From Candidatus Babeliales bacterium (lineage in GTDB: Bacteria > Babelota > Babeliae > Babelales > JANWKD01), in the NCBI GenBank assembly GCA_963701665.1, contig OY969622.1, positions 608,001-672,000 of the forward strand: a stretch of 64,000 nucleotides of DNA, read 5' to 3'. Positions 1-64,000 of the stretch are shown here, one piece after another. The notes beneath the pieces are model-generated. The model was given only the letters and a program-made list of their open reading frames with translations, was not told the origin of the DNA and ran no database searches. The first letter of the stretch is position 1. Each line of letters opens with the position of its first letter. Made by a program: the position numbers and the translations under genes.

Positions 1-660
1 TTGGTACCAATCGCAGCTGAAAATGGTCACGCACTACATTTAAAAAAACTAATTGAATACGGATCTGATTGTGAAGATGCTGATAGAAGTGGTTATCCTC
101 CGCTTTGGTTAGCAGCATATAATGGACATATCCCTTGTATGGAGATTTTAATAGATTCTAAAGTGTCACCAAACGATGCAATAGATAGCTACGAAAATTC
201 ACCATTGCATGCGGCAGTATCTAATGGAAAGCGCGACGCAGTAGCATTTTTGATTGAAAAAGGAGCTGATGTTAATAAAAGAAATGCCAGTGGTGAGACA
301 CCTATTGTATACACAGCAGCAAGAGGAGATTTGCAAATGCTCGAATTATTGCTCGATAATAAGGCTTCAACTGAATCTCAAGGCCTTATAATGTTATTGG
401 GATCTTTAGAAAAAGGCCATCGTCAATTTGCAGAATTTTTACTTGAGAAAAAAATAAGTTCCGCAAATGATGTTGGTTTTTTAGATGAAACATCACAATC
501 GGTATTATCAGGCGCGATGCACTGCGGTTTGATCGATGCAGTACAATTTTTACTTGAACATGGTGCAGATGCGAATGATCCAAGTATTAGATTTGATGAA
601 GATACTGACCCAAAAATAATCGAGCTTATTGAAGAGGCAAAAGCAAAAAAACTGTCATGA
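1..660 (+). CDS. Ankyrin repeat protein (5' truncated by window)
   Basis: Repeated ankyrin motifs (PPLWLAAYNGH, SPLHAAVSNGK, GETPIVYTAARGD, LLEHGADAN). Confidence 0.9.
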   Translation: MVPIAAENGHALHLKKLIEYGSDCEDADRSGYPPLWLAAYNGHIPCMEILIDSKVSPNDAIDSYENSPLHAAVSNGKRDAVAFLIEKGADVNKRNASGETPIVYTAARGDLQMLELLLDNKASTESQGLIMLLGSLEKGHRQFAEFLLEKKISSANDVGFLDETSQSVLSGAMHCGLIDAVQFLLEHGADANDPSIRFDEDTDPKIIELIEEAKAKKLS

Positions 661-1829
661 AAAAATTATTTGTAGTTTTGTGTATATGTATGATGTTTTT
701 TCTGCATCTTGTTGGTATGAATCATGATAAAAAACAACGATGTAAAAAAGTTTTTGTAAAAGAAGAATTTAAGCCTACTATTCTTTTCCAGCCAAAGAGA
801 CTTGCAGTGTTGGTTGGTGAAAAAATTTATAATAAGCATTATAGAAATAAGTCTTCTTGCTCGCTTGATCTATTACGTACGTTGCCAGATGGGGCTGCAT
901 TATATATCGCAAATAACTCAAATGATCAAAAGGATACGTTACTGCATGTCATGGCAAGAGAAGGAAATGAGGCTGAGGTTGAGTACCTGTTAAAAATCAG
1001 TGTTGATCCAAAAGAAGACAATATACATCATGAAACACCACTTTTTTTAGCGGGAAAACATAGACATCTTGGAATTTTTAAGACTCTTTTTAGCGCAGGT
1101 GGGTATAGGTTTAAATATTTTGCTGCTCGAAATGATCCCATTAATTTTTTAGTATCTATGCCGAATAGAGAGGCTTTTCTATTTTTTAAATATGAAATCG
1201 CCGAAAAAGCGATGAAGGAACCATCCTTTCAAGAAAATGAATATCAAGATGATATCGAATTAAAATTTCCTTATACGTGGATTCGAAAAGCAGTGCGACG
1301 AAGAGGGCATTTTAATTTTCTCAAATACCTTTTTAATAAAAGGGATGAAGAGATGAATCAAGGATTTCTTTTACATAAAGCAGCTAAGCAAGGGTTAGAA
1401 GATCACTTGGCATTTTTAATAAAAAAGAATTTTTTTGTTATTAACGCAGAAAACTATATGGGGAGACCAGCAATTAATTCCGCGGTTAGGGGTGGTAGTA
1501 TTAATTGTATCGCACTTCTTTTATCACATGGTGCATTGTTGCAATCCAACAATATGGCGCATCCTCCTTTAACGGTTGCAGCGAGATCAGCCCAGCTTGG
1601 TATAGTTAAATATCTACTTGCCCATGGTGCTGATGTTAATGTTGAAGATGAATTAGGAAATGTGTCACTGTATTACGCTGTCCAAAAAAATGACGTTGAA
1701 ATGGTTAAAGAGTTATTTAGTTCACCGGTATTAGATATTACTCACTCTTCGATAGAATATGATGACGATACAGATCAAGAAATTATCAAACTCATTAAGC
1801 AGAAAAAGAAAAAAATTAAGTCAAAATAG
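657..1829 (+). CDS. Ankyrin repeat protein with N-terminal signal-like segment
   Basis: TLLHVMAREG, ETPLFLAGKH, PPLTVAARSAQLGIVKYLLAHGADVN; ATGA overlap with the upstream gene. Confidence 0.9.
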   Translation: MKKLFVVLCICMMFFLHLVGMNHDKKQRCKKVFVKEEFKPTILFQPKRLAVLVGEKIYNKHYRNKSSCSLDLLRTLPDGAALYIANNSNDQKDTLLHVMAREGNEAEVEYLLKISVDPKEDNIHHETPLFLAGKHRHLGIFKTLFSAGGYRFKYFAARNDPINFLVSMPNREAFLFFKYEIAEKAMKEPSFQENEYQDDIELKFPYTWIRKAVRRRGHFNFLKYLFNKRDEEMNQGFLLHKAAKQGLEDHLAFLIKKNFFVINAENYMGRPAINSAVRGGSINCIALLLSHGALLQSNNMAHPPLTVAARSAQLGIVKYLLAHGADVNVEDELGNVSLYYAVQKNDVEMVKELFSSPVLDITHSSIEYDDDTDQEIIKLIKQKKKKIKSK

Positions 1830-1865
1830 TTTGCATTAATAAGGTTGTTTATCAAAAAGATTATT

Positions 1866-1926
1866 ATGAAAAATATCTTATTGTTGGCATCAAAATCAGC
1901 CTCGCGTCAAAAAATTCTTCAAGAAG
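1866..1926 (+). pseudogene. Truncated duplicate of the first ~20 codons of the maf gene at 2575
   Basis: 61 bp matching 2575-2635 with one mismatch, followed by a stop. Confidence 0.85.
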
Positions 1927-1974
1927 TAAGTATTGTTTTTGTTCAAATTGTTATTAAGGAAAGAATATAAAACA

Positions 1975-2502
1975 ATGACTCATATTAGCAAAAAAAATAT
2001 GGATGCCGATGAAGTTATTTCTGTATTAAAGCTATTTGAGAAACATAATATAACTGTTTTTATTGATGGTGGATGGGGCGTAGATGCTTTACTTGGGGAA
2101 CAAACACGGTTGCACAGTGACTTAGATATTGCATTAGAACATAAAGATGTTCCAAAACTTCGTCAATTGCTCAGTGAAAGAGGATATAGCGAAATATTGC
2201 GAGATGATACTCGCGAATGCAATTTCGTCTTGTGCGACAAAAGGGGCCATGAAATAGATATCCATTCTTATACTTTTGATGCCTCTGGTAATATAATTTT
2301 TGGCGTTCCATATCCATTTGATTCACTATCGGGAACAGGAAAGATAAATAATTATACTGTAAAATGCATATCGGCTGAATGGATGGTAAAATTTCATACG
2401 GGTTATGAATTAGATGAAAATGATTATCATGATGTGCTTGCCCTTTGTAATAAGTTTAACATTGAAATTCCCCAAGAGTATAATAAATTTAGATCTAAAT
2501 AG
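1975..2502 (+). CDS. Lincosamide nucleotidyltransferase-like protein (Lnu(C)/Lnu(A) family)
   Basis: IDGGWGVDALLG..R.HSDLDI motif and FHTGYELDENDYHDV..LC..FNIEIP.EY tail typical of Lnu(C)-type enzymes; ATG 1975 has an upstream AAGGA. Confidence 0.75.
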   Translation: MTHISKKNMDADEVISVLKLFEKHNITVFIDGGWGVDALLGEQTRLHSDLDIALEHKDVPKLRQLLSERGYSEILRDDTRECNFVLCDKRGHEIDIHSYTFDASGNIIFGVPYPFDSLSGTGKINNYTVKCISAEWMVKFHTGYELDENDYHDVLALCNKFNIEIPQEYNKFRSK

Positions 2503-2578
2503 CGTTAAATTTGGTGAAGATACAGACTCAAAAATAATCAAATTGATTAACGAAGAAAAAGCAAAAAAACTGTCATGA
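2501..2578 (+). pseudogene. Remnant 3' end of an ankyrin-gene paralog
   Basis: Translates SVKFGEDTDSKIIKLINEEKAKKLS*, against SIRFDEDTDPKIIELIEEAKAKKLS* at the end of gene 1-660. Confidence 0.8.
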
Positions 2579-3186
2579 AAAATATCTTATTGTTGGCATC
2601 AAAATCAGCATCGCGTCAAAAAATTCTTCAAGAAGCCGACATTCCTTTCAAAGTAATTGAACAAGATGCTGATGAAGAGCAATGTGATCGGACGCTTCCT
2701 TTTGCACAACTGCTGGCGGCAATCGCCGTGCACAAAATGAATCACGCGCGTGTTTCACCGGCAAGCGAGGGCGAACACTGTTTTGTACTCACCGTCGATA
2801 CCATGGTGCTGACACACGAGGGAACTGTTTTAGGAAAACCGCGCGACAAAGAAACAGCGCGTGCCATGATACAAGCTTCCAGGCGAGGGGGCATCGTAGC
2901 GAGTGCATTTTGTTTAGATAAAAAAATCTTTAAAAATAACGCGTGGATTCTTGAAACGCGCAAACAACGATGCGTGCGCGCTTCATTTGAACTTGATATG
3001 CCTGACGCGTGGATTGAGCATTATTTGGATGTGCAAGATGATTACACAACCATTGCGGGCGGTCTTAGCATTGAAGGCTATGGCATGCAATTCTTAACAA
3101 CTGTTCATGGTTCTTATTCAACGGCACTCGGATTGCCGATCTATGAATTACGTGAAGATCTTGAATCACTCGGTTTTTTTGAATGA
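2575..3186 (+). CDS. maf: Maf-family nucleoside triphosphate pyrophosphatase
   Basis: LLLASKS..R..IL, VDT, LGKP, GSY...LGLP motifs. Confidence 0.85.
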   Translation: MKNILLLASKSASRQKILQEADIPFKVIEQDADEEQCDRTLPFAQLLAAIAVHKMNHARVSPASEGEHCFVLTVDTMVLTHEGTVLGKPRDKETARAMIQASRRGGIVASAFCLDKKIFKNNAWILETRKQRCVRASFELDMPDAWIEHYLDVQDDYTTIAGGLSIEGYGMQFLTTVHGSYSTALGLPIYELREDLESLGFFE

Positions 3187-4098
3187 ATCCCATAAAAATT
3201 TCATGCGCACGACGGCATGATCCGAGAAATACTTATCGTTGGTAGGGTTTACGTGACGCAGCAATTTTTTGTAATCTTCGGGATATATAGAGAGTTTTTG
3301 TGGTGTAAGCTGGCGACTATCAAAAAAAATGAAGTCATTCAAATTAAAATTTTTTTCGCCGCTTGTTGATGTTGGTTGTACATGATAATCAGCATTACTT
3401 TTCATGCCTCTAAAATAGTGCTTCAGGGTGTGGTAACGATCTTTATCGAGAACCGATGTTCCTTTAAGCACGGTGTAATTGAAATCCCCACAGATGACCC
3501 ACGTATAACTTTTTGAGTAACATTTCATTTTTGCATGTATAATCTCAAATGCTTCAGGCATTTCTTGCGATCGTTTGAAGGGTATGTGTGCATTAATAAC
3601 ACCAAGATGTTTTTTTCCTCCTTTATAGGAAATAAGGGTAGTGAGTATTTTCTTGTTGGGCGTCAAGGTATAAAATTCATACGATTCGAGCGTAAATTTA
3701 TTTTTATTAATGAGCGTTAAAACGCCATCTTTTTGTGCACAACTATCCATGACATAGTAATAATCGGCGGGAGGAAAAGCTCTCTTTAATGCCGTCATAA
3801 AAGATCGTGGTTGTATGGTTGCCGTGTCTTCAAAATACTCTTTTTTGGTTATGGCAGCATTATCGATGATGAGCTTATCCATTTCAAATTGAGATCGTAA
3901 TATGCCTGGATGATAGGGCCATTCTTGAAAGCAGAGAATGTCAGCATCAAGAAGCGCTGCCTGATCCCGCAATGCTTTTCTAAAATAGGTACAACGTTCT
4001 TTAACGGCAATGGGGTTTGAAGTGACGTATTGAATATAATAGGCTTGGTATAAAACGTTACATGTTGCGATAGAGAAACTAATAAAATCTGATTTCAT
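3166..4098 (-). CDS. Endonuclease/exonuclease/phosphatase (EEP) family protein
   Basis: ATCNV, DILCFQE, NAH, ICGDFN, D.IF, SDH motifs. Confidence 0.85.
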   Translation of the reverse strand: MKSDFISFSIATCNVLYQAYYIQYVTSNPIAVKERCTYFRKALRDQAALLDADILCFQEWPYHPGILRSQFEMDKLIIDNAAITKKEYFEDTATIQPRSFMTALKRAFPPADYYYVMDSCAQKDGVLTLINKNKFTLESYEFYTLTPNKKILTTLISYKGGKKHLGVINAHIPFKRSQEMPEAFEIIHAKMKCYSKSYTWVICGDFNYTVLKGTSVLDKDRYHTLKHYFRGMKSNADYHVQPTSTSGEKNFNLNDFIFFDSRQLTPQKLSIYPEDYKKLLRHVNPTNDKYFSDHAVVRMKFLWDSFKKTE

Positions 4099-4184
4099 TA
4101 AAATCCTTATCAGCGCTTTTGGGTTAAAATTATAATTTATTGTATACTACTCTTAAAACAACCTTATTTTCTAGATTGTATATA

Positions 4185-4793
4185 ATGAATAATATTTTAT
4201 TGCTTGCATCCAAATCTAAGTCACGCCGTTTTTTGCTCTCTCAAGCAGAAATTCCTTATGTGTTACTCGATCAAGAAGCTGATGAAAAACAGTGTGACTG
4301 GGGTATGCATTTACAAAAATTGGTTGAATCGATTGCGTTGCATAAAATGGCACAAATTGCCATGCCGCATGCAACGGATGAAAAGCAGTTATTTGTGTTA
4401 ACGGCAGATACCTTAACACAAAACTCGCGCGGTGATTTATTAGGAAAACCTCAATCGCGTGATGATGCTATGGCAATGTTACGTTCATTACGCGAAGGCC
4501 CTGCGCGCGTGGGAACCGCGTTTTGTCTTGATAAGAAAGTATTTAAATACGATCAATGGCAAACGAGTGCACGCAACGTTGTATTCGTTGACGCTCGCTG
4601 CGATTTTAAGGTTCCCGAACATTGGGTCGAGCGTTATCTCAATAATTCGCACGCATTGAACTGTTCTGGCTCAATGGCAATTGATGATTATGGTGCGCAA
4701 TTCTTGCATACCATTCAAGGTTCTTATACCACCATTCTTGGCTTGCCGATGAGCCAACTCCGGAATGCATTAGAAGAGATGGGATTCTTTTAA
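4185..4793 (+). CDS. maf: Maf-family pyrophosphatase, second paralog
   Basis: LLLASKSKSRR, ADT, LGKP, GSYTTILGLP. Confidence 0.85.
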   Translation: MNNILLLASKSKSRRFLLSQAEIPYVLLDQEADEKQCDWGMHLQKLVESIALHKMAQIAMPHATDEKQLFVLTADTLTQNSRGDLLGKPQSRDDAMAMLRSLREGPARVGTAFCLDKKVFKYDQWQTSARNVVFVDARCDFKVPEHWVERYLNNSHALNCSGSMAIDDYGAQFLHTIQGSYTTILGLPMSQLRNALEEMGFF

Positions 4794-4899
4794 TACTCTC
4801 TCTGGTCAGTTTGCAATACTATTGCCTTGATTATTCTACTTGAATTATACTTTTAATTGAGCTTTATAAATAAGTATTTTTAAAAAGTATAGGTGATGT

Positions 4900-5244
4900 A
4901 TGAATATCAAAAAATCTCTTAGCTTTTTGGGTGTTCTTTTAGCGATAGCTTTTTGTATCTTTGGTGAATCAATCAAAGAGCGATTGTTTGGAAAATCAGC
5001 TCCTAAACAAGAAGCAGTAATGGAATGTATGTGCTATTGCTCAGAAATTTGTGCTCCTCGTGTTCCCGATAAACCAGGCGATAACCCTTTCGTTGATCCA
5101 GAAACAGGTATTTGTTTTTGCCAAGAGCGCGATAGGGTAAATTATGAAAATAATAGTTGCTATACACAAAATAATGCAAAAATATTTAATAGCTGCTGTG
5201 ATCAGATGAAAAATCAACCAATTAACATACAACCCGTAAAATAA
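4900..5244 (+). CDS. Cys-rich exported hypothetical protein
   Basis: N-terminal hydrophobic segment, many Cys, RBS-like AGGTG upstream. Confidence 0.6.
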   Translation: MNIKKSLSFLGVLLAIAFCIFGESIKERLFGKSAPKQEAVMECMCYCSEICAPRVPDKPGDNPFVDPETGICFCQERDRVNYENNSCYTQNNAKIFNSCCDQMKNQPINIQPVK

Positions 5245-5278
5245 TAACCGAATGGAATGATCAAAAAAAGGAGTCCCA

Positions 5279-5509
5279 ATGGCAAGATACGGTAAGGCAT
5301 CTCAAAAATCGGTAAAACGAGCAGTGCGTAAATATAAAAAAGGTACATTAGAAAGTGGCAGAAGCGGCAAAAAAGTTAAAAGCAGAAAACAAGCTATTGC
5401 AATAGGACTTGCAGAAGCGCGCGCAAAAGGTGTGAAAGTGCCAAAAAAAGCAATAAAGGCCACAAAAAAAAGAAAAACTACAAAAAGATCTAAAAAATCT
5501 AAGAAATAA
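5279..5509 (+). CDS. Small basic DUF6496-like protein
   Basis: KKGTLESGRSGKKVKSRKQAIAIGLAEAR motif; AAGGAG RBS. Confidence 0.75.
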   Translation: MARYGKASQKSVKRAVRKYKKGTLESGRSGKKVKSRKQAIAIGLAEARAKGVKVPKKAIKATKKRKTTKRSKKSKK

Positions 5510-5652
5510 TGCTAAATTTTTTTAAGAGCGTTTTAAAGCCGCCCTTTTTAGAGAATCTCACAGTTTATTCTTAATAGAGCAATTCATTGACCACACATAA
5601 GGCTCATGGTACCATGCAATAAAATTTATTTTTATAAAAGAGGCGTGTTGGT

Positions 5653-6042
5653 ATGAAAAATATAAAAAGTTTTGTGATAATATTTTCATTGTTCTTGGTT
5701 GAGTGTTCTTATATGAATGCTATGGATTATGAAACACAAAAAATTATGGTGCTTCTTACTCCTTGGATAGAGAGAAAAGAACTTGCATTACAATACATGG
5801 ATGAGGCAATACAATCAAACAGCGTCAAAAAAGTTGAAGAAACTATTCAAAAAATCAAAGTAATAACAATCTTTAATCCTGAAACAAAAATTATAGATCT
5901 TCAAGTTGGTCAATTATCTGATAGTATAGAATATTCATTATTTATGAGATGGCTTGATTTAGCAAATAATACTGAAGAACCGCAAAAAAAAGCTGATTCA
6001 ATAGCAAAAAATTCATCGAGCTGGTGGTGTTCTTTGCAATAA
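5653..6042 (+). CDS. Exported hypothetical protein ending in a CaaX-like motif
   Basis: Signal-like N-terminus; C-terminus WWCSLQ. Confidence 0.6.
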   Translation: MKNIKSFVIIFSLFLVECSYMNAMDYETQKIMVLLTPWIERKELALQYMDEAIQSNSVKKVEETIQKIKVITIFNPETKIIDLQVGQLSDSIEYSLFMRWLDLANNTEEPQKKADSIAKNSSSWWCSLQ

Positions 6043-6064
6043 ATTTAATTCAAGTAATTATGGT

Positions 6065-6094
6065 AGAGCTCTTTTTTCAAAGAGCTCTTTTTTT
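6065..6094. terminator. Probable intrinsic terminator between convergent genes
   Basis: AGAGCTCTTT...AAAGAGCTCT hairpin followed by a T-run. Confidence 0.55.
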
Positions 6095-6096
6095 CT

Positions 6097-6564
6097 TTAA
6101 TTCAAAACACTTTTTTTATCAGGTTTCCACTGTTTTAAAATTTCTTTTAAAAGCGCATCTTGCAAAGATTCTTTTGATGAATCTTCATCAAGTTTTGAAC
6201 TTGCTTTTACAAGACTTGATTCAACCATTTCATTGGTACAAATGGTGGCATCGAGATGATTAAGCGCCGGAATTAAATTTCTTTCTACAGTCTTTTTTAC
6301 CCCAAGCTCATTTGTTGTTTCATGAAGAAGTATATCAAGCAAACTTAAAAAATCAGCGATGCTATTTTGAATATGTGCATCTGAAGTTTGTAATTCGATA
6401 GTGTCATCAGTTTTTTCAATTGAATCACGAAACCCTTGGCGTACGGCACGTGCAATAATTTTCTTTAAGGCTTCAGCTTCATGATCAACAAGCCATTGGA
6501 GCAAATACAAAAGCTCATAGGAGAGTACAAATTGTCCGTTATTAGTATTAAATGAATCAGGCAT
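6097..6564 (-). CDS. Hypothetical protein
   Basis: 155-aa ORF with GGAGG RBS, downstream of htpX. Confidence 0.7.
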   Translation of the reverse strand: MPDSFNTNNGQFVLSYELLYLLQWLVDHEAEALKKIIARAVRQGFRDSIEKTDDTIELQTSDAHIQNSIADFLSLLDILLHETTNELGVKKTVERNLIPALNHLDATICTNEMVESSLVKASSKLDEDSSKESLQDALLKEILKQWKPDKKSVLN

Positions 6565-6575
6565 GCTTTACCTCC

Positions 6576-7460
6576 TTAATAGTGTTTGTTTAACATTTTT
6601 CGTAATCGTTCAACACGCTGTTGTACCGGTGGATGTGTGGAAAATAAATTACTCCACTGCATTGTGGTAAATGGATTGACGATAAATAATGAAGCAGTAG
6701 CAGCTTTAGCTGGTTCTTTTTGTGCATCAAAATGCTCACGTTGTACGTTGGTCTGTAATTTTTCTAGTGCTGATGCGAGCGCAAGGGGTTCGCGCGAATA
6801 ATGTGCACCCGATTCGTCAGCCATAAACTCTCGGGACCTAGAGATGGCAAATTGAATGAGTGCAGCAGCAATAGGCATAAGCACGGCAACAATAATCATA
6901 ACGATCGGATTGCTCCCTCTTTTATTTGAGCGAGAGTTGCTGAGGGTACCCCAAAATGCTGCGTGTTGCATCATATTTGCTAAATAGCCAATAGCAGTTG
7001 CCATGGTTGCAGCAATAGTGCTGATCAGAACATCTCTATTTTTAATATGCGATAATTCGTGTGATAAAACACCGCGCAATTCATCTTCATTTAAGATGCC
7101 CAAAATTCCTGTGGTGAGCGCAACAGAAGCATGGCTAGGGTTTCTACCTGTTGCAAATGCATTGGCAACGGGAGTAGGTACAAGCCATAATTTAGGCATT
7201 GGGATGTTCATGGTATGGGTGAGTTCTTGTACCATCGCATAAATATAGGAATATTTCGTAGCATCAAGCGGCTGCGCGCGATACATTGATAACACAATTT
7301 TTTCTGAAAAAAAATAGGTTATAAAATTCATAATAAGCGAGAGAACGAGTGCAATTTTCAATCCTTGAGCACCGCCGAATAAGCTGCCGAGTGCAAGGAG
7401 GATGCCGCTCATTAAAGCAAGCAACATAACTGTTTTAAAGGTATTGAGTATCATAGGCAA
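6576..7460 (-). CDS. htpX: Zinc metalloprotease HtpX (M48)
   Basis: NAFATG, HELSH, SRSREFMAD, FSTHPP motifs. Confidence 0.95.
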   Translation of the reverse strand: MPMILNTFKTVMLLALMSGILLALGSLFGGAQGLKIALVLSLIMNFITYFFSEKIVLSMYRAQPLDATKYSYIYAMVQELTHTMNIPMPKLWLVPTPVANAFATGRNPSHASVALTTGILGILNEDELRGVLSHELSHIKNRDVLISTIAATMATAIGYLANMMQHAAFWGTLSNSRSNKRGSNPIVMIIVAVLMPIAAALIQFAISRSREFMADESGAHYSREPLALASALEKLQTNVQREHFDAQKEPAKAATASLFIVNPFTTMQWSNLFSTHPPVQQRVERLRKMLNKHY

Positions 7461-7472
7461 CCTCTTAAGTAA

Positions 7473-7937
7473 CTATTCATCATAATCTATTTTCCATTGA
7501 ACAAGATCAACAGTTTCGTCCAATGGCGTATTTGTTTCTTGGTTTCTTGCATGTATTTTTTGTAACATTGGTGTTTGTTTCATATACATTAATTTTTTAG
7601 CATTTTCTTGTGCATTTATTTTGCAAACCATGCTTTCTTTAGTAAGTGCATCATTAACATCGTCAAATACAAGGTTCATCTGTTTTTGCAATTTTTGTAC
7701 TTTTTTTTGTAATTTTAATATCATTTCCACTCCTGCCAAGTTAATGCCAAGTTGATGGGTTAAGTAGATAATTTCTTCCAGTCTATTAACATCCTCTTCA
7801 GAAAAAAGACGTGTATTACCCTCAGATCGTTTTGGGGTAATAAGACCTTCTTTTTCATAGAGCCGAATAGTCTGTTGGTGTACTGAAAACATTTCAGCAA
7901 CAGCCGATATTGAAAAATATCCTTTTTTTCTTTTCAT
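7473..7937 (-). CDS. hspR: MerR-family heat-shock repressor HspR
   Basis: ISAVAEMFSVHQQTIRLYEKEGLITPKRSEGNTRLFS...LGINLAGV. Confidence 0.85.
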   Translation of the reverse strand: MKRKKGYFSISAVAEMFSVHQQTIRLYEKEGLITPKRSEGNTRLFSEEDVNRLEEIIYLTHQLGINLAGVEMILKLQKKVQKLQKQMNLVFDDVNDALTKESMVCKINAQENAKKLMYMKQTPMLQKIHARNQETNTPLDETVDLVQWKIDYDE

Positions 7938-8222
7938 AGGTTTTTCCCGTTATGAACAAGTATCTACCTTTATTGGTAGTATGCGCATAAAGCTACTCTA
8001 TTTTACCACAATTTTTTAAAGAAAGCATTGCATTCGTATGGCCTATCATCAATATTTATTCCATAAAATTTCAATCTGAAATTTTGAGGGTTGGTTTTTA
8101 ATTTTTCAATATTCTTGTATTTAAAGAATACTGTTTGATAAGAAATAAAATAGCCAATGTATGCTCTACCTTCATTGACTATTTGTATGAAATAATAGGT
8201 TCACAAGGATAAGGAAAGTCTC

Positions 8223-10040
8223 ATGAACATAAGAATGATAGGTGTTTTCCTGGTATGGCTTTTACCTTGCTTTGGTATGGTACATAATTCAGAAATCAAA
8301 AAAGATCTGGCTGTTCTTACCCAGAAATTACAAGCTTTGGGCCTCAATAAAGAAGAAAGAAAAGGAACTGTCAGATTTACTTCTGAGACCTTGGCAAGTT
8401 TAAAAGATTTTGCTCAACGACATGGCATTAGCGACCTTAATGAGGCATTAAGATTAGCCCTATCAGGGGCGGGTGAAGCGACCGGAGGCCCAGGACCTAT
8501 ACCGAGCTTTCAACCTGTGCCAACCCTAGGCCCTGTGATGCCACCTCCGCCTCCTCCGCCAGCTCCTCCTGTAGCAGAAGTTAAAACTGGGCCCCCAGTG
8601 CTTTCGGCTATAGAAGAAATTGTTGCCGGTGGCAAGAAGCTTAGTCATGTTGGTGGTGAGAAAAAAGAGTATTCCAAAGAAGAAAAACTAATTTCTGATA
8701 CAGAATTTTTGAAAGCATTTGATGCCAACACATTTGAAGAGCTCCTGGATAATATAAGGAATCTACGGGCTGATCCAAAGTATTTAAAAAAAGAGTCGAT
8801 TAAAGAACCAATAAGGCTAGACCAACCGATAAATCTTGATTTAAATGAGATGCTGACGATGAGCAGAACTCTTTTAGCTCTGCTTGAAAAAAAAAATAAA
8901 GTTTCCCTTAAACAGATTAATCATGGCTATCTAAAGAGTTATATGTTTGATCCTTCATTGTTTGACGAAGGGTATTTTGAAAAACTGAATAATTTGGTTG
9001 GTGCTGAATCCGTCAGCCCAAAAAAAACGGAAGTTGCTTATAGTGCGTTTAAAGAAATTATGCGTGAACTTATTAATGAAGCGCCTAATCTAGATTATCT
9101 TTTAGATGTCATTAAAAATCTGCCTTCTAATCAGAAAAGGATTGTTGTACCCCTTGAAAAAGCTAAATTTTTGACATTGGAGGGAAAGGATTTTAATACT
9201 TTTGAAGCTTTGAAAAATTATAGCAATGCTGGGCGAGATGAAAACTTTGTTAAGGAACTAAAAAAGATTGTAAAAGGGTATGAACAAGAAGAAGAAAAAA
9301 TAGATACACTTTTAGCCAATTATTTAGTCTATGTTAAGTTTGATAGTGCTGTTATGAATATCTTTAGAGATAAAGGAATAACGTCAAGTCGCGAAGTTTA
9401 CGATGCGCTTCAGGAACTGAATGTTGATGAAAAATATGATAAAGCGGTTATACAACCTTTACTAAAAAAACTTACGGCATTGAAACGTACTCCTCAAAAA
9501 ATTTATCTTCTGTTAAAACAACGTATAAAACATTCACATCTTGTTGAAAATATAGAACAGGATATTAGAAAAAAAATAGAACCATATGGATTATTAGTAA
9601 TGTTGCTGAAATTTTTCAATAAATATTTTGCAAACAATAATGATCCTCAATTTCGTCTGATATGTGTAAAAGCGCTGAAAACAGCACTTTCAGATTTACA
9701 TGAGCATGGTAGCTTTATTAACGTAATTAAAAAAATGAAAAAGAAATTAAATAAAGGGAATGAGACTCTCAATAGGAATATTATTGCGATGAGTGATGAT
9801 TTTCAGAAATTTCTAAAAAAGACATCGGGTAATAAAGAGAGCTATAAAAAAGGGACTATTAATCCAATGTTAAATTATTTGATTCCTGAAGCTCTTAATG
9901 CACTTAATGAAGCTAAATCAGATGCTTTTACTAACGCCGTCGGTGGTTTTATTGCCAACGCTAAAATGCCTGGATTGCTGGAAAAATATAATGCTTTTGC
10001 TGCACTATTTGATAAGAATTTAGCAAAGGCGTTTGCATAA
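8223..10040 (+). CDS. Exported hypothetical protein with a polyproline tract and a WH2-like segment
   Basis: 605-aa ORF; signal-like start; PPPPPPPAPP followed by LSAIEEIVAGGKKLSHV. Confidence 0.7.
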   Translation: MNIRMIGVFLVWLLPCFGMVHNSEIKKDLAVLTQKLQALGLNKEERKGTVRFTSETLASLKDFAQRHGISDLNEALRLALSGAGEATGGPGPIPSFQPVPTLGPVMPPPPPPPAPPVAEVKTGPPVLSAIEEIVAGGKKLSHVGGEKKEYSKEEKLISDTEFLKAFDANTFEELLDNIRNLRADPKYLKKESIKEPIRLDQPINLDLNEMLTMSRTLLALLEKKNKVSLKQINHGYLKSYMFDPSLFDEGYFEKLNNLVGAESVSPKKTEVAYSAFKEIMRELINEAPNLDYLLDVIKNLPSNQKRIVVPLEKAKFLTLEGKDFNTFEALKNYSNAGRDENFVKELKKIVKGYEQEEEKIDTLLANYLVYVKFDSAVMNIFRDKGITSSREVYDALQELNVDEKYDKAVIQPLLKKLTALKRTPQKIYLLLKQRIKHSHLVENIEQDIRKKIEPYGLLVMLLKFFNKYFANNNDPQFRLICVKALKTALSDLHEHGSFINVIKKMKKKLNKGNETLNRNIIAMSDDFQKFLKKTSGNKESYKKGTINPMLNYLIPEALNALNEAKSDAFTNAVGGFIANAKMPGLLEKYNAFAALFDKNLAKAFA

Positions 10041-10056
10041 GGGAGAACCGGGTATT

Positions 10057-11169
10057 TTACACATTAAACTTGATGTTGATGATATCGCCATCCTGAACAA
10101 TGTATTCTTGGCCTTCAGTTTTCATTTTGCCTTTTTCTTTTACCTTAGCTTCACTGCCTAAAGCAAAAAGATCTGCGCAATTAAAAACATCAGCACAGAT
10201 AAACCCTCGTTCAAGATCCGAGTGAATTTCGCCGCCCGCTTGGCGTACTGTTTTCCCTCGCGTGAATGGCCACGCGTGTATTTCTTTTGGCCCGCACGTA
10301 AAGAAGGTTATGAGCCCGAGGTTGCTGTATGTTTTTTTAATAATTTCATCAAGGCCGCGCGCTTTAATGCCCATAAAACCCATCATTTGTTCAGCTTCAT
10401 CATCGGGTAATTGCGAAAGTTCGTATTCCAATTTTGCACTGATTGGAATTACTTTCTCTGGTCCAAATTTTTTCACCAAAGATTGGTAATATGTATTTGA
10501 TTCATAACCGCCTTGTTCAGCTTCGTGCTCAGCAATATTGGCAACGATCAGGAAATTTTTTGTAGTAAGTAGTGGTACTGTGGCCACCGCATGCTGTTTT
10601 ATGGTGGCTTGAACAGATTCTAACGTTCCTTGATTGAGCTCTTTCATCAAAGCTTCTAAAAGTTGTAACTCTGCCGTAAGTTCTTTAAATTCAGCAGGCT
10701 TATTTTTTGCTGATTTTAAAAGATGCTGTACTTTTTCGATGCGTTTGCTGACTGACTCAATATCTTTGAGCATAAGTTCGGCATTAATAATATCGAAATC
10801 GTTAAGTGGATCTATATCAGCACTCGTGTGAATAATATTAGGATCAGAAAAACAACGTACGACATGAATAATGAGATCAACTTCACGAATATGACTAAGA
10901 AATTGATTGCCAAGCCCCTCGCCTGAAGCTGCCCCTTTAACAAGGCCTGCAATGTCAACAAAACTAACCGTGGCAGGGATCTGTTTTTGGCTGTTATAGA
11001 TTTTTTGAAGTTTTGTAAGACGCTCATCTGGCACATTGGTTATGGCAACATGAGGATCAATGGTGCAAAAAGGATAATTTTCTGCGGGTACCGCAGATTT
11101 TGTCAATGCATTAAAAAGGGTTGATTTTCCAACATTGGGTAATCCAACAAGGCCAGCGCGTATACTCAT
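10057..11169 (-). CDS. ychF: Ribosome-binding ATPase YchF
   Basis: GLVGLPNVGKSTLFNALT, NYPFCTIDP, DIAGLVKGA, C-terminal TGS domain. Confidence 0.97.
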   Translation of the reverse strand: MSIRAGLVGLPNVGKSTLFNALTKSAVPAENYPFCTIDPHVAITNVPDERLTKLQKIYNSQKQIPATVSFVDIAGLVKGAASGEGLGNQFLSHIREVDLIIHVVRCFSDPNIIHTSADIDPLNDFDIINAELMLKDIESVSKRIEKVQHLLKSAKNKPAEFKELTAELQLLEALMKELNQGTLESVQATIKQHAVATVPLLTTKNFLIVANIAEHEAEQGGYESNTYYQSLVKKFGPEKVIPISAKLEYELSQLPDDEAEQMMGFMGIKARGLDEIIKKTYSNLGLITFFTCGPKEIHAWPFTRGKTVRQAGGEIHSDLERGFICADVFNCADLFALGSEAKVKEKGKMKTEGQEYIVQDGDIINIKFNV

Positions 11170-11332
11170 GGGAAATAATATCCTTAGCAAATAAAACAAT
11201 ATCACTTCTAGTCTGCTTTAAAAAACAAATTTTATCAAATAACGCATCATAGTAATTTTATAAATTGAAATTATTGATTTTAAATTAATGTCTTTTGTAT
11301 TCTATTAATAACTATAAAGGGCAGAGTAATTT

Positions 11333-14266
11333 TTGAGGAACAGTATGATAAAAAAGCGGTATATTCTTGGGCTTTTGTTGAGTGTTATTTGTATTACCGT
11401 ATTAGAAACCATGGTTGCAGGTGAACGTGTTGTTGAAGAAAAACCATGGAAACCTGCTGAAGAGCCGAAATCTGTTGAGGAAGCGAAAAGGCTTCAAGAA
11501 ATAGCTCGTAAAGAAGAATTGGCGGCAGAAAAGAAGCTTGAAGAAGCAAAAAAGGCAAAAGACACCGAGGAGATGCGTAAACAACAGGCTCTTGTGGATA
11601 AAGCACAATTTGATTGGAATACTGCTGATGCAGTTATAACTAATTTAGGTGTACTGCAAGATCCTGCTCAATCTAAAGAAATGAAAAAATCCGCACAGGA
11701 AACATTGGAGAATCGAAAAATTGAGATAACCCAAAAGATTAGAGAATATGAAAAAGCATTAGCAGGAACTGGTACATCTACAGGAACGGGCACTCAAAAT
11801 GCCGTTAAGAGCTATCAAGAAAAAGTTGCAACTGAATTACAAGGACTCTCAGAGAAACAAATCTTGGGAGAATTAAAAGCAGAGATTGATGCTCTTGTAT
11901 CAGGTGGTTATTCATCTACAGCAAAAAAACAGGGAAGAGATATTCCCTATAGTGAGCGTAAGGCTATGCTTGAGTTCCTAGAAAATACACTCAATGCACG
12001 AGTAAAAACGCAAAGTCCCGAAGTTGCTGCATTGAAAAACAGTATTGTTGATACGATTGAGAATATTGATAATCTCGGTAAACAAAAACCTATTGCTAAT
12101 AATGCCATAGATAAAAAGTTTGATCTTTCAGAAAAGATCACGGCAGATCAGATTAGGCTTTTAAGAAAGCAATTAGTGAAAGATGTTTTTGAAAAAGATT
12201 TTAAAACACCTGCAGAACGATTAAAAGCGTTGAATGAAATGCAAAAAATTGTTGATACCTATGATATTTACGATGATAAGATTCAGCCCGTGATGGATAA
12301 AATTGCCCATCAACCTGATATTGTTGAAGCAAAATTAAAAGAGATTGAGATTGCTAAAACTATTGCAGCAAAATTTAATGACGCTTTTGTGACATTAAAT
12401 GATATGTATGAAAGAATTAAATCGTTAAAATATAACGAGCAAGCGACAATGTTAAAGGATTTCCAAAATATGTACAATAAATTTCTTCAAGCCAATGAGA
12501 AATCTCCAACATTGGATGCCCAGCAACAATCTGCGCTTAAACAAAAATACGATGACGTTGTGCGACATGCACAAGAAGTCGATGCATTCTTAAAAAATCC
12601 AAAGCAGACAAATCAAACGGCCCTAGAAAAAGATTTAAAATTAGCGGAAAAAATCCCTTCTGATCAAATTAAAGCCATCATGGATCGTATAGAACTCTTT
12701 GGTTATACTAATGCAAGGGAATTAACAGCAAAAGATATTGCTACGTTGAAGGATATACGAGACGCTATGGATCATTTCAAATTACAAAAAGAGTACTCTG
12801 ATGAATATGGGTTCATTGATGATCTTATTAAAGATGCCACAAAATCTGTTATTTCTCTGCCAGAAGGTCTTACCAAAGAAGATGTTGCATCGACATCCAT
12901 ATTGGGTGAAATTGGTGAAAAAATTACGAGTGGTGTGCAAAACATTAAAGATTTTTTTGTTAAAGATGGTGCCATAATCGTTAAAAATGCCGCTGAGATT
13001 GTAGTATATCCAGCGAAAAAAATTGCAGAAGGCTTTAGTTATATAATTCGCGAGACAGGGAAGTTTTTACAAAAAACATTCACGGCACCTGAGTTTGTTA
13101 ATAAAATGGCGGATGCCCCAGAGATGCTTGATGATGTATTAACGAGCATAGCTAATCTTGATACCGCAGGTGGCGGTGTTGTTAAAGGAGTGCTCCGAGC
13201 TGATATTGGCATACAACAAGTTTTATTAACCGTTGTTGGACAACAAGATGTAGCTGATGCATTAGGTGAATTTGCTAAGATTTCTTATAAAGAGCATGTC
13301 AATGATCCTATGGTGCAAAAAATTAAAAGATATGTTGATAAAGTTGGCACTGTTGGCAAAACGCTTAAATCAATCATGGAATTCCCTAAATATATCGGTG
13401 AAAAATTAGAGCAAAGTGTAAGAACCAAAAAAGAAACAGCGTCGTTGAGAGAAATAGATGAAACGCAGCGACTGATTGAAGAAGAACGTGCGAATATTAC
13501 ATTAGCAAAAGGAGAAGCTAATAAAGAGATTCCAGGTATTAAGCAGTTAGGCGATTTACTATTCAAACTGTCGAACTATGTCAGTGATCGTGTATATAAC
13601 ACTAATAAAAGTATTGAAACGGCACAACAAGACTATGAACAAGCGCGCAAAGACTACTTCGTGGCATTGGGAGTTGATTATAGTGCAAACTTAACACCAC
13701 AACAGATTGCCGGGAGAATTGAACAAATGAAATTAAGTAGAAATGATAATTTCATTCAAGCAACAAATAAATTGGCTGACGCGGTTGATCAGTTGGCTTT
13801 TGCCTACGAAGTATTGGTTAATAAATTAACGAGTGTTGAGACTAATTTGAAATTCGTTGTTGATGCATGGGATATGATTATTATATCCCCCGATGGGCAA
13901 AATACAGAGCTTCCGGTAATAATAAAAAGTATTTTTACGCTCCGCGACCTTAAATTAGCTTATTTAGAGGCAACGAGAAATGGCGTTTTACAAATGCAAT
14001 CTGACGTTGCTAAATTTAAAGATTCTCCATCAGGATTATTGGCTGATGATGCAGTAACGCGCTATAGAAGAGTTGTTGATGATAAAATATTTGAGACAAT
14101 TCAAGAATATGCAAATGCCATGAATCAAATTGATAGAGCAATTGCAGGGCAAAAAGAATTTATTGAATCAAAGTTACCAAAAGTAGTGGATGAAACATCA
14201 GGCTCAAGCAGTACTGGCACAGGAAACGTACCACCACCAGATACCGGTGGCGGTGGATGGGATTAA
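11333..14266 (+). CDS. Large exported coiled-coil hypothetical protein
   Basis: 977-aa ORF, signal-like N-terminus, E/K/Q-rich helical sequence; true start may be ATG 11345. Confidence 0.75.
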   Translation: MRNSMIKKRYILGLLLSVICITVLETMVAGERVVEEKPWKPAEEPKSVEEAKRLQEIARKEELAAEKKLEEAKKAKDTEEMRKQQALVDKAQFDWNTADAVITNLGVLQDPAQSKEMKKSAQETLENRKIEITQKIREYEKALAGTGTSTGTGTQNAVKSYQEKVATELQGLSEKQILGELKAEIDALVSGGYSSTAKKQGRDIPYSERKAMLEFLENTLNARVKTQSPEVAALKNSIVDTIENIDNLGKQKPIANNAIDKKFDLSEKITADQIRLLRKQLVKDVFEKDFKTPAERLKALNEMQKIVDTYDIYDDKIQPVMDKIAHQPDIVEAKLKEIEIAKTIAAKFNDAFVTLNDMYERIKSLKYNEQATMLKDFQNMYNKFLQANEKSPTLDAQQQSALKQKYDDVVRHAQEVDAFLKNPKQTNQTALEKDLKLAEKIPSDQIKAIMDRIELFGYTNARELTAKDIATLKDIRDAMDHFKLQKEYSDEYGFIDDLIKDATKSVISLPEGLTKEDVASTSILGEIGEKITSGVQNIKDFFVKDGAIIVKNAAEIVVYPAKKIAEGFSYIIRETGKFLQKTFTAPEFVNKMADAPEMLDDVLTSIANLDTAGGGVVKGVLRADIGIQQVLLTVVGQQDVADALGEFAKISYKEHVNDPMVQKIKRYVDKVGTVGKTLKSIMEFPKYIGEKLEQSVRTKKETASLREIDETQRLIEEERANITLAKGEANKEIPGIKQLGDLLFKLSNYVSDRVYNTNKSIETAQQDYEQARKDYFVALGVDYSANLTPQQIAGRIEQMKLSRNDNFIQATNKLADAVDQLAFAYEVLVNKLTSVETNLKFVVDAWDMIIISPDGQNTELPVIIKSIFTLRDLKLAYLEATRNGVLQMQSDVAKFKDSPSGLLADDAVTRYRRVVDDKIFETIQEYANAMNQIDRAIAGQKEFIESKLPKVVDETSGSSSTGTGNVPPPDTGGGGWD

Positions 14267-14356
14267 TCTTAAAACCAAAACTATTGCATATTCAGGCAGT
14301 TTATGCAATCATATTTTTTGTTGTTATATAACTGTCATCATAAGAAAGGAGATGAT

Positions 14357-14599
14357 ATGCATTCACCAATGAAATTTGTTTATTATTTAATTGTTTTTCT
14401 TGCAGCATTAGGTTCAATTCATCTTGGATTACTTGCATCAGGCTATGATATTCTCGCTATGGCAAATATTTCACACTTATCAAAAGCGTTGTACACAACG
14501 TTTGGTGTTTGTGGAGTTTTAACCGTTATTATGTTGTTCATGCATTGCAGTGGCCATTGCCATGCAGGGTCATGCAACAGCTCATGCGGATGCAAATAA
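14357..14599 (+). CDS. Small membrane protein (DUF378-like) with a Cys/His-rich tail
   Basis: Two hydrophobic helices with LGSIHLGL..GYDIL pattern; AAGGAG RBS. Confidence 0.55.
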   Translation: MHSPMKFVYYLIVFLAALGSIHLGLLASGYDILAMANISHLSKALYTTFGVCGVLTVIMLFMHCSGHCHAGSCNSSCGCK

Positions 14600-14633
14600 A
14601 ACTGCAAGTTTTAAAAATAATGAAAGAGGTCTG

Positions 14634-15632
14634 TTACTGTTTACAGGCCTCTTTTTTTTGAACTCTATGGCCGATTGATTGTCCCATTTTAATAGGTGTT
14701 TCTTTACCTTGTTGTGAATGGTGCACATATTCCTGGCAAAGCTTTATACTTCCCTTTTTGAATACTAACACGATAGTTGAGCCCCCAAAGCAAAAATATC
14801 CCGCTTCATCACCTTTATTATAGTTTTTTTCAGCGACATATGTTTCTTTAATAGCACCGACAAATAATGCACCAACGCTTACCATGCATACTGGATCGCG
14901 GGAATTAGTTTTTAAGAATATGATATGACGCTCGTTTTGTGTGAGCGGCTGTATGCCACATAGATATGCTATTGGATTTACGGATTCATAGATACCTTTT
15001 ATTCGCTGCGCTTTTGATGGTATGCATGAAATAGGAAAATGAAATCGATGATAATCCCACGGCGCCAATCTCAAGAGAACGAGTGTTCCGCCTTCATAGT
15101 CGTGTGCCAAGCGCGCGTTTGCCAAAAATGTTGCCAGATTAAAATGACATTCTTTTACAGGAAAACCCATAGTTTGTGAGATATTTTCAAAGACAAAAAT
15201 AGTGCCATCTGCAGGAGAAATGATGACATCAGGATTTTTATCAATAGGGCGTGCGCTAGATTTGAGCTTGCGAATAAAAAATTCATTAAACGTTTTATAC
15301 GTTGCAAGAGGTTCTTGTGCTTCATGCATATTAATATGATAGCTTTTGACAAACGAGGGTATCCACCACGAACTTAGTTTGCGATCGCAAAACCATCCAG
15401 CGAGTGAGCTTGCCCATGATTTGATCAAACATGAGCGCATTATTTTACCAATGCTATTGGTATATAAAAAGGAAAGCATAGAAGGTGTTTTTTCAGTGCT
15501 CACCGTTGTGCTCATGTTTTTTTTATCTAAAAAAGTTTTTTTATGTATGCTTTTGCTATGCATTAAAAAGCAGGCGATAAACAGTATAAAAGCTACTAAT
15601 TTTTTTTTATTTTTATAACTTTTTTGTGTCAT
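14634..15632 (-). CDS. psd: Phosphatidylserine decarboxylase
   Basis: TFNEFFIRKLK..ARPI, SPADG, RLAPWDYHRFHFP, FGGST self-cleavage motif. Confidence 0.93.
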   Translation of the reverse strand: MTQKSYKNKKKLVAFILFIACFLMHSKSIHKKTFLDKKNMSTTVSTEKTPSMLSFLYTNSIGKIMRSCLIKSWASSLAGWFCDRKLSSWWIPSFVKSYHINMHEAQEPLATYKTFNEFFIRKLKSSARPIDKNPDVIISPADGTIFVFENISQTMGFPVKECHFNLATFLANARLAHDYEGGTLVLLRLAPWDYHRFHFPISCIPSKAQRIKGIYESVNPIAYLCGIQPLTQNERHIIFLKTNSRDPVCMVSVGALFVGAIKETYVAEKNYNKGDEAGYFCFGGSTIVLVFKKGSIKLCQEYVHHSQQGKETPIKMGQSIGHRVQKKEACKQ

Positions 15633-15675
15633 CCTCACCCGGCCGCTGATGTGTTTTAGTTCTGCGGTTCTTGCT

Positions 15676-16902
15676 TTAAAATAGTTTTGATTTTCTAGAT
15701 TCTTGCTGTAATTTTTTTTGAAACTCAAGCATGTCTAGCTTATTTACACTTCTTGATGTGGCGTCTTCTATTTGTGACGATATTTTATGTATGGTATCTG
15801 ATATCGTATTTAAATCTTGTTCCAATAAAGCTATAGATTCAATTATGTGTGAATCATTATTGAATTTCTTGCATGTTTTAAATGTAGCATAAAGAGCTTT
15901 TTGTTTTTCTATTATTTTCGGTAATGTTGTTAACTCATTTAAGGTCATACCTTTTTGAGCACCTTTTTTAAATACACTATTTGCATCTGCAAAAAATGAA
16001 ATATAAAATATTGGATTAATAGGATATAAATGTTCCATTTTAAAAACTCTTTGACAAAGTTTAACTTGTTTTTTGGAAGATTGAGCAGCGCAAAATTTAG
16101 AGATGAATTGGCCAAATTTTAACTCAGCTGCGCAGCGTAATTTAGCAAGTTCATTGTTCGACAAAAAGATTTTTTTGGCTATCACAATTTTTGGATTTTG
16201 TTCTTTATTACAATCAATGCCAGATAAAGCTTTTTTAAGTTTATCTTGTGATGCATAGGGATCTACATGGAGAACACTATATGGCGATTCATCAGGATAA
16301 CAAGTAAGCCATAGTTGTGAGAAAGAAATTGCCTCTCTTTTTTTATTATTATTATCATAATCAATGCTAATTGGCTGCTCCCCCATTGGATACAATAATG
16401 CCTTAAGGTACAAAGCAAGATCTGCATAAAAGGCAAGCAATAATGGTGAGAAAGATAATGATGATGCAAAACGTATATTATAACATTTATTTAATTGTGA
16501 CGTTACTTCATTGTAGAATGCAGCGCCTTCATTATTCGACGAAAGGATTTTTTTGGCTACCAGAATTTTTGAATTTTGCTCGTTATTACAATCGATTTCA
16601 GATAAAGCTTTTTTAAGTTCTTCTTCTGGCGCATGGGTATCTATGTTGAGAGCACTGTACGGTGATTCATTGGGATAACAAGTAAGCCATAGACGTGAGA
16701 AAGAAGGTCCCGCTATTTTATTATCCCTGTTAGTTTTTGGTTCATTTAAGACTTTGAGTGTAGCATGAAGAATGTTTAAAAGACTTATCTCTTTTTTATC
16801 ATCACATCTACGGTTTTGCTTCTCATCCATTGGATATAATAATGCATTAAAGAAAATAATTGTGGTAAGAACAACATACTTCTGAGATCTTATTTTTATC
16901 AT
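15676..16902 (-). CDS. Exported hypothetical protein with two degenerate J-domain-like repeats
   Basis: FS.LWLTCYP.ESPYS.L..D..A....LKKALS.IDCN.EQN.KI..AKKI occurs twice. Confidence 0.65.
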   Translation of the reverse strand: MIKIRSQKYVVLTTIIFFNALLYPMDEKQNRRCDDKKEISLLNILHATLKVLNEPKTNRDNKIAGPSFSRLWLTCYPNESPYSALNIDTHAPEEELKKALSEIDCNNEQNSKILVAKKILSSNNEGAAFYNEVTSQLNKCYNIRFASSLSFSPLLLAFYADLALYLKALLYPMGEQPISIDYDNNNKKREAISFSQLWLTCYPDESPYSVLHVDPYASQDKLKKALSGIDCNKEQNPKIVIAKKIFLSNNELAKLRCAAELKFGQFISKFCAAQSSKKQVKLCQRVFKMEHLYPINPIFYISFFADANSVFKKGAQKGMTLNELTTLPKIIEKQKALYATFKTCKKFNNDSHIIESIALLEQDLNTISDTIHKISSQIEDATSRSVNKLDMLEFQKKLQQESRKSKLF

Positions 16903-16941
16903 AAAAATGCCTCGCAATACATGAATCATATTTTATTATCT

Positions 16942-16976
16942 GGATTGCCACGCCAACTGCGTTGGCTCGCAATGAC
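16942..16976 (-). repeat. Single REP-like palindrome (GTCATTGCGAG...GTGGCAATCC type)
   Basis: Matches unit A of the doublets at 33925, 56820 and 58402. Confidence 0.8.
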
Positions 16977-17108
16977 ATCCCTGCATTCTATTATCTACTG
17001 TTACTTTTATTATACCATTTATACTTCGTGACGCCTAAAAAGATTTCTATTACACTAAACAAATCACTGCTCTACAAGCTCTAGTTATTTAAAAAGGTAC
17101 TTTTTTGT

Positions 17109-19676
17109 ATGTCATTGGATTTTGCGTCAACACAAGCACTCACACCTTTAATGCAACAGTATTTTGAAATAAAAAATCAGTATGTCGATGCTTTGGTGCT
17201 CTTTCAAGTCGGTGATTTTTATGAACTGTTTTATGATGACGCAAAAAAAGCTGCAGCATGTCTTGCCATTGCGCTCACCGCGCGTGGAAAAAATAATGGC
17301 GAACCAATTCCTTTGTGTGGCGTGCCTGTGCATGCCATTAATCATTATCTAGCTAAATTGGTTTGCGCGGGCTTTAAGGTTGTGCTCTGTAATCAGCTTG
17401 AACCTGCAACGCCAGGAAAAGTTGTCGCACGCGGCGTGACGCAAGTTTTTTCGCCAGGTACGCTGACTGATGCAGCACTTCTCGATGAAAAAAAACCTTC
17501 CTATTTATTTTCTTTTTTTCCCGGAAATACGGCACATGCATTACTTTTTGGCGAATTGCTGACAGCACAATTATGGGCGACCACGATTGCTGCGAATAAT
17601 ACGTATCACGTTGAAACAGAGCTGCAGCGGTTTATGCCCGATGAAGTGTTGCTGCCCTCGATGAAAGAATCGAAAGAATTTGAAGCTTTTTTTAAAAAAT
17701 TAGGATATTACACGACAATCATTACACGCGATGATGAAGCGTATGCGCGCGCTACGCAGTGGATTTCGCCACTGCTTTCAAAAAAAAATGTGAATGGTCA
17801 TCATGACATTCTATATAATGCGCTCGCACAATTTCACTCGTATATAAAAACTTCGCACGCGGCATCGCTCGATCAATTTCAAACACTCGAGTTATATTCA
17901 CCACAAGAATTTTTAAGTATTGATAGTGCAACGCAAAGAAATCTTGAACTGGTAAAAAATATGCATGACGGCACGGTAAAAAATTCGTTATTTCACGTGA
18001 TGGATGGTGCTGTAACGGCGATGGGTTCCAGGACTATAAAAAAATGGATCGCGCGTCCGCTTATTGATCGCGAAGCCATTGTGCAACGTCAAGATGCGGT
18101 GGAACATTTTGTGTATCACGTTAGCTTTTTGCAAAAAATCCGCACGCTTTTACAACGCGTGGGAGATGCCGAGCGCATTATTGGGCGCATCATCGTCATG
18201 CGAGGGACTATTCATGATTATCGTTCGTTACTTTCTATCTTGGAAACATTGCCCTCGTTTGCTGCCGGTTTGTCAGATGCATCATTGCCGCTCTTATTGC
18301 GCATGATTGGTGCTCTGCTGCAACAAGCTGATTCGCTCGCGCACTATTTAGCCCAAGCACTTTCAATTGACAGTACGCAAGAATGGCTTATTGCGCCAAA
18401 GTTTGATGCACAGCTTGATGCGTATCGTTTGCTTGTTGAAAAAAGTACCCAGGTATTACTTGAATTTGAAAAACGTGAACAAGAGAAAACAAGAATCTCT
18501 TCACTCAAAGTTCGGTTTAATTCTGTGCATGGCTATTATATTGAAATTACGCATGCGAACGCTCATTTAGTTCCTACTGATTATATGCGCACACAAACGC
18601 TCGTTGGCAAAGAACGATACACAACACTCGAATTGAAAAAACTTGAAATCCAGGTGAATGAAGCGCGTGCCAACATTGATCAATTAGAAAAGAATATTTT
18701 CGCGCGTCTCAAAGCAGAAGTGCACGCGCATGCACCCACACTGCGTCGCATTGCGCGCGCGTTATCGCAGCTTGATGCATTATTTGGTTTGGCATATATC
18801 AGTTATGCACATGGTTTTATACGGCCGACTTTTAATGACACGGCGAATGTGAGCATCAAACAAGGTAAACATCCGGTGGTAAGTGCGCACGTGAAGACAC
18901 ATTTTATTCCTAATGATACGGCGCTTGATGATGAACACTCTCTGTGGATTATTACTGGTCCTAACATGGGTGGCAAATCAACCTACTTACGGCAGGTAGC
19001 ATTAATTAGCGTTATGGCACAATGTGGCTCATTCGTTCCCGCTGCTCATGCGGAGTTGCCGATTTTTGATAAAATTTTTTCACGCATAGGCGCAGGCGAT
19101 AATGTTGCTGCAGGAAAAAGTACCTTCTTAATGGAAATGGAAGAAACTGCATTTATCTGTGCACACGCAACGAACAAAAGTCTTGTAATTTTTGATGAAA
19201 TTGGGCGAGGGACGAGTACCTTTGATGGGCTTGCACTCGCGCAGGCTGTCCTTGAATATGTGCATACGGTGATACGCGCGCGGTGCCTTTTTGCAACCCA
19301 TTATCATGAATTAACGGCGTTGGCACATCAGTTGAAGGGTATTGTATGTTACCATGCTGCAAGTAAAAAAACGGCAACAGGTATCTCATTGCTTTATTCA
19401 ATTTTGCCAGGTTCTGCTGATGGCAGTTTTGGCATTGAAGTGGCAAAAATTGCTCACGTACCTGATATGATTATTCAGCGTGCGCAAGAACTTGTAACGC
19501 AATTAGGCATGCACGTGCCTACTGCATCGAGGGAACATGAAGCGAGTGCCGTAAAAGTGGATGCGCGTGCATCTGAGCTTTGCGCACTCGTTGAAAAAAT
19601 AGATTATAATAATTTGTCGCCTAAACACGCGTTTGATATTCTGTGGGCGATGAAAGAAATGGTTGAAAAAAAATGA
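17109..19676 (+). CDS. mutS: DNA mismatch repair protein MutS
   Basis: TPLMQQY, GDFYELF, ITGPNMGGKSTYLRQ, DEIGRGTS, ATHYHEL. Confidence 0.98.
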   Translation: MSLDFASTQALTPLMQQYFEIKNQYVDALVLFQVGDFYELFYDDAKKAAACLAIALTARGKNNGEPIPLCGVPVHAINHYLAKLVCAGFKVVLCNQLEPATPGKVVARGVTQVFSPGTLTDAALLDEKKPSYLFSFFPGNTAHALLFGELLTAQLWATTIAANNTYHVETELQRFMPDEVLLPSMKESKEFEAFFKKLGYYTTIITRDDEAYARATQWISPLLSKKNVNGHHDILYNALAQFHSYIKTSHAASLDQFQTLELYSPQEFLSIDSATQRNLELVKNMHDGTVKNSLFHVMDGAVTAMGSRTIKKWIARPLIDREAIVQRQDAVEHFVYHVSFLQKIRTLLQRVGDAERIIGRIIVMRGTIHDYRSLLSILETLPSFAAGLSDASLPLLLRMIGALLQQADSLAHYLAQALSIDSTQEWLIAPKFDAQLDAYRLLVEKSTQVLLEFEKREQEKTRISSLKVRFNSVHGYYIEITHANAHLVPTDYMRTQTLVGKERYTTLELKKLEIQVNEARANIDQLEKNIFARLKAEVHAHAPTLRRIARALSQLDALFGLAYISYAHGFIRPTFNDTANVSIKQGKHPVVSAHVKTHFIPNDTALDDEHSLWIITGPNMGGKSTYLRQVALISVMAQCGSFVPAAHAELPIFDKIFSRIGAGDNVAAGKSTFLMEMEETAFICAHATNKSLVIFDEIGRGTSTFDGLALAQAVLEYVHTVIRARCLFATHYHELTALAHQLKGIVCYHAASKKTATGISLLYSILPGSADGSFGIEVAKIAHVPDMIIQRAQELVTQLGMHVPTASREHEASAVKVDARASELCALVEKIDYNNLSPKHAFDILWAMKEMVEKK

Positions 19677-19704
19677 AGAGCGAAGGTTACTTCGCTCTTT
19701 CATC
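19672..19704. terminator. Hairpin terminator, paralogous to those at 20577-20610 and 21418-21451
   Basis: GAGCGAAG-gtta-CTTCGCTC stem. Confidence 0.65.
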
Positions 19705-19716
19705 AATGTTTCTTGC

Positions 19717-20499
19717 TTATGAATTTACTGGGTATAGGGGTAATGCTGGCGTAGTTTGGGTTGGATTTTGCTCTCTGGGTGTATTTACTGGAATTTGCAG
19801 GTTATATTTGTAAATAATTAATTGACCCAGCGCATACGATATAAATTGTTGCTTTTTACTAGGTTCTGTTGGAGTTATAACGCCACCAACACCAATTTGT
19901 GCGGGAATATCAGTTAAAAGCAAGTCTGATTTAACCCATGAATGTGCTTGTTCTATAAAATCGCCGGCGTCTGAAATAAATTTGAAAGTTTTTCCAACAA
20001 TACCTTCATCAAAGCCTAAACCTTGACCTCTTTTAATACCTGCATACGTTTGGCCATTGTATAACCATGTTAACAATGTAATAAGCTTATCAACATCGTT
20101 TGAAGTTAAACGAACGATATTATTTACTGAAGGAATTCCTGCAAGTATATTTTCTAATTGTTGCACGGCTATCGTGTGAAGGCTCTTTAAACGAACGATC
20201 GCAATTTGCGCGTTCTGCAACTTAATGAGTGATGCAGATTTAATAGATTTTTCGATTTTGTCTAAGGCATCAATATAGGGTTGGTCACTGACTCCTTTTT
20301 GTGGCCCAGGAACCGGCTTCTGTTTAAAGATATCCCTTATAATTTTTTCTATATCAAGGGGCTTGTTTGGATTGCTGATAGGAGATGTTGGGATCTTATC
20401 AACGGTATAATTTGTAGGCGCTTCACCACCCTGAGCAAAAAGTGAATTTGCCATACAGAATGCCATTATGGCAGTTAAAGCTAGTAATTGATTCTTCAT
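19717..20499 (-). CDS. Secreted hypothetical protein, tandem paralog A
   Basis: Shares IKSASL..L.N..IA, LT.LYNG, VG..F.FI..AG and GGV..P motifs with its neighbours. Confidence 0.8.
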   Translation of the reverse strand: MKNQLLALTAIMAFCMANSLFAQGGEAPTNYTVDKIPTSPISNPNKPLDIEKIIRDIFKQKPVPGPQKGVSDQPYIDALDKIEKSIKSASLIKLQNAQIAIVRLKSLHTIAVQQLENILAGIPSVNNIVRLTSNDVDKLITLLTWLYNGQTYAGIKRGQGLGFDEGIVGKTFKFISDAGDFIEQAHSWVKSDLLLTDIPAQIGVGGVITPTEPSKKQQFISYALGQLIIYKYNLQIPVNTPREQNPTQTTPALPLYPVNS

Positions 20500-20637
20500 T
20501 ATAAATCCTTTTTTTTCTTAAATTTAAATACAAAATAATTTTTTTTTCAAATAAGCATATGTTCAACGGTAGAAAGAATGAAGAGAGCGAGGGTTGGCTC
20601 GCTCTTTCATAAGAATACCGATTGATGGAGGAATATT

Positions 20638-21354
20638 TTATTTTCTTTGTGCGGCAGCTTTTGCTCTATCTTTAGCTTCTTGCATTTTTTTCTGTGCTGT
20701 CTTTTCTGAAATTGTTGGAAGATTGTTTTTGTAAATCTCTAACTTACCAATAGCAAATGCTATAAAGTGTTTCATTTTCTCTTCAGATGGCATTAAAACA
20801 CCACCACCGTGAGCAGCAATACCATCAGCTGGTAATAATGGTTTCAAGTGAGTGTGTAAGCTTTGCATAATATTTCCAGCGTTAGCGATGAATACAAAAA
20901 GTTTACCAACTTTACTTGTGTCTAATCCGGCAAGACTATAAAGAAGTGCATTAGCAGTTTCACCATTATATAATCTTGTTAATAATTTAGTAAGTTGATC
21001 AACTTCTCTGTCATCTAATTGAGCTTTATCAATTTGAGCATCTAATTGATTCATTGTACCCATAAATGATTCTTTTAATGTTGATCCTGCGATTGCTTCA
21101 TTCTTGAGGTTGGTTAATGACGCAGATTTGATACCACTTACAATTTTCTCAATATCACCAGCATTTACAGGCGGATTATAAACACCTGTTTTTCCTGGGA
21201 TAAGGGTTTGATTCCAAATTTGTTTAACATCTTGTGTAAGTTGCTTAGCTTCAAGAAGTTTGTTTGAGTCAAGTGGCTGTAAATTGAGCATAGCAACTGA
21301 GTTCGATGCAAATAATGCTAATAAAGCGGTTAAAACTAATAATTGTTTTTTCAT
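20638..21354 (-). CDS. Secreted hypothetical protein, tandem paralog B
   Basis: Starts MKKQLLVLTALL after an AAAGGA RBS; 5' part nearly identical to paralog C. Confidence 0.85.
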   Translation of the reverse strand: MKKQLLVLTALLALFASNSVAMLNLQPLDSNKLLEAKQLTQDVKQIWNQTLIPGKTGVYNPPVNAGDIEKIVSGIKSASLTNLKNEAIAGSTLKESFMGTMNQLDAQIDKAQLDDREVDQLTKLLTRLYNGETANALLYSLAGLDTSKVGKLFVFIANAGNIMQSLHTHLKPLLPADGIAAHGGGVLMPSEEKMKHFIAFAIGKLEIYKNNLPTISEKTAQKKMQEAKDRAKAAAQRK

Positions 21355-21462
21355 AGTAAATCCTTTTTTAATATACAGAATAAATTTTTTAAATAAGCAT
21401 ATGTTCAATGCTAGAAAGAATGAGGAGCGAAGGATTACCTCGCTCCTCATTAAGAAATACTG

Positions 21463-22263
21463 TTATTGATGAATAGTTTCTCCTGCAGCAGCTTTTGCTT
21501 TGTCTTTAGCTGCTTGCATTTCTTTCATTTGATCGATCATTGACTTTTCTGAAGCGGGCAGTTCGCTTTGTGCCTTTTCATAAGCCTTAGGTAAGCCTTT
21601 GTAAATAATTAATTTACCAATTACATAGGCAATATACTGTTGCATTTTGTTTTCCAAGGGGAAGGCGCGGGATGTTGGGGTCATAACGCCACCACCGTGA
21701 GCAGCAATACCATCAGCTGGTAATAATGGTTCTAAGTGAGTATGTAAGGTTTGAATAACGTTTGCACTATTAGCAATGAATGCAAAAAGTCTACCAACGG
21801 GACCTTCTTTAAATCCGGGCAATGGCTTGCCTCCTGGCATTGGATTGTTCATGATTGTATTAGCGCTATCGCCAAAATATAATCTTGTTAATGCAGCAGT
21901 AAGTAGATCAACTTCTTTTGCATTTAAATTCGCTTTGTCAATTTGAGCATCTAATTGATCAATGGTAGACATATATAATTCTTTTAATGTTGATGACGCT
22001 ATTGCCTCGTTCTTCAGGTTGATTAATGACGCAGATTTGATACCACTTACAAATTTCTCAATATCACCAGCATTTACAGGCGGATTATAAACACCTGTTT
22101 TTCCTGGGATAAGGGTTTGATTCCAAATTTGTTTAACATCTTGTGTAAGTTGCTTAGCTTCAAGAAGTTTGTTTGAGTCAAGTGGCTGTAAATTGAGCAT
22201 AGCAACTGAGTTCGATGCAAATAATGCTAATAAAGCGGTTAAAACTAATAATTGTTTCTTCAT
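21463..22263 (-). CDS. Secreted hypothetical protein, tandem paralog C
   Basis: Same family motifs; N-terminal ~105 aa nearly identical to paralog B. Confidence 0.85.
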   Translation of the reverse strand: MKKQLLVLTALLALFASNSVAMLNLQPLDSNKLLEAKQLTQDVKQIWNQTLIPGKTGVYNPPVNAGDIEKFVSGIKSASLINLKNEAIASSTLKELYMSTIDQLDAQIDKANLNAKEVDLLTAALTRLYFGDSANTIMNNPMPGGKPLPGFKEGPVGRLFAFIANSANVIQTLHTHLEPLLPADGIAAHGGGVMTPTSRAFPLENKMQQYIAYVIGKLIIYKGLPKAYEKAQSELPASEKSMIDQMKEMQAAKDKAKAAAGETIHQ

Positions 22264-22511
22264 AGTAAATCCTTTCTAATACATAAAATTTTTAATGGGC
22301 TATGAAACCCACAAAATAACGTTAAAAACAGCGTTTTTTGTCTATTAAGGGCAGAGTAGGCATTTTTTGGATAACCAAAGCAATCCAGTATCCCTATAAA
22401 TCCTTCTTTAGAGGGCTTATAGTTATTATAAGGATAACTTAAAAAAGACCGTATTTTCAAGGGTTTTTAGGGATTTGCCCCCTATCATAAACAATACTAT
22501 GAAGGCAAGGT

Positions 22512-22910
22512 TTATTTCTGTTTTTGTTGGATAAATGGGGGTTTTTGAAGGGATTTCTTAGCGTTATTTTTATAGGACGCTAATGTATCAATTGCATGCT
22601 TTATAACATCTTTTTTAGGATTATCGTTAATGACACGAGGTTGTAAACTATAATTTCCTGCGGCAGCAATTAATGTAAAAAGTATGCCAACGTTACTTTC
22701 TCTGAACCCGAAGCTTTGCTTGTTAATAATAGATGAGTAGCTTGCACCGTTATATAACATTTTTAACACTTCGGTAAGCTTATCAATTTCATTTGAATTT
22801 AACATAGCGTGGCTAATTGCATTATCCATTTGCTCAGTAGCTTGAGCAACCACTGAATTAGCTGCAAATAATGTTAATAAAACAAGTAAGCCCAAGAGTA
22901 GTCTTTTCAT
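22512..22910 (-). CDS. Secreted hypothetical protein, shortened paralog D
   Basis: EIDKLTEVLKMLYNG, GFRESNVGILFTLIAAAG match the family core. Confidence 0.75.
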   Translation of the reverse strand: MKRLLLGLLVLLTLFAANSVVAQATEQMDNAISHAMLNSNEIDKLTEVLKMLYNGASYSSIINKQSFGFRESNVGILFTLIAAAGNYSLQPRVINDNPKKDVIKHAIDTLASYKNNAKKSLQKPPFIQQKQK

Positions 22911-23150
22911 GGTGAATCCTTTTTCTAAATAATTATTTATTCAAATTGAATTTTAGGGTTTTTGTTTTTATTATAAGGATAGCTGAAAAAGAGCCCTATT
23001 TTCAAGGGTTTTAGGGATTTATACCTACCATAAAACCCAGCCTATAAGGGCAATGGATAGAGAGGGGTGATTTTATGGGCCTCCAGGCTTATTTTAAAAA
23101 GAAAAAGGGCCGCCCTTAAGGCGACCCCTTATTAGATTGTTATGGTAGGC

Positions 23151-23636
23151 TTATTCATCTTGAAACACAGAATTGTGTAACTCTTGATTGGTGTTGTTAC
23201 AATCTTTTGTGCAAACCGAGAAAAATGGTGACATATGATGCGGTGTTCCAGTGTTGCGAAGGAAACTATGTGCCGCGCTATTTATACCAAGAGCGCCTAA
23301 TGCTGTTGAAATATAGGGTAGAATACCTAATCCTTTATGATTTTGGGTTAATCGTTTAAACATAGAAAAACCGCAAATATTAACAAAGGCTGAAGAAAGG
23401 AAAGGGTGAGAATAACAGAATTGTGCAAATGCAGTTTTGCCAGGGTGTTTATCCGCATATGACTGCTGAAAAGATATATTTCTTATTGTACGATTCAATA
23501 CCTTACCTGCAGAGGTGGTCGCTTGATAGCAACTGTCCTTTAATTCTTGCCAAGATTCAGGTAATTTACCCTGTAAAGCAGAGAAGCTCATGGTGAAAAA
23601 TAAACTGCTTATAATTATTTTTTTTGCTATAGCCAT
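23151..23636 (-). CDS. Hypothetical membrane/exported protein
   Basis: GGAGG RBS; weak similarity to 59672-60213. Confidence 0.65.
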   Translation of the reverse strand: MAIAKKIIISSLFFTMSFSALQGKLPESWQELKDSCYQATTSAGKVLNRTIRNISFQQSYADKHPGKTAFAQFCYSHPFLSSAFVNICGFSMFKRLTQNHKGLGILPYISTALGALGINSAAHSFLRNTGTPHHMSPFFSVCTKDCNNTNQELHNSVFQDE

Positions 23637-24002
23637 ACATCCTCCATTGATTATTGCTATTTTAAAATAAGTGATTCAAGAATAAGGTATCATTTTTGAC
23701 TAATAGTGTCAAATTGGCATAAATAATAAGATTATATAAAAGTATATATATTTCTATAAGAATTTTTCAGGGATAGACATGACACCTGTTAGACTCTGGC
23801 TTTTTTGAATATATATCTGGTATAATTATTACAAATAGAATGATTTTTAAGTTTCTTATATCTTAAAGGATTGTTATGAAAACTATAAAAACAATTGCTT
23901 TTACCATGCTACTTTCTGCTATAAGCAGTAATGTATATTGTGCTGCTTATACTGTTACTAATAATGCAAATGAGCCTATAAAAATGTATTTTTTCATATT
24001 AA

Positions 24003-24966
24003 GAGCCTATCTGAAAACTCTAAGTACTTGAAAAAATAAATAAAAAAAATAAAATCCCTCTTGAAGTTATCACACAAACAAAAAGGGATTTTTTCATATG
24101 AAGCATTTAAATTACAAAGAAATGATACCATCAAAATATGTCATAATTTAAATTACAAAGAAATGATACCATCAAAATATGTCATATCTGACGAACTTTT
24201 ACAAGAATTTCATAACGTTATATCAACAAATATTCCACCAAGTAAAATAGGCCGGCCACGTTCTGATGATGGCCCATTAATTGCTGGGATATATTATTTG
24301 CTTAGAACAGGATGCCAATGGGATGCGCTTCCCAAGTGCTTTGGCCCCGCAAAGACTGTTTATCATAGATTTAGAGAATTGGTCAAAGCTAATGCTTTTC
24401 AAAAAATTTGGAAATCGGTTTTAACGCACTATGATCGAACCAAAGGACTTTGTCTTGAAAATCAATCTATGGATTCATGTCATAAAAAGGCTCCGCTTGG
24501 AGGAGATAAAACAGGGATCAGCCCGGTTGATAGAAGAAAATTAGGTTCAAAATTAAATCTTGTTGTAGAAGAATATGGACTACCTCTTGGTGCTACACTT
24601 GCAAGTGGAAATCGACATGACACGCAATTATTTGTTTCCCTTGTCGATAATTTACAGCATCAAATTCCACAATCAAGAAATCATTATCTTCGAACCGATA
24701 AGGGCTTTGTTTCTAAAAAAAATAAGGCAGAAGCTATTAAAAGAAACTTCACGCCTATCATGCCATTAAAAAAACCAAAAAATAAACCTCGAGTTACGCA
24801 AAAAAAAGATCCAATACGATGGGTCGTTGAAAGAACATTTTCTTGGATGAATCGATTCAGGCGTGTTTTTATTCGTTATGACAAGCTATCTAAAAATTTT
24901 CTTGGATTAGTTCAATTCGCTTGTCTAGTCATTGTTTTCAGAAAAATTTAGTTTTCAGACAGGCTC
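24003..24966 (+). mobile_element. IS5-family insertion sequence
   Basis: TIRs GAGCCTATCTGAAAACT (24003-24019) and AGTTTTCAGACAGGCTC (24950-24966), 16/17 match; TAA duplicated on both sides. Confidence 0.93.
24061..24951 (+). CDS. IS5-family DDE transposase, 5' end disturbed by a 41-bp duplication
   Basis: GRPR, LRTGCQWDALP, MDS, TDKGF, RWVVERTFSWMNRFRR motifs. Confidence 0.9.
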   Translation: MKLSHKQKGIFSYEAFKLQRNDTIKICHNLNYKEMIPSKYVISDELLQEFHNVISTNIPPSKIGRPRSDDGPLIAGIYYLLRTGCQWDALPKCFGPAKTVYHRFRELVKANAFQKIWKSVLTHYDRTKGLCLENQSMDSCHKKAPLGGDKTGISPVDRRKLGSKLNLVVEEYGLPLGATLASGNRHDTQLFVSLVDNLQHQIPQSRNHYLRTDKGFVSKKNKAEAIKRNFTPIMPLKKPKNKPRVTQKKDPIRWVVERTFSWMNRFRRVFIRYDKLSKNFLGLVQFACLVIVFRKI

Positions 24967-25264
24967 TAAGTGTAAATTCGTTAGGATTTGTTACTGGAAC
25001 AAGTACTGTGAGTGCTGAAGTTCAACCTGGAGAAACTACTAACAAAGGTTTAAATGTAGGCGGAGGGAAATATGTCGACTTTGTTTATCTTGCAAAGCCA
25101 AATGGACAAAATCTTGAACAGATAGCTTATAAACCTGGGATGTATATTGGTGATAATAAATTCTGGCCACGCTTTAAGCCTAGCAATGGTGATTATACAT
25201 TTGTTCTTACTAAGAATGATGGCAAATGGAGCATCGAAACCCGTCGTTCTAAATAAGGATTGTT

Positions 25265-25681
25265 ATGAAAACTATAAAAATAATTGCTTTTACCGTACTA
25301 TTTTCTGCTATAAGCGGTAATGTATATTGTGCTTTATATACTGTGACTAATAATGGAACAGAAGCTGTGACAGTAAATCTTGATATAGTAAGTAAAGCTG
25401 GGTTTGGAACTATTCGACATGAAAAACCCTTAACTGTGGGACTTAATCCGGGAGATTCTACCAAGTTAAATGCATATGGAGGGAAATATTGCTACTCGAT
25501 TTCCCTTACAAAATCTGGTGAAAAAAATCTTTTGCCCTTAAATGTTAAGAGTATTGGATCAGGTGGGACTCTTAAAGATAATATATTATTTCCAAAATTT
25601 AGCCCTACTAATGCTGATTTTACAATTATTCTTACCAATAAGAAGAGCTCGTGGACTATTGAAACCCATCGTTCTAAATAG
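25265..25681 (+). CDS. Secreted hypothetical protein, intact paralog of the IS-split gene
   Basis: Same AAGGATTGTTATGAAAACTATAAAA start and similar W.IET.RSK end. Confidence 0.8.
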   Translation: MKTIKIIAFTVLFSAISGNVYCALYTVTNNGTEAVTVNLDIVSKAGFGTIRHEKPLTVGLNPGDSTKLNAYGGKYCYSISLTKSGEKNLLPLNVKSIGSGGTLKDNILFPKFSPTNADFTIILTNKKSSWTIETHRSK

Positions 25682-25683
25682 AT

Positions 25684-27276
25684 TTACGATGGCGTTAGAA
25701 AATTATAAGTGCCATACATACGGTGAATAACGGCCCTTTTCTGTTCAATAGTTAAAGCAGCCTTCAAGAGATCATCAAGATCTTCCATGAATGAACATTG
25801 ATCATGTTTTGGTAGATTGGTGACTTGCTTTTTCAATTCACTGATCCAAAATACTACAAAGCCAAGATCCATTGGCAATATCTCATCTGCATTAGTATAT
25901 TTATTCAACGTGCGATGAATTAGCCGTGTGCAGTTTTTTAACGGTAGAATATTTCTCTTGTTGATATAATGAAGTGTTTCCTTACTAGCATTGTATACTA
26001 ATTTGCCAATAATGAACGTCGGAACGAGGGCAAATAATTCTATAATAAGCTGGTTTGAGCGCAGATTTTTTACCATAAGATTATATGTCTTAATACCGTT
26101 GTTTACCAGCTCTGTTACCTGTGTTTTAGCATGCAAGACTTCAATTTCTAGTGTTTGTGGTAATTCTCCGTACAGCGTATTCTTAATAGGATTCTTCATA
26201 TATTCATTTCTGTCATGTATAACCTGTGGAATATGCCCGTTATTTGCGTCTTCGATTTCTTTTTCTATATCGTATTCACTGACGGTTCCAGAAATATGGT
26301 TTCTTGTAAAAAGATAGTCACGCATTTTCCTGAGATAATACCATGTACCTCCCCAAATGCCCTTTGCTTCTTCGTTTTGATTGAGGTGTTTTCTATATGC
26401 TCTTATGCGGTCATTTCTTGCTTCACGCTCAATTTCTACCGTTTGGTCATCAACGGGGCTGCTCTCCATATATTGCGAATTATCAGTGAGTATGTCTACA
26501 GAATTAGCAATAGGATCGTGAACATGGCTGTGCCAATAATTATCTAAAGCGGTCGTTGCTTTTGCATACCATTCTTTAATATTTTTTTGGTTGCGAAAAG
26601 CATAGACAGCCAAGGCCACCGTGCTAGCGGTTAGCGCGGAATAGGCAAGCCAATTTCGTCTGAAATGATTTGGTTTTTTGTATCCTTGGTAGGCGTCGCA
26701 CATACGATAATAAAATGTGTTCAGATTTTTTTGATTGCTGACAAGCAACTGAGACCATTGTTGTTGTGACGTTTCTTGGTACGGTAAAACAATATCATAT
26801 GGTTGCGCGTGTTCTGGCGAAACGCAGCTGTGAACGAGTGAGAGTAGTTCACGCATATATTTTTCAATATCATACGCGCTTTCTGCATGATAATTTTTTA
26901 TTAAATAATAATGGATTCGCCCGAGATAATAGGCATTTTTTTCAAGTGCCTTTTTTAAAAAAACTATTTTTTCATAAAGTTCCTGCTCTTGGGCCTTATC
27001 GGTGAACCATGCGGCCGGGCCCTTAGAAATAAAATAGCTAAAGGTGGTTAACTGCTGAAGATTCCAATAATCCATGTCTTCTGAGAGTTCATGAAGCAGT
27101 CTCTGGAGAATTTCTTTAAGTTCTTCTGCTTGATTGCAGCACTGATGAACAAATTCAAAATTGACCTGGTTAGCCAGAGTTATAGTGAGTAGGGGGGCTG
27201 GGGCTTCAAGGGTGTAGGTCATAGAGGGGGATAATAGGAGGACGGCAATGAGTGATTGTTTCAATAAAGTAATCAT
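25684..27276 (-). CDS. NCA2/DGS1-like membrane protein
   Basis: KP..F.RNW + TM helix, HV.DP, LRSNQL...L.A.VP + TM helix, F.EDL.DL, K...I.RMY..Y.FL layout recalls the eukaryotic NCA2 family. Confidence 0.6.
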   Translation of the reverse strand: MITLLKQSLIAVLLLSPSMTYTLEAPAPLLTITLANQVNFEFVHQCCNQAEELKEILQRLLHELSEDMDYWNLQQLTTFSYFISKGPAAWFTDKAQEQELYEKIVFLKKALEKNAYYLGRIHYYLIKNYHAESAYDIEKYMRELLSLVHSCVSPEHAQPYDIVLPYQETSQQQWSQLLVSNQKNLNTFYYRMCDAYQGYKKPNHFRRNWLAYSALTASTVALAVYAFRNQKNIKEWYAKATTALDNYWHSHVHDPIANSVDILTDNSQYMESSPVDDQTVEIEREARNDRIRAYRKHLNQNEEAKGIWGGTWYYLRKMRDYLFTRNHISGTVSEYDIEKEIEDANNGHIPQVIHDRNEYMKNPIKNTLYGELPQTLEIEVLHAKTQVTELVNNGIKTYNLMVKNLRSNQLIIELFALVPTFIIGKLVYNASKETLHYINKRNILPLKNCTRLIHRTLNKYTNADEILPMDLGFVVFWISELKKQVTNLPKHDQCSFMEDLDDLLKAALTIEQKRAVIHRMYGTYNFLTPS

Positions 27277-27453
27277 AAAAACCCTTTTTACTTATTCCAA
27301 TAGGGTAAAATAGAAGCTCTAAATCCTACTATATCATAAAATGACCATTATTTCTAAAGGGTATTGCTCTGGTATTCTAGACAGAACGCGCTAATATGAT
27401 AAACTTACTATAAAATTGATCATATATTTAAAGTAATTCCAAAAGGAAATTTG

Positions 27454-27816
27454 ATGGCAACAGATAAAGCTGATAAGAAAAAATCAGAAAAAACAGCATC
27501 GTTGTTTCCTCGTTATGCTATTTTTCAAACGGGCGGTAAACAGTATCAAGCAATTGAAGGAAAAACAATTGCGATAGAAAAAATTGAAGGCGATGCAGGT
27601 TCAACTATAGAATTTAGCGACGTACTTTTAAGAAAAACAGGCGATAGCGACATTCAAGTAGGGCAACCATTCCTCAAAGCCCCTATCAAAGCTTCCATCG
27701 TAAAACAGATGCGCGGGCCAAAAGTCGTGATTTTCAAGTTTAAACGCCGTAAAAAGTCACGCGTTAAAAAGGGTCATCGCCAGTCAATTACCGTGATCCG
27801 CATCGAAGCTATCTAA
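27454..27816 (+). CDS. rplU: 50S ribosomal protein L21
   Basis: YAIFQTGGKQY ... FKRRKKSRVKKGHRQ. Confidence 0.97.
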   Translation: MATDKADKKKSEKTASLFPRYAIFQTGGKQYQAIEGKTIAIEKIEGDAGSTIEFSDVLLRKTGDSDIQVGQPFLKAPIKASIVKQMRGPKVVIFKFKRRKKSRVKKGHRQSITVIRIEAI

Positions 27817-27846
27817 CGCTGGGTACAAAGTAACATAAACAAGAAT

Positions 27847-28000
27847 GTCATTGCGATCCTACTTCGCTCTACGAGCTACGAAGGAGCTGGCAACCTGTTC
27901 TACGAAGTTTTAACGAAGTAGAACCCAGCTTATAAAATGAGTTCATTAAAGGATTTATTAAAGTTCTGGATCCCCACGTCGCTGCGCTCCTCGGGAAGAC
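27847..28000 (+). repeat. REP-like doublet with two nested inserts
   Basis: Unit A (interrupted) + conserved AT spacer + unit B GGATCCCCACG...CTCGGGAAGAC. Confidence 0.8.
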
Positions 28001-28020
28001 ATTTTCTTGTAGGTAAAATT

Positions 28021-28046
28021 AAAGCCTCCTAATAGGAGGCTTTTTT
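28021..28046. terminator. Bidirectional intrinsic terminator
   Basis: AAAGCCTCCT-aat-AGGAGGCTTTTTT between convergent genes. Confidence 0.75.
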
Positions 28047-28695
28047 ATTTTGATGGTAACTTAGCGAGTGCTATAAGTTTTTCTATTGGGCCAGCAAACA
28101 CGAGTTGCTCATCCTCATTGATCAAATAATCGACATCGATAGGGACGATACGATCGTTTTTTCTGACAGCTATACAATGAACCGAATATTTATCAAAAAG
28201 TCGTAATTCGCCCACTGTTTTGCCGACAAATTTAGAAGGGGTTGTTATTTGGCTAAAGCCGAAATCGGGTGTGATACGCGTGATGTGCGCGTGTGGATAA
28301 CTGAGGGTATCGGCGAGTTTACGGCCAATTTCTTGCTCGGGTAAGACGACTTGGTCTGCGCCGATAAGTTTTAAAATATCTTTATGAATTTCGCTGACAG
28401 CGCGCGTTATGACATGGCGCACTGAAAGCCTTTTTTTAAGTAACGCGGTTACCAAGATTGATTCTGCAAAATTTTCGCCCATGGCGACAATAACGGTGTC
28501 CATGTCTTCAACGCCAATTGAGCGCAAGGAATCTTCATCATGTACTTTGAGGCATACAGCTTGTGTGATGTGATCACGAATGGAAGCAACAATCGATTCA
28601 TTACTATCAATACCAAGAACTTCCATACCATTTTCAGCTAATGTCGTAGCGACACGAAAACCAAATCTACCAAGCCCAATAACACAAAATTTCAT
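28045..28695 (-). CDS. ktrA: Trk/Ktr potassium uptake RCK subunit
   Basis: VIGLGRFG Rossmann motif, GADQVVLPE, TrkA_C domain. Confidence 0.88.
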   Translation of the reverse strand: MKFCVIGLGRFGFRVATTLAENGMEVLGIDSNESIVASIRDHITQAVCLKVHDEDSLRSIGVEDMDTVIVAMGENFAESILVTALLKKRLSVRHVITRAVSEIHKDILKLIGADQVVLPEQEIGRKLADTLSYPHAHITRITPDFGFSQITTPSKFVGKTVGELRLFDKYSVHCIAVRKNDRIVPIDVDYLINEDEQLVFAGPIEKLIALAKLPSK

Positions 28696-28720
28696 ACGAT
28701 GAAGACCTTCTTTTATATAT

Positions 28721-30055
28721 TTAACCTAATATAATTCTTTCTTCTGGATAAGAATATTCTGGGTTTTCGTGCTTTCTTAGAAACACAAGAACAATTCCTA
28801 AGGCGCCTATGCGTCCAATAATCATGCTCATTATGATAAAAAATTTTCCGATAGGGGAAAGATAAGGAGTAATGCCTGTTGAAAGCCCGAGTGTGGCAAA
28901 TGCCGATACTGATTCAAAAAGGATATCCAAAAATGAAGCTCCTTCTTCTGTTATGAGCAAGCAAAATGTGGTGAATAGAATCCACATGCAGCCAAGAAGA
29001 ATAATGGCAATTGATTTAAATATTTGATCAAGTGCTATACTTCGGCCCATAATTCTTACCAACGTGTGTCCTTTAATGGCAGATTTAATGGTATTTATCA
29101 AAATAGTGAATGTTGTTACTTTGATACCGCTACCCGTTGATCCTGGTGAAGAGCCGATAAAAGCCATAACCATGATGAGCAATAGTGTCGCTAGTTGCAG
29201 TTGATCGACGGGAATAGTTGTAAATCCTGTTCCACGCAATGCAATGCCATTAAAAAGTGCATTAACAAATCCTTGCGGCAATGCAAATGAAAGCAGCGTA
29301 TTATGGCGTTCAAGAATCCAATATATCAAGGTTGAAGATGTAATTAAAATGAAGGTCATTAACAGTACGATTTTACTGTGTAATGAAAGATGATAACGTT
29401 TGTTTTGTTTCCATGCGCGTATATATTTTACAATATCAAACCATGTTATGAAACCCAAACTTGAAATCGTCATGATACCAGATGCGGTGAGCAATAAACC
29501 CATATTATATTTGTGGCTTATAAAGCCAAAAGGAAAGAGTGAAAGGCCTGCATCACAAAATGAAGAGACGGCATGAAACAATGATAAAAATAAAGCTTTT
29601 GAAGTAGGATAGTCTTTGTAAAGACTTGCAAACATTAAGAGCGTACCTATAGTTTCTATGAATATTGTGCCAATGATAATGAACACAAGCATACTTTTTA
29701 TATTTTTTGCATGTTCGACATCAAGAAGTTGTCCTGCCATAAGCTGTGTTTTAAAACCGAATTGAACGAAGCATGACATTAAAAATAATGTTAACGTTAT
29801 GAGGCCAAGGCCACCAATTTGCACAAGAATGAGCACCATACAATGACCAAAGGTAGTGAAATTACCCAAATGTACGGTCAATAAACCACACGTGCATAGA
29901 GCTGAGGTCGCGGTAAAAATGGTATCGAGCAGAGGAATCGGCACGCGCTGACTCCATGGTAATGCAAGTAAAAATGAGCCTACGACAATTGCCGTCACGA
30001 TAGAAATGAGAATAACGCGCGCGGGAGAAAAATGTGCCATACTCCGAGGAGACAT
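28721..30055 (-). CDS. ktrB: Trk/Ktr potassium uptake membrane subunit
   Basis: FTATSA, QIGGLG, FIGSSPGSTGSGIKVTT, SAFATLGLSTG. Confidence 0.9.
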   Translation of the reverse strand: MSPRSMAHFSPARVILISIVTAIVVGSFLLALPWSQRVPIPLLDTIFTATSALCTCGLLTVHLGNFTTFGHCMVLILVQIGGLGLITLTLFLMSCFVQFGFKTQLMAGQLLDVEHAKNIKSMLVFIIIGTIFIETIGTLLMFASLYKDYPTSKALFLSLFHAVSSFCDAGLSLFPFGFISHKYNMGLLLTASGIMTISSLGFITWFDIVKYIRAWKQNKRYHLSLHSKIVLLMTFILITSSTLIYWILERHNTLLSFALPQGFVNALFNGIALRGTGFTTIPVDQLQLATLLLIMVMAFIGSSPGSTGSGIKVTTFTILINTIKSAIKGHTLVRIMGRSIALDQIFKSIAIILLGCMWILFTTFCLLITEEGASFLDILFESVSAFATLGLSTGITPYLSPIGKFFIIMSMIIGRIGALGIVLVFLRKHENPEYSYPEERIILG

Positions 30056-30082
30056 GCGTACAATTCCTTATTTATTATACGT

Positions 30083-30667
30083 TTATCGTAACCATAAAAG
30101 GGTAACGATTACTAACGCTGTAAATAAGAGTACAAGAAGATTAAAGTATCGGTCAATACATTCTTTGATCTGCCGTCCCCAAATCATAATGATGCCAGCA
30201 ACAAGAAAAAAGCGTGCGCCGCGAGAAATCAATGAATAGAGCACAAAAGGAACAAAGGGCAGTTTGCAAAACCCTGCCGTAAGAGTAACCACTTTATAAG
30301 GCAGCGGCGTGAACCCAGCAATCAGTACAGCCCATGATTCATACTTTGTGTAATTTTCAAGCGCGTGTTCAAATTGTTGCGGTGTAAAAAGAAGATGCAC
30401 AAGCCATGAACCAATTGATTCCCAAATAGCAAATCCAATGTAATAGGCTGCAATACCGCCTGCTACTGAGGCAGCAGTTGCCAACGTGGCATAGTACAGT
30501 GACTTGGTACGATCTTCAATGCAATAGAGGATCAAAAGTGGATCAACGGGAATAAAAAAGATTGCCTCAATAAAAAATAAAAAAACTAATAACGGTGTGG
30601 CGTATGGCGTGTGTACTTGTTTGCCAAACCAATCATAGAGCCGTTTTAATGATAATGTTGCAATCAT
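30083..30667 (-). CDS. YqaA/DedA (VTT-domain) membrane protein
   Basis: EAIFFIPVDPLL, AGFTPLPYKVVTLTAG, SRGARFF. Confidence 0.88.
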   Translation of the reverse strand: MIATLSLKRLYDWFGKQVHTPYATPLLVFLFFIEAIFFIPVDPLLILYCIEDRTKSLYYATLATAASVAGGIAAYYIGFAIWESIGSWLVHLLFTPQQFEHALENYTKYESWAVLIAGFTPLPYKVVTLTAGFCKLPFVPFVLYSLISRGARFFLVAGIIMIWGRQIKECIDRYFNLLVLLFTALVIVTLLWLR

Positions 30668-30692
30668 ACTATTCCTTTCATGACTTTTTTTA

Positions 30693-32012
30693 TTATAAAG
30701 AAAGCATCGCTTTCAAATATTCTTTTACAGAATTGATGGGTAACCGTTCTTGGGTAGTTGAATCGCGATGACGAATAGTTACACAATGATCTTGCTCAGA
30801 ATCAAAATCATACGTAAAACAAACGGGTGTGCCAATTTCATCATGTCTTCTATAACGTTTGCCGATAGACCCTGAATCATCAAAATCAATGGTAATGCCC
30901 AATTTTTTTATATCATTATATAACGCAAGCATAGGTTCTGAGAGTTTTTTTGTTAAAGGCAAAAAGGCTGCTTTAATGGGAGCAATAGTTGGTTTAAATC
31001 TGAGAACAACGCGCGTTTCTCCTTCAACAACATCTTCATAATACGCATCAAAGAGCAAGGTAAGAAAGAGACGATCGACACCAACGGAGGTTTCTACAAC
31101 ATGCGGCATGTAGGAGGCTTTCGCTTCTTCGTCAAACACTGCTAAATCTTTGCCAGAGAATTTGGAATGTTGCGATAAATCAAAATCGCCTCGATGTGCA
31201 ATTCCCTCAATTTCTTTCCAGCCAAAAGGAAAATGATATTCAACATCGGATGTGCCTTTTGAATAGTGGGATAATTCAGTTTTTTCATGCGAGCGCAAGC
31301 GAACTTTTGTTGCATCTAAGCCAAAAAAACGAGCGTATGATTCAAGACGAGATTTTGTCCAAACATCAAAAAAATAATCCGAGGTTTCAGGTTTACAAAA
31401 CCATTCCATTTCCATTTGTTCAAATTCGCGCATACGGAATAAAAACTGCTTTGGCGTGATTTCATTTCTGAATGCTTTACCAATTTGCGCAACGCCAAAA
31501 GGTATTTTTACTCGCGATGAACTCATAATGTTTTTGAAATTAATAAAAATCGATTGAGCTGTTTCGGGACGTAAATACGCAACAGAAGCATGTTCAACGG
31601 ATGCGCCAAGCTGTGTTGAGAACATCATGTTAAATTGGCGCACGTCTGTCCATGCTGTTTTACCACAATGAGGGCATGCTTTTTTCAGATCAATGTCATC
31701 GGCACGATAGCGGTGTTTACAGTTTAAACAATCAACTAATGGATCATTAAAATTTTCGATATGTCCTGAAGCTTTCCATACCATTTCGGGTCCAAGAATG
31801 GCGCCTTCAAAAAGAACGATATCTTCTTGAGTAGCTTGTAATGACTGCAGCCATGCTTTTCTAATATTTTGTTTGAGTAGGGTTCCTAGCGGGCCAACAT
31901 CATAAATGCCATTGAGCCCACCATAAATTTCGGCAGATGGATAAACAAAGCCTCTTCTTTTGCACAAAGCTACTAACTTTTCAAGGGTAACAACTGATTC
32001 TGCTGGTTTCAT
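30693..32012 (-). CDS. glyQS: Glycine--tRNA ligase, alpha2 type
   Basis: KRRGF, YLRPETAQ, QIGKAFRNEITP, REFEQME, SIGKRYRR.DEIGTP. Confidence 0.96.
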   Translation of the reverse strand: MKPAESVVTLEKLVALCKRRGFVYPSAEIYGGLNGIYDVGPLGTLLKQNIRKAWLQSLQATQEDIVLFEGAILGPEMVWKASGHIENFNDPLVDCLNCKHRYRADDIDLKKACPHCGKTAWTDVRQFNMMFSTQLGASVEHASVAYLRPETAQSIFINFKNIMSSSRVKIPFGVAQIGKAFRNEITPKQFLFRMREFEQMEMEWFCKPETSDYFFDVWTKSRLESYARFFGLDATKVRLRSHEKTELSHYSKGTSDVEYHFPFGWKEIEGIAHRGDFDLSQHSKFSGKDLAVFDEEAKASYMPHVVETSVGVDRLFLTLLFDAYYEDVVEGETRVVLRFKPTIAPIKAAFLPLTKKLSEPMLALYNDIKKLGITIDFDDSGSIGKRYRRHDEIGTPVCFTYDFDSEQDHCVTIRHRDSTTQERLPINSVKEYLKAMLSL

Positions 32013-32146
32013 AGCACTAAATATTCCTTTCGTAATGGTAGTGTGCTTTGGCTTTTGTCCTTGTTATATTTTTATTTTTGTTTTATGTTGTTGTACTAAA
32101 TTTATACTATTGTAGCGTACCATTATTTGGAAGAAATGGAATCATC

Positions 32147-33814
32147 ATGACTATTACTGAATCTATTCGTGCATTATGTTTATACATCTTATGTGTAGGT
32201 GCCGTAGCAGGCATCTATATTCTTTATAGAAAACAGGAATCATTTTCACTAGCTTTAGAGGAACTGCACCGAAAAGAATATGAAGTAACGCCGATACCAC
32301 CATTACCTCCATTGCCTCCCAGAGAAACGGCTATCGTAGAGAAACTTGTCTCACGCCAACAATCCTGGAGTGATTTGCAAATAATGGTGAAAGATACGGT
32401 GGTACAAATTTTTGCGCAAAAAGCGGTACCAGATATTTTGCAGCCCTATAGAACACCAACGCCATGCCAATCAACGGGTAGTGGTTTTTTTATCAATGAA
32501 GATGGCGAGATTGTTACCAATGCTCATGTCGTTGATCAAGCAAAATCAGTGTGGATTCAAATTCCTTCACTTGGTAAACAGCAGATCGATGTTACTATCG
32601 TTGGCGTGAGTCCTGATCGTGATTTAGCATTATTAAAGGTGAAGCCAGAAGGTTTAGAAACCATAAAACAAGATATTGGAGAGATTAAATTTTTGAATTT
32701 GGGGGACTCTGATTATGTACACCGCGCGGATGAAATTATGGCGCTCGGCTATCCGTTGGGGCAACAAAGTTTAAAAAGTACGACGGGTGTTGTGAGTGGC
32801 CGCGAGCAACATTTAATTCAAATTAGTGCGCCAATAAATCCCGGAAATTCTGGCGGGCCATCTTTAAATATTCGTGGAGAAGTTATCGGTATTAACACTT
32901 CATATGTTCCCGATGCACAGAGTGTAGGTTACATAATACCGATTAATGAACTTAAGATAGTACTTGATGATTTGCGTAAAATTAAGTTGTTAAAAAGACC
33001 ATTTTTGGGGGTGTTATTTAATAATGCCAGTGAAGCATTAACGCAATTCTTAGGAAATCCACTTCCCGGTGGTTTATATGTTGTTGATATTTATAAAGAT
33101 AGCCCATTGCACAGAGCAGGTGTGCAAAAGCGCGATATGATTTATGAAATTAATGGGCACAAAATAGATCTGTATGGAGAACTTTTGTGGCATGAAGATA
33201 AGATTTCCATTGTTGATTATGTTGCTCAAATGAAGTTGGGCCAAGAAGTCAAATTGGTAGTCTATCGTCAAGGCGTACGCAAAGAATTTATTTTTGCCTT
33301 TGATCAATCTGAATTTTTACCAATTCACAAAATATATCCCGGCTATGAAGAAATAGAGTATGAGATTGTTGCGGGCATGGTTGTGCAACCATTAACCACA
33401 AATCATTTGCCGATCTTGGTAAGTATTGCGCCTGGATTAACGCGTTATGCAGAAATGAAATCTCAAATGGAACCCGCATTGGTTATTACTCATATTTTCC
33501 CTGATTCACAAGCGCAACGTTCACGTTCATTAATGCCCGGAGGCATTTTAAGTGAGGTCAATGGGATTCGCGTAAAAACATTAGAAGATTTGCGCCAAGC
33601 TTTATTCAAAAGTTTTGATACTGGCGTGGTTACTATTGAAACAACTGAGTCGGTTTTTGTTGTTGTGCCATTCAAAAAAATTATTGAAGATGAGCAACGG
33701 CTTTCAAAAGATTATTTCTATCCTTTAACACAGGGTGTGCAAGCAATCATTGAAAAGTTTGAAAAAGACAATGGCAATCAGGAGCAAAAAGCTTCTGATG
33801 TTTCATCAAAATAG
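32147..33814 (+). CDS. HtrA/Deg-like trypsin serine protease with PDZ domains
   Basis: GSGF, TNAHVV, DLALL, INPGNSGGP triad; C-terminal PDZ-like regions. Confidence 0.92.
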   Translation: MTITESIRALCLYILCVGAVAGIYILYRKQESFSLALEELHRKEYEVTPIPPLPPLPPRETAIVEKLVSRQQSWSDLQIMVKDTVVQIFAQKAVPDILQPYRTPTPCQSTGSGFFINEDGEIVTNAHVVDQAKSVWIQIPSLGKQQIDVTIVGVSPDRDLALLKVKPEGLETIKQDIGEIKFLNLGDSDYVHRADEIMALGYPLGQQSLKSTTGVVSGREQHLIQISAPINPGNSGGPSLNIRGEVIGINTSYVPDAQSVGYIIPINELKIVLDDLRKIKLLKRPFLGVLFNNASEALTQFLGNPLPGGLYVVDIYKDSPLHRAGVQKRDMIYEINGHKIDLYGELLWHEDKISIVDYVAQMKLGQEVKLVVYRQGVRKEFIFAFDQSEFLPIHKIYPGYEEIEYEIVAGMVVQPLTTNHLPILVSIAPGLTRYAEMKSQMEPALVITHIFPDSQAQRSRSLMPGGILSEVNGIRVKTLEDLRQALFKSFDTGVVTIETTESVFVVVPFKKIIEDEQRLSKDYFYPLTQGVQAIIEKFEKDNGNQEQKASDVSSK

Positions 33815-33854
33815 ATACGGTGTGATTGCTGAGTATTGTAAAATTGGTAAAGGC

Positions 33855-33951
33855 GTCATCCCGAGGCGCTAGCCGTGGGGATCCAAACTTTAATAAATTC
33901 CTTTAATGAGCTAATTTTATAATTGGATTGCCACGCTTCGCTCGCAATGAC
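33855..33951 (-). repeat. REP-like doublet, uninterrupted
   Basis: GTCATCCCGAGG..CCGTGGGGATCC + spacer + GGATTGCCACGCTTCGCTCGCAATGAC; close to 58332-58429. Confidence 0.88.
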
Positions 33952-34012
33952 ACCTTTGTTTTCAGTGTTGTCTTGCACAGTCAAGTTTGATTGTATCAAA
34001 TTTGAGTTAAAT

Positions 34013-34369
34013 CTAGGCTTGCTCATCAATGAGCTTGCATAATGTTATTGCGGCTTCTACTATTTCGAAATTATTATTCTGCTGCGCATCATTTTGCGCA
34101 GCGAGTAATGCTGAATAATAAATGGTCTGGAAATTGCCGAGGGGAAAGGTGTAATACGCCTTTGTTCCTTGGCTTTCTTCACAATTGATAGCAAGAAACC
34201 AAAGCCCATAATCATGCCAAGCGTGCGTTGTTAAAAACTGATCTTCTTGTGCTTCTGTAGGTTTTTCTTTTTCCCAGATTTTTTTATTTTTAGTAAATTT
34301 TCCTTGTTTAATCAGTTCCTGTGCGAATGCAAATGCATCCTTGTTGAGACGAAGATTTAAAGTAGCCAT
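34013..34369 (-). CDS. Hypothetical protein
   Basis: ORF from MATLNL after AAGGA; WHDYGLWFL...YYTFPLGNF looks like a conserved domain. Confidence 0.65.
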   Translation of the reverse strand: MATLNLRLNKDAFAFAQELIKQGKFTKNKKIWEKEKPTEAQEDQFLTTHAWHDYGLWFLAINCEESQGTKAYYTFPLGNFQTIYYSALLAAQNDAQQNNNFEIVEAAITLCKLIDEQA

Positions 34370-34453
34370 CGTGTTTTTTCCTTGAGGATAGTATGCTATA
34401 TTTGAAATGGTTTTTTGTTGAGCGTACCGAGTGAATAAAAGAAAAATCAAGAG

Positions 34454-35191
34454 ATGAAACAAAAAAAACGCCTTGATCAACTTGTTCAAGAACGTAATCC
34501 TTCCTTGAGTAAAACATATATACAAAGTTTAATTATGCAAGGGAATGTTTTGGTGGATGGCAAAGTGTGCACCAAATCAGGCACGCAAGTGGCCGATGAG
34601 GTGGTTATTACCCTCGTTCAAAATGAACAAAAATTTGTTTCGCGCGCGGGTTATAAATTAGAAAAAGCACTCGACTTCTTCAAGGTAAACGCTCAAGACA
34701 GCATTGTTTTAGATGCGGGGCTATCCACGGGGGGATTTGCGGATTGTTTATTGCAACATGGTGCCAAAAAAATTTACGGCATTGATGTTGGCTACGGCCA
34801 AGCGCATGAAAAAATTCGCCGCGATCCGCGCGTTGTGGTGATGGAAAAAACAAATCTGCGCCATCTTGATGAGCTTCCCGAGCTTGTTGATCTCGTTACG
34901 CTCGATCTTTCATTTATTTCCGTTCTTAAAGTTATCCCTACTATAAAAAAACTTATGAAGCCCGAAGCGCATCTTATTGTACTCATAAAGCCACAATTTG
35001 AGGCCCGCCGTGAGCAGGTGGGTAAGGGTGGTATTATTAAAGACCCCAAGGTTCATGAAGAGGTAATTCATAACATTGTTCGAGGAATTACCCAAGAAGG
35101 CTTTTCATATCTTGGTGTTACTGATTCACCCATTACCGGTACTGATGGGAATAAAGAGTTTCTAGCCTATTTTAAAAAGAATATTGTTTAG
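34454..35191 (+). CDS. tlyA: TlyA-family rRNA 2'-O-methyltransferase
   Basis: S4 domain KKRLD, FVSRAGYKL, DAGLSTGGF.D, DLSFIS, LIKPQFE, GN.EF. Confidence 0.95.
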   Translation: MKQKKRLDQLVQERNPSLSKTYIQSLIMQGNVLVDGKVCTKSGTQVADEVVITLVQNEQKFVSRAGYKLEKALDFFKVNAQDSIVLDAGLSTGGFADCLLQHGAKKIYGIDVGYGQAHEKIRRDPRVVVMEKTNLRHLDELPELVDLVTLDLSFISVLKVIPTIKKLMKPEAHLIVLIKPQFEARREQVGKGGIIKDPKVHEEVIHNIVRGITQEGFSYLGVTDSPITGTDGNKEFLAYFKKNIV

Positions 35192-36417
35192 CAATTATTC
35201 TTTATGTGATTAATTCTTTGAGTTACGGTGGTTGCTATTTTTTGTAGGGTAGCATCATAATGAAAACGATCAGGATGGAATTTTAATACTTTTTGCATAC
35301 ATGCTTGCTTAATGTCATTTTTTTGAGCAAACCGTGATATTTCTAAAAATTCTTCTCGTGATGTTTGCTTGATTATTTTATTGTACAATTCGCAAAGTTC
35401 TTGTTCTATCGGATTTTGGTATTTAGAAGAATCGATGAGTTTGCCATTATATTGATCTTTGTTTGTGGCATTATAGGTAGTATTGTTACTTTTTCTGTTT
35501 GTCTGGTCATTGTTATAATTATATGAATAGGATTTACTTGAATTTGAATACTCTTTTTTCCCATGAAGTGCATTATAAAATTCTTCGCATGAAGATGTAG
35601 TGAATGTTTCTTTGAATTCTGCTGTTTTAAATCTATCAAGAGGCATAGATGAATTTCTTGTATAGGTAGCTTCCTTACAAGGACGCTTCAAGATTAAGAA
35701 AATCTTTTGATATAATTCAAGGCGTGCTTTGCTTTTTTTATCAAGGTTTTGATAATTTTGCATCATCTGATCAATGTGAGTTTTGGCTTCAACATAAAAT
35801 GTGTAAAGATGCATTGGTTCAAAATGAGGCTGTAGCATTGCGAGTGCGCCAACATTTAAAGTTCTCACTGAAAGTAACAATGCATAGCCATCAATGTGGG
35901 CTCCATATTTAATGAATAATTCAATGATTTTTTCTTGATCTTTTTCTGGGAGATTTTGTGTTATTTTTATCGCAAAGCAGAGTGCATTTAATGATGTATA
36001 TTTTGACTCATAATTGATGAAACCTGTTTTTTGCATGTCTGCAAGAAGTTCTTCAAGGGTTAAGTAACTAAAAAGAGTAGATTTGCCATTTTTTATTTTT
36101 TCTTCGATAGCACCAAGCATACTGTGATAATAATTTGATTTGTAGTAGCTGATTTTATCTTGATAGGCTTCGTAAAATTTTTTAAAGCTATCGGCAAACC
36201 AAAATTGTGATGGTGAAGATGAGAATGTTCTATTTTTTAAAGAATGATGGTTGTATAAACTTGATGTTCGCCCTTCCAACGCAAAAGTGCTGCTTATATA
36301 TTTTGATAAAGTCGATAGAGAGCGTTCTCTTAGATGATATTTAGGCAATTTTGACATGCCAAAAAGAGATGAAGAACTAAATAATATAAGAATGAAAAAA
36401 AAGCTTTTAACCTGCAT
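35188..36417 (-). CDS. Exported protein with a C-terminal J-domain
   Basis: FLEI...A...DIKQAC...VLKFHPDR...A....QRIN; hydrophobic N-terminus. Confidence 0.75.
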   Translation of the reverse strand: MQVKSFFFILILFSSSSLFGMSKLPKYHLRERSLSTLSKYISSTFALEGRTSSLYNHHSLKNRTFSSSPSQFWFADSFKKFYEAYQDKISYYKSNYYHSMLGAIEEKIKNGKSTLFSYLTLEELLADMQKTGFINYESKYTSLNALCFAIKITQNLPEKDQEKIIELFIKYGAHIDGYALLLSVRTLNVGALAMLQPHFEPMHLYTFYVEAKTHIDQMMQNYQNLDKKSKARLELYQKIFLILKRPCKEATYTRNSSMPLDRFKTAEFKETFTTSSCEEFYNALHGKKEYSNSSKSYSYNYNNDQTNRKSNNTTYNATNKDQYNGKLIDSSKYQNPIEQELCELYNKIIKQTSREEFLEISRFAQKNDIKQACMQKVLKFHPDRFHYDATLQKIATTVTQRINHIKNNC

Positions 36418-36680
36418 TTTTAACCCCATTTTTTTTATCAATATAAACATATATAAAATTAACTTATTAAAAAAATTATCATTTGTCAAATTTATGCCCG
36501 AATTTAACTAAATTATCCTATATATTTACATACTGAAATGACCATGATGTGGTCTTATTGACAGCCTGTAACATTCGCTGTTTTAGGGGTCATGATGCTG
36601 TATTTTAAATTATTGTCATAAAAGTGCATGATACGGTATGGTAAAGACAGAAGAAAAGATCATTTTCAAAGGGAGTGTGT

Positions 36681-36998
36681 ATGAAGCTTTATATATTCTT
36701 ACTATTCTTTTGTTTGCATATAATTCATCAAAATTCTTTTTGTATGGAAGCCAAGTTAAACCATGAAGTTCCGAAATCGATGCTCAAACCGTGGAATGCA
36801 AGAGCTGCAAGACCAGGTTGTTTGGTCGCTTATAAAGATGGAGAAATATTTCGTAGTGCTCAATTACATGGGAAAGAAGGCAAGGATGATATGTATTCTA
36901 TAATTGTGGCGCTTGATAAGAAGAACAATGGAGTAATAACATCGCAAGGCAAAGCCGTTTCGGAAAGTCGTTTAAGACTCATTGATCAGAATCGATAA
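36681..36998 (+). CDS. Exported hypothetical protein
   Basis: Signal-like N-terminus, GGGAG RBS. Confidence 0.55.
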   Translation: MKLYIFLLFFCLHIIHQNSFCMEAKLNHEVPKSMLKPWNARAARPGCLVAYKDGEIFRSAQLHGKEGKDDMYSIIVALDKKNNGVITSQGKAVSESRLRLIDQNR

Positions 36999-37068
36999 TT
37001 TTTTTCCAAAATTCAACATTCAGATTAGCTTTTTTCTTTTTTTTTGATATTTCTAGAGAATATACTAT

Positions 37069-37145
37069 GCGCCTGTAGCTCAATTGGATAGAGCAACGGA
37101 CTTCGAATCCGTAGGTTGCAGGTTCGACTCCTGCCGGGCGCACCA
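37069..37145 (+). tRNA. tRNA-Arg(UCG)
   Basis: Cloverleaf; anticodon arm ACGGA-CT-TCG-AA-TCCGT; GGTTCGAC T-loop; encoded CCA. Confidence 0.95.
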
Positions 37146-37289
37146 ATCTACGCCTGCATGGGGAAAAACTTCGATGTTACATTTGGCTACGATCGGCTTT
37201 GCCAGCTTCTTTAAGGAAATGATGGCGTAGATTGCCCGTCGAAGCTCAATTTTGCTTCGAAGATATTCCATTGCAAGCGAAGACTGGGC
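37145..37289. repeat. Structured palindromic element directly 3' of the tRNA
   Basis: AATCTACGCC...GGCGTAGATT stem, then GCCCGTCGAAGC...GCGAAGACTGGGC; same layout as 51364-51515. Confidence 0.65.
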
Positions 37290-37312
37290 AGCTGAGCTAA
37301 AATAATTTTATT

Positions 37313-37579
37313 ATGTTTTACGTATATTTTCTTAAATCATTAAAAAACACTAACCAATCATATATCGGGTATACAACTGATATACATCAACGTTTAGAAG
37401 CACATAATGCTGGCAAATCACCCTATACAGCAAAGTATAAGCCCTGGGAATTGCTTTTCTATGTTGCTTTTAAAAATATGGAAGAAGCCAAAAACTTTGA
37501 ATTATATTTAAAAGCACCTTCAGGTAAAGCATTTATTAAAAAAAGGCTCATATTTTTACGAAAAGGTAAGTGGGTATGA
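37313..37579 (+). CDS. Small stand-alone GIY-YIG nuclease
   Basis: FYVYFLKS...YIGYT....RL..HN.G...YT....PW.L....E..LK. Confidence 0.92.
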   Translation: MFYVYFLKSLKNTNQSYIGYTTDIHQRLEAHNAGKSPYTAKYKPWELLFYVAFKNMEEAKNFELYLKAPSGKAFIKKRLIFLRKGKWV

Positions 37580-37846
37580 ATCAAGGTGTTTTAGAGATTC
37601 TATATCAACATCAATATCTAATGCAGGCCAATGAAGATGTTTGTTATGAAATAATTCTAAATTATATATTTGCTCTACTGTGGCCTTTAAAAACCATGGA
37701 AATTCCGAAAAAGGCATAAAGAATTCTTTTTCATTTACTAATAACCAAATCCCATGATTTGAAATAGTTTGAATTTCAGCTTTAGCTAAAATGTTTTTTC
37801 CAGGCTTTTTCAATTTCTTTGGCATGTGTTTCAACCACCTTGACAA
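37556..37846 (-). CDS. DUF2442 protein, putative antitoxin
   Basis: FPWF..AT..QI...LHWP.LDID; paired with DUF4160. Confidence 0.8.
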   Translation of the reverse strand: MSRWLKHMPKKLKKPGKNILAKAEIQTISNHGIWLLVNEKEFFMPFSEFPWFLKATVEQIYNLELFHNKHLHWPALDIDVDIESLKHLDSYPLTFS

Positions 37847-38018
37847 GTTCTCTTAATTGACGATCTGAAAAACCACTAAAATCAGCAAGAGCAACAACAG
37901 GTTCTATCCAGAATTTTGCTTCTCCTTCAGGCGATAAAACATGAATATGCATTCTCGATTCTTCGCGCGAGAAGAAAAAAAATCTATAATTTTTATATCT
38001 AAATACCGTTGGGCTCAT
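37782..38018 (-). CDS. DUF4160 protein, putative toxin
   Basis: PTVFR...YRFFFFSRE..RMHIHV....GEAKFW. Confidence 0.85.
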   Translation of the reverse strand: MSPTVFRYKNYRFFFFSREESRMHIHVLSPEGEAKFWIEPVVALADFSGFSDRQLRELVKVVETHAKEIEKAWKKHFS

Positions 38019-38200
38019 TAAATATACTTATTTTAATAATTAATGCTTAATGACTTATTTGAGTTTCTTTAATCAGCATAATTAGAATAGATAAAAAATT
38101 CTATAATTAGAATAAATTCATCATAATTATACCTGTTTGATTATATAAAATGGCTTTAAAATCGCCTTTTTTTATTTTTTAGTATACATTTTATTCGCAG

Positions 38201-38277
38201 GCGCCCGTAGCTCAGATGGATAGAGCGACAGATTCCTAATCTGTAGGTCACCGGTTCAAATCCAGTCGGGCGCACCA
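38201..38277 (+). tRNA. tRNA-Arg(CCU), integration target
   Basis: Anticodon arm ACAGA-TT-CCT-AA-TCTGT; GGTTCAAATCC; encoded CCA. Confidence 0.95.
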
Positions 38278-39732
38278 GTTTCCAGTTTTTACCGTGTTCA
38301 TAATCTCATTGAACACGGGTTTCATCTCTACATCGAACTTTTCATCTTTGTATGAGCAGTTCAAAACTAAAAGGTCAATCAATCGTCGTTTTTGTTTGGT
38401 ATTTTGATTTTTAAACAGCCCAGCGGCTTTTTTGGAGAGTTCTAAGATAAGATTGGCATTTTCTAGGTAATGAGAATCAGCCCGTTGAGTAGCAAGCAAT
38501 TTTACCGTTAATTGTTCTTTTTCTTCGATCCATTCCTTGGTATGCTGCTGCCAAAATTCTTCACCAATCTTGTTATCAAGCTTGTCTAAATATGCTTGAT
38601 CAATGCGATTTTGCAGGACTTTAATATGTTTTTCCAATTGAAGCACTAAGTTATTATGATATTCTATCTTTTCTTTATGACTTTCGCGTAGCCCTTGCAA
38701 AATTTTTTCTTGAATTTCATCAGAAACTTGAATATCGTTCAAGAGGTCTTGAAAAGTATTTTCTATTAATTCTTGCCTTAGGTAATTTTGCTTGCAATTA
38801 CCCTTATACCCCGTGCAATGATAGTAAATATATTTTTCTTTCTGAATCTGTGCACTTAGAGAACAACTGCAAACTCCACATCGAATAAGATTAGAATAGG
38901 TAAAAAGGCCCTTTTTTGACTTGTTTTTATAAGGGTTTTTGAGAATTTTTTGTACTCTTTGGAACAAATCTTTACTTATTATTGGCGTATGTGAAGCACC
39001 TTCATATTTCTTACCTTTCCAGAAGAAGACACCGGTATAAAATTCATTTTTTAATATGATATCTAAAATGCTGGAATAGAAATTTTTTCCATTTCGATAG
39101 ATCATGCCATCAGCAATCATTTTTTTTCTAAGTGACTGTAATGAGTATGAACCTGTGGCATATAGCTCAAACATTGTTTTTACATATGGTGCTGTATTTG
39201 GGTCGAGTTTTATGATGCTTTTACCATTTTCTTTAACATTTATATATCCAAAGGGTGCCCATGATGGATATATACCCTGAGCAGCTTTTTCTGACATGCC
39301 TTTTTTAACTTCTTCGGAAAGATTATCTACATAGTTTTTGGCCATTAATGCTTTGATACCGAAAATAAATTTTTCATTAGAGCGTGAATCTTTACTAAGA
39401 ATTACATTTTCTTTGACAAGATGAACTTTGATATCAGAATATTCAATTACTCGATCAAGCAAAGCATAATCTGCTATATTTCTTAAGAGTCGATCAGTTT
39501 TTTCAACTAAGAAATGTTTAACATTTTTATTTTCTTCCAAGAAACTTAGCAGTTTATTGAATTGAGTTCGGCCTGCTTTTTTTGCTGTTTCGACATCAGT
39601 AAATTCTTCTACAATTCTAAAGTTATTTTTGGATGCATATTCTTTTAACAATTTGAGTTGCGCGGGGATGGAAAATCCTTCATTTTCTTGTTCTTTTGAG
39701 GAAACTCGGGCATAAATTATGGCTTTATTCAA
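38248..39732 (-). CDS. Large serine recombinase (integrase)
   Basis: YARVSS catalytic motif, DRL.RN, PFGY recombinase domain, C..C...YYHC Zn ribbon, coiled coil; stop codon lies inside the tRNA. Confidence 0.95.
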   Translation of the reverse strand: MNKAIIYARVSSKEQENEGFSIPAQLKLLKEYASKNNFRIVEEFTDVETAKKAGRTQFNKLLSFLEENKNVKHFLVEKTDRLLRNIADYALLDRVIEYSDIKVHLVKENVILSKDSRSNEKFIFGIKALMAKNYVDNLSEEVKKGMSEKAAQGIYPSWAPFGYINVKENGKSIIKLDPNTAPYVKTMFELYATGSYSLQSLRKKMIADGMIYRNGKNFYSSILDIILKNEFYTGVFFWKGKKYEGASHTPIISKDLFQRVQKILKNPYKNKSKKGLFTYSNLIRCGVCSCSLSAQIQKEKYIYYHCTGYKGNCKQNYLRQELIENTFQDLLNDIQVSDEIQEKILQGLRESHKEKIEYHNNLVLQLEKHIKVLQNRIDQAYLDKLDNKIGEEFWQQHTKEWIEEKEQLTVKLLATQRADSHYLENANLILELSKKAAGLFKNQNTKQKRRLIDLLVLNCSYKDEKFDVEMKPVFNEIMNTVKTGNWCARLDLNR

Positions 39733-40424
39733 ATGAGACCTAATATTTTAAAAATGTTGTTCCATTCATCTTTTGATGAGAAATTTTGAATATAAAAATT
39801 CTTTATGCGATCTATTTGCCAGTCTGTTTTATAATCTTCATTAGTATCAATAGCTACTAAAATAAAGTTACATTTAGGGAATTTAGCTGATAAAATGTTT
39901 CTCAATTTTATTATTTCATCCCTAGTTTGTGGGTTGAGATCTAAATTCCAAGGTCTTGTACCTGCGCTAAGTCTGAAAAAATATACCGTTTTTCCAGAAT
40001 TTAGTACGTTATAAAGTCGTTCGATTCTTCTATTATATTTTTCTGCTACATCTTCAATAAAGTCTAAATAATTTTCTTTTATGTACTCGACTCTACCTTC
40101 TGTTCGCTCTGCAGGAAAATCATGATGGAAAGCAATTGTATATTTTTTGTTAAGAATAAAAGTTTTTTCAAAGGTCAAATATTGTGGATTTAAAAAATCT
40201 GAAAAATCATCCTCAAATAAATCACATACACCATTAAAAGAACTACGAACCCAATCAAATGGAAAAGCAGTGCATCGAATATTATTGGTTCTGAGCATAT
40301 CTGCTGGCGTGCAACTAAATCCAAGACTTATAGTAATAGGATCGGGAAAGCTATCAAGGCTATTTTGTTCAAAGGCTATAGTTTTACAAACTATAAAAAA
40401 AATTAAAATTAAAGTCTTTTTCAT
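39729..40424 (-). CDS. DUF1796-family putative papain-like cysteine peptidase
   Basis: ISLG..C...PFDW, F.HDF, KY.RRI.R motifs. Confidence 0.8.
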   Translation of the reverse strand: MKKTLILIFFIVCKTIAFEQNSLDSFPDPITISLGFSCTPADMLRTNNIRCTAFPFDWVRSSFNGVCDLFEDDFSDFLNPQYLTFEKTFILNKKYTIAFHHDFPAERTEGRVEYIKENYLDFIEDVAEKYNRRIERLYNVLNSGKTVYFFRLSAGTRPWNLDLNPQTRDEIIKLRNILSAKFPKCNFILVAIDTNEDYKTDWQIDRIKNFYIQNFSSKDEWNNIFKILGLI

Positions 40425-40449
40425 TTTTCTTCTTTATTGTTTAAAAAAT

Positions 40450-40492
40450 ATAGTCCCTTATAAGAGAGATAGAAACTCTTATAAGGGACTAT
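40450..40492. promoter_or_regulatory. Long hairpin between the methyltransferase and DUF1796 genes
   Basis: ATAGTCCCTTATAAGAG...CTCTTATAAGGGACTAT, a 17-bp perfect stem. Confidence 0.6.
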
Positions 40493-40499
40493 TTTAAAT

Positions 40500-41333
40500 T
40501 TAGCTATTCTTTTCTGGAAAAATACCATTTAACGCTTGAAATATTTCTTGATTAAAAGACAACGTATTTGTTGATTGTTTGTTTCTAAAGCAAAACATTT
40601 TTGCATAAGCATCAGGAGTAAACTCTTTTTTTGATAAGACATCATCTTCTGCATTTAGACTTACAACTATATCATCAAAGTTATTTGGAGCAGCTCTAGG
40701 AGTTTCTGTTATAATTTCTCCATCCTGTCTACTTAATAAATATTTTTCGATAAATGGAATACTCGGCTCTTTTTCTGCGCGCTTATCGTTGAAGGGTGGT
40801 GTTTCGATAATAACCGTATCACCTAATTCAAAAATAACATCAGTAATTTCTTTCCAAGGACTCATATGGTGCAGGACATTTAATGCCAAGACAACATCAA
40901 AATGCTCATGTTTAGCTAATAATTGAAGATCTTCAAGAGAAAGAGCTCGTTTGAGGTAAATAAGATTTCGCACTTCTGTATTGAATTTGCAAATATTAGC
41001 TAATCTATCTGATAAATCGGCCATTACACAAGTTGCTTTAAAATCTTTTGCTAGCCTCAAGCTAAAGTAACCATTACTTGCACCAATATCAAGAATCTTT
41101 ATTGGTCTTTTATATTCAGCTAATGCCGCTTTTATTGCTTCATAACGTGAAGGACAGTCAGGACCAACTCCTTTAAAAATAACTTCATTATTTATCATAA
41201 TATCTTGATAAGGAAAATATCTTTCACATGAAAGTTTTTCTAGAATTTCTTCTTTGCTCATTACATCGCAAGCATATGAAGTACCGCTTGCTAGGATTAA
41301 AACCCCATAAATAAAAAATAATTTAGTTTTCAT
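40500..41333 (-). CDS. Class I SAM-dependent methyltransferase
   Basis: ILDIGASNGYFS motif I; FDVVLALNVLHH. Confidence 0.85.
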   Translation of the reverse strand: MKTKLFFIYGVLILASGTSYACDVMSKEEILEKLSCERYFPYQDIMINNEVIFKGVGPDCPSRYEAIKAALAEYKRPIKILDIGASNGYFSLRLAKDFKATCVMADLSDRLANICKFNTEVRNLIYLKRALSLEDLQLLAKHEHFDVVLALNVLHHMSPWKEITDVIFELGDTVIIETPPFNDKRAEKEPSIPFIEKYLLSRQDGEIITETPRAAPNNFDDIVVSLNAEDDVLSKKEFTPDAYAKMFCFRNKQSTNTLSFNQEIFQALNGIFPEKNS

Positions 41334-41334
41334 A

Positions 41335-42363
41335 TTAATTTTTCCCATGGTTACTATTGTGACTAAAATTGAAAGATTCATTTAACTTTTTAATTACAGA
41401 ATCAAAGTCCTTAACTACATTTCCCATTTTTACTTCTACAGGAAATCCATCCTCACCTTGCATAACTATATGGCTTTCACCATTTGGAAATACATGAAAA
41501 TATCGTCCAAAGGAATTTTGAAAAGGTTGCGATTCAATAGCAAATTCTGGATTTAGTAATTTTGTTTTTTGTACTATTTCGTTAAATTGGTTTGTAGTAA
41601 TTAACCAATCACCATTTAAAATATCATCTTTTCTTGGACCAACAGGACTAACCTGATATATTTTCCAGCGCATTTTTTTTGGCTCAATACCCGCTTCTAA
41701 CATAGTTTTACCAATATATGGTACAGAATCTATATTAGGAGCAGCGGCGACAGTTCTTACTGTAAGATTGGTTTTTTCAAAGTTTGTTTGTATAAACTTT
41801 ATTGCTTCTAACACCTTAGAAAAATGCAAAATCGTTCCAATACGCATAATCGCATTTATTTCTACGGTATGCCCATCCAAGGGTAATCCTACATCATTTA
41901 TAAATGGTAATATCGATGCACCTCTTTTAATCATGAGTAGGCCGTTGCTTGATAAGGTAGTGCGTAATCCTAATTCCGTTTTAGTATAACGTGCTAATTC
42001 AGGAAGTTCCTTTTTTAATAAAGTTTCTCCTCCCGTAAATACAACGTTTTTTGTGCCTAATCGCTTTAATTCATATGCTAAGTTTTTCCATTCATTTAAA
42101 GTTACGTCTTCTTTTGCATTATGAACAGGCCCCCAACACCATTTACAATTTAGATTACAAACACCGTTAATGTTCATATCAACTGTTTCAGGAGCACGGT
42201 AATACATTGAACTTAAAGTTGTTAACTTTTTTTGTTGCATTAAAGGGAAAATTGTAGATAAAAGTTGTGTTGATTTTTTAGTTTTTAACACATTTGAACA
42301 AACTTCTTGTCCCTTACATGCAAAACAAAATAGCAATAGTATAGAAAGTCTATGTAGATGCAT
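41335..42363 (-). CDS. Radical SAM enzyme, viperin-like
   Basis: CNLNCKWC, FTGGE, SNG; C-terminal RWKIYQ...LIT..QF...YF.V.PNG segment resembles viperins. Radical SAM call is firm, the subfamily is tentative. Confidence 0.8.
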   Translation of the reverse strand: MHLHRLSILLLFCFACKGQEVCSNVLKTKKSTQLLSTIFPLMQQKKLTTLSSMYYRAPETVDMNINGVCNLNCKWCWGPVHNAKEDVTLNEWKNLAYELKRLGTKNVVFTGGETLLKKELPELARYTKTELGLRTTLSSNGLLMIKRGASILPFINDVGLPLDGHTVEINAIMRIGTILHFSKVLEAIKFIQTNFEKTNLTVRTVAAAPNIDSVPYIGKTMLEAGIEPKKMRWKIYQVSPVGPRKDDILNGDWLITTNQFNEIVQKTKLLNPEFAIESQPFQNSFGRYFHVFPNGESHIVMQGEDGFPVEVKMGNVVKDFDSVIKKLNESFNFSHNSNHGKN

Positions 42364-42786
42364 TTATTGTTTTCTTTCGAGATACAAAACATTTTCAAAA
42401 TAGTTTTTGAGAATGTTCTTGTGAGGATTAAATAGTTCTTCTGGTAAATTCGTGAGAGAAAAAAACTTCCACTCATAACAAAGGTCGGGCTCCATATTTT
42501 TGATTTCACCCAAAAATTTTTCAAGCAAAAAAGATATATGAATATAATGACCACGCTCATCAATACAATCCGCTACACTAATTAATCTAAACTCCAAGCC
42601 TTCAATATCTATTTCTTCTTTTAATTCTCTTCTAACGCACTCTCTTATTGATTCGCCTTGTTCTAAATGACCACCTGGCAACCCCCACATTCCTTCGCCG
42701 TAACAATTCTTTCTTTTTCCTAATAAAATGGCATCATTTTTTATTAAAAAAATCTCACATCCAACTTTAATATTTTTGTTGCTCAT
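42364..42786 (-). CDS. Nudix hydrolase (MutT/NUDT15-like)
   Basis: Nudix box GGHLEQGESIRECVRRELKEE; NMEPD.C.EW.FF. Confidence 0.92.
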   Translation of the reverse strand: MSNKNIKVGCEIFLIKNDAILLGKRKNCYGEGMWGLPGGHLEQGESIRECVRRELKEEIDIEGLEFRLISVADCIDERGHYIHISFLLEKFLGEIKNMEPDLCYEWKFFSLTNLPEELFNPHKNILKNYFENVLYLERKQ

Positions 42787-42943
42787 GACTTACCTTTATA
42801 TATATTTCTAAATTTTTTCTCTAAGAATCATACGTTAAAACGCTTAAAAGGTAAAGGCTGCTAGTCGGTTTAATGGTTTGACTTTTTCTCAGATAATGAC
42901 ACTCTTAATTTTAAAATTAACCTTTTAGGAGAAATGATTACAC

Positions 42944-43120
42944 ATGAAAAATACTGAATCTAAAAAATCAAAAACTACAATTTACATGTCTGAAGAAGAT
43001 GAGACACTTCTTGATGAAGTCTTTATAAAGCGCATTAGAGATCGCAAAAAAACAGATCGATCAACACTTCTTTGCGAAGGCATTAGACTTCTGTATAAAA
43101 AAGAAATAGACCCAAACTAA
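42944..43120 (+). CDS. Small ribbon-helix-helix-like regulator (not in the ORF track)
   Basis: My translation: MKNTESKKSKTTIYMSEEDETLLDEVFIKRIRDRKKTDRSTLLCEGIRLLYKKEIDPN; AGGAG upstream. Confidence 0.6.
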   Translation: MKNTESKKSKTTIYMSEEDETLLDEVFIKRIRDRKKTDRSTLLCEGIRLLYKKEIDPN

Positions 43121-43162
43121 AATTTCTCCATAAAAAGCTAACTCTTGTTTAAGAGATATTTA

Positions 43163-43657
43163 ATGAATTTTATATATGCGCCTGGTCGTTCATCTTATTT
43201 TAAAGATGGATCTTTAAAGACAAAAAAAAGAGAGTCTTGTCTCTTTTGCGAAAAGATTGCACAAGAAAATGACCGTGAAAATTTAATTTTAAAACGGACT
43301 AAAAATTCGGTTATTATGTTGAATTTATATCCATATAATGCGGGTCATATTTTGGTATTGCCTTATATGCATACTGCTGAATTATCAATTTTATCACAAG
43401 AAGATCGTTCTCAGTTAATGGATGATATTAATCATTCTGTTTTGAAACTAGAAGCAGTTCTTTCTTGTGAAGGCATTAATATAGGGATTAATAAAGGCAA
43501 GGTATCAGGTGGAAGTGTCGCTGATCATTTACATGTTCATGTTGTTCCTCGTTATAGTAACGATACAAATTTTATGATGGTTTGTGATGCTACTAAAGTT
43601 GTAGGAATGTCACCATTGCATATGTATGATATTTTAAAAAAACATTTCGATGAATGA
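43163..43657 (+). CDS. HIT-family hydrolase (Ap4A hydrolase/phosphorylase-like)
   Basis: CLFC, NLYPYNAGHILV.P..H, HLHVHVVPR histidine triad. Confidence 0.92.
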   Translation: MNFIYAPGRSSYFKDGSLKTKKRESCLFCEKIAQENDRENLILKRTKNSVIMLNLYPYNAGHILVLPYMHTAELSILSQEDRSQLMDDINHSVLKLEAVLSCEGINIGINKGKVSGGSVADHLHVHVVPRYSNDTNFMMVCDATKVVGMSPLHMYDILKKHFDE

Positions 43658-43757
43658 TATTAATCATAGGTTGTAATGCTTAATTGTTTGGCTTATTTAC
43701 TTCCATGCCTAAAATTTATCTATTTTAGAAAAGATAACATTTGATTAATTCAAATAG

Positions 43758-44945
43758 TTAGTTTTTATCTGATTGAGCAAAATCACAATATTCACAAATT
43801 CGATTAGTAATTTGATCTTTTGATATTATGGGCGGCTTTGATTGATTTAAACAACTTCTCATATTTTTAATTGTATTTTGAACCCATGAATCATCTATCT
43901 CATAACTTGATATTGATACATAGCACTTTAAATTTTTATCAAATGGCATAAATGAGTATTGGTTTTCTCCTACATTTATATAAAAGAAATAAGCTTTTGT
44001 AGAAACTGCGTATCCATTTTTTTTAAATAACCATGTATAATATGCAACCTGACGTCTATAATTTTCATACCAAGCATCACTTGTTATGCATATATTTACT
44101 CCTTTTGCAGTTGTTTTATATTCAACAATTATTAGTTCATTTTGATTATTTATCCAAACATCATCAACACTACCAAACAAATCAAAATTTGTTTGGTAAT
44201 CATAAAATCTGATTCCTCCATCATAGACATCAATATTATTTTTTTTTCGTTTAGTAGTTTGCCATTTCTTTATAGAATTATACTTATCATTATATGGAAC
44301 CGCATCAATTCCATGATTAGCCATAAATTGAGGATGAGCCTTCCATTTTCGAAAAAAATTCATTTCATTTTTTACTAATTCATCAATTTTTGTAGTTATT
44401 TTAAAAGACTCAGGATCAATACCAGGTCGTTTTTTCCCTCGTTTCAATTCCCTATAAAAACATCTTTGACATTGCAAAAAAAGACTTATTTGCTTCCAAC
44501 TTATTTCTCGCAATCCATCCTGCAAAATAAGTTTCTCTCGCCATTTGAGTTTTGGTATGGCAATACCTGTCATTACAATATATGATTTCATTTTCAAATA
44601 AATAAAATGGTGGCTATTAATATCAATATTAAAACCAATCAGCTCACTAATTTCAATCCATTGATTTGAACTTCTGTGCAATAAAATTGTGCTTAAAATT
44701 TGCATTCCATTTTCATCAATACGTAAACCCTGAAAAATTGATAAGCCATTCTCCTCCAGAAAAGGTCTTGTTGCTATTATAATACATCGAAAGTCTTCAA
44801 TTATACTTTTATAATTACGTAAACCTAATTGCATTTTGATACGAGCTTTAAATAAAGCCGTAGTTAATTCATCAATATTATCAGATTGATAATAAGCGGA
44901 AAATTCGCCTTGCAGGTCTTCAATATGAGATTCAAGATAGACCAT
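43758..44945 (-). CDS. ERF-like domain fused to a PD-(D/E)XK nuclease
   Basis: N-terminal S..IDEL..AL...RPFL..NGL...Q...L.TILLH...QW; C-terminal CQRC, GSVDD, VEYKT, RQ..YY, CEYC. Confidence 0.7.
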   Translation of the reverse strand: MVYLESHIEDLQGEFSAYYQSDNIDELTTALFKARIKMQLGLRNYKSIIEDFRCIIIATRPFLEENGLSIFQGLRIDENGMQILSTILLHRSSNQWIEISELIGFNIDINSHHFIYLKMKSYIVMTGIAIPKLKWREKLILQDGLREISWKQISLFLQCQRCFYRELKRGKKRPGIDPESFKITTKIDELVKNEMNFFRKWKAHPQFMANHGIDAVPYNDKYNSIKKWQTTKRKKNNIDVYDGGIRFYDYQTNFDLFGSVDDVWINNQNELIIVEYKTTAKGVNICITSDAWYENYRRQVAYYTWLFKKNGYAVSTKAYFFYINVGENQYSFMPFDKNLKCYVSISSYEIDDSWVQNTIKNMRSCLNQSKPPIISKDQITNRICEYCDFAQSDKN

Positions 44946-44948
44946 AAT

Positions 44949-45389
44949 CTATTTAACAACTAAGCCAATAATAGAAATGTAAGATTGCATTCGTAAGAAT
45001 GTTAAATATTTTATGGGATCTTTTTCTTCCCATTCTGAATCACCAAATAATTCGTATGCCGAAACCCATTGTCCAGATTTATGCAGAAGTATTGTTCGTA
45101 GTATTTTATGTCCTACATCATCTCTTTGAATTAATTGCGTAACCGCAAGACCATTTTTGACTAATGCAAATCTAGAAGCTTTTATTACGTCCCCAAAATC
45201 CTCCAAAATATCAGGAAAACAATTTTTTAAAATAGGTGTACCTATTTCTGCTTGAGCAATTGATAATGCGCTCCCCAGTTCATTTAATTCAGCAGAACAA
45301 TGAATATCATTTGAAAAATTTTTATTAAATATTTCATTAGAAAATTCATTATGTTCAAATCCAATAGCATCAATCAATATATCATTCAT
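44949..45389 (-). CDS. ERF-family ssDNA-annealing-like protein
   Basis: S.ELNEL..AL..AQ.E, SR.AL.KNGLAVTQ, LRTILLHKSGQW. Confidence 0.75.
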   Translation of the reverse strand: MNDILIDAIGFEHNEFSNEIFNKNFSNDIHCSAELNELGSALSIAQAEIGTPILKNCFPDILEDFGDVIKASRFALVKNGLAVTQLIQRDDVGHKILRTILLHKSGQWVSAYELFGDSEWEEKDPIKYLTFLRMQSYISIIGLVVK

Positions 45390-45582
45390 GTATAAAACCC
45401 CTAAAAAGAAATAATAATTTTTATTATTTTACACAGATAGAAAATATATGCAAATTTATCAATTAAATTAAGGGTTTTTTTATATTTATATATATACAAC
45501 AAGATATGTAAATGCTTTTTCAGAATGATTTGTGTAATATTAAAAATATTATTATCTATATATTTCGATAAAGGAGAAAGTT

Positions 45583-46233
45583 TTGACTCATTGGGGTTGG
45601 TACTGGAGGATAAAGCAAAAACACATAGCAAGGGCTCTATGCTCTAAATTACCCACGATTGATTCATTTAAGTTGGCGCAGCATATTAAGGCTATGGTTG
45701 GATTTACCGTGCAACCTTTAGGGGTTAAAGCTATAATTCAAGACAATATTTTGAAGGTTATCTATAGAAAGCGCAAAGATTGTTCTTATATTATCCTTAT
45801 CGATAAGCAGCCCTGCAACTACGGCGGATTCCGTTACTTCTTCAGATGTCCCTTATGCCAGAGACGAATGCGGATACTCTATTTTGCAGAGCAAAGTATT
45901 TTTCTTTGCCGTAAATGCTTAAACCTAAGCTATGAAACCCAACATTTAAGGCCAACTAAGCGCTATGACTATATGAGTAAAAAAGTTAAAGATGGTATAA
46001 AAGACAAACAAGGCGATCTAGAACTTTCCAAAAAACCACCTCGAATGCATGAAGATAAATATCAAAAACTTAAAGATAAGCAATTTTATTACGAATGCAA
46101 ATCAAATCAGGCGTTTAACAACGAACTAAGAGAATGGTATGGTGCAAAAATTGAGCCTTATATCGATTGCTATTTTGATTATGTGGATGAAAGTAAGGGT
46201 TGGCAGAAAAATTACCGTGCATTGAATAAATAG
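45583..46233 (+). CDS. Zn-finger hypothetical protein
   Basis: GG.R.FF.CP.C.RR...LY...F.CR.C..L.Y..Q, KPPRMH; start uncertain. Confidence 0.65.
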   Translation: MTHWGWYWRIKQKHIARALCSKLPTIDSFKLAQHIKAMVGFTVQPLGVKAIIQDNILKVIYRKRKDCSYIILIDKQPCNYGGFRYFFRCPLCQRRMRILYFAEQSIFLCRKCLNLSYETQHLRPTKRYDYMSKKVKDGIKDKQGDLELSKKPPRMHEDKYQKLKDKQFYYECKSNQAFNNELREWYGAKIEPYIDCYFDYVDESKGWQKNYRALNK

Positions 46234-46260
46234 TTTTTTTGTCATGATTGCTCTTTCATT

Positions 46261-47487
46261 TTATATCGTTATTTCAATGATCTTTCTCATCAATCTTAAG
46301 CCTTGTTGTAGTTCACCAGTTTGAGCTCGAGGTGAATTTAGGCCTACATTGATTTCTTGCTCAAGTTTATCATAAGCATATCGCGTAATTGTTCGTTCGC
46401 TAATGTAATGCAGTATCCAATTAACCAGCTCCTGATCTTCTTGATTCCATAAAAGTTTTATTAAGTTTAAGTCACGTTGCATTTGAGTTGATAACTTTTC
46501 TATAATCCAAGATCTAACATCAAAGCCTTGCTGTATAGCTTCTCCAATGTCTTTACCAATTGTAGTCGGATAACTTTGTGCATGAGAGTAAAGTGCTTTC
46601 CATTTATCGAACATAATGCTTCCAGCACTGTCGTTATCATGGCAAATCAGTAAAACAGTTTTATGTTTGGCAAGATAATCAGTTGTAGGATCTGGATTTT
46701 TTGTACAACCACCAATAGCTATAATAACGGCGAAATCACCTACTGCATGATGCAATGCATATGCGTCTAATTCAGACTCAACAACGATCATGATAGGGTT
46801 CTTCTTATTGCCAATTATATTAAGGCCTTTCATGCTTCCCGATATTGCAATATATTTAGGCCATTCATCATCTATTTTCCAATTCTTCCGTCGGATCTTT
46901 AATCTTATGACATTTTCATTTTTTTCTATGGCAGGTATAAGTATTCCTGCTGGAAACCAGATTGTTTCTTTGTCTAATCCCCAAGCAGCTCCTTCAAAAT
47001 TTTTGTCCTCTGAAAGCCAACTTATTTTATAATTTTTAATTGCCTCAATGGGCAGGCCTCGCTTATCTAGAATTTGCAAAATATCTTTTTGTAATAGCAC
47101 GCAATCATGCGCTTCTTGAACAAGTTTGTTTGCTTGTTGAATCCAAAGAATAGATGGTTTATCAAGGAGCATAACGGAATTTTTACTTTTTGTGTTTGCA
47201 AAAATAGTTGGCATTTTATCAGCAAGTTTTGCTTCAACATATTTTTCAGCTTCTTTGAAGTTGGTAAAACCAAGATAATCTAAACAAAATTGAATAGAAT
47301 CACCGCGAGCATTACATTGTCGACAAAAATAATAACCTGTACAATTTTTCATTTGTTTGTTGGGTTGTATAACAAATCTATCTGATCCGCCACACACTGG
47401 ACATGGTGAATGATATTCACCGCCCTGGGTATTAGCTGCTCGTTTGGCAATAAGCCCTTTTTCGTGAACAAGATCTAGGAGATCCAT
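46261..47487 (-). CDS. Primase-like protein (Zn ribbon + Toprim)
   Basis: PCPVCGGSDRF...CRQC...GD; VVESELDA; DND.AG; KD. Confidence 0.85.
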   Translation of the reverse strand: MDLLDLVHEKGLIAKRAANTQGGEYHSPCPVCGGSDRFVIQPNKQMKNCTGYYFCRQCNARGDSIQFCLDYLGFTNFKEAEKYVEAKLADKMPTIFANTKSKNSVMLLDKPSILWIQQANKLVQEAHDCVLLQKDILQILDKRGLPIEAIKNYKISWLSEDKNFEGAAWGLDKETIWFPAGILIPAIEKNENVIRLKIRRKNWKIDDEWPKYIAISGSMKGLNIIGNKKNPIMIVVESELDAYALHHAVGDFAVIIAIGGCTKNPDPTTDYLAKHKTVLLICHDNDSAGSIMFDKWKALYSHAQSYPTTIGKDIGEAIQQGFDVRSWIIEKLSTQMQRDLNLIKLLWNQEDQELVNWILHYISERTITRYAYDKLEQEINVGLNSPRAQTGELQQGLRLMRKIIEITI

Positions 47488-47652
47488 TTTTCATTCCTTT
47501 ATTTGATCATTGTGATAATAATCACGTGGTATTGGTGGATTTCGTGGCTTTGATTTATATCTTTCATAAAAAACAACAATAAATATTCAGACAAGTTTTT
47601 AGGAACAAACAAAAACAAATCCACCATATCAACCAATACCACGGTTTTAATA

Positions 47653-49461
47653 TCAAATCTTTCTAATGCGCCACAAAGATGTCCCTTGATGTATGCCATT
47701 TTGTTCTAAGCGTAAGCCGCCCTCTATACGATTTTTGTAGAGCGCTAATTTTTTTGCCAAACTCCGTTGATTAATGGCGCCATTCTTATCGCCAGCTAGC
47801 TCAAGTAGTGATTCTTGAAAAGTTTCTTTTATTTCATCATTATCATCATCATCGATAGCATTATTAACTTGTATAGAATTCATATTCTTAAGTTCTTTTA
47901 ACTTAATAGATCGATCGCCAAAAATTTTATACCAAGTCATGAACAATGAATTTAACATGATTCTTATAGGGTCATTATTCTGTATATCTTTTCGAGTTTC
48001 ATATGGATCGGCCATGCCGAGCCAAACAATTGCAGATCGAATCCAACGGTTCCATTCTTCAAATCTTCCAAATTGCTCAATATTCTGGACTGGACTTCCG
48101 GCAACATGATAAGCACGAAGAATAATTAAACCCGCCAGAACAAGTTTATTACGATTTTCAGGAATATATTTTCGTAGGTCTATTGCAAAAGATCGTTCTT
48201 CAGGATGTTCAACTTGAGGATCAAGTTTGCATAATAATGCTCTTGTGGAAATATCGCCCATAAAAATTAGATTGTTTCCCGTTACAAGAAAAGTTGCAGT
48301 GGTGAGTACTGTTCTTGTTTCATTTCCTCCCAAGAGACGATCTTTGTATTCTTGTTGAGTTAAAATAGAACATAAAGCAGCGCTCTTGAACGGTTTTTCT
48401 ACGTTGTCATAACAAACAATAGGATCGCCCTCAATTAAAACTGCCATGATACGTTTTTTTTCTTCAGTTTCGTTTTCTGCTTGAGCAATTACACTATTGG
48501 GTTTTCCTGTAGCAATAAGTGAAACAACATCCGCCAAAAGACTTTTTCCGCTGGCCATTTTAGGCGCTGTAAAACCGAATAATGGTGCCGTTGTAATAGA
48601 TCTTCTAACAAGAGCGGTAAGAATTGCAGCAAGTGTAACTGATTTACTTGCGGCATTTTCGAAAGGAAACTCTTCTAAGATTTTCAGCAGTTCATCTTTA
48701 GCTCTTTGAGCATCTTCCAATGTAGGCTCTGTTGGAATTTTACCAAATGTATAATTACCCGGAAAAAACAAAAGGCCTGAAGCATCATCATAACCAGGTT
48801 CATCTAAAATGGAGCAATCTGCACGCAGTGTAGGAGCATTAATGATTCCTGTTAGCACGGGTATATTCCATTGTTGTTTTGCAAGCAAATATTTAGAAAT
48901 TCTTTCTGGGCAATCAATTTTTTTAAACTTTCCTGTACGAGTATCAAAATTTAAAAAATTTCCACGTTTAGTCAGATGTACTGTTAAAAACGCTTGGTCA
49001 ATTTCTTTAATAATTACGGCATCATGTGATCTTTTTATCAGTATTCTTTTATTGATTGGAGAGTGTAAAATTTTTGCGATATGAACCAATTTTCCAGATC
49101 TTTGATAGATATGATCTTCCCGCGATAGGAGCAATTTTTCTGCATCTTCTACAACTTCTGGCAACTTTGAGGGCTCAAGATATATTGTACTTTGAAATGA
49201 ATGTTTTTTTGTTTGATATGTTTTATAAGATTCTTGTAAACTAAGAACTTGTGATGCTTCGGCCTGACCTAAATCTTCAATTGATAATACGAATAAATTT
49301 TCCCATGATGTATCGCCATAACCAAACTCTGCTTTTTTTGTATTAAGATCATTCTCTTCATTTATTAATTCATCGTATTCGGAATTACGAATCTCTTGGT
49401 AAAATGATGTTACGCTGTTAGTTTTTTGCTCTTTTTTGATATTTTTGCTATCATTACTCAT
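47653..49461 (-). CDS. P-loop ATPase, putative replicative helicase of the element
   Basis: Walker A A....SGKS, Walker B-like VCYDN, TGNN; adjacent to the primase. Confidence 0.7.
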   Translation of the reverse strand: MSNDSKNIKKEQKTNSVTSFYQEIRNSEYDELINEENDLNTKKAEFGYGDTSWENLFVLSIEDLGQAEASQVLSLQESYKTYQTKKHSFQSTIYLEPSKLPEVVEDAEKLLLSREDHIYQRSGKLVHIAKILHSPINKRILIKRSHDAVIIKEIDQAFLTVHLTKRGNFLNFDTRTGKFKKIDCPERISKYLLAKQQWNIPVLTGIINAPTLRADCSILDEPGYDDASGLLFFPGNYTFGKIPTEPTLEDAQRAKDELLKILEEFPFENAASKSVTLAAILTALVRRSITTAPLFGFTAPKMASGKSLLADVVSLIATGKPNSVIAQAENETEEKKRIMAVLIEGDPIVCYDNVEKPFKSAALCSILTQQEYKDRLLGGNETRTVLTTATFLVTGNNLIFMGDISTRALLCKLDPQVEHPEERSFAIDLRKYIPENRNKLVLAGLIILRAYHVAGSPVQNIEQFGRFEEWNRWIRSAIVWLGMADPYETRKDIQNNDPIRIMLNSLFMTWYKIFGDRSIKLKELKNMNSIQVNNAIDDDDNDEIKETFQESLLELAGDKNGAINQRSLAKKLALYKNRIEGGLRLEQNGIHQGTSLWRIRKI

Positions 49462-49480
49462 ATGAAATCCTTAAATTTAT

Positions 49481-49513
49481 AAGCCATCAATCAGCATTGA
49501 TGGCTTTGCTTTT
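49481..49513. terminator. Hairpin between the SpoVG-like and helicase genes
   Basis: AAGCCATCAAT-cagc-ATTGATGGCTT. Confidence 0.55.
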
Positions 49514-49514
49514 T

Positions 49515-49781
49515 TTACTGATGTGTCACTTCTTCAAGTTTTACTATGATTGCCTCTTCTATATGTTTTGCTATTGATTTATTAATGGGATGAAAGATAT
49601 TGAGATTTCCGCTTGAACTTTTGCGTGTTGGGTATGTTATTCTGTATCCTCCGGCGGGCCGAGTATAAATTCCTATGCCTCCTAGATAAAAACTGTTATC
49701 AAAAACAATACTTGCAAATCCAACAAGGCCATCTATAGGTTTAATAGGAGTTATCTGAATTTCGCTGATTTTGTTTTTCAT
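49515..49781 (-). CDS. SpoVG-family nucleic-acid-binding protein
   Basis: ISEIQI.....L.GFASIVFDN.F....I.I........YP.RK.......FHPIN......IEEAI. Confidence 0.75.
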   Translation of the reverse strand: MKNKISEIQITPIKPIDGLVGFASIVFDNSFYLGGIGIYTRPAGGYRITYPTRKSSSGNLNIFHPINKSIAKHIEEAIIVKLEEVTHQ

Positions 49782-49932
49782 TCGTATACCCTTTCGATAC
49801 GTTTTCATTTTGGTCCCATTCCATAAGCAATGAAAAAAAATCAACAACTGGCTTATACTCGTCGATTAGCCAAGGTTGAGTTTCTTTTTGGGATGCATAA
49901 ATGTGCGTGATAATATTTTTTTTCTTTTTCAT
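49741..49932 (-). CDS. Small hypothetical protein
   Basis: 63-aa ORF with an upstream AAGGGG, co-oriented with the replication genes. Confidence 0.4.
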   Translation of the reverse strand: MKKKKNIITHIYASQKETQPWLIDEYKPVVDFFSLLMEWDQNENVSKGYTNEKQNQRNSDNSY

Positions 49933-50048
49933 ACCCCTTACTATTGCAAAAAGTGTGGTATGAGAAGCGCTGAGCGTACGCCCGGCGTAAGTATTGAGAA
50001 GATTGTTAGCAAGAGGGGATATGCTACAGACTTTGTTCTTATAGAGGT

Positions 50049-51218
50049 TTATTTATAGAAATATTCAGAATTCCAAAGTATATATGCGACGTGCGGCTGA
50101 TGTTTTTTAGCTTTTTTATTGGTCAACAGATTTTCTATTTCGTTTATTTCTTCTTTTACTTTTTTATTTATTCTATCACGAGCCTTATAAATTTTATCTT
50201 TGTTGGATTTTGCTGTTTTTGATTTATCGATCATTGAATCAGGAATTCCGTTGATGATTTCATCGAGTGGTATAGGGTCTCGGCAGGGTTTTCCTCCTGG
50301 TGTCATTTGGAAAAGTAAGGCACCTTCAATACTCGCCGGATCAAAAATGATTTTTTGTCCATTAATTATCATTTCTCCTGTTTCGCCATCATAATCGATA
50401 TCTAATTTGTCGAAGATATTTTTTTTTGCAGTTAAAAGATTTTTTCTAATATAGCCATAGGTTTTTTGAATTGCATTTTGGTATAAAAACACATCGAAAT
50501 TATTCTCATAAAGCTTATTGTCTTTTCCTGGGGTTATAGAGTTATCTAATGCATTGGATCTAATTTCAAGAACATAAGCATTATGGGCTTGTTTTGCTTT
50601 GATGAGTTCATTTTTTTGGTTCTCATAAATTTCTGGGTTATATATGAGATTAAAGCCAAAGATAAGTTGGAAGCTACTCCAGATACGTATTGGTCCAATT
50701 CGATTGAGATACTCTAAATTTTTTATAAAGTCATTATAATGTGAAAAAAACTTTGTTTTAGTGATTTGATTTTTATTATCTAAAATTACTAATTGCGCTA
50801 CAAATGACAGGTGCTTATTGCTTGAATCATTTAGTAGTGCTGATATGAAACGTTTTATTGCACAATATTTCTGCAAAATAGATGCTGCATCAAGTCCCAT
50901 CTCATGTTGAAGCCATGTTATATCTGAGGTAAGCGCATTTTGATCAGACATGTTATTGTTTTTTATATAAGCTGATATTTTCTCGCTAGCTTCATTAATT
51001 CCATTAATGGCCATTTTGGCGAGGTTATAATATGGTTCATGATCGGCATTGCATTGATCGCGAACAGATTTTAATATTGGGTCTAGGGAAGGTTCATTTA
51101 ATACTGTTTCAGCATATTCGGCTATAATGGGCGCAAGGGAAATAATGTTATTAGCTTTTATGGCATGTTCACACAAAAGTGAAAGATCATCGAGTAACAG
51201 TTGTTCTTGAGAGTTCAT
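50049..51218 (-). CDS. Hypothetical protein, possible C-terminal winged-helix domain
   Basis: 389-aa ORF; C-terminal layout loosely resembles OmpR-type DNA-binding domains. Confidence 0.6.
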   Translation of the reverse strand: MNSQEQLLLDDLSLLCEHAIKANNIISLAPIIAEYAETVLNEPSLDPILKSVRDQCNADHEPYYNLAKMAINGINEASEKISAYIKNNNMSDQNALTSDITWLQHEMGLDAASILQKYCAIKRFISALLNDSSNKHLSFVAQLVILDNKNQITKTKFFSHYNDFIKNLEYLNRIGPIRIWSSFQLIFGFNLIYNPEIYENQKNELIKAKQAHNAYVLEIRSNALDNSITPGKDNKLYENNFDVFLYQNAIQKTYGYIRKNLLTAKKNIFDKLDIDYDGETGEMIINGQKIIFDPASIEGALLFQMTPGGKPCRDPIPLDEIINGIPDSMIDKSKTAKSNKDKIYKARDRINKKVKEEINEIENLLTNKKAKKHQPHVAYILWNSEYFYK

Positions 51219-51363
51219 GTTTATTACCTTTTCATTACTTTTTTACATAAGTAGTTATTCCTTATTATTATACATTTGTCTTAGGCAAAAAGCAGTTGTT
51301 GTATATCCAATAACCTGATATTTTCGAACGTGAAAGTTATAAAATAATCCAATAGCGTGCACC

Positions 51364-51515
51364 AGTCTTCGCTTATCCACGCCTTCCGGCTTGGCAAGCT
51401 ACGCCTGGCTTCGCCATCTTTTTAAATGATTTTTTTTTGTAAACAAACGAAGACTGTCCGGCATAGCTTCTATAACGCAGAAGTTGATATTCTCAAAGTA
51501 AAAGCGACGACGGAC
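51364..51515. repeat. Structured palindromic element displaced from the tRNA by the island
   Basis: AGTCTTCG...CGAAGACT stem, then GTCCGGCATAGC...GCGACGACGGAC; parallels 37145-37289. Confidence 0.65.
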
Positions 51516-51555
51516 TGGTATGGCCGTATACTCTACTCGATTGCTTAAACGATAT

Positions 51556-52290
51556 TTAGTTAATTACTCTACTTCCTAGATCTGGATCGGTTAACATGTA
51601 GTTAACATAAAACATCATTTGTTTTATTTCACGTGGATCTTGATAACCATGTTGGTTAGCAAACGTTGCACTCTTTAATTTATCTAAAAATTCTTGTCCT
51701 GATAGATTTTTTTGGCCACCTTGAGGTGCATTACTTTTAAAATTGAAATCGGTATAAAATTTATATTCAGGTAATTCTAATAATTCATATACGAATGCAG
51801 GGTCATGCCATTGGAAGGCCTTTATAATGGGATCGTTATATTGTGTTTGAGTCCTGTCCGCATATTTAATTAAACGTGGCAATAGCTTTTTTGTATTTTT
51901 TTTATAGGTATCATAATCATTTTGAGAGTTTAATGTTGTTAACCCTACGTTATTAAATTCTCTTTCAATTTTTTGCTGGTGTTGTTTATGTTTTCGGTCT
52001 GCTGCTTGTCTTTTTAGCTCATAATATTGTTTTTGTTGTGCTTTTTCTTTTTGGAGAGCCGTTTGTAAGTATTCCATCCCTTGTGAAGATGTCATAGCTG
52101 GTTGCTCTTTTTCAATGACAGGTGCTTGTGCACCGGGTTTTATGAAACGCCTTTTCATGGGGATCTGAGTTGGTTTTTTGACAGCTGAAGGTTGAGGGGC
52201 TTCTTGTTGCATTATCTGATAAATGTCTCCACCAAAAAGGTATGTACATGAAAGGAGTGAAACACAACATACTATACTTTTTATGTTCAT
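51556..52290 (-). CDS. Exported hypothetical protein
   Basis: Signal-like N-terminus, Q/K-rich, AAGGA RBS. Confidence 0.7.
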   Translation of the reverse strand: MNIKSIVCCVSLLSCTYLFGGDIYQIMQQEAPQPSAVKKPTQIPMKRRFIKPGAQAPVIEKEQPAMTSSQGMEYLQTALQKEKAQQKQYYELKRQAADRKHKQHQQKIEREFNNVGLTTLNSQNDYDTYKKNTKKLLPRLIKYADRTQTQYNDPIIKAFQWHDPAFVYELLELPEYKFYTDFNFKSNAPQGGQKNLSGQEFLDKLKSATFANQHGYQDPREIKQMMFYVNYMLTDPDLGSRVIN

Positions 52291-52527
52291 AAAATGATTC
52301 CTTCGTTAATAAATAAAAGACCCAAGCTATAGTATAATTTTATAATAATAATTTCCATTTATCAATAATATACATTATTGGACGAATTATATTTTCAAAG
52401 TTTGTGTTTGGGCGAAGGATTTTATCAGAGCTTTTCATGGTTCCATAAATATTTTTTTAAAAAGTTAATGTTTCTGTTTAATTTTTTTGAGGCGATCTAG
52501 GCATCTAAAAGAAGTTATGCAAAGTAT

Positions 52528-52572
52528 TTGACTTTTATGGTTACATATTTTACATTGTACATACATTGTACA
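52528..52572 (+). promoter_or_regulatory. Sigma70-type promoter with an overlapping tandem-repeat operator
   Basis: TTGACT-17 bp-TACATT; TACATTGTACA twice (52551-52572). Confidence 0.6.
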
Positions 52573-52597
52573 ACATTAATAATCGTAAGGGACCAAA

Positions 52598-53347
52598 ATG
52601 CTCAAAAAACTCGTGAAATATGGCAACAGCAATGCTCTAGTGCTTGATAAGGCATTACTTGAGTTGCTCAATATTACCGAAGGATCGGTCGTCAAAATAA
52701 AAACTGATGGGACGTCACTTATAGTTACTCCCCAAAATAACGGAGGCCAACAAGGAACTATTATGCCCACTATAACCCCTCAAGATGCATTGAATAATGC
52801 TGTTGAACAAAATATGGCACAGTATTATAAAAACCCTGAAGAGTATATGAGCGAAGTTAAAAAGCTGTATGCTCGCTATGATGAAAGTATAAAAAAATTG
52901 AATTCGCCGGAATATAAAGAGGCGGTTTTGGAAATTGATCGACAGTTTAAGGGAAACCGATTTGATCTTGAATATGTCAAAGCAATAGCGGCACTAAATA
53001 AGAAATATGCACCCGAACTTGCGCAGATGGATCAAGAAATGCAGATTCTTACTAAGAAATATGCAAAAGAAGTAGAAAAGCCCCAACAATCACCGAGCGA
53101 GTTTAGAGCTTATGTGGAAAAGTTTAAACATGTTCATGAAAAATATCGCTATGTTCAAGAACTTGTTATGAAGCTTAATGATAATCCTGATTATATTAAT
53201 GAATCAGTCATGTTGGCTGAAAAATATCAGGTGACTAAAGACTCTCCTGAATATCTCAAAGAACATGCCCAACTGATTGCAAAATATGTTCCTGATTATG
53301 CGCAATATCAGGAAGAATTAAAAACCGTTGCTGAAACTGTTAAGTAG
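52598..53347 (+). CDS. AbrB/MazE-type DNA-binding domain with a long helical C-terminus
   Basis: KKLVKYGNS.ALV.DK..LELLNI......I..DG.SLIVTP. Confidence 0.8.
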   Translation: MLKKLVKYGNSNALVLDKALLELLNITEGSVVKIKTDGTSLIVTPQNNGGQQGTIMPTITPQDALNNAVEQNMAQYYKNPEEYMSEVKKLYARYDESIKKLNSPEYKEAVLEIDRQFKGNRFDLEYVKAIAALNKKYAPELAQMDQEMQILTKKYAKEVEKPQQSPSEFRAYVEKFKHVHEKYRYVQELVMKLNDNPDYINESVMLAEKYQVTKDSPEYLKEHAQLIAKYVPDYAQYQEELKTVAETVK

Positions 53348-53362
53348 CTCTATACGCATCGT

Positions 53363-53403
53363 AAAATACGGCCTGCAAAATTTTCTTGCAGGCCGTATTT
53401 TTT
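53363..53403 (+). terminator. Intrinsic terminator
   Basis: AAAATACGGCCTGCAA...TTGCAGGCCGTATTTTTT. Confidence 0.85.
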
Positions 53404-53485
53404 AGCAAAAATTTTCTAATCTTTGCGTGCTACTAAAAGAGTGGTATACTCTCTCTTTTAGTTTTCTTTTAATATAAAAAACCTC

Positions 53486-54691
53486 ATGAAAAAAAAGCAC
53501 ATCATTATCGGCACGTCGGCAGCGGGGATCGGGGCTGCTCAAAAGCTACGTCAAGTTGATCAAGAATCTGATATAGTTTGTATTTCCGATGAGCCGGATT
53601 TTCCTTATAACAAATGTTTTTTTGCCGATTATTTAGCCGGACGCAAACAACAACAAGAGTTATATACAAGAAAAAGCGATTTTTTTGAAAAAAACCGCAT
53701 TCAACTTTTGCTGAACGCGCGCGTGACAAAGATTGACGTTGAACATAAAACGCTCGTTTTGCATGATAATTCGCGCGTTTCATACGACACACTTTTCCTG
53801 GGATTAGGAAGGAAATTACCTTCTTTTGTGCAAGAATTTCAGAACTTGAACGGTTTCTTTACGTTTAATTCACTCGCCTCAGTATTGAACCTAGAAAAAT
53901 ATATTCTTAAAGAGAACGTACGTTCAGTTGTCATTATTGGCGCAGGATTAACGGGTGTCGAGTGTGCCGATGCGCTCGCGCGGTTTCACGTCGATATTCA
54001 TATCATCGATGCGAGTGCACACATATTAAGCTTACTTTGTACGAGTGCGGGTGCTGATTTTATTGCAGCAGCAATGCAGCAAGCGCGCGTTACGCTTCAT
54101 CAAAAAAAAATGATGCGTACGCTTATCAGTGATCGAGGGTGCGTTCGGGGAATCATTTTGAATGATGGGACGGAAATTGAAGCGCAGATGGTTATTTCTG
54201 CTGTTTCAGGGCCTATCAATAGCGATTTGGCAGTTGATGCGGGCATTACGTGCGACGAGCGCACAAAGGCTATTATTACCAATGAATACCTGCAAACGAG
54301 TGCCCAAGGTATCTATGCGGGTGGGGATGCTATCCTGATCTATGACCAACTTTTGCAAAAGAGGGTACCGAGCTGTTTATGGGCAGATGCTATGCTCCAG
54401 GGAGCTATCGCAGCTCAGAATATGGCTGGGTTTCAAAAGTCCTATCCCGGGGCAGTCGTAGTGGCCAGTTCTTCATTTTTTGGTCTCAATTTTGCCAGTT
54501 GCGGGCCAATTATCCAGGGATCTATGGTATTTGAGCATCGGATCAAGAGAACAGAAGAATTGTTCGCTCATTATCTCATTGCCGAAAATAAGCTCAAAGG
54601 GTTTATGCTTATAGGTAAACAGTTCAATCTGTCACTTTTAAGGCGTTTGGTCCTAACACAAGAGCCTATAACGCAGGTATCCCTCTACTAA
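53486..54691 (+). CDS. FAD/NAD(P)H-dependent oxidoreductase (NirB-N/rubredoxin reductase-like)
   Basis: IIGTSAAG, VIIGAGLTGVE, TS..GIYAGGD. Confidence 0.88.
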   Translation: MKKKHIIIGTSAAGIGAAQKLRQVDQESDIVCISDEPDFPYNKCFFADYLAGRKQQQELYTRKSDFFEKNRIQLLLNARVTKIDVEHKTLVLHDNSRVSYDTLFLGLGRKLPSFVQEFQNLNGFFTFNSLASVLNLEKYILKENVRSVVIIGAGLTGVECADALARFHVDIHIIDASAHILSLLCTSAGADFIAAAMQQARVTLHQKKMMRTLISDRGCVRGIILNDGTEIEAQMVISAVSGPINSDLAVDAGITCDERTKAIITNEYLQTSAQGIYAGGDAILIYDQLLQKRVPSCLWADAMLQGAIAAQNMAGFQKSYPGAVVVASSSFFGLNFASCGPIIQGSMVFEHRIKRTEELFAHYLIAENKLKGFMLIGKQFNLSLLRRLVLTQEPITQVSLY

Positions 54692-54797
54692 AAAATTACA
54701 ATAAGAAACAATATATAAAATATAAAAAACTATCATATTGCTCTTTTTTTTCTATCTGCTACACTAATATAAAATGGTATATAAAGAGGTTATATTC

Positions 54798-55901
54798 ATG
54801 AAACATTTCTCTAAAAAGATCTTTCTTTGTTTGAGTTTACTTTGTGTGGGCCAAACATTCCCTAATATTTTTAACGGTTTGAGCTTACTTTGGGTTGGCC
54901 AAGCGTTCCCTAATATTTTTAACGATGGCGCGCAATGGGCAACAAATTTGTATTGTTCCTCGCTTTCCAACGTTGAGCACAAGATGGGAGTTCCTCAGAA
55001 GTCCTTACAAGTTGGATTGCCTACGACAGCATGTTTGGGGTTGCTCGGCTATTTAGCGTGTCCCGAAGAAAATCTTCAACAAATTCGTACGTATGCAAAA
55101 TGGATCGCTTTAGGAAGTGCAACAGTATGTAGTGCCTATGGTCTGCAATGGGCAAAACGTTGGTGGGATTTTTATCGTTTAAGTAATACGTTACGTGATG
55201 CATCATTTGTTGACACAGCACACGGTGACAAATTCAGATACGCGACATGGAAGAAAGATAGATGGCCATTAGCATCGGATTTATTGAACGACAAAAAAGC
55301 CGTTAAAAAGCAATTAAAACATGATGTTATCGCATGTTCAGATCAAGCCTATGATGATGGGGGCGAAGTTATTGCTTCTAAAGACATTACTTCTAAAGAT
55401 GTTAAAGGCTGGATTAATAATGAACTTAAAAAATTAAAAGATGATTTACAAGCTCTTGGTTTATGTACTGATACTAATAAAGTTATTATTAAATATTTAA
55501 AAGAGAATGAACGAAGCATATCAAATACAGTACCTGCTTTTACGAATATCATTGAAAATATGAACTATTTAGGTGGCCTAAATCAAACAGATTTAAATGA
55601 ACTTATAACCTGTATAAAAAATCATTGCAGAAAACATTATGCTAAACAATCCCTGTTTGCAAAGATGGTGCATTTTCCTGACAACCACCAATTTTGGCGT
55701 TATCAATGGTATCCGGATCATCCACGAGTTGCACCACATTATCTACATGCAGCAGAGCTTTACTGTGAATTGTTACGCCATTGTATTCGTTTATCAGCAT
55801 TAAAAACTGTTGCTGATGAAATGAACTGGAAGCCTAAGCCAAAACCACTAGCTCATATTGATGTGACAACAAAAAAAGAAAAAACTGAAAAAGAAGACTA
55901 A
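54798..55901 (+). CDS. Hypothetical exported/membrane protein with a 16-aa tandem duplication
   Basis: LSLL(C/W)VGQ(T/A)FPNIFN occurs twice; GAGG RBS. Confidence 0.7.
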   Translation: MKHFSKKIFLCLSLLCVGQTFPNIFNGLSLLWVGQAFPNIFNDGAQWATNLYCSSLSNVEHKMGVPQKSLQVGLPTTACLGLLGYLACPEENLQQIRTYAKWIALGSATVCSAYGLQWAKRWWDFYRLSNTLRDASFVDTAHGDKFRYATWKKDRWPLASDLLNDKKAVKKQLKHDVIACSDQAYDDGGEVIASKDITSKDVKGWINNELKKLKDDLQALGLCTDTNKVIIKYLKENERSISNTVPAFTNIIENMNYLGGLNQTDLNELITCIKNHCRKHYAKQSLFAKMVHFPDNHQFWRYQWYPDHPRVAPHYLHAAELYCELLRHCIRLSALKTVADEMNWKPKPKPLAHIDVTTKKEKTEKED

Positions 55902-55988
55902 CAACGGCAAATCTTTTGAGGAATGTAAGATAATGCTATACTAAGCATGTGATTACCTTACGTTTACCTAAAAAAATCAGGGGTTGTT

Positions 55989-56768
55989 ATGGCGATTACT
56001 TTAAGAACGGTGGCTCAACTGAGCTCAAAGCGGTGTAAAAAATCGCTTTTTCTTATTCCCTTCTGTTTTACCTTTGCAAATGCATTTTTTGGATTCCTCT
56101 CTGTTATCGAAGCCCTGCGTGGCGATCTTATTTTATCCGCTTTATGTATTGGATTTGCCGCGTGCGCTGATGCCCTCGATGGCAGATTAGCGCGTGCATT
56201 AGGTTCATCAAGTTATCTTGGTGCAGAACTTGATGCATTGTGCGATGCTATCTCTTTTTGTTGCGCACCCACCATTCTTATTTATAGTGTTTTTCAAGAT
56301 AGCATGTCATGGGTTGGCGTTGCTGTGCTTGGCCTTTATCTGTGTGCTGGGTTATTTAGGCTGGCTAAATTTAATGTGACGCAAAGTTCATGTTCTGCTT
56401 ATTTTTCAGGCCTTTCCACGCCGGTTTCTGCATTTTTTTTAGCAACCTTAGTTCTCTATTTTGATTGGTTTATTCAATCGCCCTTGTGGTTCTTAGTTGA
56501 TGCATGGGGTATTACTTTTGTTGCTGGCATTCTTGCACTTCTTATGATTTCAACAATTCCTTTTCCATCATTTAAAAAAACCCGTTTTTCCTTTTCTTAT
56601 GCGTATTGCAGTTTGGCAGGCATAATTACAAGTGTTTGTGTTTCCTTTTGGACGCATATTCCACTTCTTTTTTTATTGCAAGCGGCATATCTCTGTTCAG
56701 CTTTAGCCATGTATGCGATAGGAATGTTGAGAACATTATCAAATTCTAAGCGCAATAACCTAATTTAA
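55989..56768 (+). CDS. pssA: CDP-diacylglycerol--serine O-phosphatidyltransferase
   Basis: D.LDGRLAR......GAELD.L.D.ISF, RLAKFN, F.GL.TP. Confidence 0.88.
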   Translation: MAITLRTVAQLSSKRCKKSLFLIPFCFTFANAFFGFLSVIEALRGDLILSALCIGFAACADALDGRLARALGSSSYLGAELDALCDAISFCCAPTILIYSVFQDSMSWVGVAVLGLYLCAGLFRLAKFNVTQSSCSAYFSGLSTPVSAFFLATLVLYFDWFIQSPLWFLVDAWGITFVAGILALLMISTIPFPSFKKTRFSFSYAYCSLAGIITSVCVSFWTHIPLLFLLQAAYLCSALAMYAIGMLRTLSNSKRNNLI

Positions 56769-57019
56769 CTCAAATTTGATGAGTGACTATGCTGCAAGAA
56801 ATGCATATTAGACAGAATCGTCATTGCGAGCGAAGCGTGGCAATCCAATTATAAAATTAGTTTCTTTAAGGATTAATTAAAGTTTGGATTCTACTTCGTT
56901 AAAACTTCGTAGAACAGGTCCCCACGGTTCTGAACCCTGCGAAGCTTCAGCGAAGAAGGGCTAAAGCCTCGGGATGACATCCTTGTGTTTACGGGTGTAA
57001 GTTTCATAGAGTTTACGTT
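56766..57019 (+). repeat. REP-like doublet (core 56820-56978) with two nested inserts
   Basis: Unit A intact; unit B interrupted at 56891-56918 and 56935-56960. Confidence 0.82.
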
Positions 57020-58254
57020 CATTTAACATTCCATAAACTTCGTAGCGAAAGAATTTTACACTGAAAAATATCTTGTGCGATGGCGCCATCTTTGGCGAGT
57101 CGCTTAAGCGGTGTATTTGAACTACATTTTGAGAGCAGTTGTGCCAATGTATGAATGTTGTGAAAAATATGGTTGATGGGCGCTTCATGAATTTTGCCCC
57201 ATCCATGTTCATAAGAACGTGCTTCAATGATAAGATTTTTGTTAACATCACTGATAACCATAATGTGCCCGGGAATCCAGATAATGTCGCCATTATGAAC
57301 GGAACCTGAAGATGAGACTGGCTGCAAATGTTTAAGAATGGTAGTGCTGTTTTTAAAATAATACGGAAGACCGGCAATTTGTGCTGCGCGTGTCAGTAAA
57401 CCCGTACAATCAAAACCGGTTTTGGGAATATGAGAATAATGGGGACGTACAAACGTTAATTCAGTTGAATGCCCTGATACTTTCTTTTTTATAAAATCGC
57501 CATCATGATCAAGAGCTGTAAAACTGCTTCCGCCCCACACATAAGGAATACAGCCATGGTGTTGATGTGCCCATTGGTGCAAAATTGCAAGGAATGTCGT
57601 TATTTGTTGTTCGCGAGTACGCGCGTCGGACGTAGCAACAACGAGGTTACGCGGTAGTTGAAGAACGTTAAGTTCTGTTCCGGATGGCGAGAGTGCATAC
57701 CCTGAAAACGAGTGTTCATCATGTCCTTTGACGACAAAGCGAGTGCCCGCTGAAAGCGTACGTTTTGAATGATGATCAAAAAAAGGCATAATCAACGTTA
57801 CAACATGTTGTGCGCGCGTTTTTTTTGTTTGATTATAGGCAACCGGTTCAGGAAGCAGCGAAATATCGATGCCGTTTTTTTCTAGTTGGGAAATAGGTAT
57901 AAAATTTTTTTTGAGCGCCCAATAGGCGCTATTTTTTTTGGTGTCGTTCTGGGTTTCAAAGAAAACTGAAGGTATACTAATGTATACTTCGTCCTTTTTT
58001 TCTTCTAGGACGGTGACAATTTCATGAAAAAGTAGCTGGTGTATGCGTGAGCAGTGCGGCGCTTTTTGGATGCAAAGTGGCAATTGATGGTAACATGATG
58101 CCACATTTTTGTTCGAACTTATTTTTTGTGCAGATTCGCCAAGTAAATCTGCAACGGGTACTCGCGTAATAGCAAGATAAGGTGTTGCAACAGACCATAG
58201 GGAAAAATAGACCAAAAAGGGTAACAACAATAACAAGGTAAGCATAGATCTCAT
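57019..58254 (-). CDS. NlpC/P60 (C40) peptidase
   Basis: PYVWGG, GFDCTGL, GDII..PGHIM. Confidence 0.88.
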   Translation of the reverse strand: MRSMLTLLLLLPFLVYFSLWSVATPYLAITRVPVADLLGESAQKISSNKNVASCYHQLPLCIQKAPHCSRIHQLLFHEIVTVLEEKKDEVYISIPSVFFETQNDTKKNSAYWALKKNFIPISQLEKNGIDISLLPEPVAYNQTKKTRAQHVVTLIMPFFDHHSKRTLSAGTRFVVKGHDEHSFSGYALSPSGTELNVLQLPRNLVVATSDARTREQQITTFLAILHQWAHQHHGCIPYVWGGSSFTALDHDGDFIKKKVSGHSTELTFVRPHYSHIPKTGFDCTGLLTRAAQIAGLPYYFKNSTTILKHLQPVSSSGSVHNGDIIWIPGHIMVISDVNKNLIIEARSYEHGWGKIHEAPINHIFHNIHTLAQLLSKCSSNTPLKRLAKDGAIAQDIFQCKILSLRSLWNVK

Positions 58255-58298
58255 AGGAGCGTCCCTCGTGGTTTGTTTTTTTATCTTATAACAGTACC

Positions 58299-58485
58299 TA
58301 ACGCGAACTCGATGAAACTAAGCACAGGGATGTCATCCCGAGGCGTTAGCCGTGGGGATCCAAACTTTAATTAACTCCTTAAAGGAACTAATTTTATAAT
58401 TGGATTGCCACGCTTGCGCTCGCAATGACAATTTTGTTTTCAATATGCCTTTGCTGTAGCATAGTAAATCATCGAATTTACGTTA
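58299..58485 (-). repeat. REP-like doublet (core 58332-58429) with imperfect terminal inverted repeats
   Basis: TAACGCGAACTCGATGA and TCATCGAATTTACGTTA ends, 14/17 match. Confidence 0.85.
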
Positions 58486-58647
58486 CTTAGTATTGACTGT
58501 TGAGCATAAAAAACGCAAGAGATCGTGCGCATTTGAATATATTTGAGAAATTAAAAACAAATAATAAAATAAATTCATTGATTACTAGAAATAAAATGAT
58601 ATACACTTGTGATGATTATGAAATTACATTACGGTGAAAGAAAAATT

Positions 58648-59682
58648 ATGAAGAAAAAATTATTACGTGCAGTGTTGTGTGGTTCTGTCATCATACCATT
58701 GCATGCGGCTAGTCAGAAGACGAACGAATGGACGTGGTCTTTTAAGAAAGAGTTTTCAGCAACAGAAATTCTAGAAAATACAAAGCGTAAGCAGCTTGTG
58801 TTTTGCAAAAATGTGCCCCACTTTTCACAGCTTATTTTTTATTGGAATGCATTTCGGCCTGAAAAAGGGTATTTCTCATTTCATGCACAGGTGCAAGATG
58901 AAAAAAATAAATGGCATGATTGGCATCATATGTTTGAATGGGGCAAAGACGTTCAAAAATCATTTTTTAATATGAGTGCGTCGGGAACAAAATATTGCCA
59001 CGTGCGTTTAGAAATGCCACACACGCGCTTGGCAAAAAGCGTACGCATCAAAGTTATTGCACACGAGGGCGCTAATTTATCCTCATTGCGCGCGCTCGGT
59101 TTAAACGTAGCTAATTTGCACGCGTTCAATGACGAGTTTGATCAAGCAATAAACATGCTTCCTTCCGTTATGATTTCGGGAGTTCCGCAACAATCGCAAC
59201 GAGTGCTTGATCATCCTCAATCGGATGTGATGTGTTCTGCCGTGTCATGTAGTATGCTTATGGGATATTTGAAAAAAAGTGTTCTCAATCCGGTTGATTT
59301 TGCCGCGGGCGTGTATGATAACGGCTTGCAAGCATATGGCAGTTGGCCATTTAATGTTGCGCACGCGTTTGAACATGGCGAGGGTGAACTTTTTTTCAAA
59401 GTTATACGATTGCCCTCGTTTCTTGAATTGCATGGTATGTTACAAAAATCATTACCGGTCGTTGTGAGTGTTCGAGGGATGCTTGATGGAGCCCCAAAAG
59501 AATATAATAACGGACATTTATTAGTGGTGGTTGGATGGAATCAAGAAAAACAAAAAGTTATATGCCACGATCCTGCCTTTGAAACTAACGAGAAGGTATA
59601 TGCTGAATATGATATCAAATCATTTTGCTCAGCATGGGGACGTTCGCGTCATTTAGCATATGTTGCTGAGCCTAATTATTAA
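58648..59682 (+). CDS. C39-like peptidase family protein
   Basis: VPQQSQ, CSAVSCSM, YGSWPFN, GHLLVVVG, HDPA. Confidence 0.82.
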   Translation: MKKKLLRAVLCGSVIIPLHAASQKTNEWTWSFKKEFSATEILENTKRKQLVFCKNVPHFSQLIFYWNAFRPEKGYFSFHAQVQDEKNKWHDWHHMFEWGKDVQKSFFNMSASGTKYCHVRLEMPHTRLAKSVRIKVIAHEGANLSSLRALGLNVANLHAFNDEFDQAINMLPSVMISGVPQQSQRVLDHPQSDVMCSAVSCSMLMGYLKKSVLNPVDFAAGVYDNGLQAYGSWPFNVAHAFEHGEGELFFKVIRLPSFLELHGMLQKSLPVVVSVRGMLDGAPKEYNNGHLLVVVGWNQEKQKVICHDPAFETNEKVYAEYDIKSFCSAWGRSRHLAYVAEPNY

Positions 59683-60213
59683 CAGCCGAACCATCTTCAG
59701 CCATTAGGCTATCTTCTTCGTTCGGTTTGTCATCGCTTTGGCTTGTTTCTTGTTCATCATCAAAATCTTGTGGTGGGGCAACAGTTATAATCTGTTGTAT
59801 GATAGTGCATGATTGTATGACATCATCTTCAAAATTTTCACATCGATCAGTACACCATTCTGTTTTCTCATGAACTATATGAGTATTCATAAGGTATTGA
59901 TGACATACCCTGAATATTACCGGCCAGCCAAGAAAAGTACTGAGCAGAAAGCCGCTATTTAAAATATCGCAGGTAGGATGTTTTTTAGCCAAAAGATTAT
60001 AGGTCATGCAGATCATGGTACTCATCAAAGCCGAACATATAAAAGGATTTGAGAAACCAACGTGTGCAAGTGCAGCTGCCGATGGATTTTGCTCTTCAAA
60101 TGATACGTCAGGCATTTTTGGATTGGGATCACCATCGTGAGCAGTTGTGTAAACGGGGGCAAAAAATACCAGAGAACACATCAGTACGAGACTTTTTCTT
60201 ATGAAATTGATCA
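59672..60213 (-). CDS. Hypothetical membrane/exported protein
   Basis: Starts MINFIRK after AAGGA; acidic tail; weak similarity to 23151-23636. Confidence 0.6.
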
Positions 60214-60431
60214 TAATATGCTTCCTTATTTTGTAAACGCAGTAACAACTTCTATGTCTAGTAGTATTGTTTTCCTTCATTGTTTTGTCAAACAGATCTG
60301 ATATTTTCCTCGAATTAGCTTAAGATAAACAAAAAATAATTAAAAAATTCAATTCGTTGACTAATTGAATTAAAAGCTGTTACCTTATCTTTGAATACTT
60401 GCTTGAAAAAAATAGTTATGAGGGGGAAGAA

Positions 60432-61559
60432 ATGATCTATTTTTTAATTATTTTACTACTGCCCACAATGCTTTTTGGCACACAGCAGCAGAATGAAATG
60501 ACTAAAGTGTTTTATCACCAAAGTCCGATGAGCGATAAGTTAGTCTGTTATTTTACCCAAGATCCGGTATGTAACCGAGTGCCTTCAAAATCAAAAGAGG
60601 GTTCAGAGGTAAAGGCTACCATGCAATTTTTTATGCCCATGACGGCAGAAACAACTGAAGCAAAGACGATGATAAAAAAAATACAGGCTCAAAAAAAGCC
60701 TCATTATTCAATCACCTTTAATGAAGTGAACAAACCAATTAATGGTGTTGCTTTAACGATTCACTATAATCCGCAAAAGATTGTCTGCAATTATGAATCA
60801 TTTGATGCGATTAATACCCATAAAGGTCTTATATTTTCCTTTCACAACAAAGAGGCATTACAAACATTAAAGTTAAAAACAGACGGTTTATTGCAATACG
60901 CTTGTGTACCTTCATCAAAAAAGCACCGTATAATTCTTGATTGCGGGCATGGAGGTTTAGATACTGGTAAAGTGAGCTGTTTTGGTAATGTAAAAGAAAA
61001 AGATGTTACCTTAGCAGTTGGTCAAAAAGTAGGCAAAATTTTACGACAAAAAGGATACGAAGTTTTAGCGACACGCACTAAGGATGACTTTGTTCCTCTT
61101 GATGAACGTACTAATTTTGCTAACAAAAAAAAAGCTGATGTTTTTATTTCTATTCATGCGAATTCTGCCGTCAGGTCTGATATTCAAGGCATCGAAACCT
61201 ATTGGATGAATTATGATTTATTTAAATCATGTATGAGTTTAACGGATACATGTATTGCTGAAACATTAAAGGCATTGAAACATCACCATAGCGTTGCAAG
61301 CCAATCGCTTGCCAAATGCATTCATGAACATGCCCTGAAAGAAACACAAAAGGAGCACGCTGTTATTGATAGAAAAGTACGACAGTCAGTTGCGCAAGTC
61401 TTACTAGGCACTACAATACCCGCGGTGATTATTGAAATGGGCTATCTATCAAATCCATACGAAACAAAACTATTAACAAATCACAACTATCAGCATAAGA
61501 TCGCGCAAGGCATAGCTGCGGGTATAATTGCGTTTTTAAATGTGCGCAATCAAGCTTAA
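60432..61559 (+). CDS. N-acetylmuramoyl-L-alanine amidase (Amidase_3)
   Basis: LDCGHGG.D.G, EK...L, TR..D....L.ER, ISIHAN, IEMGYLSN..E. Confidence 0.92.
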   Translation: MIYFLIILLLPTMLFGTQQQNEMTKVFYHQSPMSDKLVCYFTQDPVCNRVPSKSKEGSEVKATMQFFMPMTAETTEAKTMIKKIQAQKKPHYSITFNEVNKPINGVALTIHYNPQKIVCNYESFDAINTHKGLIFSFHNKEALQTLKLKTDGLLQYACVPSSKKHRIILDCGHGGLDTGKVSCFGNVKEKDVTLAVGQKVGKILRQKGYEVLATRTKDDFVPLDERTNFANKKKADVFISIHANSAVRSDIQGIETYWMNYDLFKSCMSLTDTCIAETLKALKHHHSVASQSLAKCIHEHALKETQKEHAVIDRKVRQSVAQVLLGTTIPAVIIEMGYLSNPYETKLLTNHNYQHKIAQGIAAGIIAFLNVRNQA

Positions 61560-61687
61560 AAAAAAACAATTTTTTCAAAATTCTAGACTTCCGCTCTCAA
61601 GAGTGATCTGCTAAAGTAGTAAGAATAAAAATTAAAAAAGTCCGCTATCTTACATGCCTAAATTAAAAAAAGTGTAATACGATACCA

Positions 61688-63097
61688 GTGATAAAAACTA
61701 TTTGGGAAGAATTTTTAAAAATTGTCGCTCAAGAAGCTGGAAGCCATGTGGTACAAACCTGGCTTAATGCTGTTACGCTTACCGATTGGGATGCTCATGA
61801 GAAAATGGTATATATACGAGCGCCTAATATTTTTGTTAAAGAATGGATAAAAAGTCATTATTTATCTTTATTTCAATTGCATCTTCGCCGTTTACTCAAT
61901 GTTGATACCATTAAAATTGTTTTTCTTGATAATGATTTTGCTTTGCAACCTGTTGTTACGCATCTTGCTGAATCGGCCACGCATGGTTCAACAATTATTC
62001 CTGCAATTGCACTTCCTGAATCAGCGATTGAAAAAGGGAATAATCTTATAGTCAAGAAAAATAATGGCTCTAAGTACCGCAATTCGATAAATAAAAATTA
62101 CCAATTCAACACGTTCGTTGTTGGTCCAAGCAATCAATTAGCCTATGCTGCAGCTCACGCGGTGACTGAAAAGTTAGGAAAACTGTATAATCCTTTGTTT
62201 ATTTACGGTGACTCTGGTCTAGGCAAAACCCATTTGCTGCATGCAATTGGCAATAGCATTAAAAATAATAATAAGCGTTTAGAAACGATGTATCAGACGG
62301 CGGATCATTTTGTGAATGAATTTATAAATGCTATTCGGTTTGATAAAGTGCATCAGTTCAAAGAAAAATATAAAGAAATAGATGTACTTCTCATTGATGA
62401 TGTACAATTTATTTCAAACAAAGAACAAACCCAGGAAGCATTTTTCCATATTTTTAATATGCTCTACGAATCGCACAAGCAAATTGTGTTTTCAAGTGAC
62501 TCGGATCCGGCAGGCATTAACGGATTGGCTGAGCGGTTACGTTCACGTTTTGAATGGGGTCTCGTGACTGACATTCAAATTCCGACCACGGAAACGAAAA
62601 TGGCCATTCTAAAACGAAAAGCTGAATTGAGTAATCAAAAAATTGGTGATGATGTTATCGAGTTTGTTGCTTCACGCGTTGTTTCCAATATTCGTGAACT
62701 CGAGGGAGCTCTTATTCGTATAACCGCGTTCGCTGCATTTACTGAGCAACAGATAACGCTCGACTTGGCCAAAAAGATCCTCAACAATGGACGCGCGTCA
62801 AAACCGCACGCGCTTGATTTTACGGCGATCGTCAAGGTACTTCAAAAAGAATATGCTTACACCCTCGCGCAATTACGCTCGCAAAGTCGTGATAAAGAAC
62901 TATCCTTTGTACGCCAATTGGCAATGTATTTAATGAAGAAGCATACCGATAAATCTTTGCATGAAGTAGGGCACTTTTTGGGGCGCAAAGATCACACGAC
63001 TGTAATCCATGCTGTGCAAAAAATTGAAAAATGGTTGGAAAAAGATGTATCCTTAGCTCATAAGATGGAGGAGATTGAAAAAAATCTAGGTGGGTAA
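61688..63097 (+). CDS. dnaA: Chromosomal replication initiator DnaA
   Basis: YNPLFIYG.SGLGKTHL, LIDDVQF, RLRSRFEWG, NIRELEGAL, KDHTTVIHA. Confidence 0.98.
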   Translation: MIKTIWEEFLKIVAQEAGSHVVQTWLNAVTLTDWDAHEKMVYIRAPNIFVKEWIKSHYLSLFQLHLRRLLNVDTIKIVFLDNDFALQPVVTHLAESATHGSTIIPAIALPESAIEKGNNLIVKKNNGSKYRNSINKNYQFNTFVVGPSNQLAYAAAHAVTEKLGKLYNPLFIYGDSGLGKTHLLHAIGNSIKNNNKRLETMYQTADHFVNEFINAIRFDKVHQFKEKYKEIDVLLIDDVQFISNKEQTQEAFFHIFNMLYESHKQIVFSSDSDPAGINGLAERLRSRFEWGLVTDIQIPTTETKMAILKRKAELSNQKIGDDVIEFVASRVVSNIRELEGALIRITAFAAFTEQQITLDLAKKILNNGRASKPHALDFTAIVKVLQKEYAYTLAQLRSQSRDKELSFVRQLAMYLMKKHTDKSLHEVGHFLGRKDHTTVIHAVQKIEKWLEKDVSLAHKMEEIEKNLGG

Positions 63098-63115
63098 TCG
63101 TGAAAGGGATAATTA

Positions 63116-63610
63116 ATGAAACACTATTTTTTACTAGTCACTGCGTTCTTAGCGCTTTCTTTTTGGTATCAAGCACACGCTACTACATTATCATTTTTGG
63201 CGCCTGATTATTTTATGACTATGGTGCCGCGAGAAGATCAAGAAGCTTTTAAACATTTTTACAAAAATTTTATGGGCAGTCTTAAAACAATGAAGCCAAC
63301 ACAAAAAGCAAAAGCTTTAGAAGAAGTACGTGAATTTGCGTGTAATAATTTGGCAGTTAAGCATCCATTGTGGGCCCAAGAATTAAAGCCCTTCAACTAT
63401 TTTGAGCGCAGCAATAAAAAAATGTTGAATTCAGAACAGTGTGTACAAGTTCGTTCATTTTTAACACGCTATGGCGTTTATGAAACATACCTCAAAGATA
63501 AAGCGCAACTGCACGCAAGTCTTTGGGCCAAGGTTAAATCATATACCAAAAACATTAAGAACCAACTTGCTCATATTACCAATTCCATCAAAAGAACATT
63601 CTGGGCATAA
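63116..63610 (+). CDS. Exported hypothetical protein
   Basis: Signal peptide ending in AHA; AAGGGA RBS. Confidence 0.65.
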   Translation: MKHYFLLVTAFLALSFWYQAHATTLSFLAPDYFMTMVPREDQEAFKHFYKNFMGSLKTMKPTQKAKALEEVREFACNNLAVKHPLWAQELKPFNYFERSNKKMLNSEQCVQVRSFLTRYGVYETYLKDKAQLHASLWAKVKSYTKNIKNQLAHITNSIKRTFWA

Positions 63611-63622
63611 GACGAGCAGAAT

Positions 63623-64000
63623 TTAAGTTGTGGGCGTAAGTAACGCTAAAACTTCTTGCGCCCTCTCAAGTGAGCCTTTTTTGGCTTGCAGTGTGAGGTT
63701 ATTTTCTTCGCACGCAATAGCTTTGTGAATTTCATCGTAGACTTCTTGTGCTCTAAGTGTATCATTGTTTTCATATGAAATACCGAGATTGAGCAATGTT
63801 TTAATAGTCTGAGGGCTACTATGCTCTATAGCTGTTGATAGTAATGTTTTATTCTCTTGATTTGGTATATTGAATGAAAACCCTTTTTTGCTTAATAACT
63901 TAATAGTCTTGCAGAGTGCTTTTGTTCTAGCAAGAGCCTTTTGTTGCATCGCTCCGTAGCGTACGAGCATGTCGCCAGATGTGCACCAATTATTATTATT
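63623..64000 (-). CDS. Ankyrin-like repeat protein (3' part; starts beyond the window)
   Basis: LLSKKG..FNIPN.ENKTLLSTAI......IKTLLNLG. Confidence 0.6.
   Translation of the reverse strand, partial: NNNNWCTSGDMLVRYGAMQQKALARTKALCKTIKLLSKKGFSFNIPNQENKTLLSTAIEHSSPQTIKTLLNLGISYENNDTLRAQEVYDEIHKAIACEENNLTLQAKKGSLERAQEVLALLTPTT

Follow-up and report, generated by a model that had tools for sequence, protein, structure and literature searches.

Whether a mobile element can rewrite the end of its own recombinase by inserting into a tRNA gene, and whether that change might set the direction of recombination, is the question raised by an element of ~13 kb within the window (the whole 64,000-nucleotide stretch that was analyzed). 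The element sits at the 3' end of tRNA-Arg(CCT) (38201..38277, plus strand), a host gene called by ARAGORN that is the insertion target; according to arm motifs, its T-arm serves as arm B of the att site. The element ends, 13,087 bp apart, carry copies of a 21-nt repeat that differ at four positions and agree exactly over an 8-nt core (attL core, 38272..38279; attR core, 51359..51366; both plus strand), and the 21-nt pattern occurs only twice in the 1.34-Mb genome, once at each element end. The true right border is marked by a displaced host repeat (51365..51414, plus strand) that normally lies 3' of tRNA CCA ends; from 51365 on, the sequence is that found after the CCA of the tmRNA and of several further tRNAs in the genome. 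In a genome of the same genus the site is empty, and a stretch of ~1.75 kb, containing no element gene, separates the tRNA from the genes downstream. One recombinase match falls inside the element, in which no capsid, terminase, or excisionase was recognized.

In its integrated form, the recombinase gene (38248..39732, minus strand) encodes a large serine recombinase of 494 aa with a catalytic Ser10, a recombinase domain, a zinc ribbon, and a coiled coil. The N-terminal catalytic domain matched PF00239 (E = 2e-26), and the region of S11/S12, D80, R81, and R84 was invariant in 55 sequences, so that both the catalytic Ser and D-R-x-x-R are present. PF07508 and PF13408 were also matched; the four Cys of the zinc ribbon (C285, C288, C306, and C313) were invariant, and the recombinase domain, zinc ribbon, and inserted coiled coil were further backed by structure models and fold matches. 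As the preliminary description had reported, the frame (39732-38248, minus strand) runs through the att core into the antisense tRNA and ends W-C-A-R-L-D-L-N-R. The W486 codon is the complement of the tRNA CCA, and residues 488 to 494 with the stop (38248..38271, minus strand) are read from the antisense tRNA. An identity as SCCmec CcrB was rejected (NF047343 scored 96 bits versus a cut-off of 900), as was membership of the archaeal suicidal integrases, whose genes are described in the available part of PMC8371274 as split by integration into two inactive halves; here every domain and 487 of the 512 residues remain in one piece. GenBank phages and plasmids yielded only distant relatives (<32% identity).

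Joining the two element ends gave a 512-aa product for all 26 crossover positions tried (38257-38282). The excised circle would thus encode a 512-aa enzyme, and the inserted copy is the 494-aa form without a conserved 25-residue tail. The detached tail, which the preliminary description had read in frame from the other end, is indeed found at 51364-51281 on the minus strand (51281..51364). Its codons 1 to 10 double as the attP arm, with a zinc-domain-type motif at 51336-51343, and codons 11 to 27 are under protein-level constraint. The 27 open codons had been offered as evidence in themselves, but 21 further open codons arise by shuffling in 19% of cases and occur in 33% of the element's frames, and frame length was dropped as too common by chance. 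Homology bears the tail out instead. Natural long tails occur in 10 of 119 homologues, five of them identical at 14 to 16 of 27 positions, and when scored against these natural tails the predicted one ranked first of 32,882 genomic W-starts (28.8; next, 11.0). A stop lies 16 to 26 codons beyond the att arm in 18 of 25 curated tails (5000 shuffles: mean 4.2, maximum 12). Codons beyond the arm have a pN/pS of 0.44 to 0.70, compared with 0.96 in the post-stop control, with third positions least conserved, and the constraint spans the whole tail rather than just its end. Judged by this conservation, the tail is a real protein sequence. Its profile matches 57 of 261 genomes of the phylum; its amphipathicity is slight (mean z 0.37, positive in 25 of 41).

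Comparison of the C termini of homologous recombinases, as the preliminary description had suggested, showed that 99 of the 119 top homologues are the truncated integrated form. The notion of two isoforms is upheld in part. Long and short proteins both occur naturally, sister viral sequences carry either end, and a circularly assembled relative of 10.3 kb (L273) has a full integrase with a long tail and the same replication genes but no tRNA. That the integrated end is a functional alternative finds no support, its length varying from 3 to >30 residues. That a stop falls within five residues in 50 of the 119 homologues suggests that integration amounts to loss of the tail rather than to a designed isoform. 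A pattern scan of metagenomes gave 14 matches, including one full integrase with a tail and three integrase-end fragments or att arrays, the rest being short or chance matches; a viral pattern scan gave six loci, at none of which a full integrase was fused to a tail. Tandem junctions that give the integrase end a long tail were seen at L209/L327 (frameshifted) and L322 (a remnant). For many related loci no attR was found within 20 to 60 kb. No circle junction of this very element was seen in four of 11 runs, all with thin contigs, which is evidence neither way, and nothing above chance near attR pointed to a promoter created by circle formation. The layout is widespread across phyla, and one viral relative (L139) ends in a tmRNA instead.

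The preliminary description had made its reading depend on a crossover within the core, and the crossover is likely to lie there, at the GC of tRNA nt 71/72 (38272-38273; 51359-51360 in attR). A crossover at the CA of CCA was rejected: its symmetry peak is close (10.0 versus 10.3), but core borders and motif spacing favor nt 71/72. The best shift of the zinc-domain motif between attP and attB was 5 bp (4.8 of 8 matches; other shifts, ≤3.0; 25 pairs). Motif positions fit the LI numbering, although the motif is clear on only one arm of each site. The four att mismatches had been noted to keep W-C-x-x-L-D. That they do so for the protein's sake finds no support: these codons are the att arm, and the match reflects mostly DNA recognition.

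Serine integrases normally depend for their directionality on a second protein, whose identity is often not known, and such factors are poorly conserved. The preliminary description saw no obvious directionality-factor gene, and no known factor was recognized among the element genes, but a SpoVG-like gene and a 63-aa ORF (49515..49932, minus strand), conserved among related elements, are candidates. An atlas search with the 63-aa ORF gave no usable match. Beside them lie a replication module (46261..49461) of a primase (46261-47487, minus strand) and a 602-aa NTPase and putative helicase (47653-49461, minus strand), common to 12 to 13 of 27 related element stretches, and a 389-aa ORF with no function assigned (50049..51218, minus strand) and with homologues in five element stretches, its own included. 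Cargo genes (39729..45389) comprise DUF1796, methyltransferase, radical SAM, NUDIX, HIT, PD-(D/E)XK/Erf-like, and Erf-like genes and a 58-aa RHH-like ORF (42944-43120; the RHH label is our own reading). Viperin and other defense labels were rejected, the matches being below cut-offs.

It is possible, though we hold it at somewhat below an even chance, that the tail folds onto the zinc-ribbon/coiled-coil region and favors integration, the circle encoding the tailed 512-aa enzyme and the inserted copy a 494-aa likely exciser. A circle in a naive recipient would supply the long form alone and integrate; the tail would dock at the site of action of directionality factors in other serine integrases, as in SPbeta, where the available account has the factor's helix packed between the zinc domain and the coiled-coil hinge (PMC11722253). 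Insertion would remove the tail, leaving the 494-aa form as the probable excising enzyme. This copy presumably still excises, restoring the tail, either unaided or helped by a small protein, for instance the SpoVG-like or the 63-aa one. Because the long form is all that a naive recipient has, and the short form all that an integrated copy encodes, the former must integrate and the latter excise, barring enzyme from another copy. The solved Bxb1, SPbeta, phiC31, and LI integrases align only to about residue 476 to 491 of the long-form model. The short form therefore keeps the known fold complete, and the tail is an extra segment adjoining the last zinc-domain helix. A model of the tail with the zinc-ribbon/coiled-coil fragment scored 0.48 (best of three controls, 0.00), weak support given that, unless backed by a good prior, a pass of this kind is wrong more often than right. 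Of 157 solved pairs, 116 reached the mark, as did 2 of 215 mismatched ones, but passes at ≤0.60 comprised only 18 solved pairs and both mismatches. Runs agreed in at least 83% of contacts with a partner pLDDT of at least 67; in the full-length model the tail has a pLDDT of ~50. Tails of merely 13 to 18 residues in several Glu-targeting elements are hard to reconcile with an essential switch, and an ordinary directionality factor could come from the conserved small genes. Tails kept at small islands without an integrase, the slight amphipathicity, and Ala-rich ends also count against this reading. That a whole cross-phylum clade works without a separate directionality factor, as a self-editing one-gene switch whose tailed form only integrates and whose tail-less form excises, seems unlikely.

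The Ala-rich ends bring in a second reading, which we regard as possible but doubtful: that the tail is mainly a C-terminal degradation tag, making the circle's integrase short-lived and delaying reinsertion while the circle replicates, until insertion removes the tag. Ala is the last residue of 9 of 25 curated tails, of 6 of the 10 natural long proteins, of 10 of the 13 viral long forms, and of 6 of 22 tails found by profile; the corresponding figures are 7.7% among 784 host ORFs and 3 among 98 integrated forms. Since the rows are kin, binomial significance is overstated. The terminal Ala is encoded by all four Ala codons, and a quick tree places it in at least four clades. The last three residues are L-F-A in the element's tail and A-F-A in the host tmRNA tag; among 20 tmRNA tags called in relatives, 18 have a terminal Ala. 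Other ends predominate, however, in Glu- and Asp-targeting elements, and constraint covers the entire tail, not the terminal residues alone. Neither ClpP nor ClpX passed the cut-off in the host genome (93.6% complete), and ClpP-family matches, weak and partial, appeared in 6 of 41 Babeliales genomes, which makes the textbook ClpXP route unlikely here. The host does carry two Lon genes and one Tsp gene, and Lon is described as clearing ssrA tags where ClpXP is absent (PMC8138137, seen in part). Phage BPs, with its tagged free-form repressor and tagged integrase, is a precedent in the portion of PMC3694055 available. A degradation tag and a docking tail are compatible with each other.

The tail might instead be needed for full activity, a weak or dead integrated form stabilizing the island until an incoming circle or a tandem long form excises it. 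This we consider rather improbable, given that the short form retains every part seen in solved, active serine integrases. The shortened Mx8 integrase is nonetheless reported as less active (PMC4701971 and PMC6070905, in part), McMurdie in 2011 proposed that DsiB may be fully functional only from a circle or tandem (PMC3146451, in part), tandem junctions that supply a long tail exist, and integrated ends are without constraint. Least probable, and very unlikely in our view, is that the overlap merely keeps integrase and att site linked, with no regulatory role for the tail. DNA recognition accounts for codons 1 to 10, open frames are common by chance, and short tails exist; against this stand the length clustering, the codon-position pattern, and the pN/pS below 1 beyond the att arm, as well as the presence of the tail profile across the phylum.

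The layout itself is already published, for DsiB at ssrA (2011), rumA ICEs (2016), and Mx8. As far as the text of PMC3146451 available goes, DsiB of the Dehalococcoides ssrA islands is likewise a reverse-strand large serine integrase; the 3' end of its gene overlaps attL and continues into the antisense strand of an RNA gene ending in CCA, and the islands occur in tandem. Its target is ssrA rather than tRNA-Arg(CCT), and its end is called divergent; that portion describes neither a conserved tail in the circle nor a degron-like end or an embedded terminator. The DsiA/ParB/Mom module of those islands, like a second small serine recombinase, had no Pfam match among the main element ORFs scanned here. 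In streptococcal rumA ICEs (Ambroset et al. 2016; PMC4701971, in part), att also lies inside the serine integrase gene, integration alters C-terminal length and sequence, and a functional difference is proposed; those elements are conjugative and alter a protein gene, whereas here the tRNA is restored. Myxophage Mx8 IntP/IntX also has attP within the integrase gene, and integration swaps the C terminus and changes activity, but Mx8 encodes a tyrosine recombinase whose 112 residues become 13 in lab-tested form, compared with a serine enzyme and 25 residues becoming 7, known from sequence, here (PMC4701971, PMC6070905, and PMC4383910, in part). DsiB and Mx8 are closer than the mycobacteriophage repressors first offered as the analogy: in BPs integration also strips a C-terminal extension of the free form, but there the gene holding attP encodes the repressor, and the tag is an experimentally tested degron (PMC3694055, in part). 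The LI/A118, SPbeta, phiC31, and Bxb1 integrases share domain order and fold with this one, and also a zinc-domain motif 5 bp nearer the center in attB than in attP; in the accounts available they have one isoform and a separate directionality factor, whereas this gene spans attP (PMC3783163, PMC11722253, and bioRxiv 2025.05.02.651858). Unlike in those canonical systems, the motif is clear here only on the tRNA-side arms. Tycheposons and PICI-like islands match in their tRNA insertion, integrase, primase/helicase module, and cargo, but the integrase is a tyrosine enzyme in 910 of 937 of those elements (bioRxiv 2020.12.28.424599, in part). Among the papers listed by our literature searches, none describes a conserved circle-specific tail for tRNA-targeting serine integrases.

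A gene product edited by its own reaction lends itself to a direct two-construct test of a built-in switch. Most database sequences of this clade represent the truncated integrated form, so integrases taken from genomes for engineering purposes may be assayed in the absence of their native tail. In addition, the clade inserts at tRNA 3' ends, contrary to the statement, in the part available of a 2015 database paper, that serine integrases are not known to do so (PMC4383910; later literature was partly covered). Finally, a 9-bp hairpin (38292..38318, plus strand; z = -3.4) lies 14 nt after the tRNA CCA, inside the recombinase coding sequence, and is likely to act as a replacement terminator for the tRNA; a hairpin with z < -2 was present in 31 of 80 relatives, compared with 4 of 80 control windows.

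The island at tRNA-Arg(CCT) (38201-38277) encodes a large serine recombinase of 494 amino acids (39732-38248, minus strand) with domain matches to the catalytic, recombinase, and zinc-ribbon domains, and the codon for its W486 is the complement of the tRNA CCA. The tRNA end is repeated at 51346-51366; this 21-nt pattern occurs twice in the 1.34-Mb genome, both times at an end of the element. The right border has independent evidence, as the sequence past 51364 is a repeat found directly behind the CCA of the tmRNA and several tRNAs in the same genome, and the corresponding site is empty in a genome of the same genus (G001). The element, a large serine integrase island, measures 13,087 bp, has a GC content of 32% versus 37%, and bears genes for a primase, an NTPase-like protein, a SpoVG-like product, and cargo. 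Judging by what its close homologues and related loci are called, the host is probably a member of the Babeliales (Dependentiae).

We hand-curated 25 pairs of element ends with tails of 12 to 45 residues, leaving aside a dozen or so additional tandem copies, doubtful matches, and late finds. Both ends were identical over tRNA nucleotides 71 to 76 in 24 of the 25 pairs; the core began precisely at the CCA end in 14 and stopped precisely at nucleotide 71 in 9. The tRNA T-loop motif reappears in the element arm with an offset of 5 bp, the shift that typifies attP relative to attB in serine integrases. With the center placed at nucleotides 71/72, the motif positions match those reported for the LI integrase (PMC3783163). 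Core borders, motif shift, and LI-like positions together make GC at 38272-73 the likely crossover. Given the same shift and spacing, the D-x-F-R-T of the tail is largely a translated binding site; the W-C-x-x-L-D residues, which the preliminary description had singled out as kept despite the att mismatches, mostly reflect DNA recognition in the att arm.

All 26 crossover positions tried predicted a 512-amino-acid circle form ending in the detached 27-codon tail (51364-51281, minus strand). Open-frame length, with a chance level of 19 to 33%, is insufficient evidence alone. Among the best 119 homologues besides the query (the best 120 of 5,754 matches), 50 end within 5 residues after the Trp and 49 read through the tRNA T-loop; the rest have a long tail (10), no anchor (8), or another end (2). 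Five natural tails have 27 residues and share 14 to 16 of 27 with the predicted one, which, scored at positions 7 to 24, outranked every other one of the genome's 32,882 Trp-starts. These tails, this rank, and the agreement of the crossovers bear out the rejoined frame proposed in the preliminary description. A related long-form integrase (L273) is encoded by a contig of 10,337 bp that has a terminal repeat of 127 nt, the same replication genes, and no tRNA, and is thus a circle or a collapsed tandem. Further long forms originate at tandem junctions, and sister sequences on viral contigs show both long and tRNA-type ends. Judged from sequence, the tail genuinely forms the end of a protein, and the sequence is almost certainly designed to swap the recombinase end, should this copy still excise. 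Two viral integrases share an identical 480-residue stretch, with L138 ending in tRNA-Leu(TAG) and L139 in tmRNA, suggesting one enzyme with two targets.

Beyond the att arm the tail remains constrained. A stop falls 16 to 26 codons past the arm in 18 of 25 tails (mean in shuffles, 4.2; maximum, 12), and third codon positions are the least conserved. For raw pN/pS past the arm, three small groups of 3, 10, and 6 pairs gave 0.44, 0.54, and 0.70, respectively, and 18 tails found by profile gave 0.59, a value biased by the manner of discovery; the control region after the stop gave 0.96. A tRNA-strand hairpin overlaps the last codons ahead of the Trp at 31 of 80 loci (4 of 80 controls) and is likely a replacement terminator for the tRNA.

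The overlap layout is well supported by sequence as family-wide and widespread. At all 20 loci fetched from longer matches in relatives, the integrase ended exactly on the tRNA CCA; 19 passed a stricter test, the exception being frameshifted. In a set of 80 loci drawn from GTDB genomes across many phyla (two repeating earlier loci), the Trp lay on the CCA in 58, the overlap was in another register in 7, a tRNA-like end lacked a call in 4, and 11 had none. Targets include tRNAs for Asn, Glu, Arg, Gln, Asp, Ala, His, Met, and Ser. Using a motif chosen after the natural tails had been seen, far ends were found on the element side for 16 of 472 candidates (two look false; controls, 1/417 and 0/387) and in further DNA for 10 of 616 (control, 1/621). 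Within the phylum, 57 of 261 genomes matched the tail profile. Other reading frames are used across the tRNA end by subclades at L097, L100, L120, L127, L153, and L267, whose tail motifs also differ. The host genome holds two additional integrases of the same clade, with the far end mapped for one: that at tRNA-Glu (G000:C1:227337-228779) belongs to an element of ~4.3 kb with a detached 35-residue tail, and for that at tRNA-Arg(TCT) (356933-358405) no far end was detected within 60 kb.

Predicted structures of a natural long form and the short form share the full fold, and the tail is modeled as two low-confidence helices. Since the alignment with solved integrases ends at about residue 476 to 491, the short form probably has everything the enzyme needs, and the tail would be an appendage beside the region bound by the SPbeta directionality factor (PMC11722253); a paper cited there (Abe et al. 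2021) gives, in its title, the extreme C terminus of SprA a switch role. Co-folding of the tail with a zinc-ribbon/coiled-coil fragment scored 0.48 (best control, 0.00), which lends slight support. We tentatively propose that the tail of the long form docks on this region and would thereby favor integration.

Docking can hold together with a degradation tag, itself a rather doubtful reading. Ala-rich tail ends occur in four sets and in several clades, the end of the host tmRNA tag resembles the tail end, and Lon and Tsp are present, but ClpXP is absent from the host by search, and Glu-targeting lineages have other ends, with some tails short. The five distant hosts checked all have ClpP, and three of their tails end in Ala-Ala; no full ClpP was found in the host genome and 40 Babeliales relatives. 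In these Babeliales genomes tmRNA is present, and the host has two Lon genes; tagged proteins might be cleared much as in Mycoplasma. Mx8-like damping, with the tail needed for full activity, seems unlikely, and a tail without any role very improbable. The function of the tail would be easy to test by experiment.

The layout is partly anticipated in print. The same integrase/att overlap was described for DsiB at ssrA, with a suggested circle-only function (McMurdie et al. 2011), and a similar one for rumA ICEs, with Mx8 cited (Ambroset et al. 2016). The element resembles the DsiB group as a large serine integrase island with a like overlap, but does not belong to it, nor to the CcrB, Mx8, BPs, or suicidal integrase groups. 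In incomplete coverage of the relevant literature, we found no published account of a conserved tail, tail selection, an Ala-rich end, or an embedded hairpin in tRNA-targeting serine integrases.

In one genome (G263; L319:11375-20000 and L320:1-3449), a full element is followed by four segments of 2.5 to 3 kb, every one of which terminates in an att arm that encodes a tail. In the three that were read, a long ORF, alike in its middle but variable at its end, precedes a small one, resembling toxin-immunity cassettes in an integron-like array at a tRNA end. Integrase-less islands of 1 to 7 kb run from tRNA-Arg to a tail-coding arm at L321, L323, L324, L328-L330, L332, L336, and L338, and may be satellites mobilized in trans or else elements in decay. 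Within the island studied here, methyltransferase, radical SAM, NUDIX, and HIT genes (40500-43657) form a nucleotide-modifying cargo cluster, in which viperin-like scores for the radical SAM protein were weak and under the cut-off. Two short repeat families, read as tRNA-associated (e.g., 37146-37260 and 51365-51430), lie behind the CCA of ~20 of 37 tRNA/tmRNA genes, with further copies elsewhere in the genome. A GIY-YIG gene and a DUF4160/DUF2442 pair (37313-38018) form a small separate insert between two tRNA-Arg genes.
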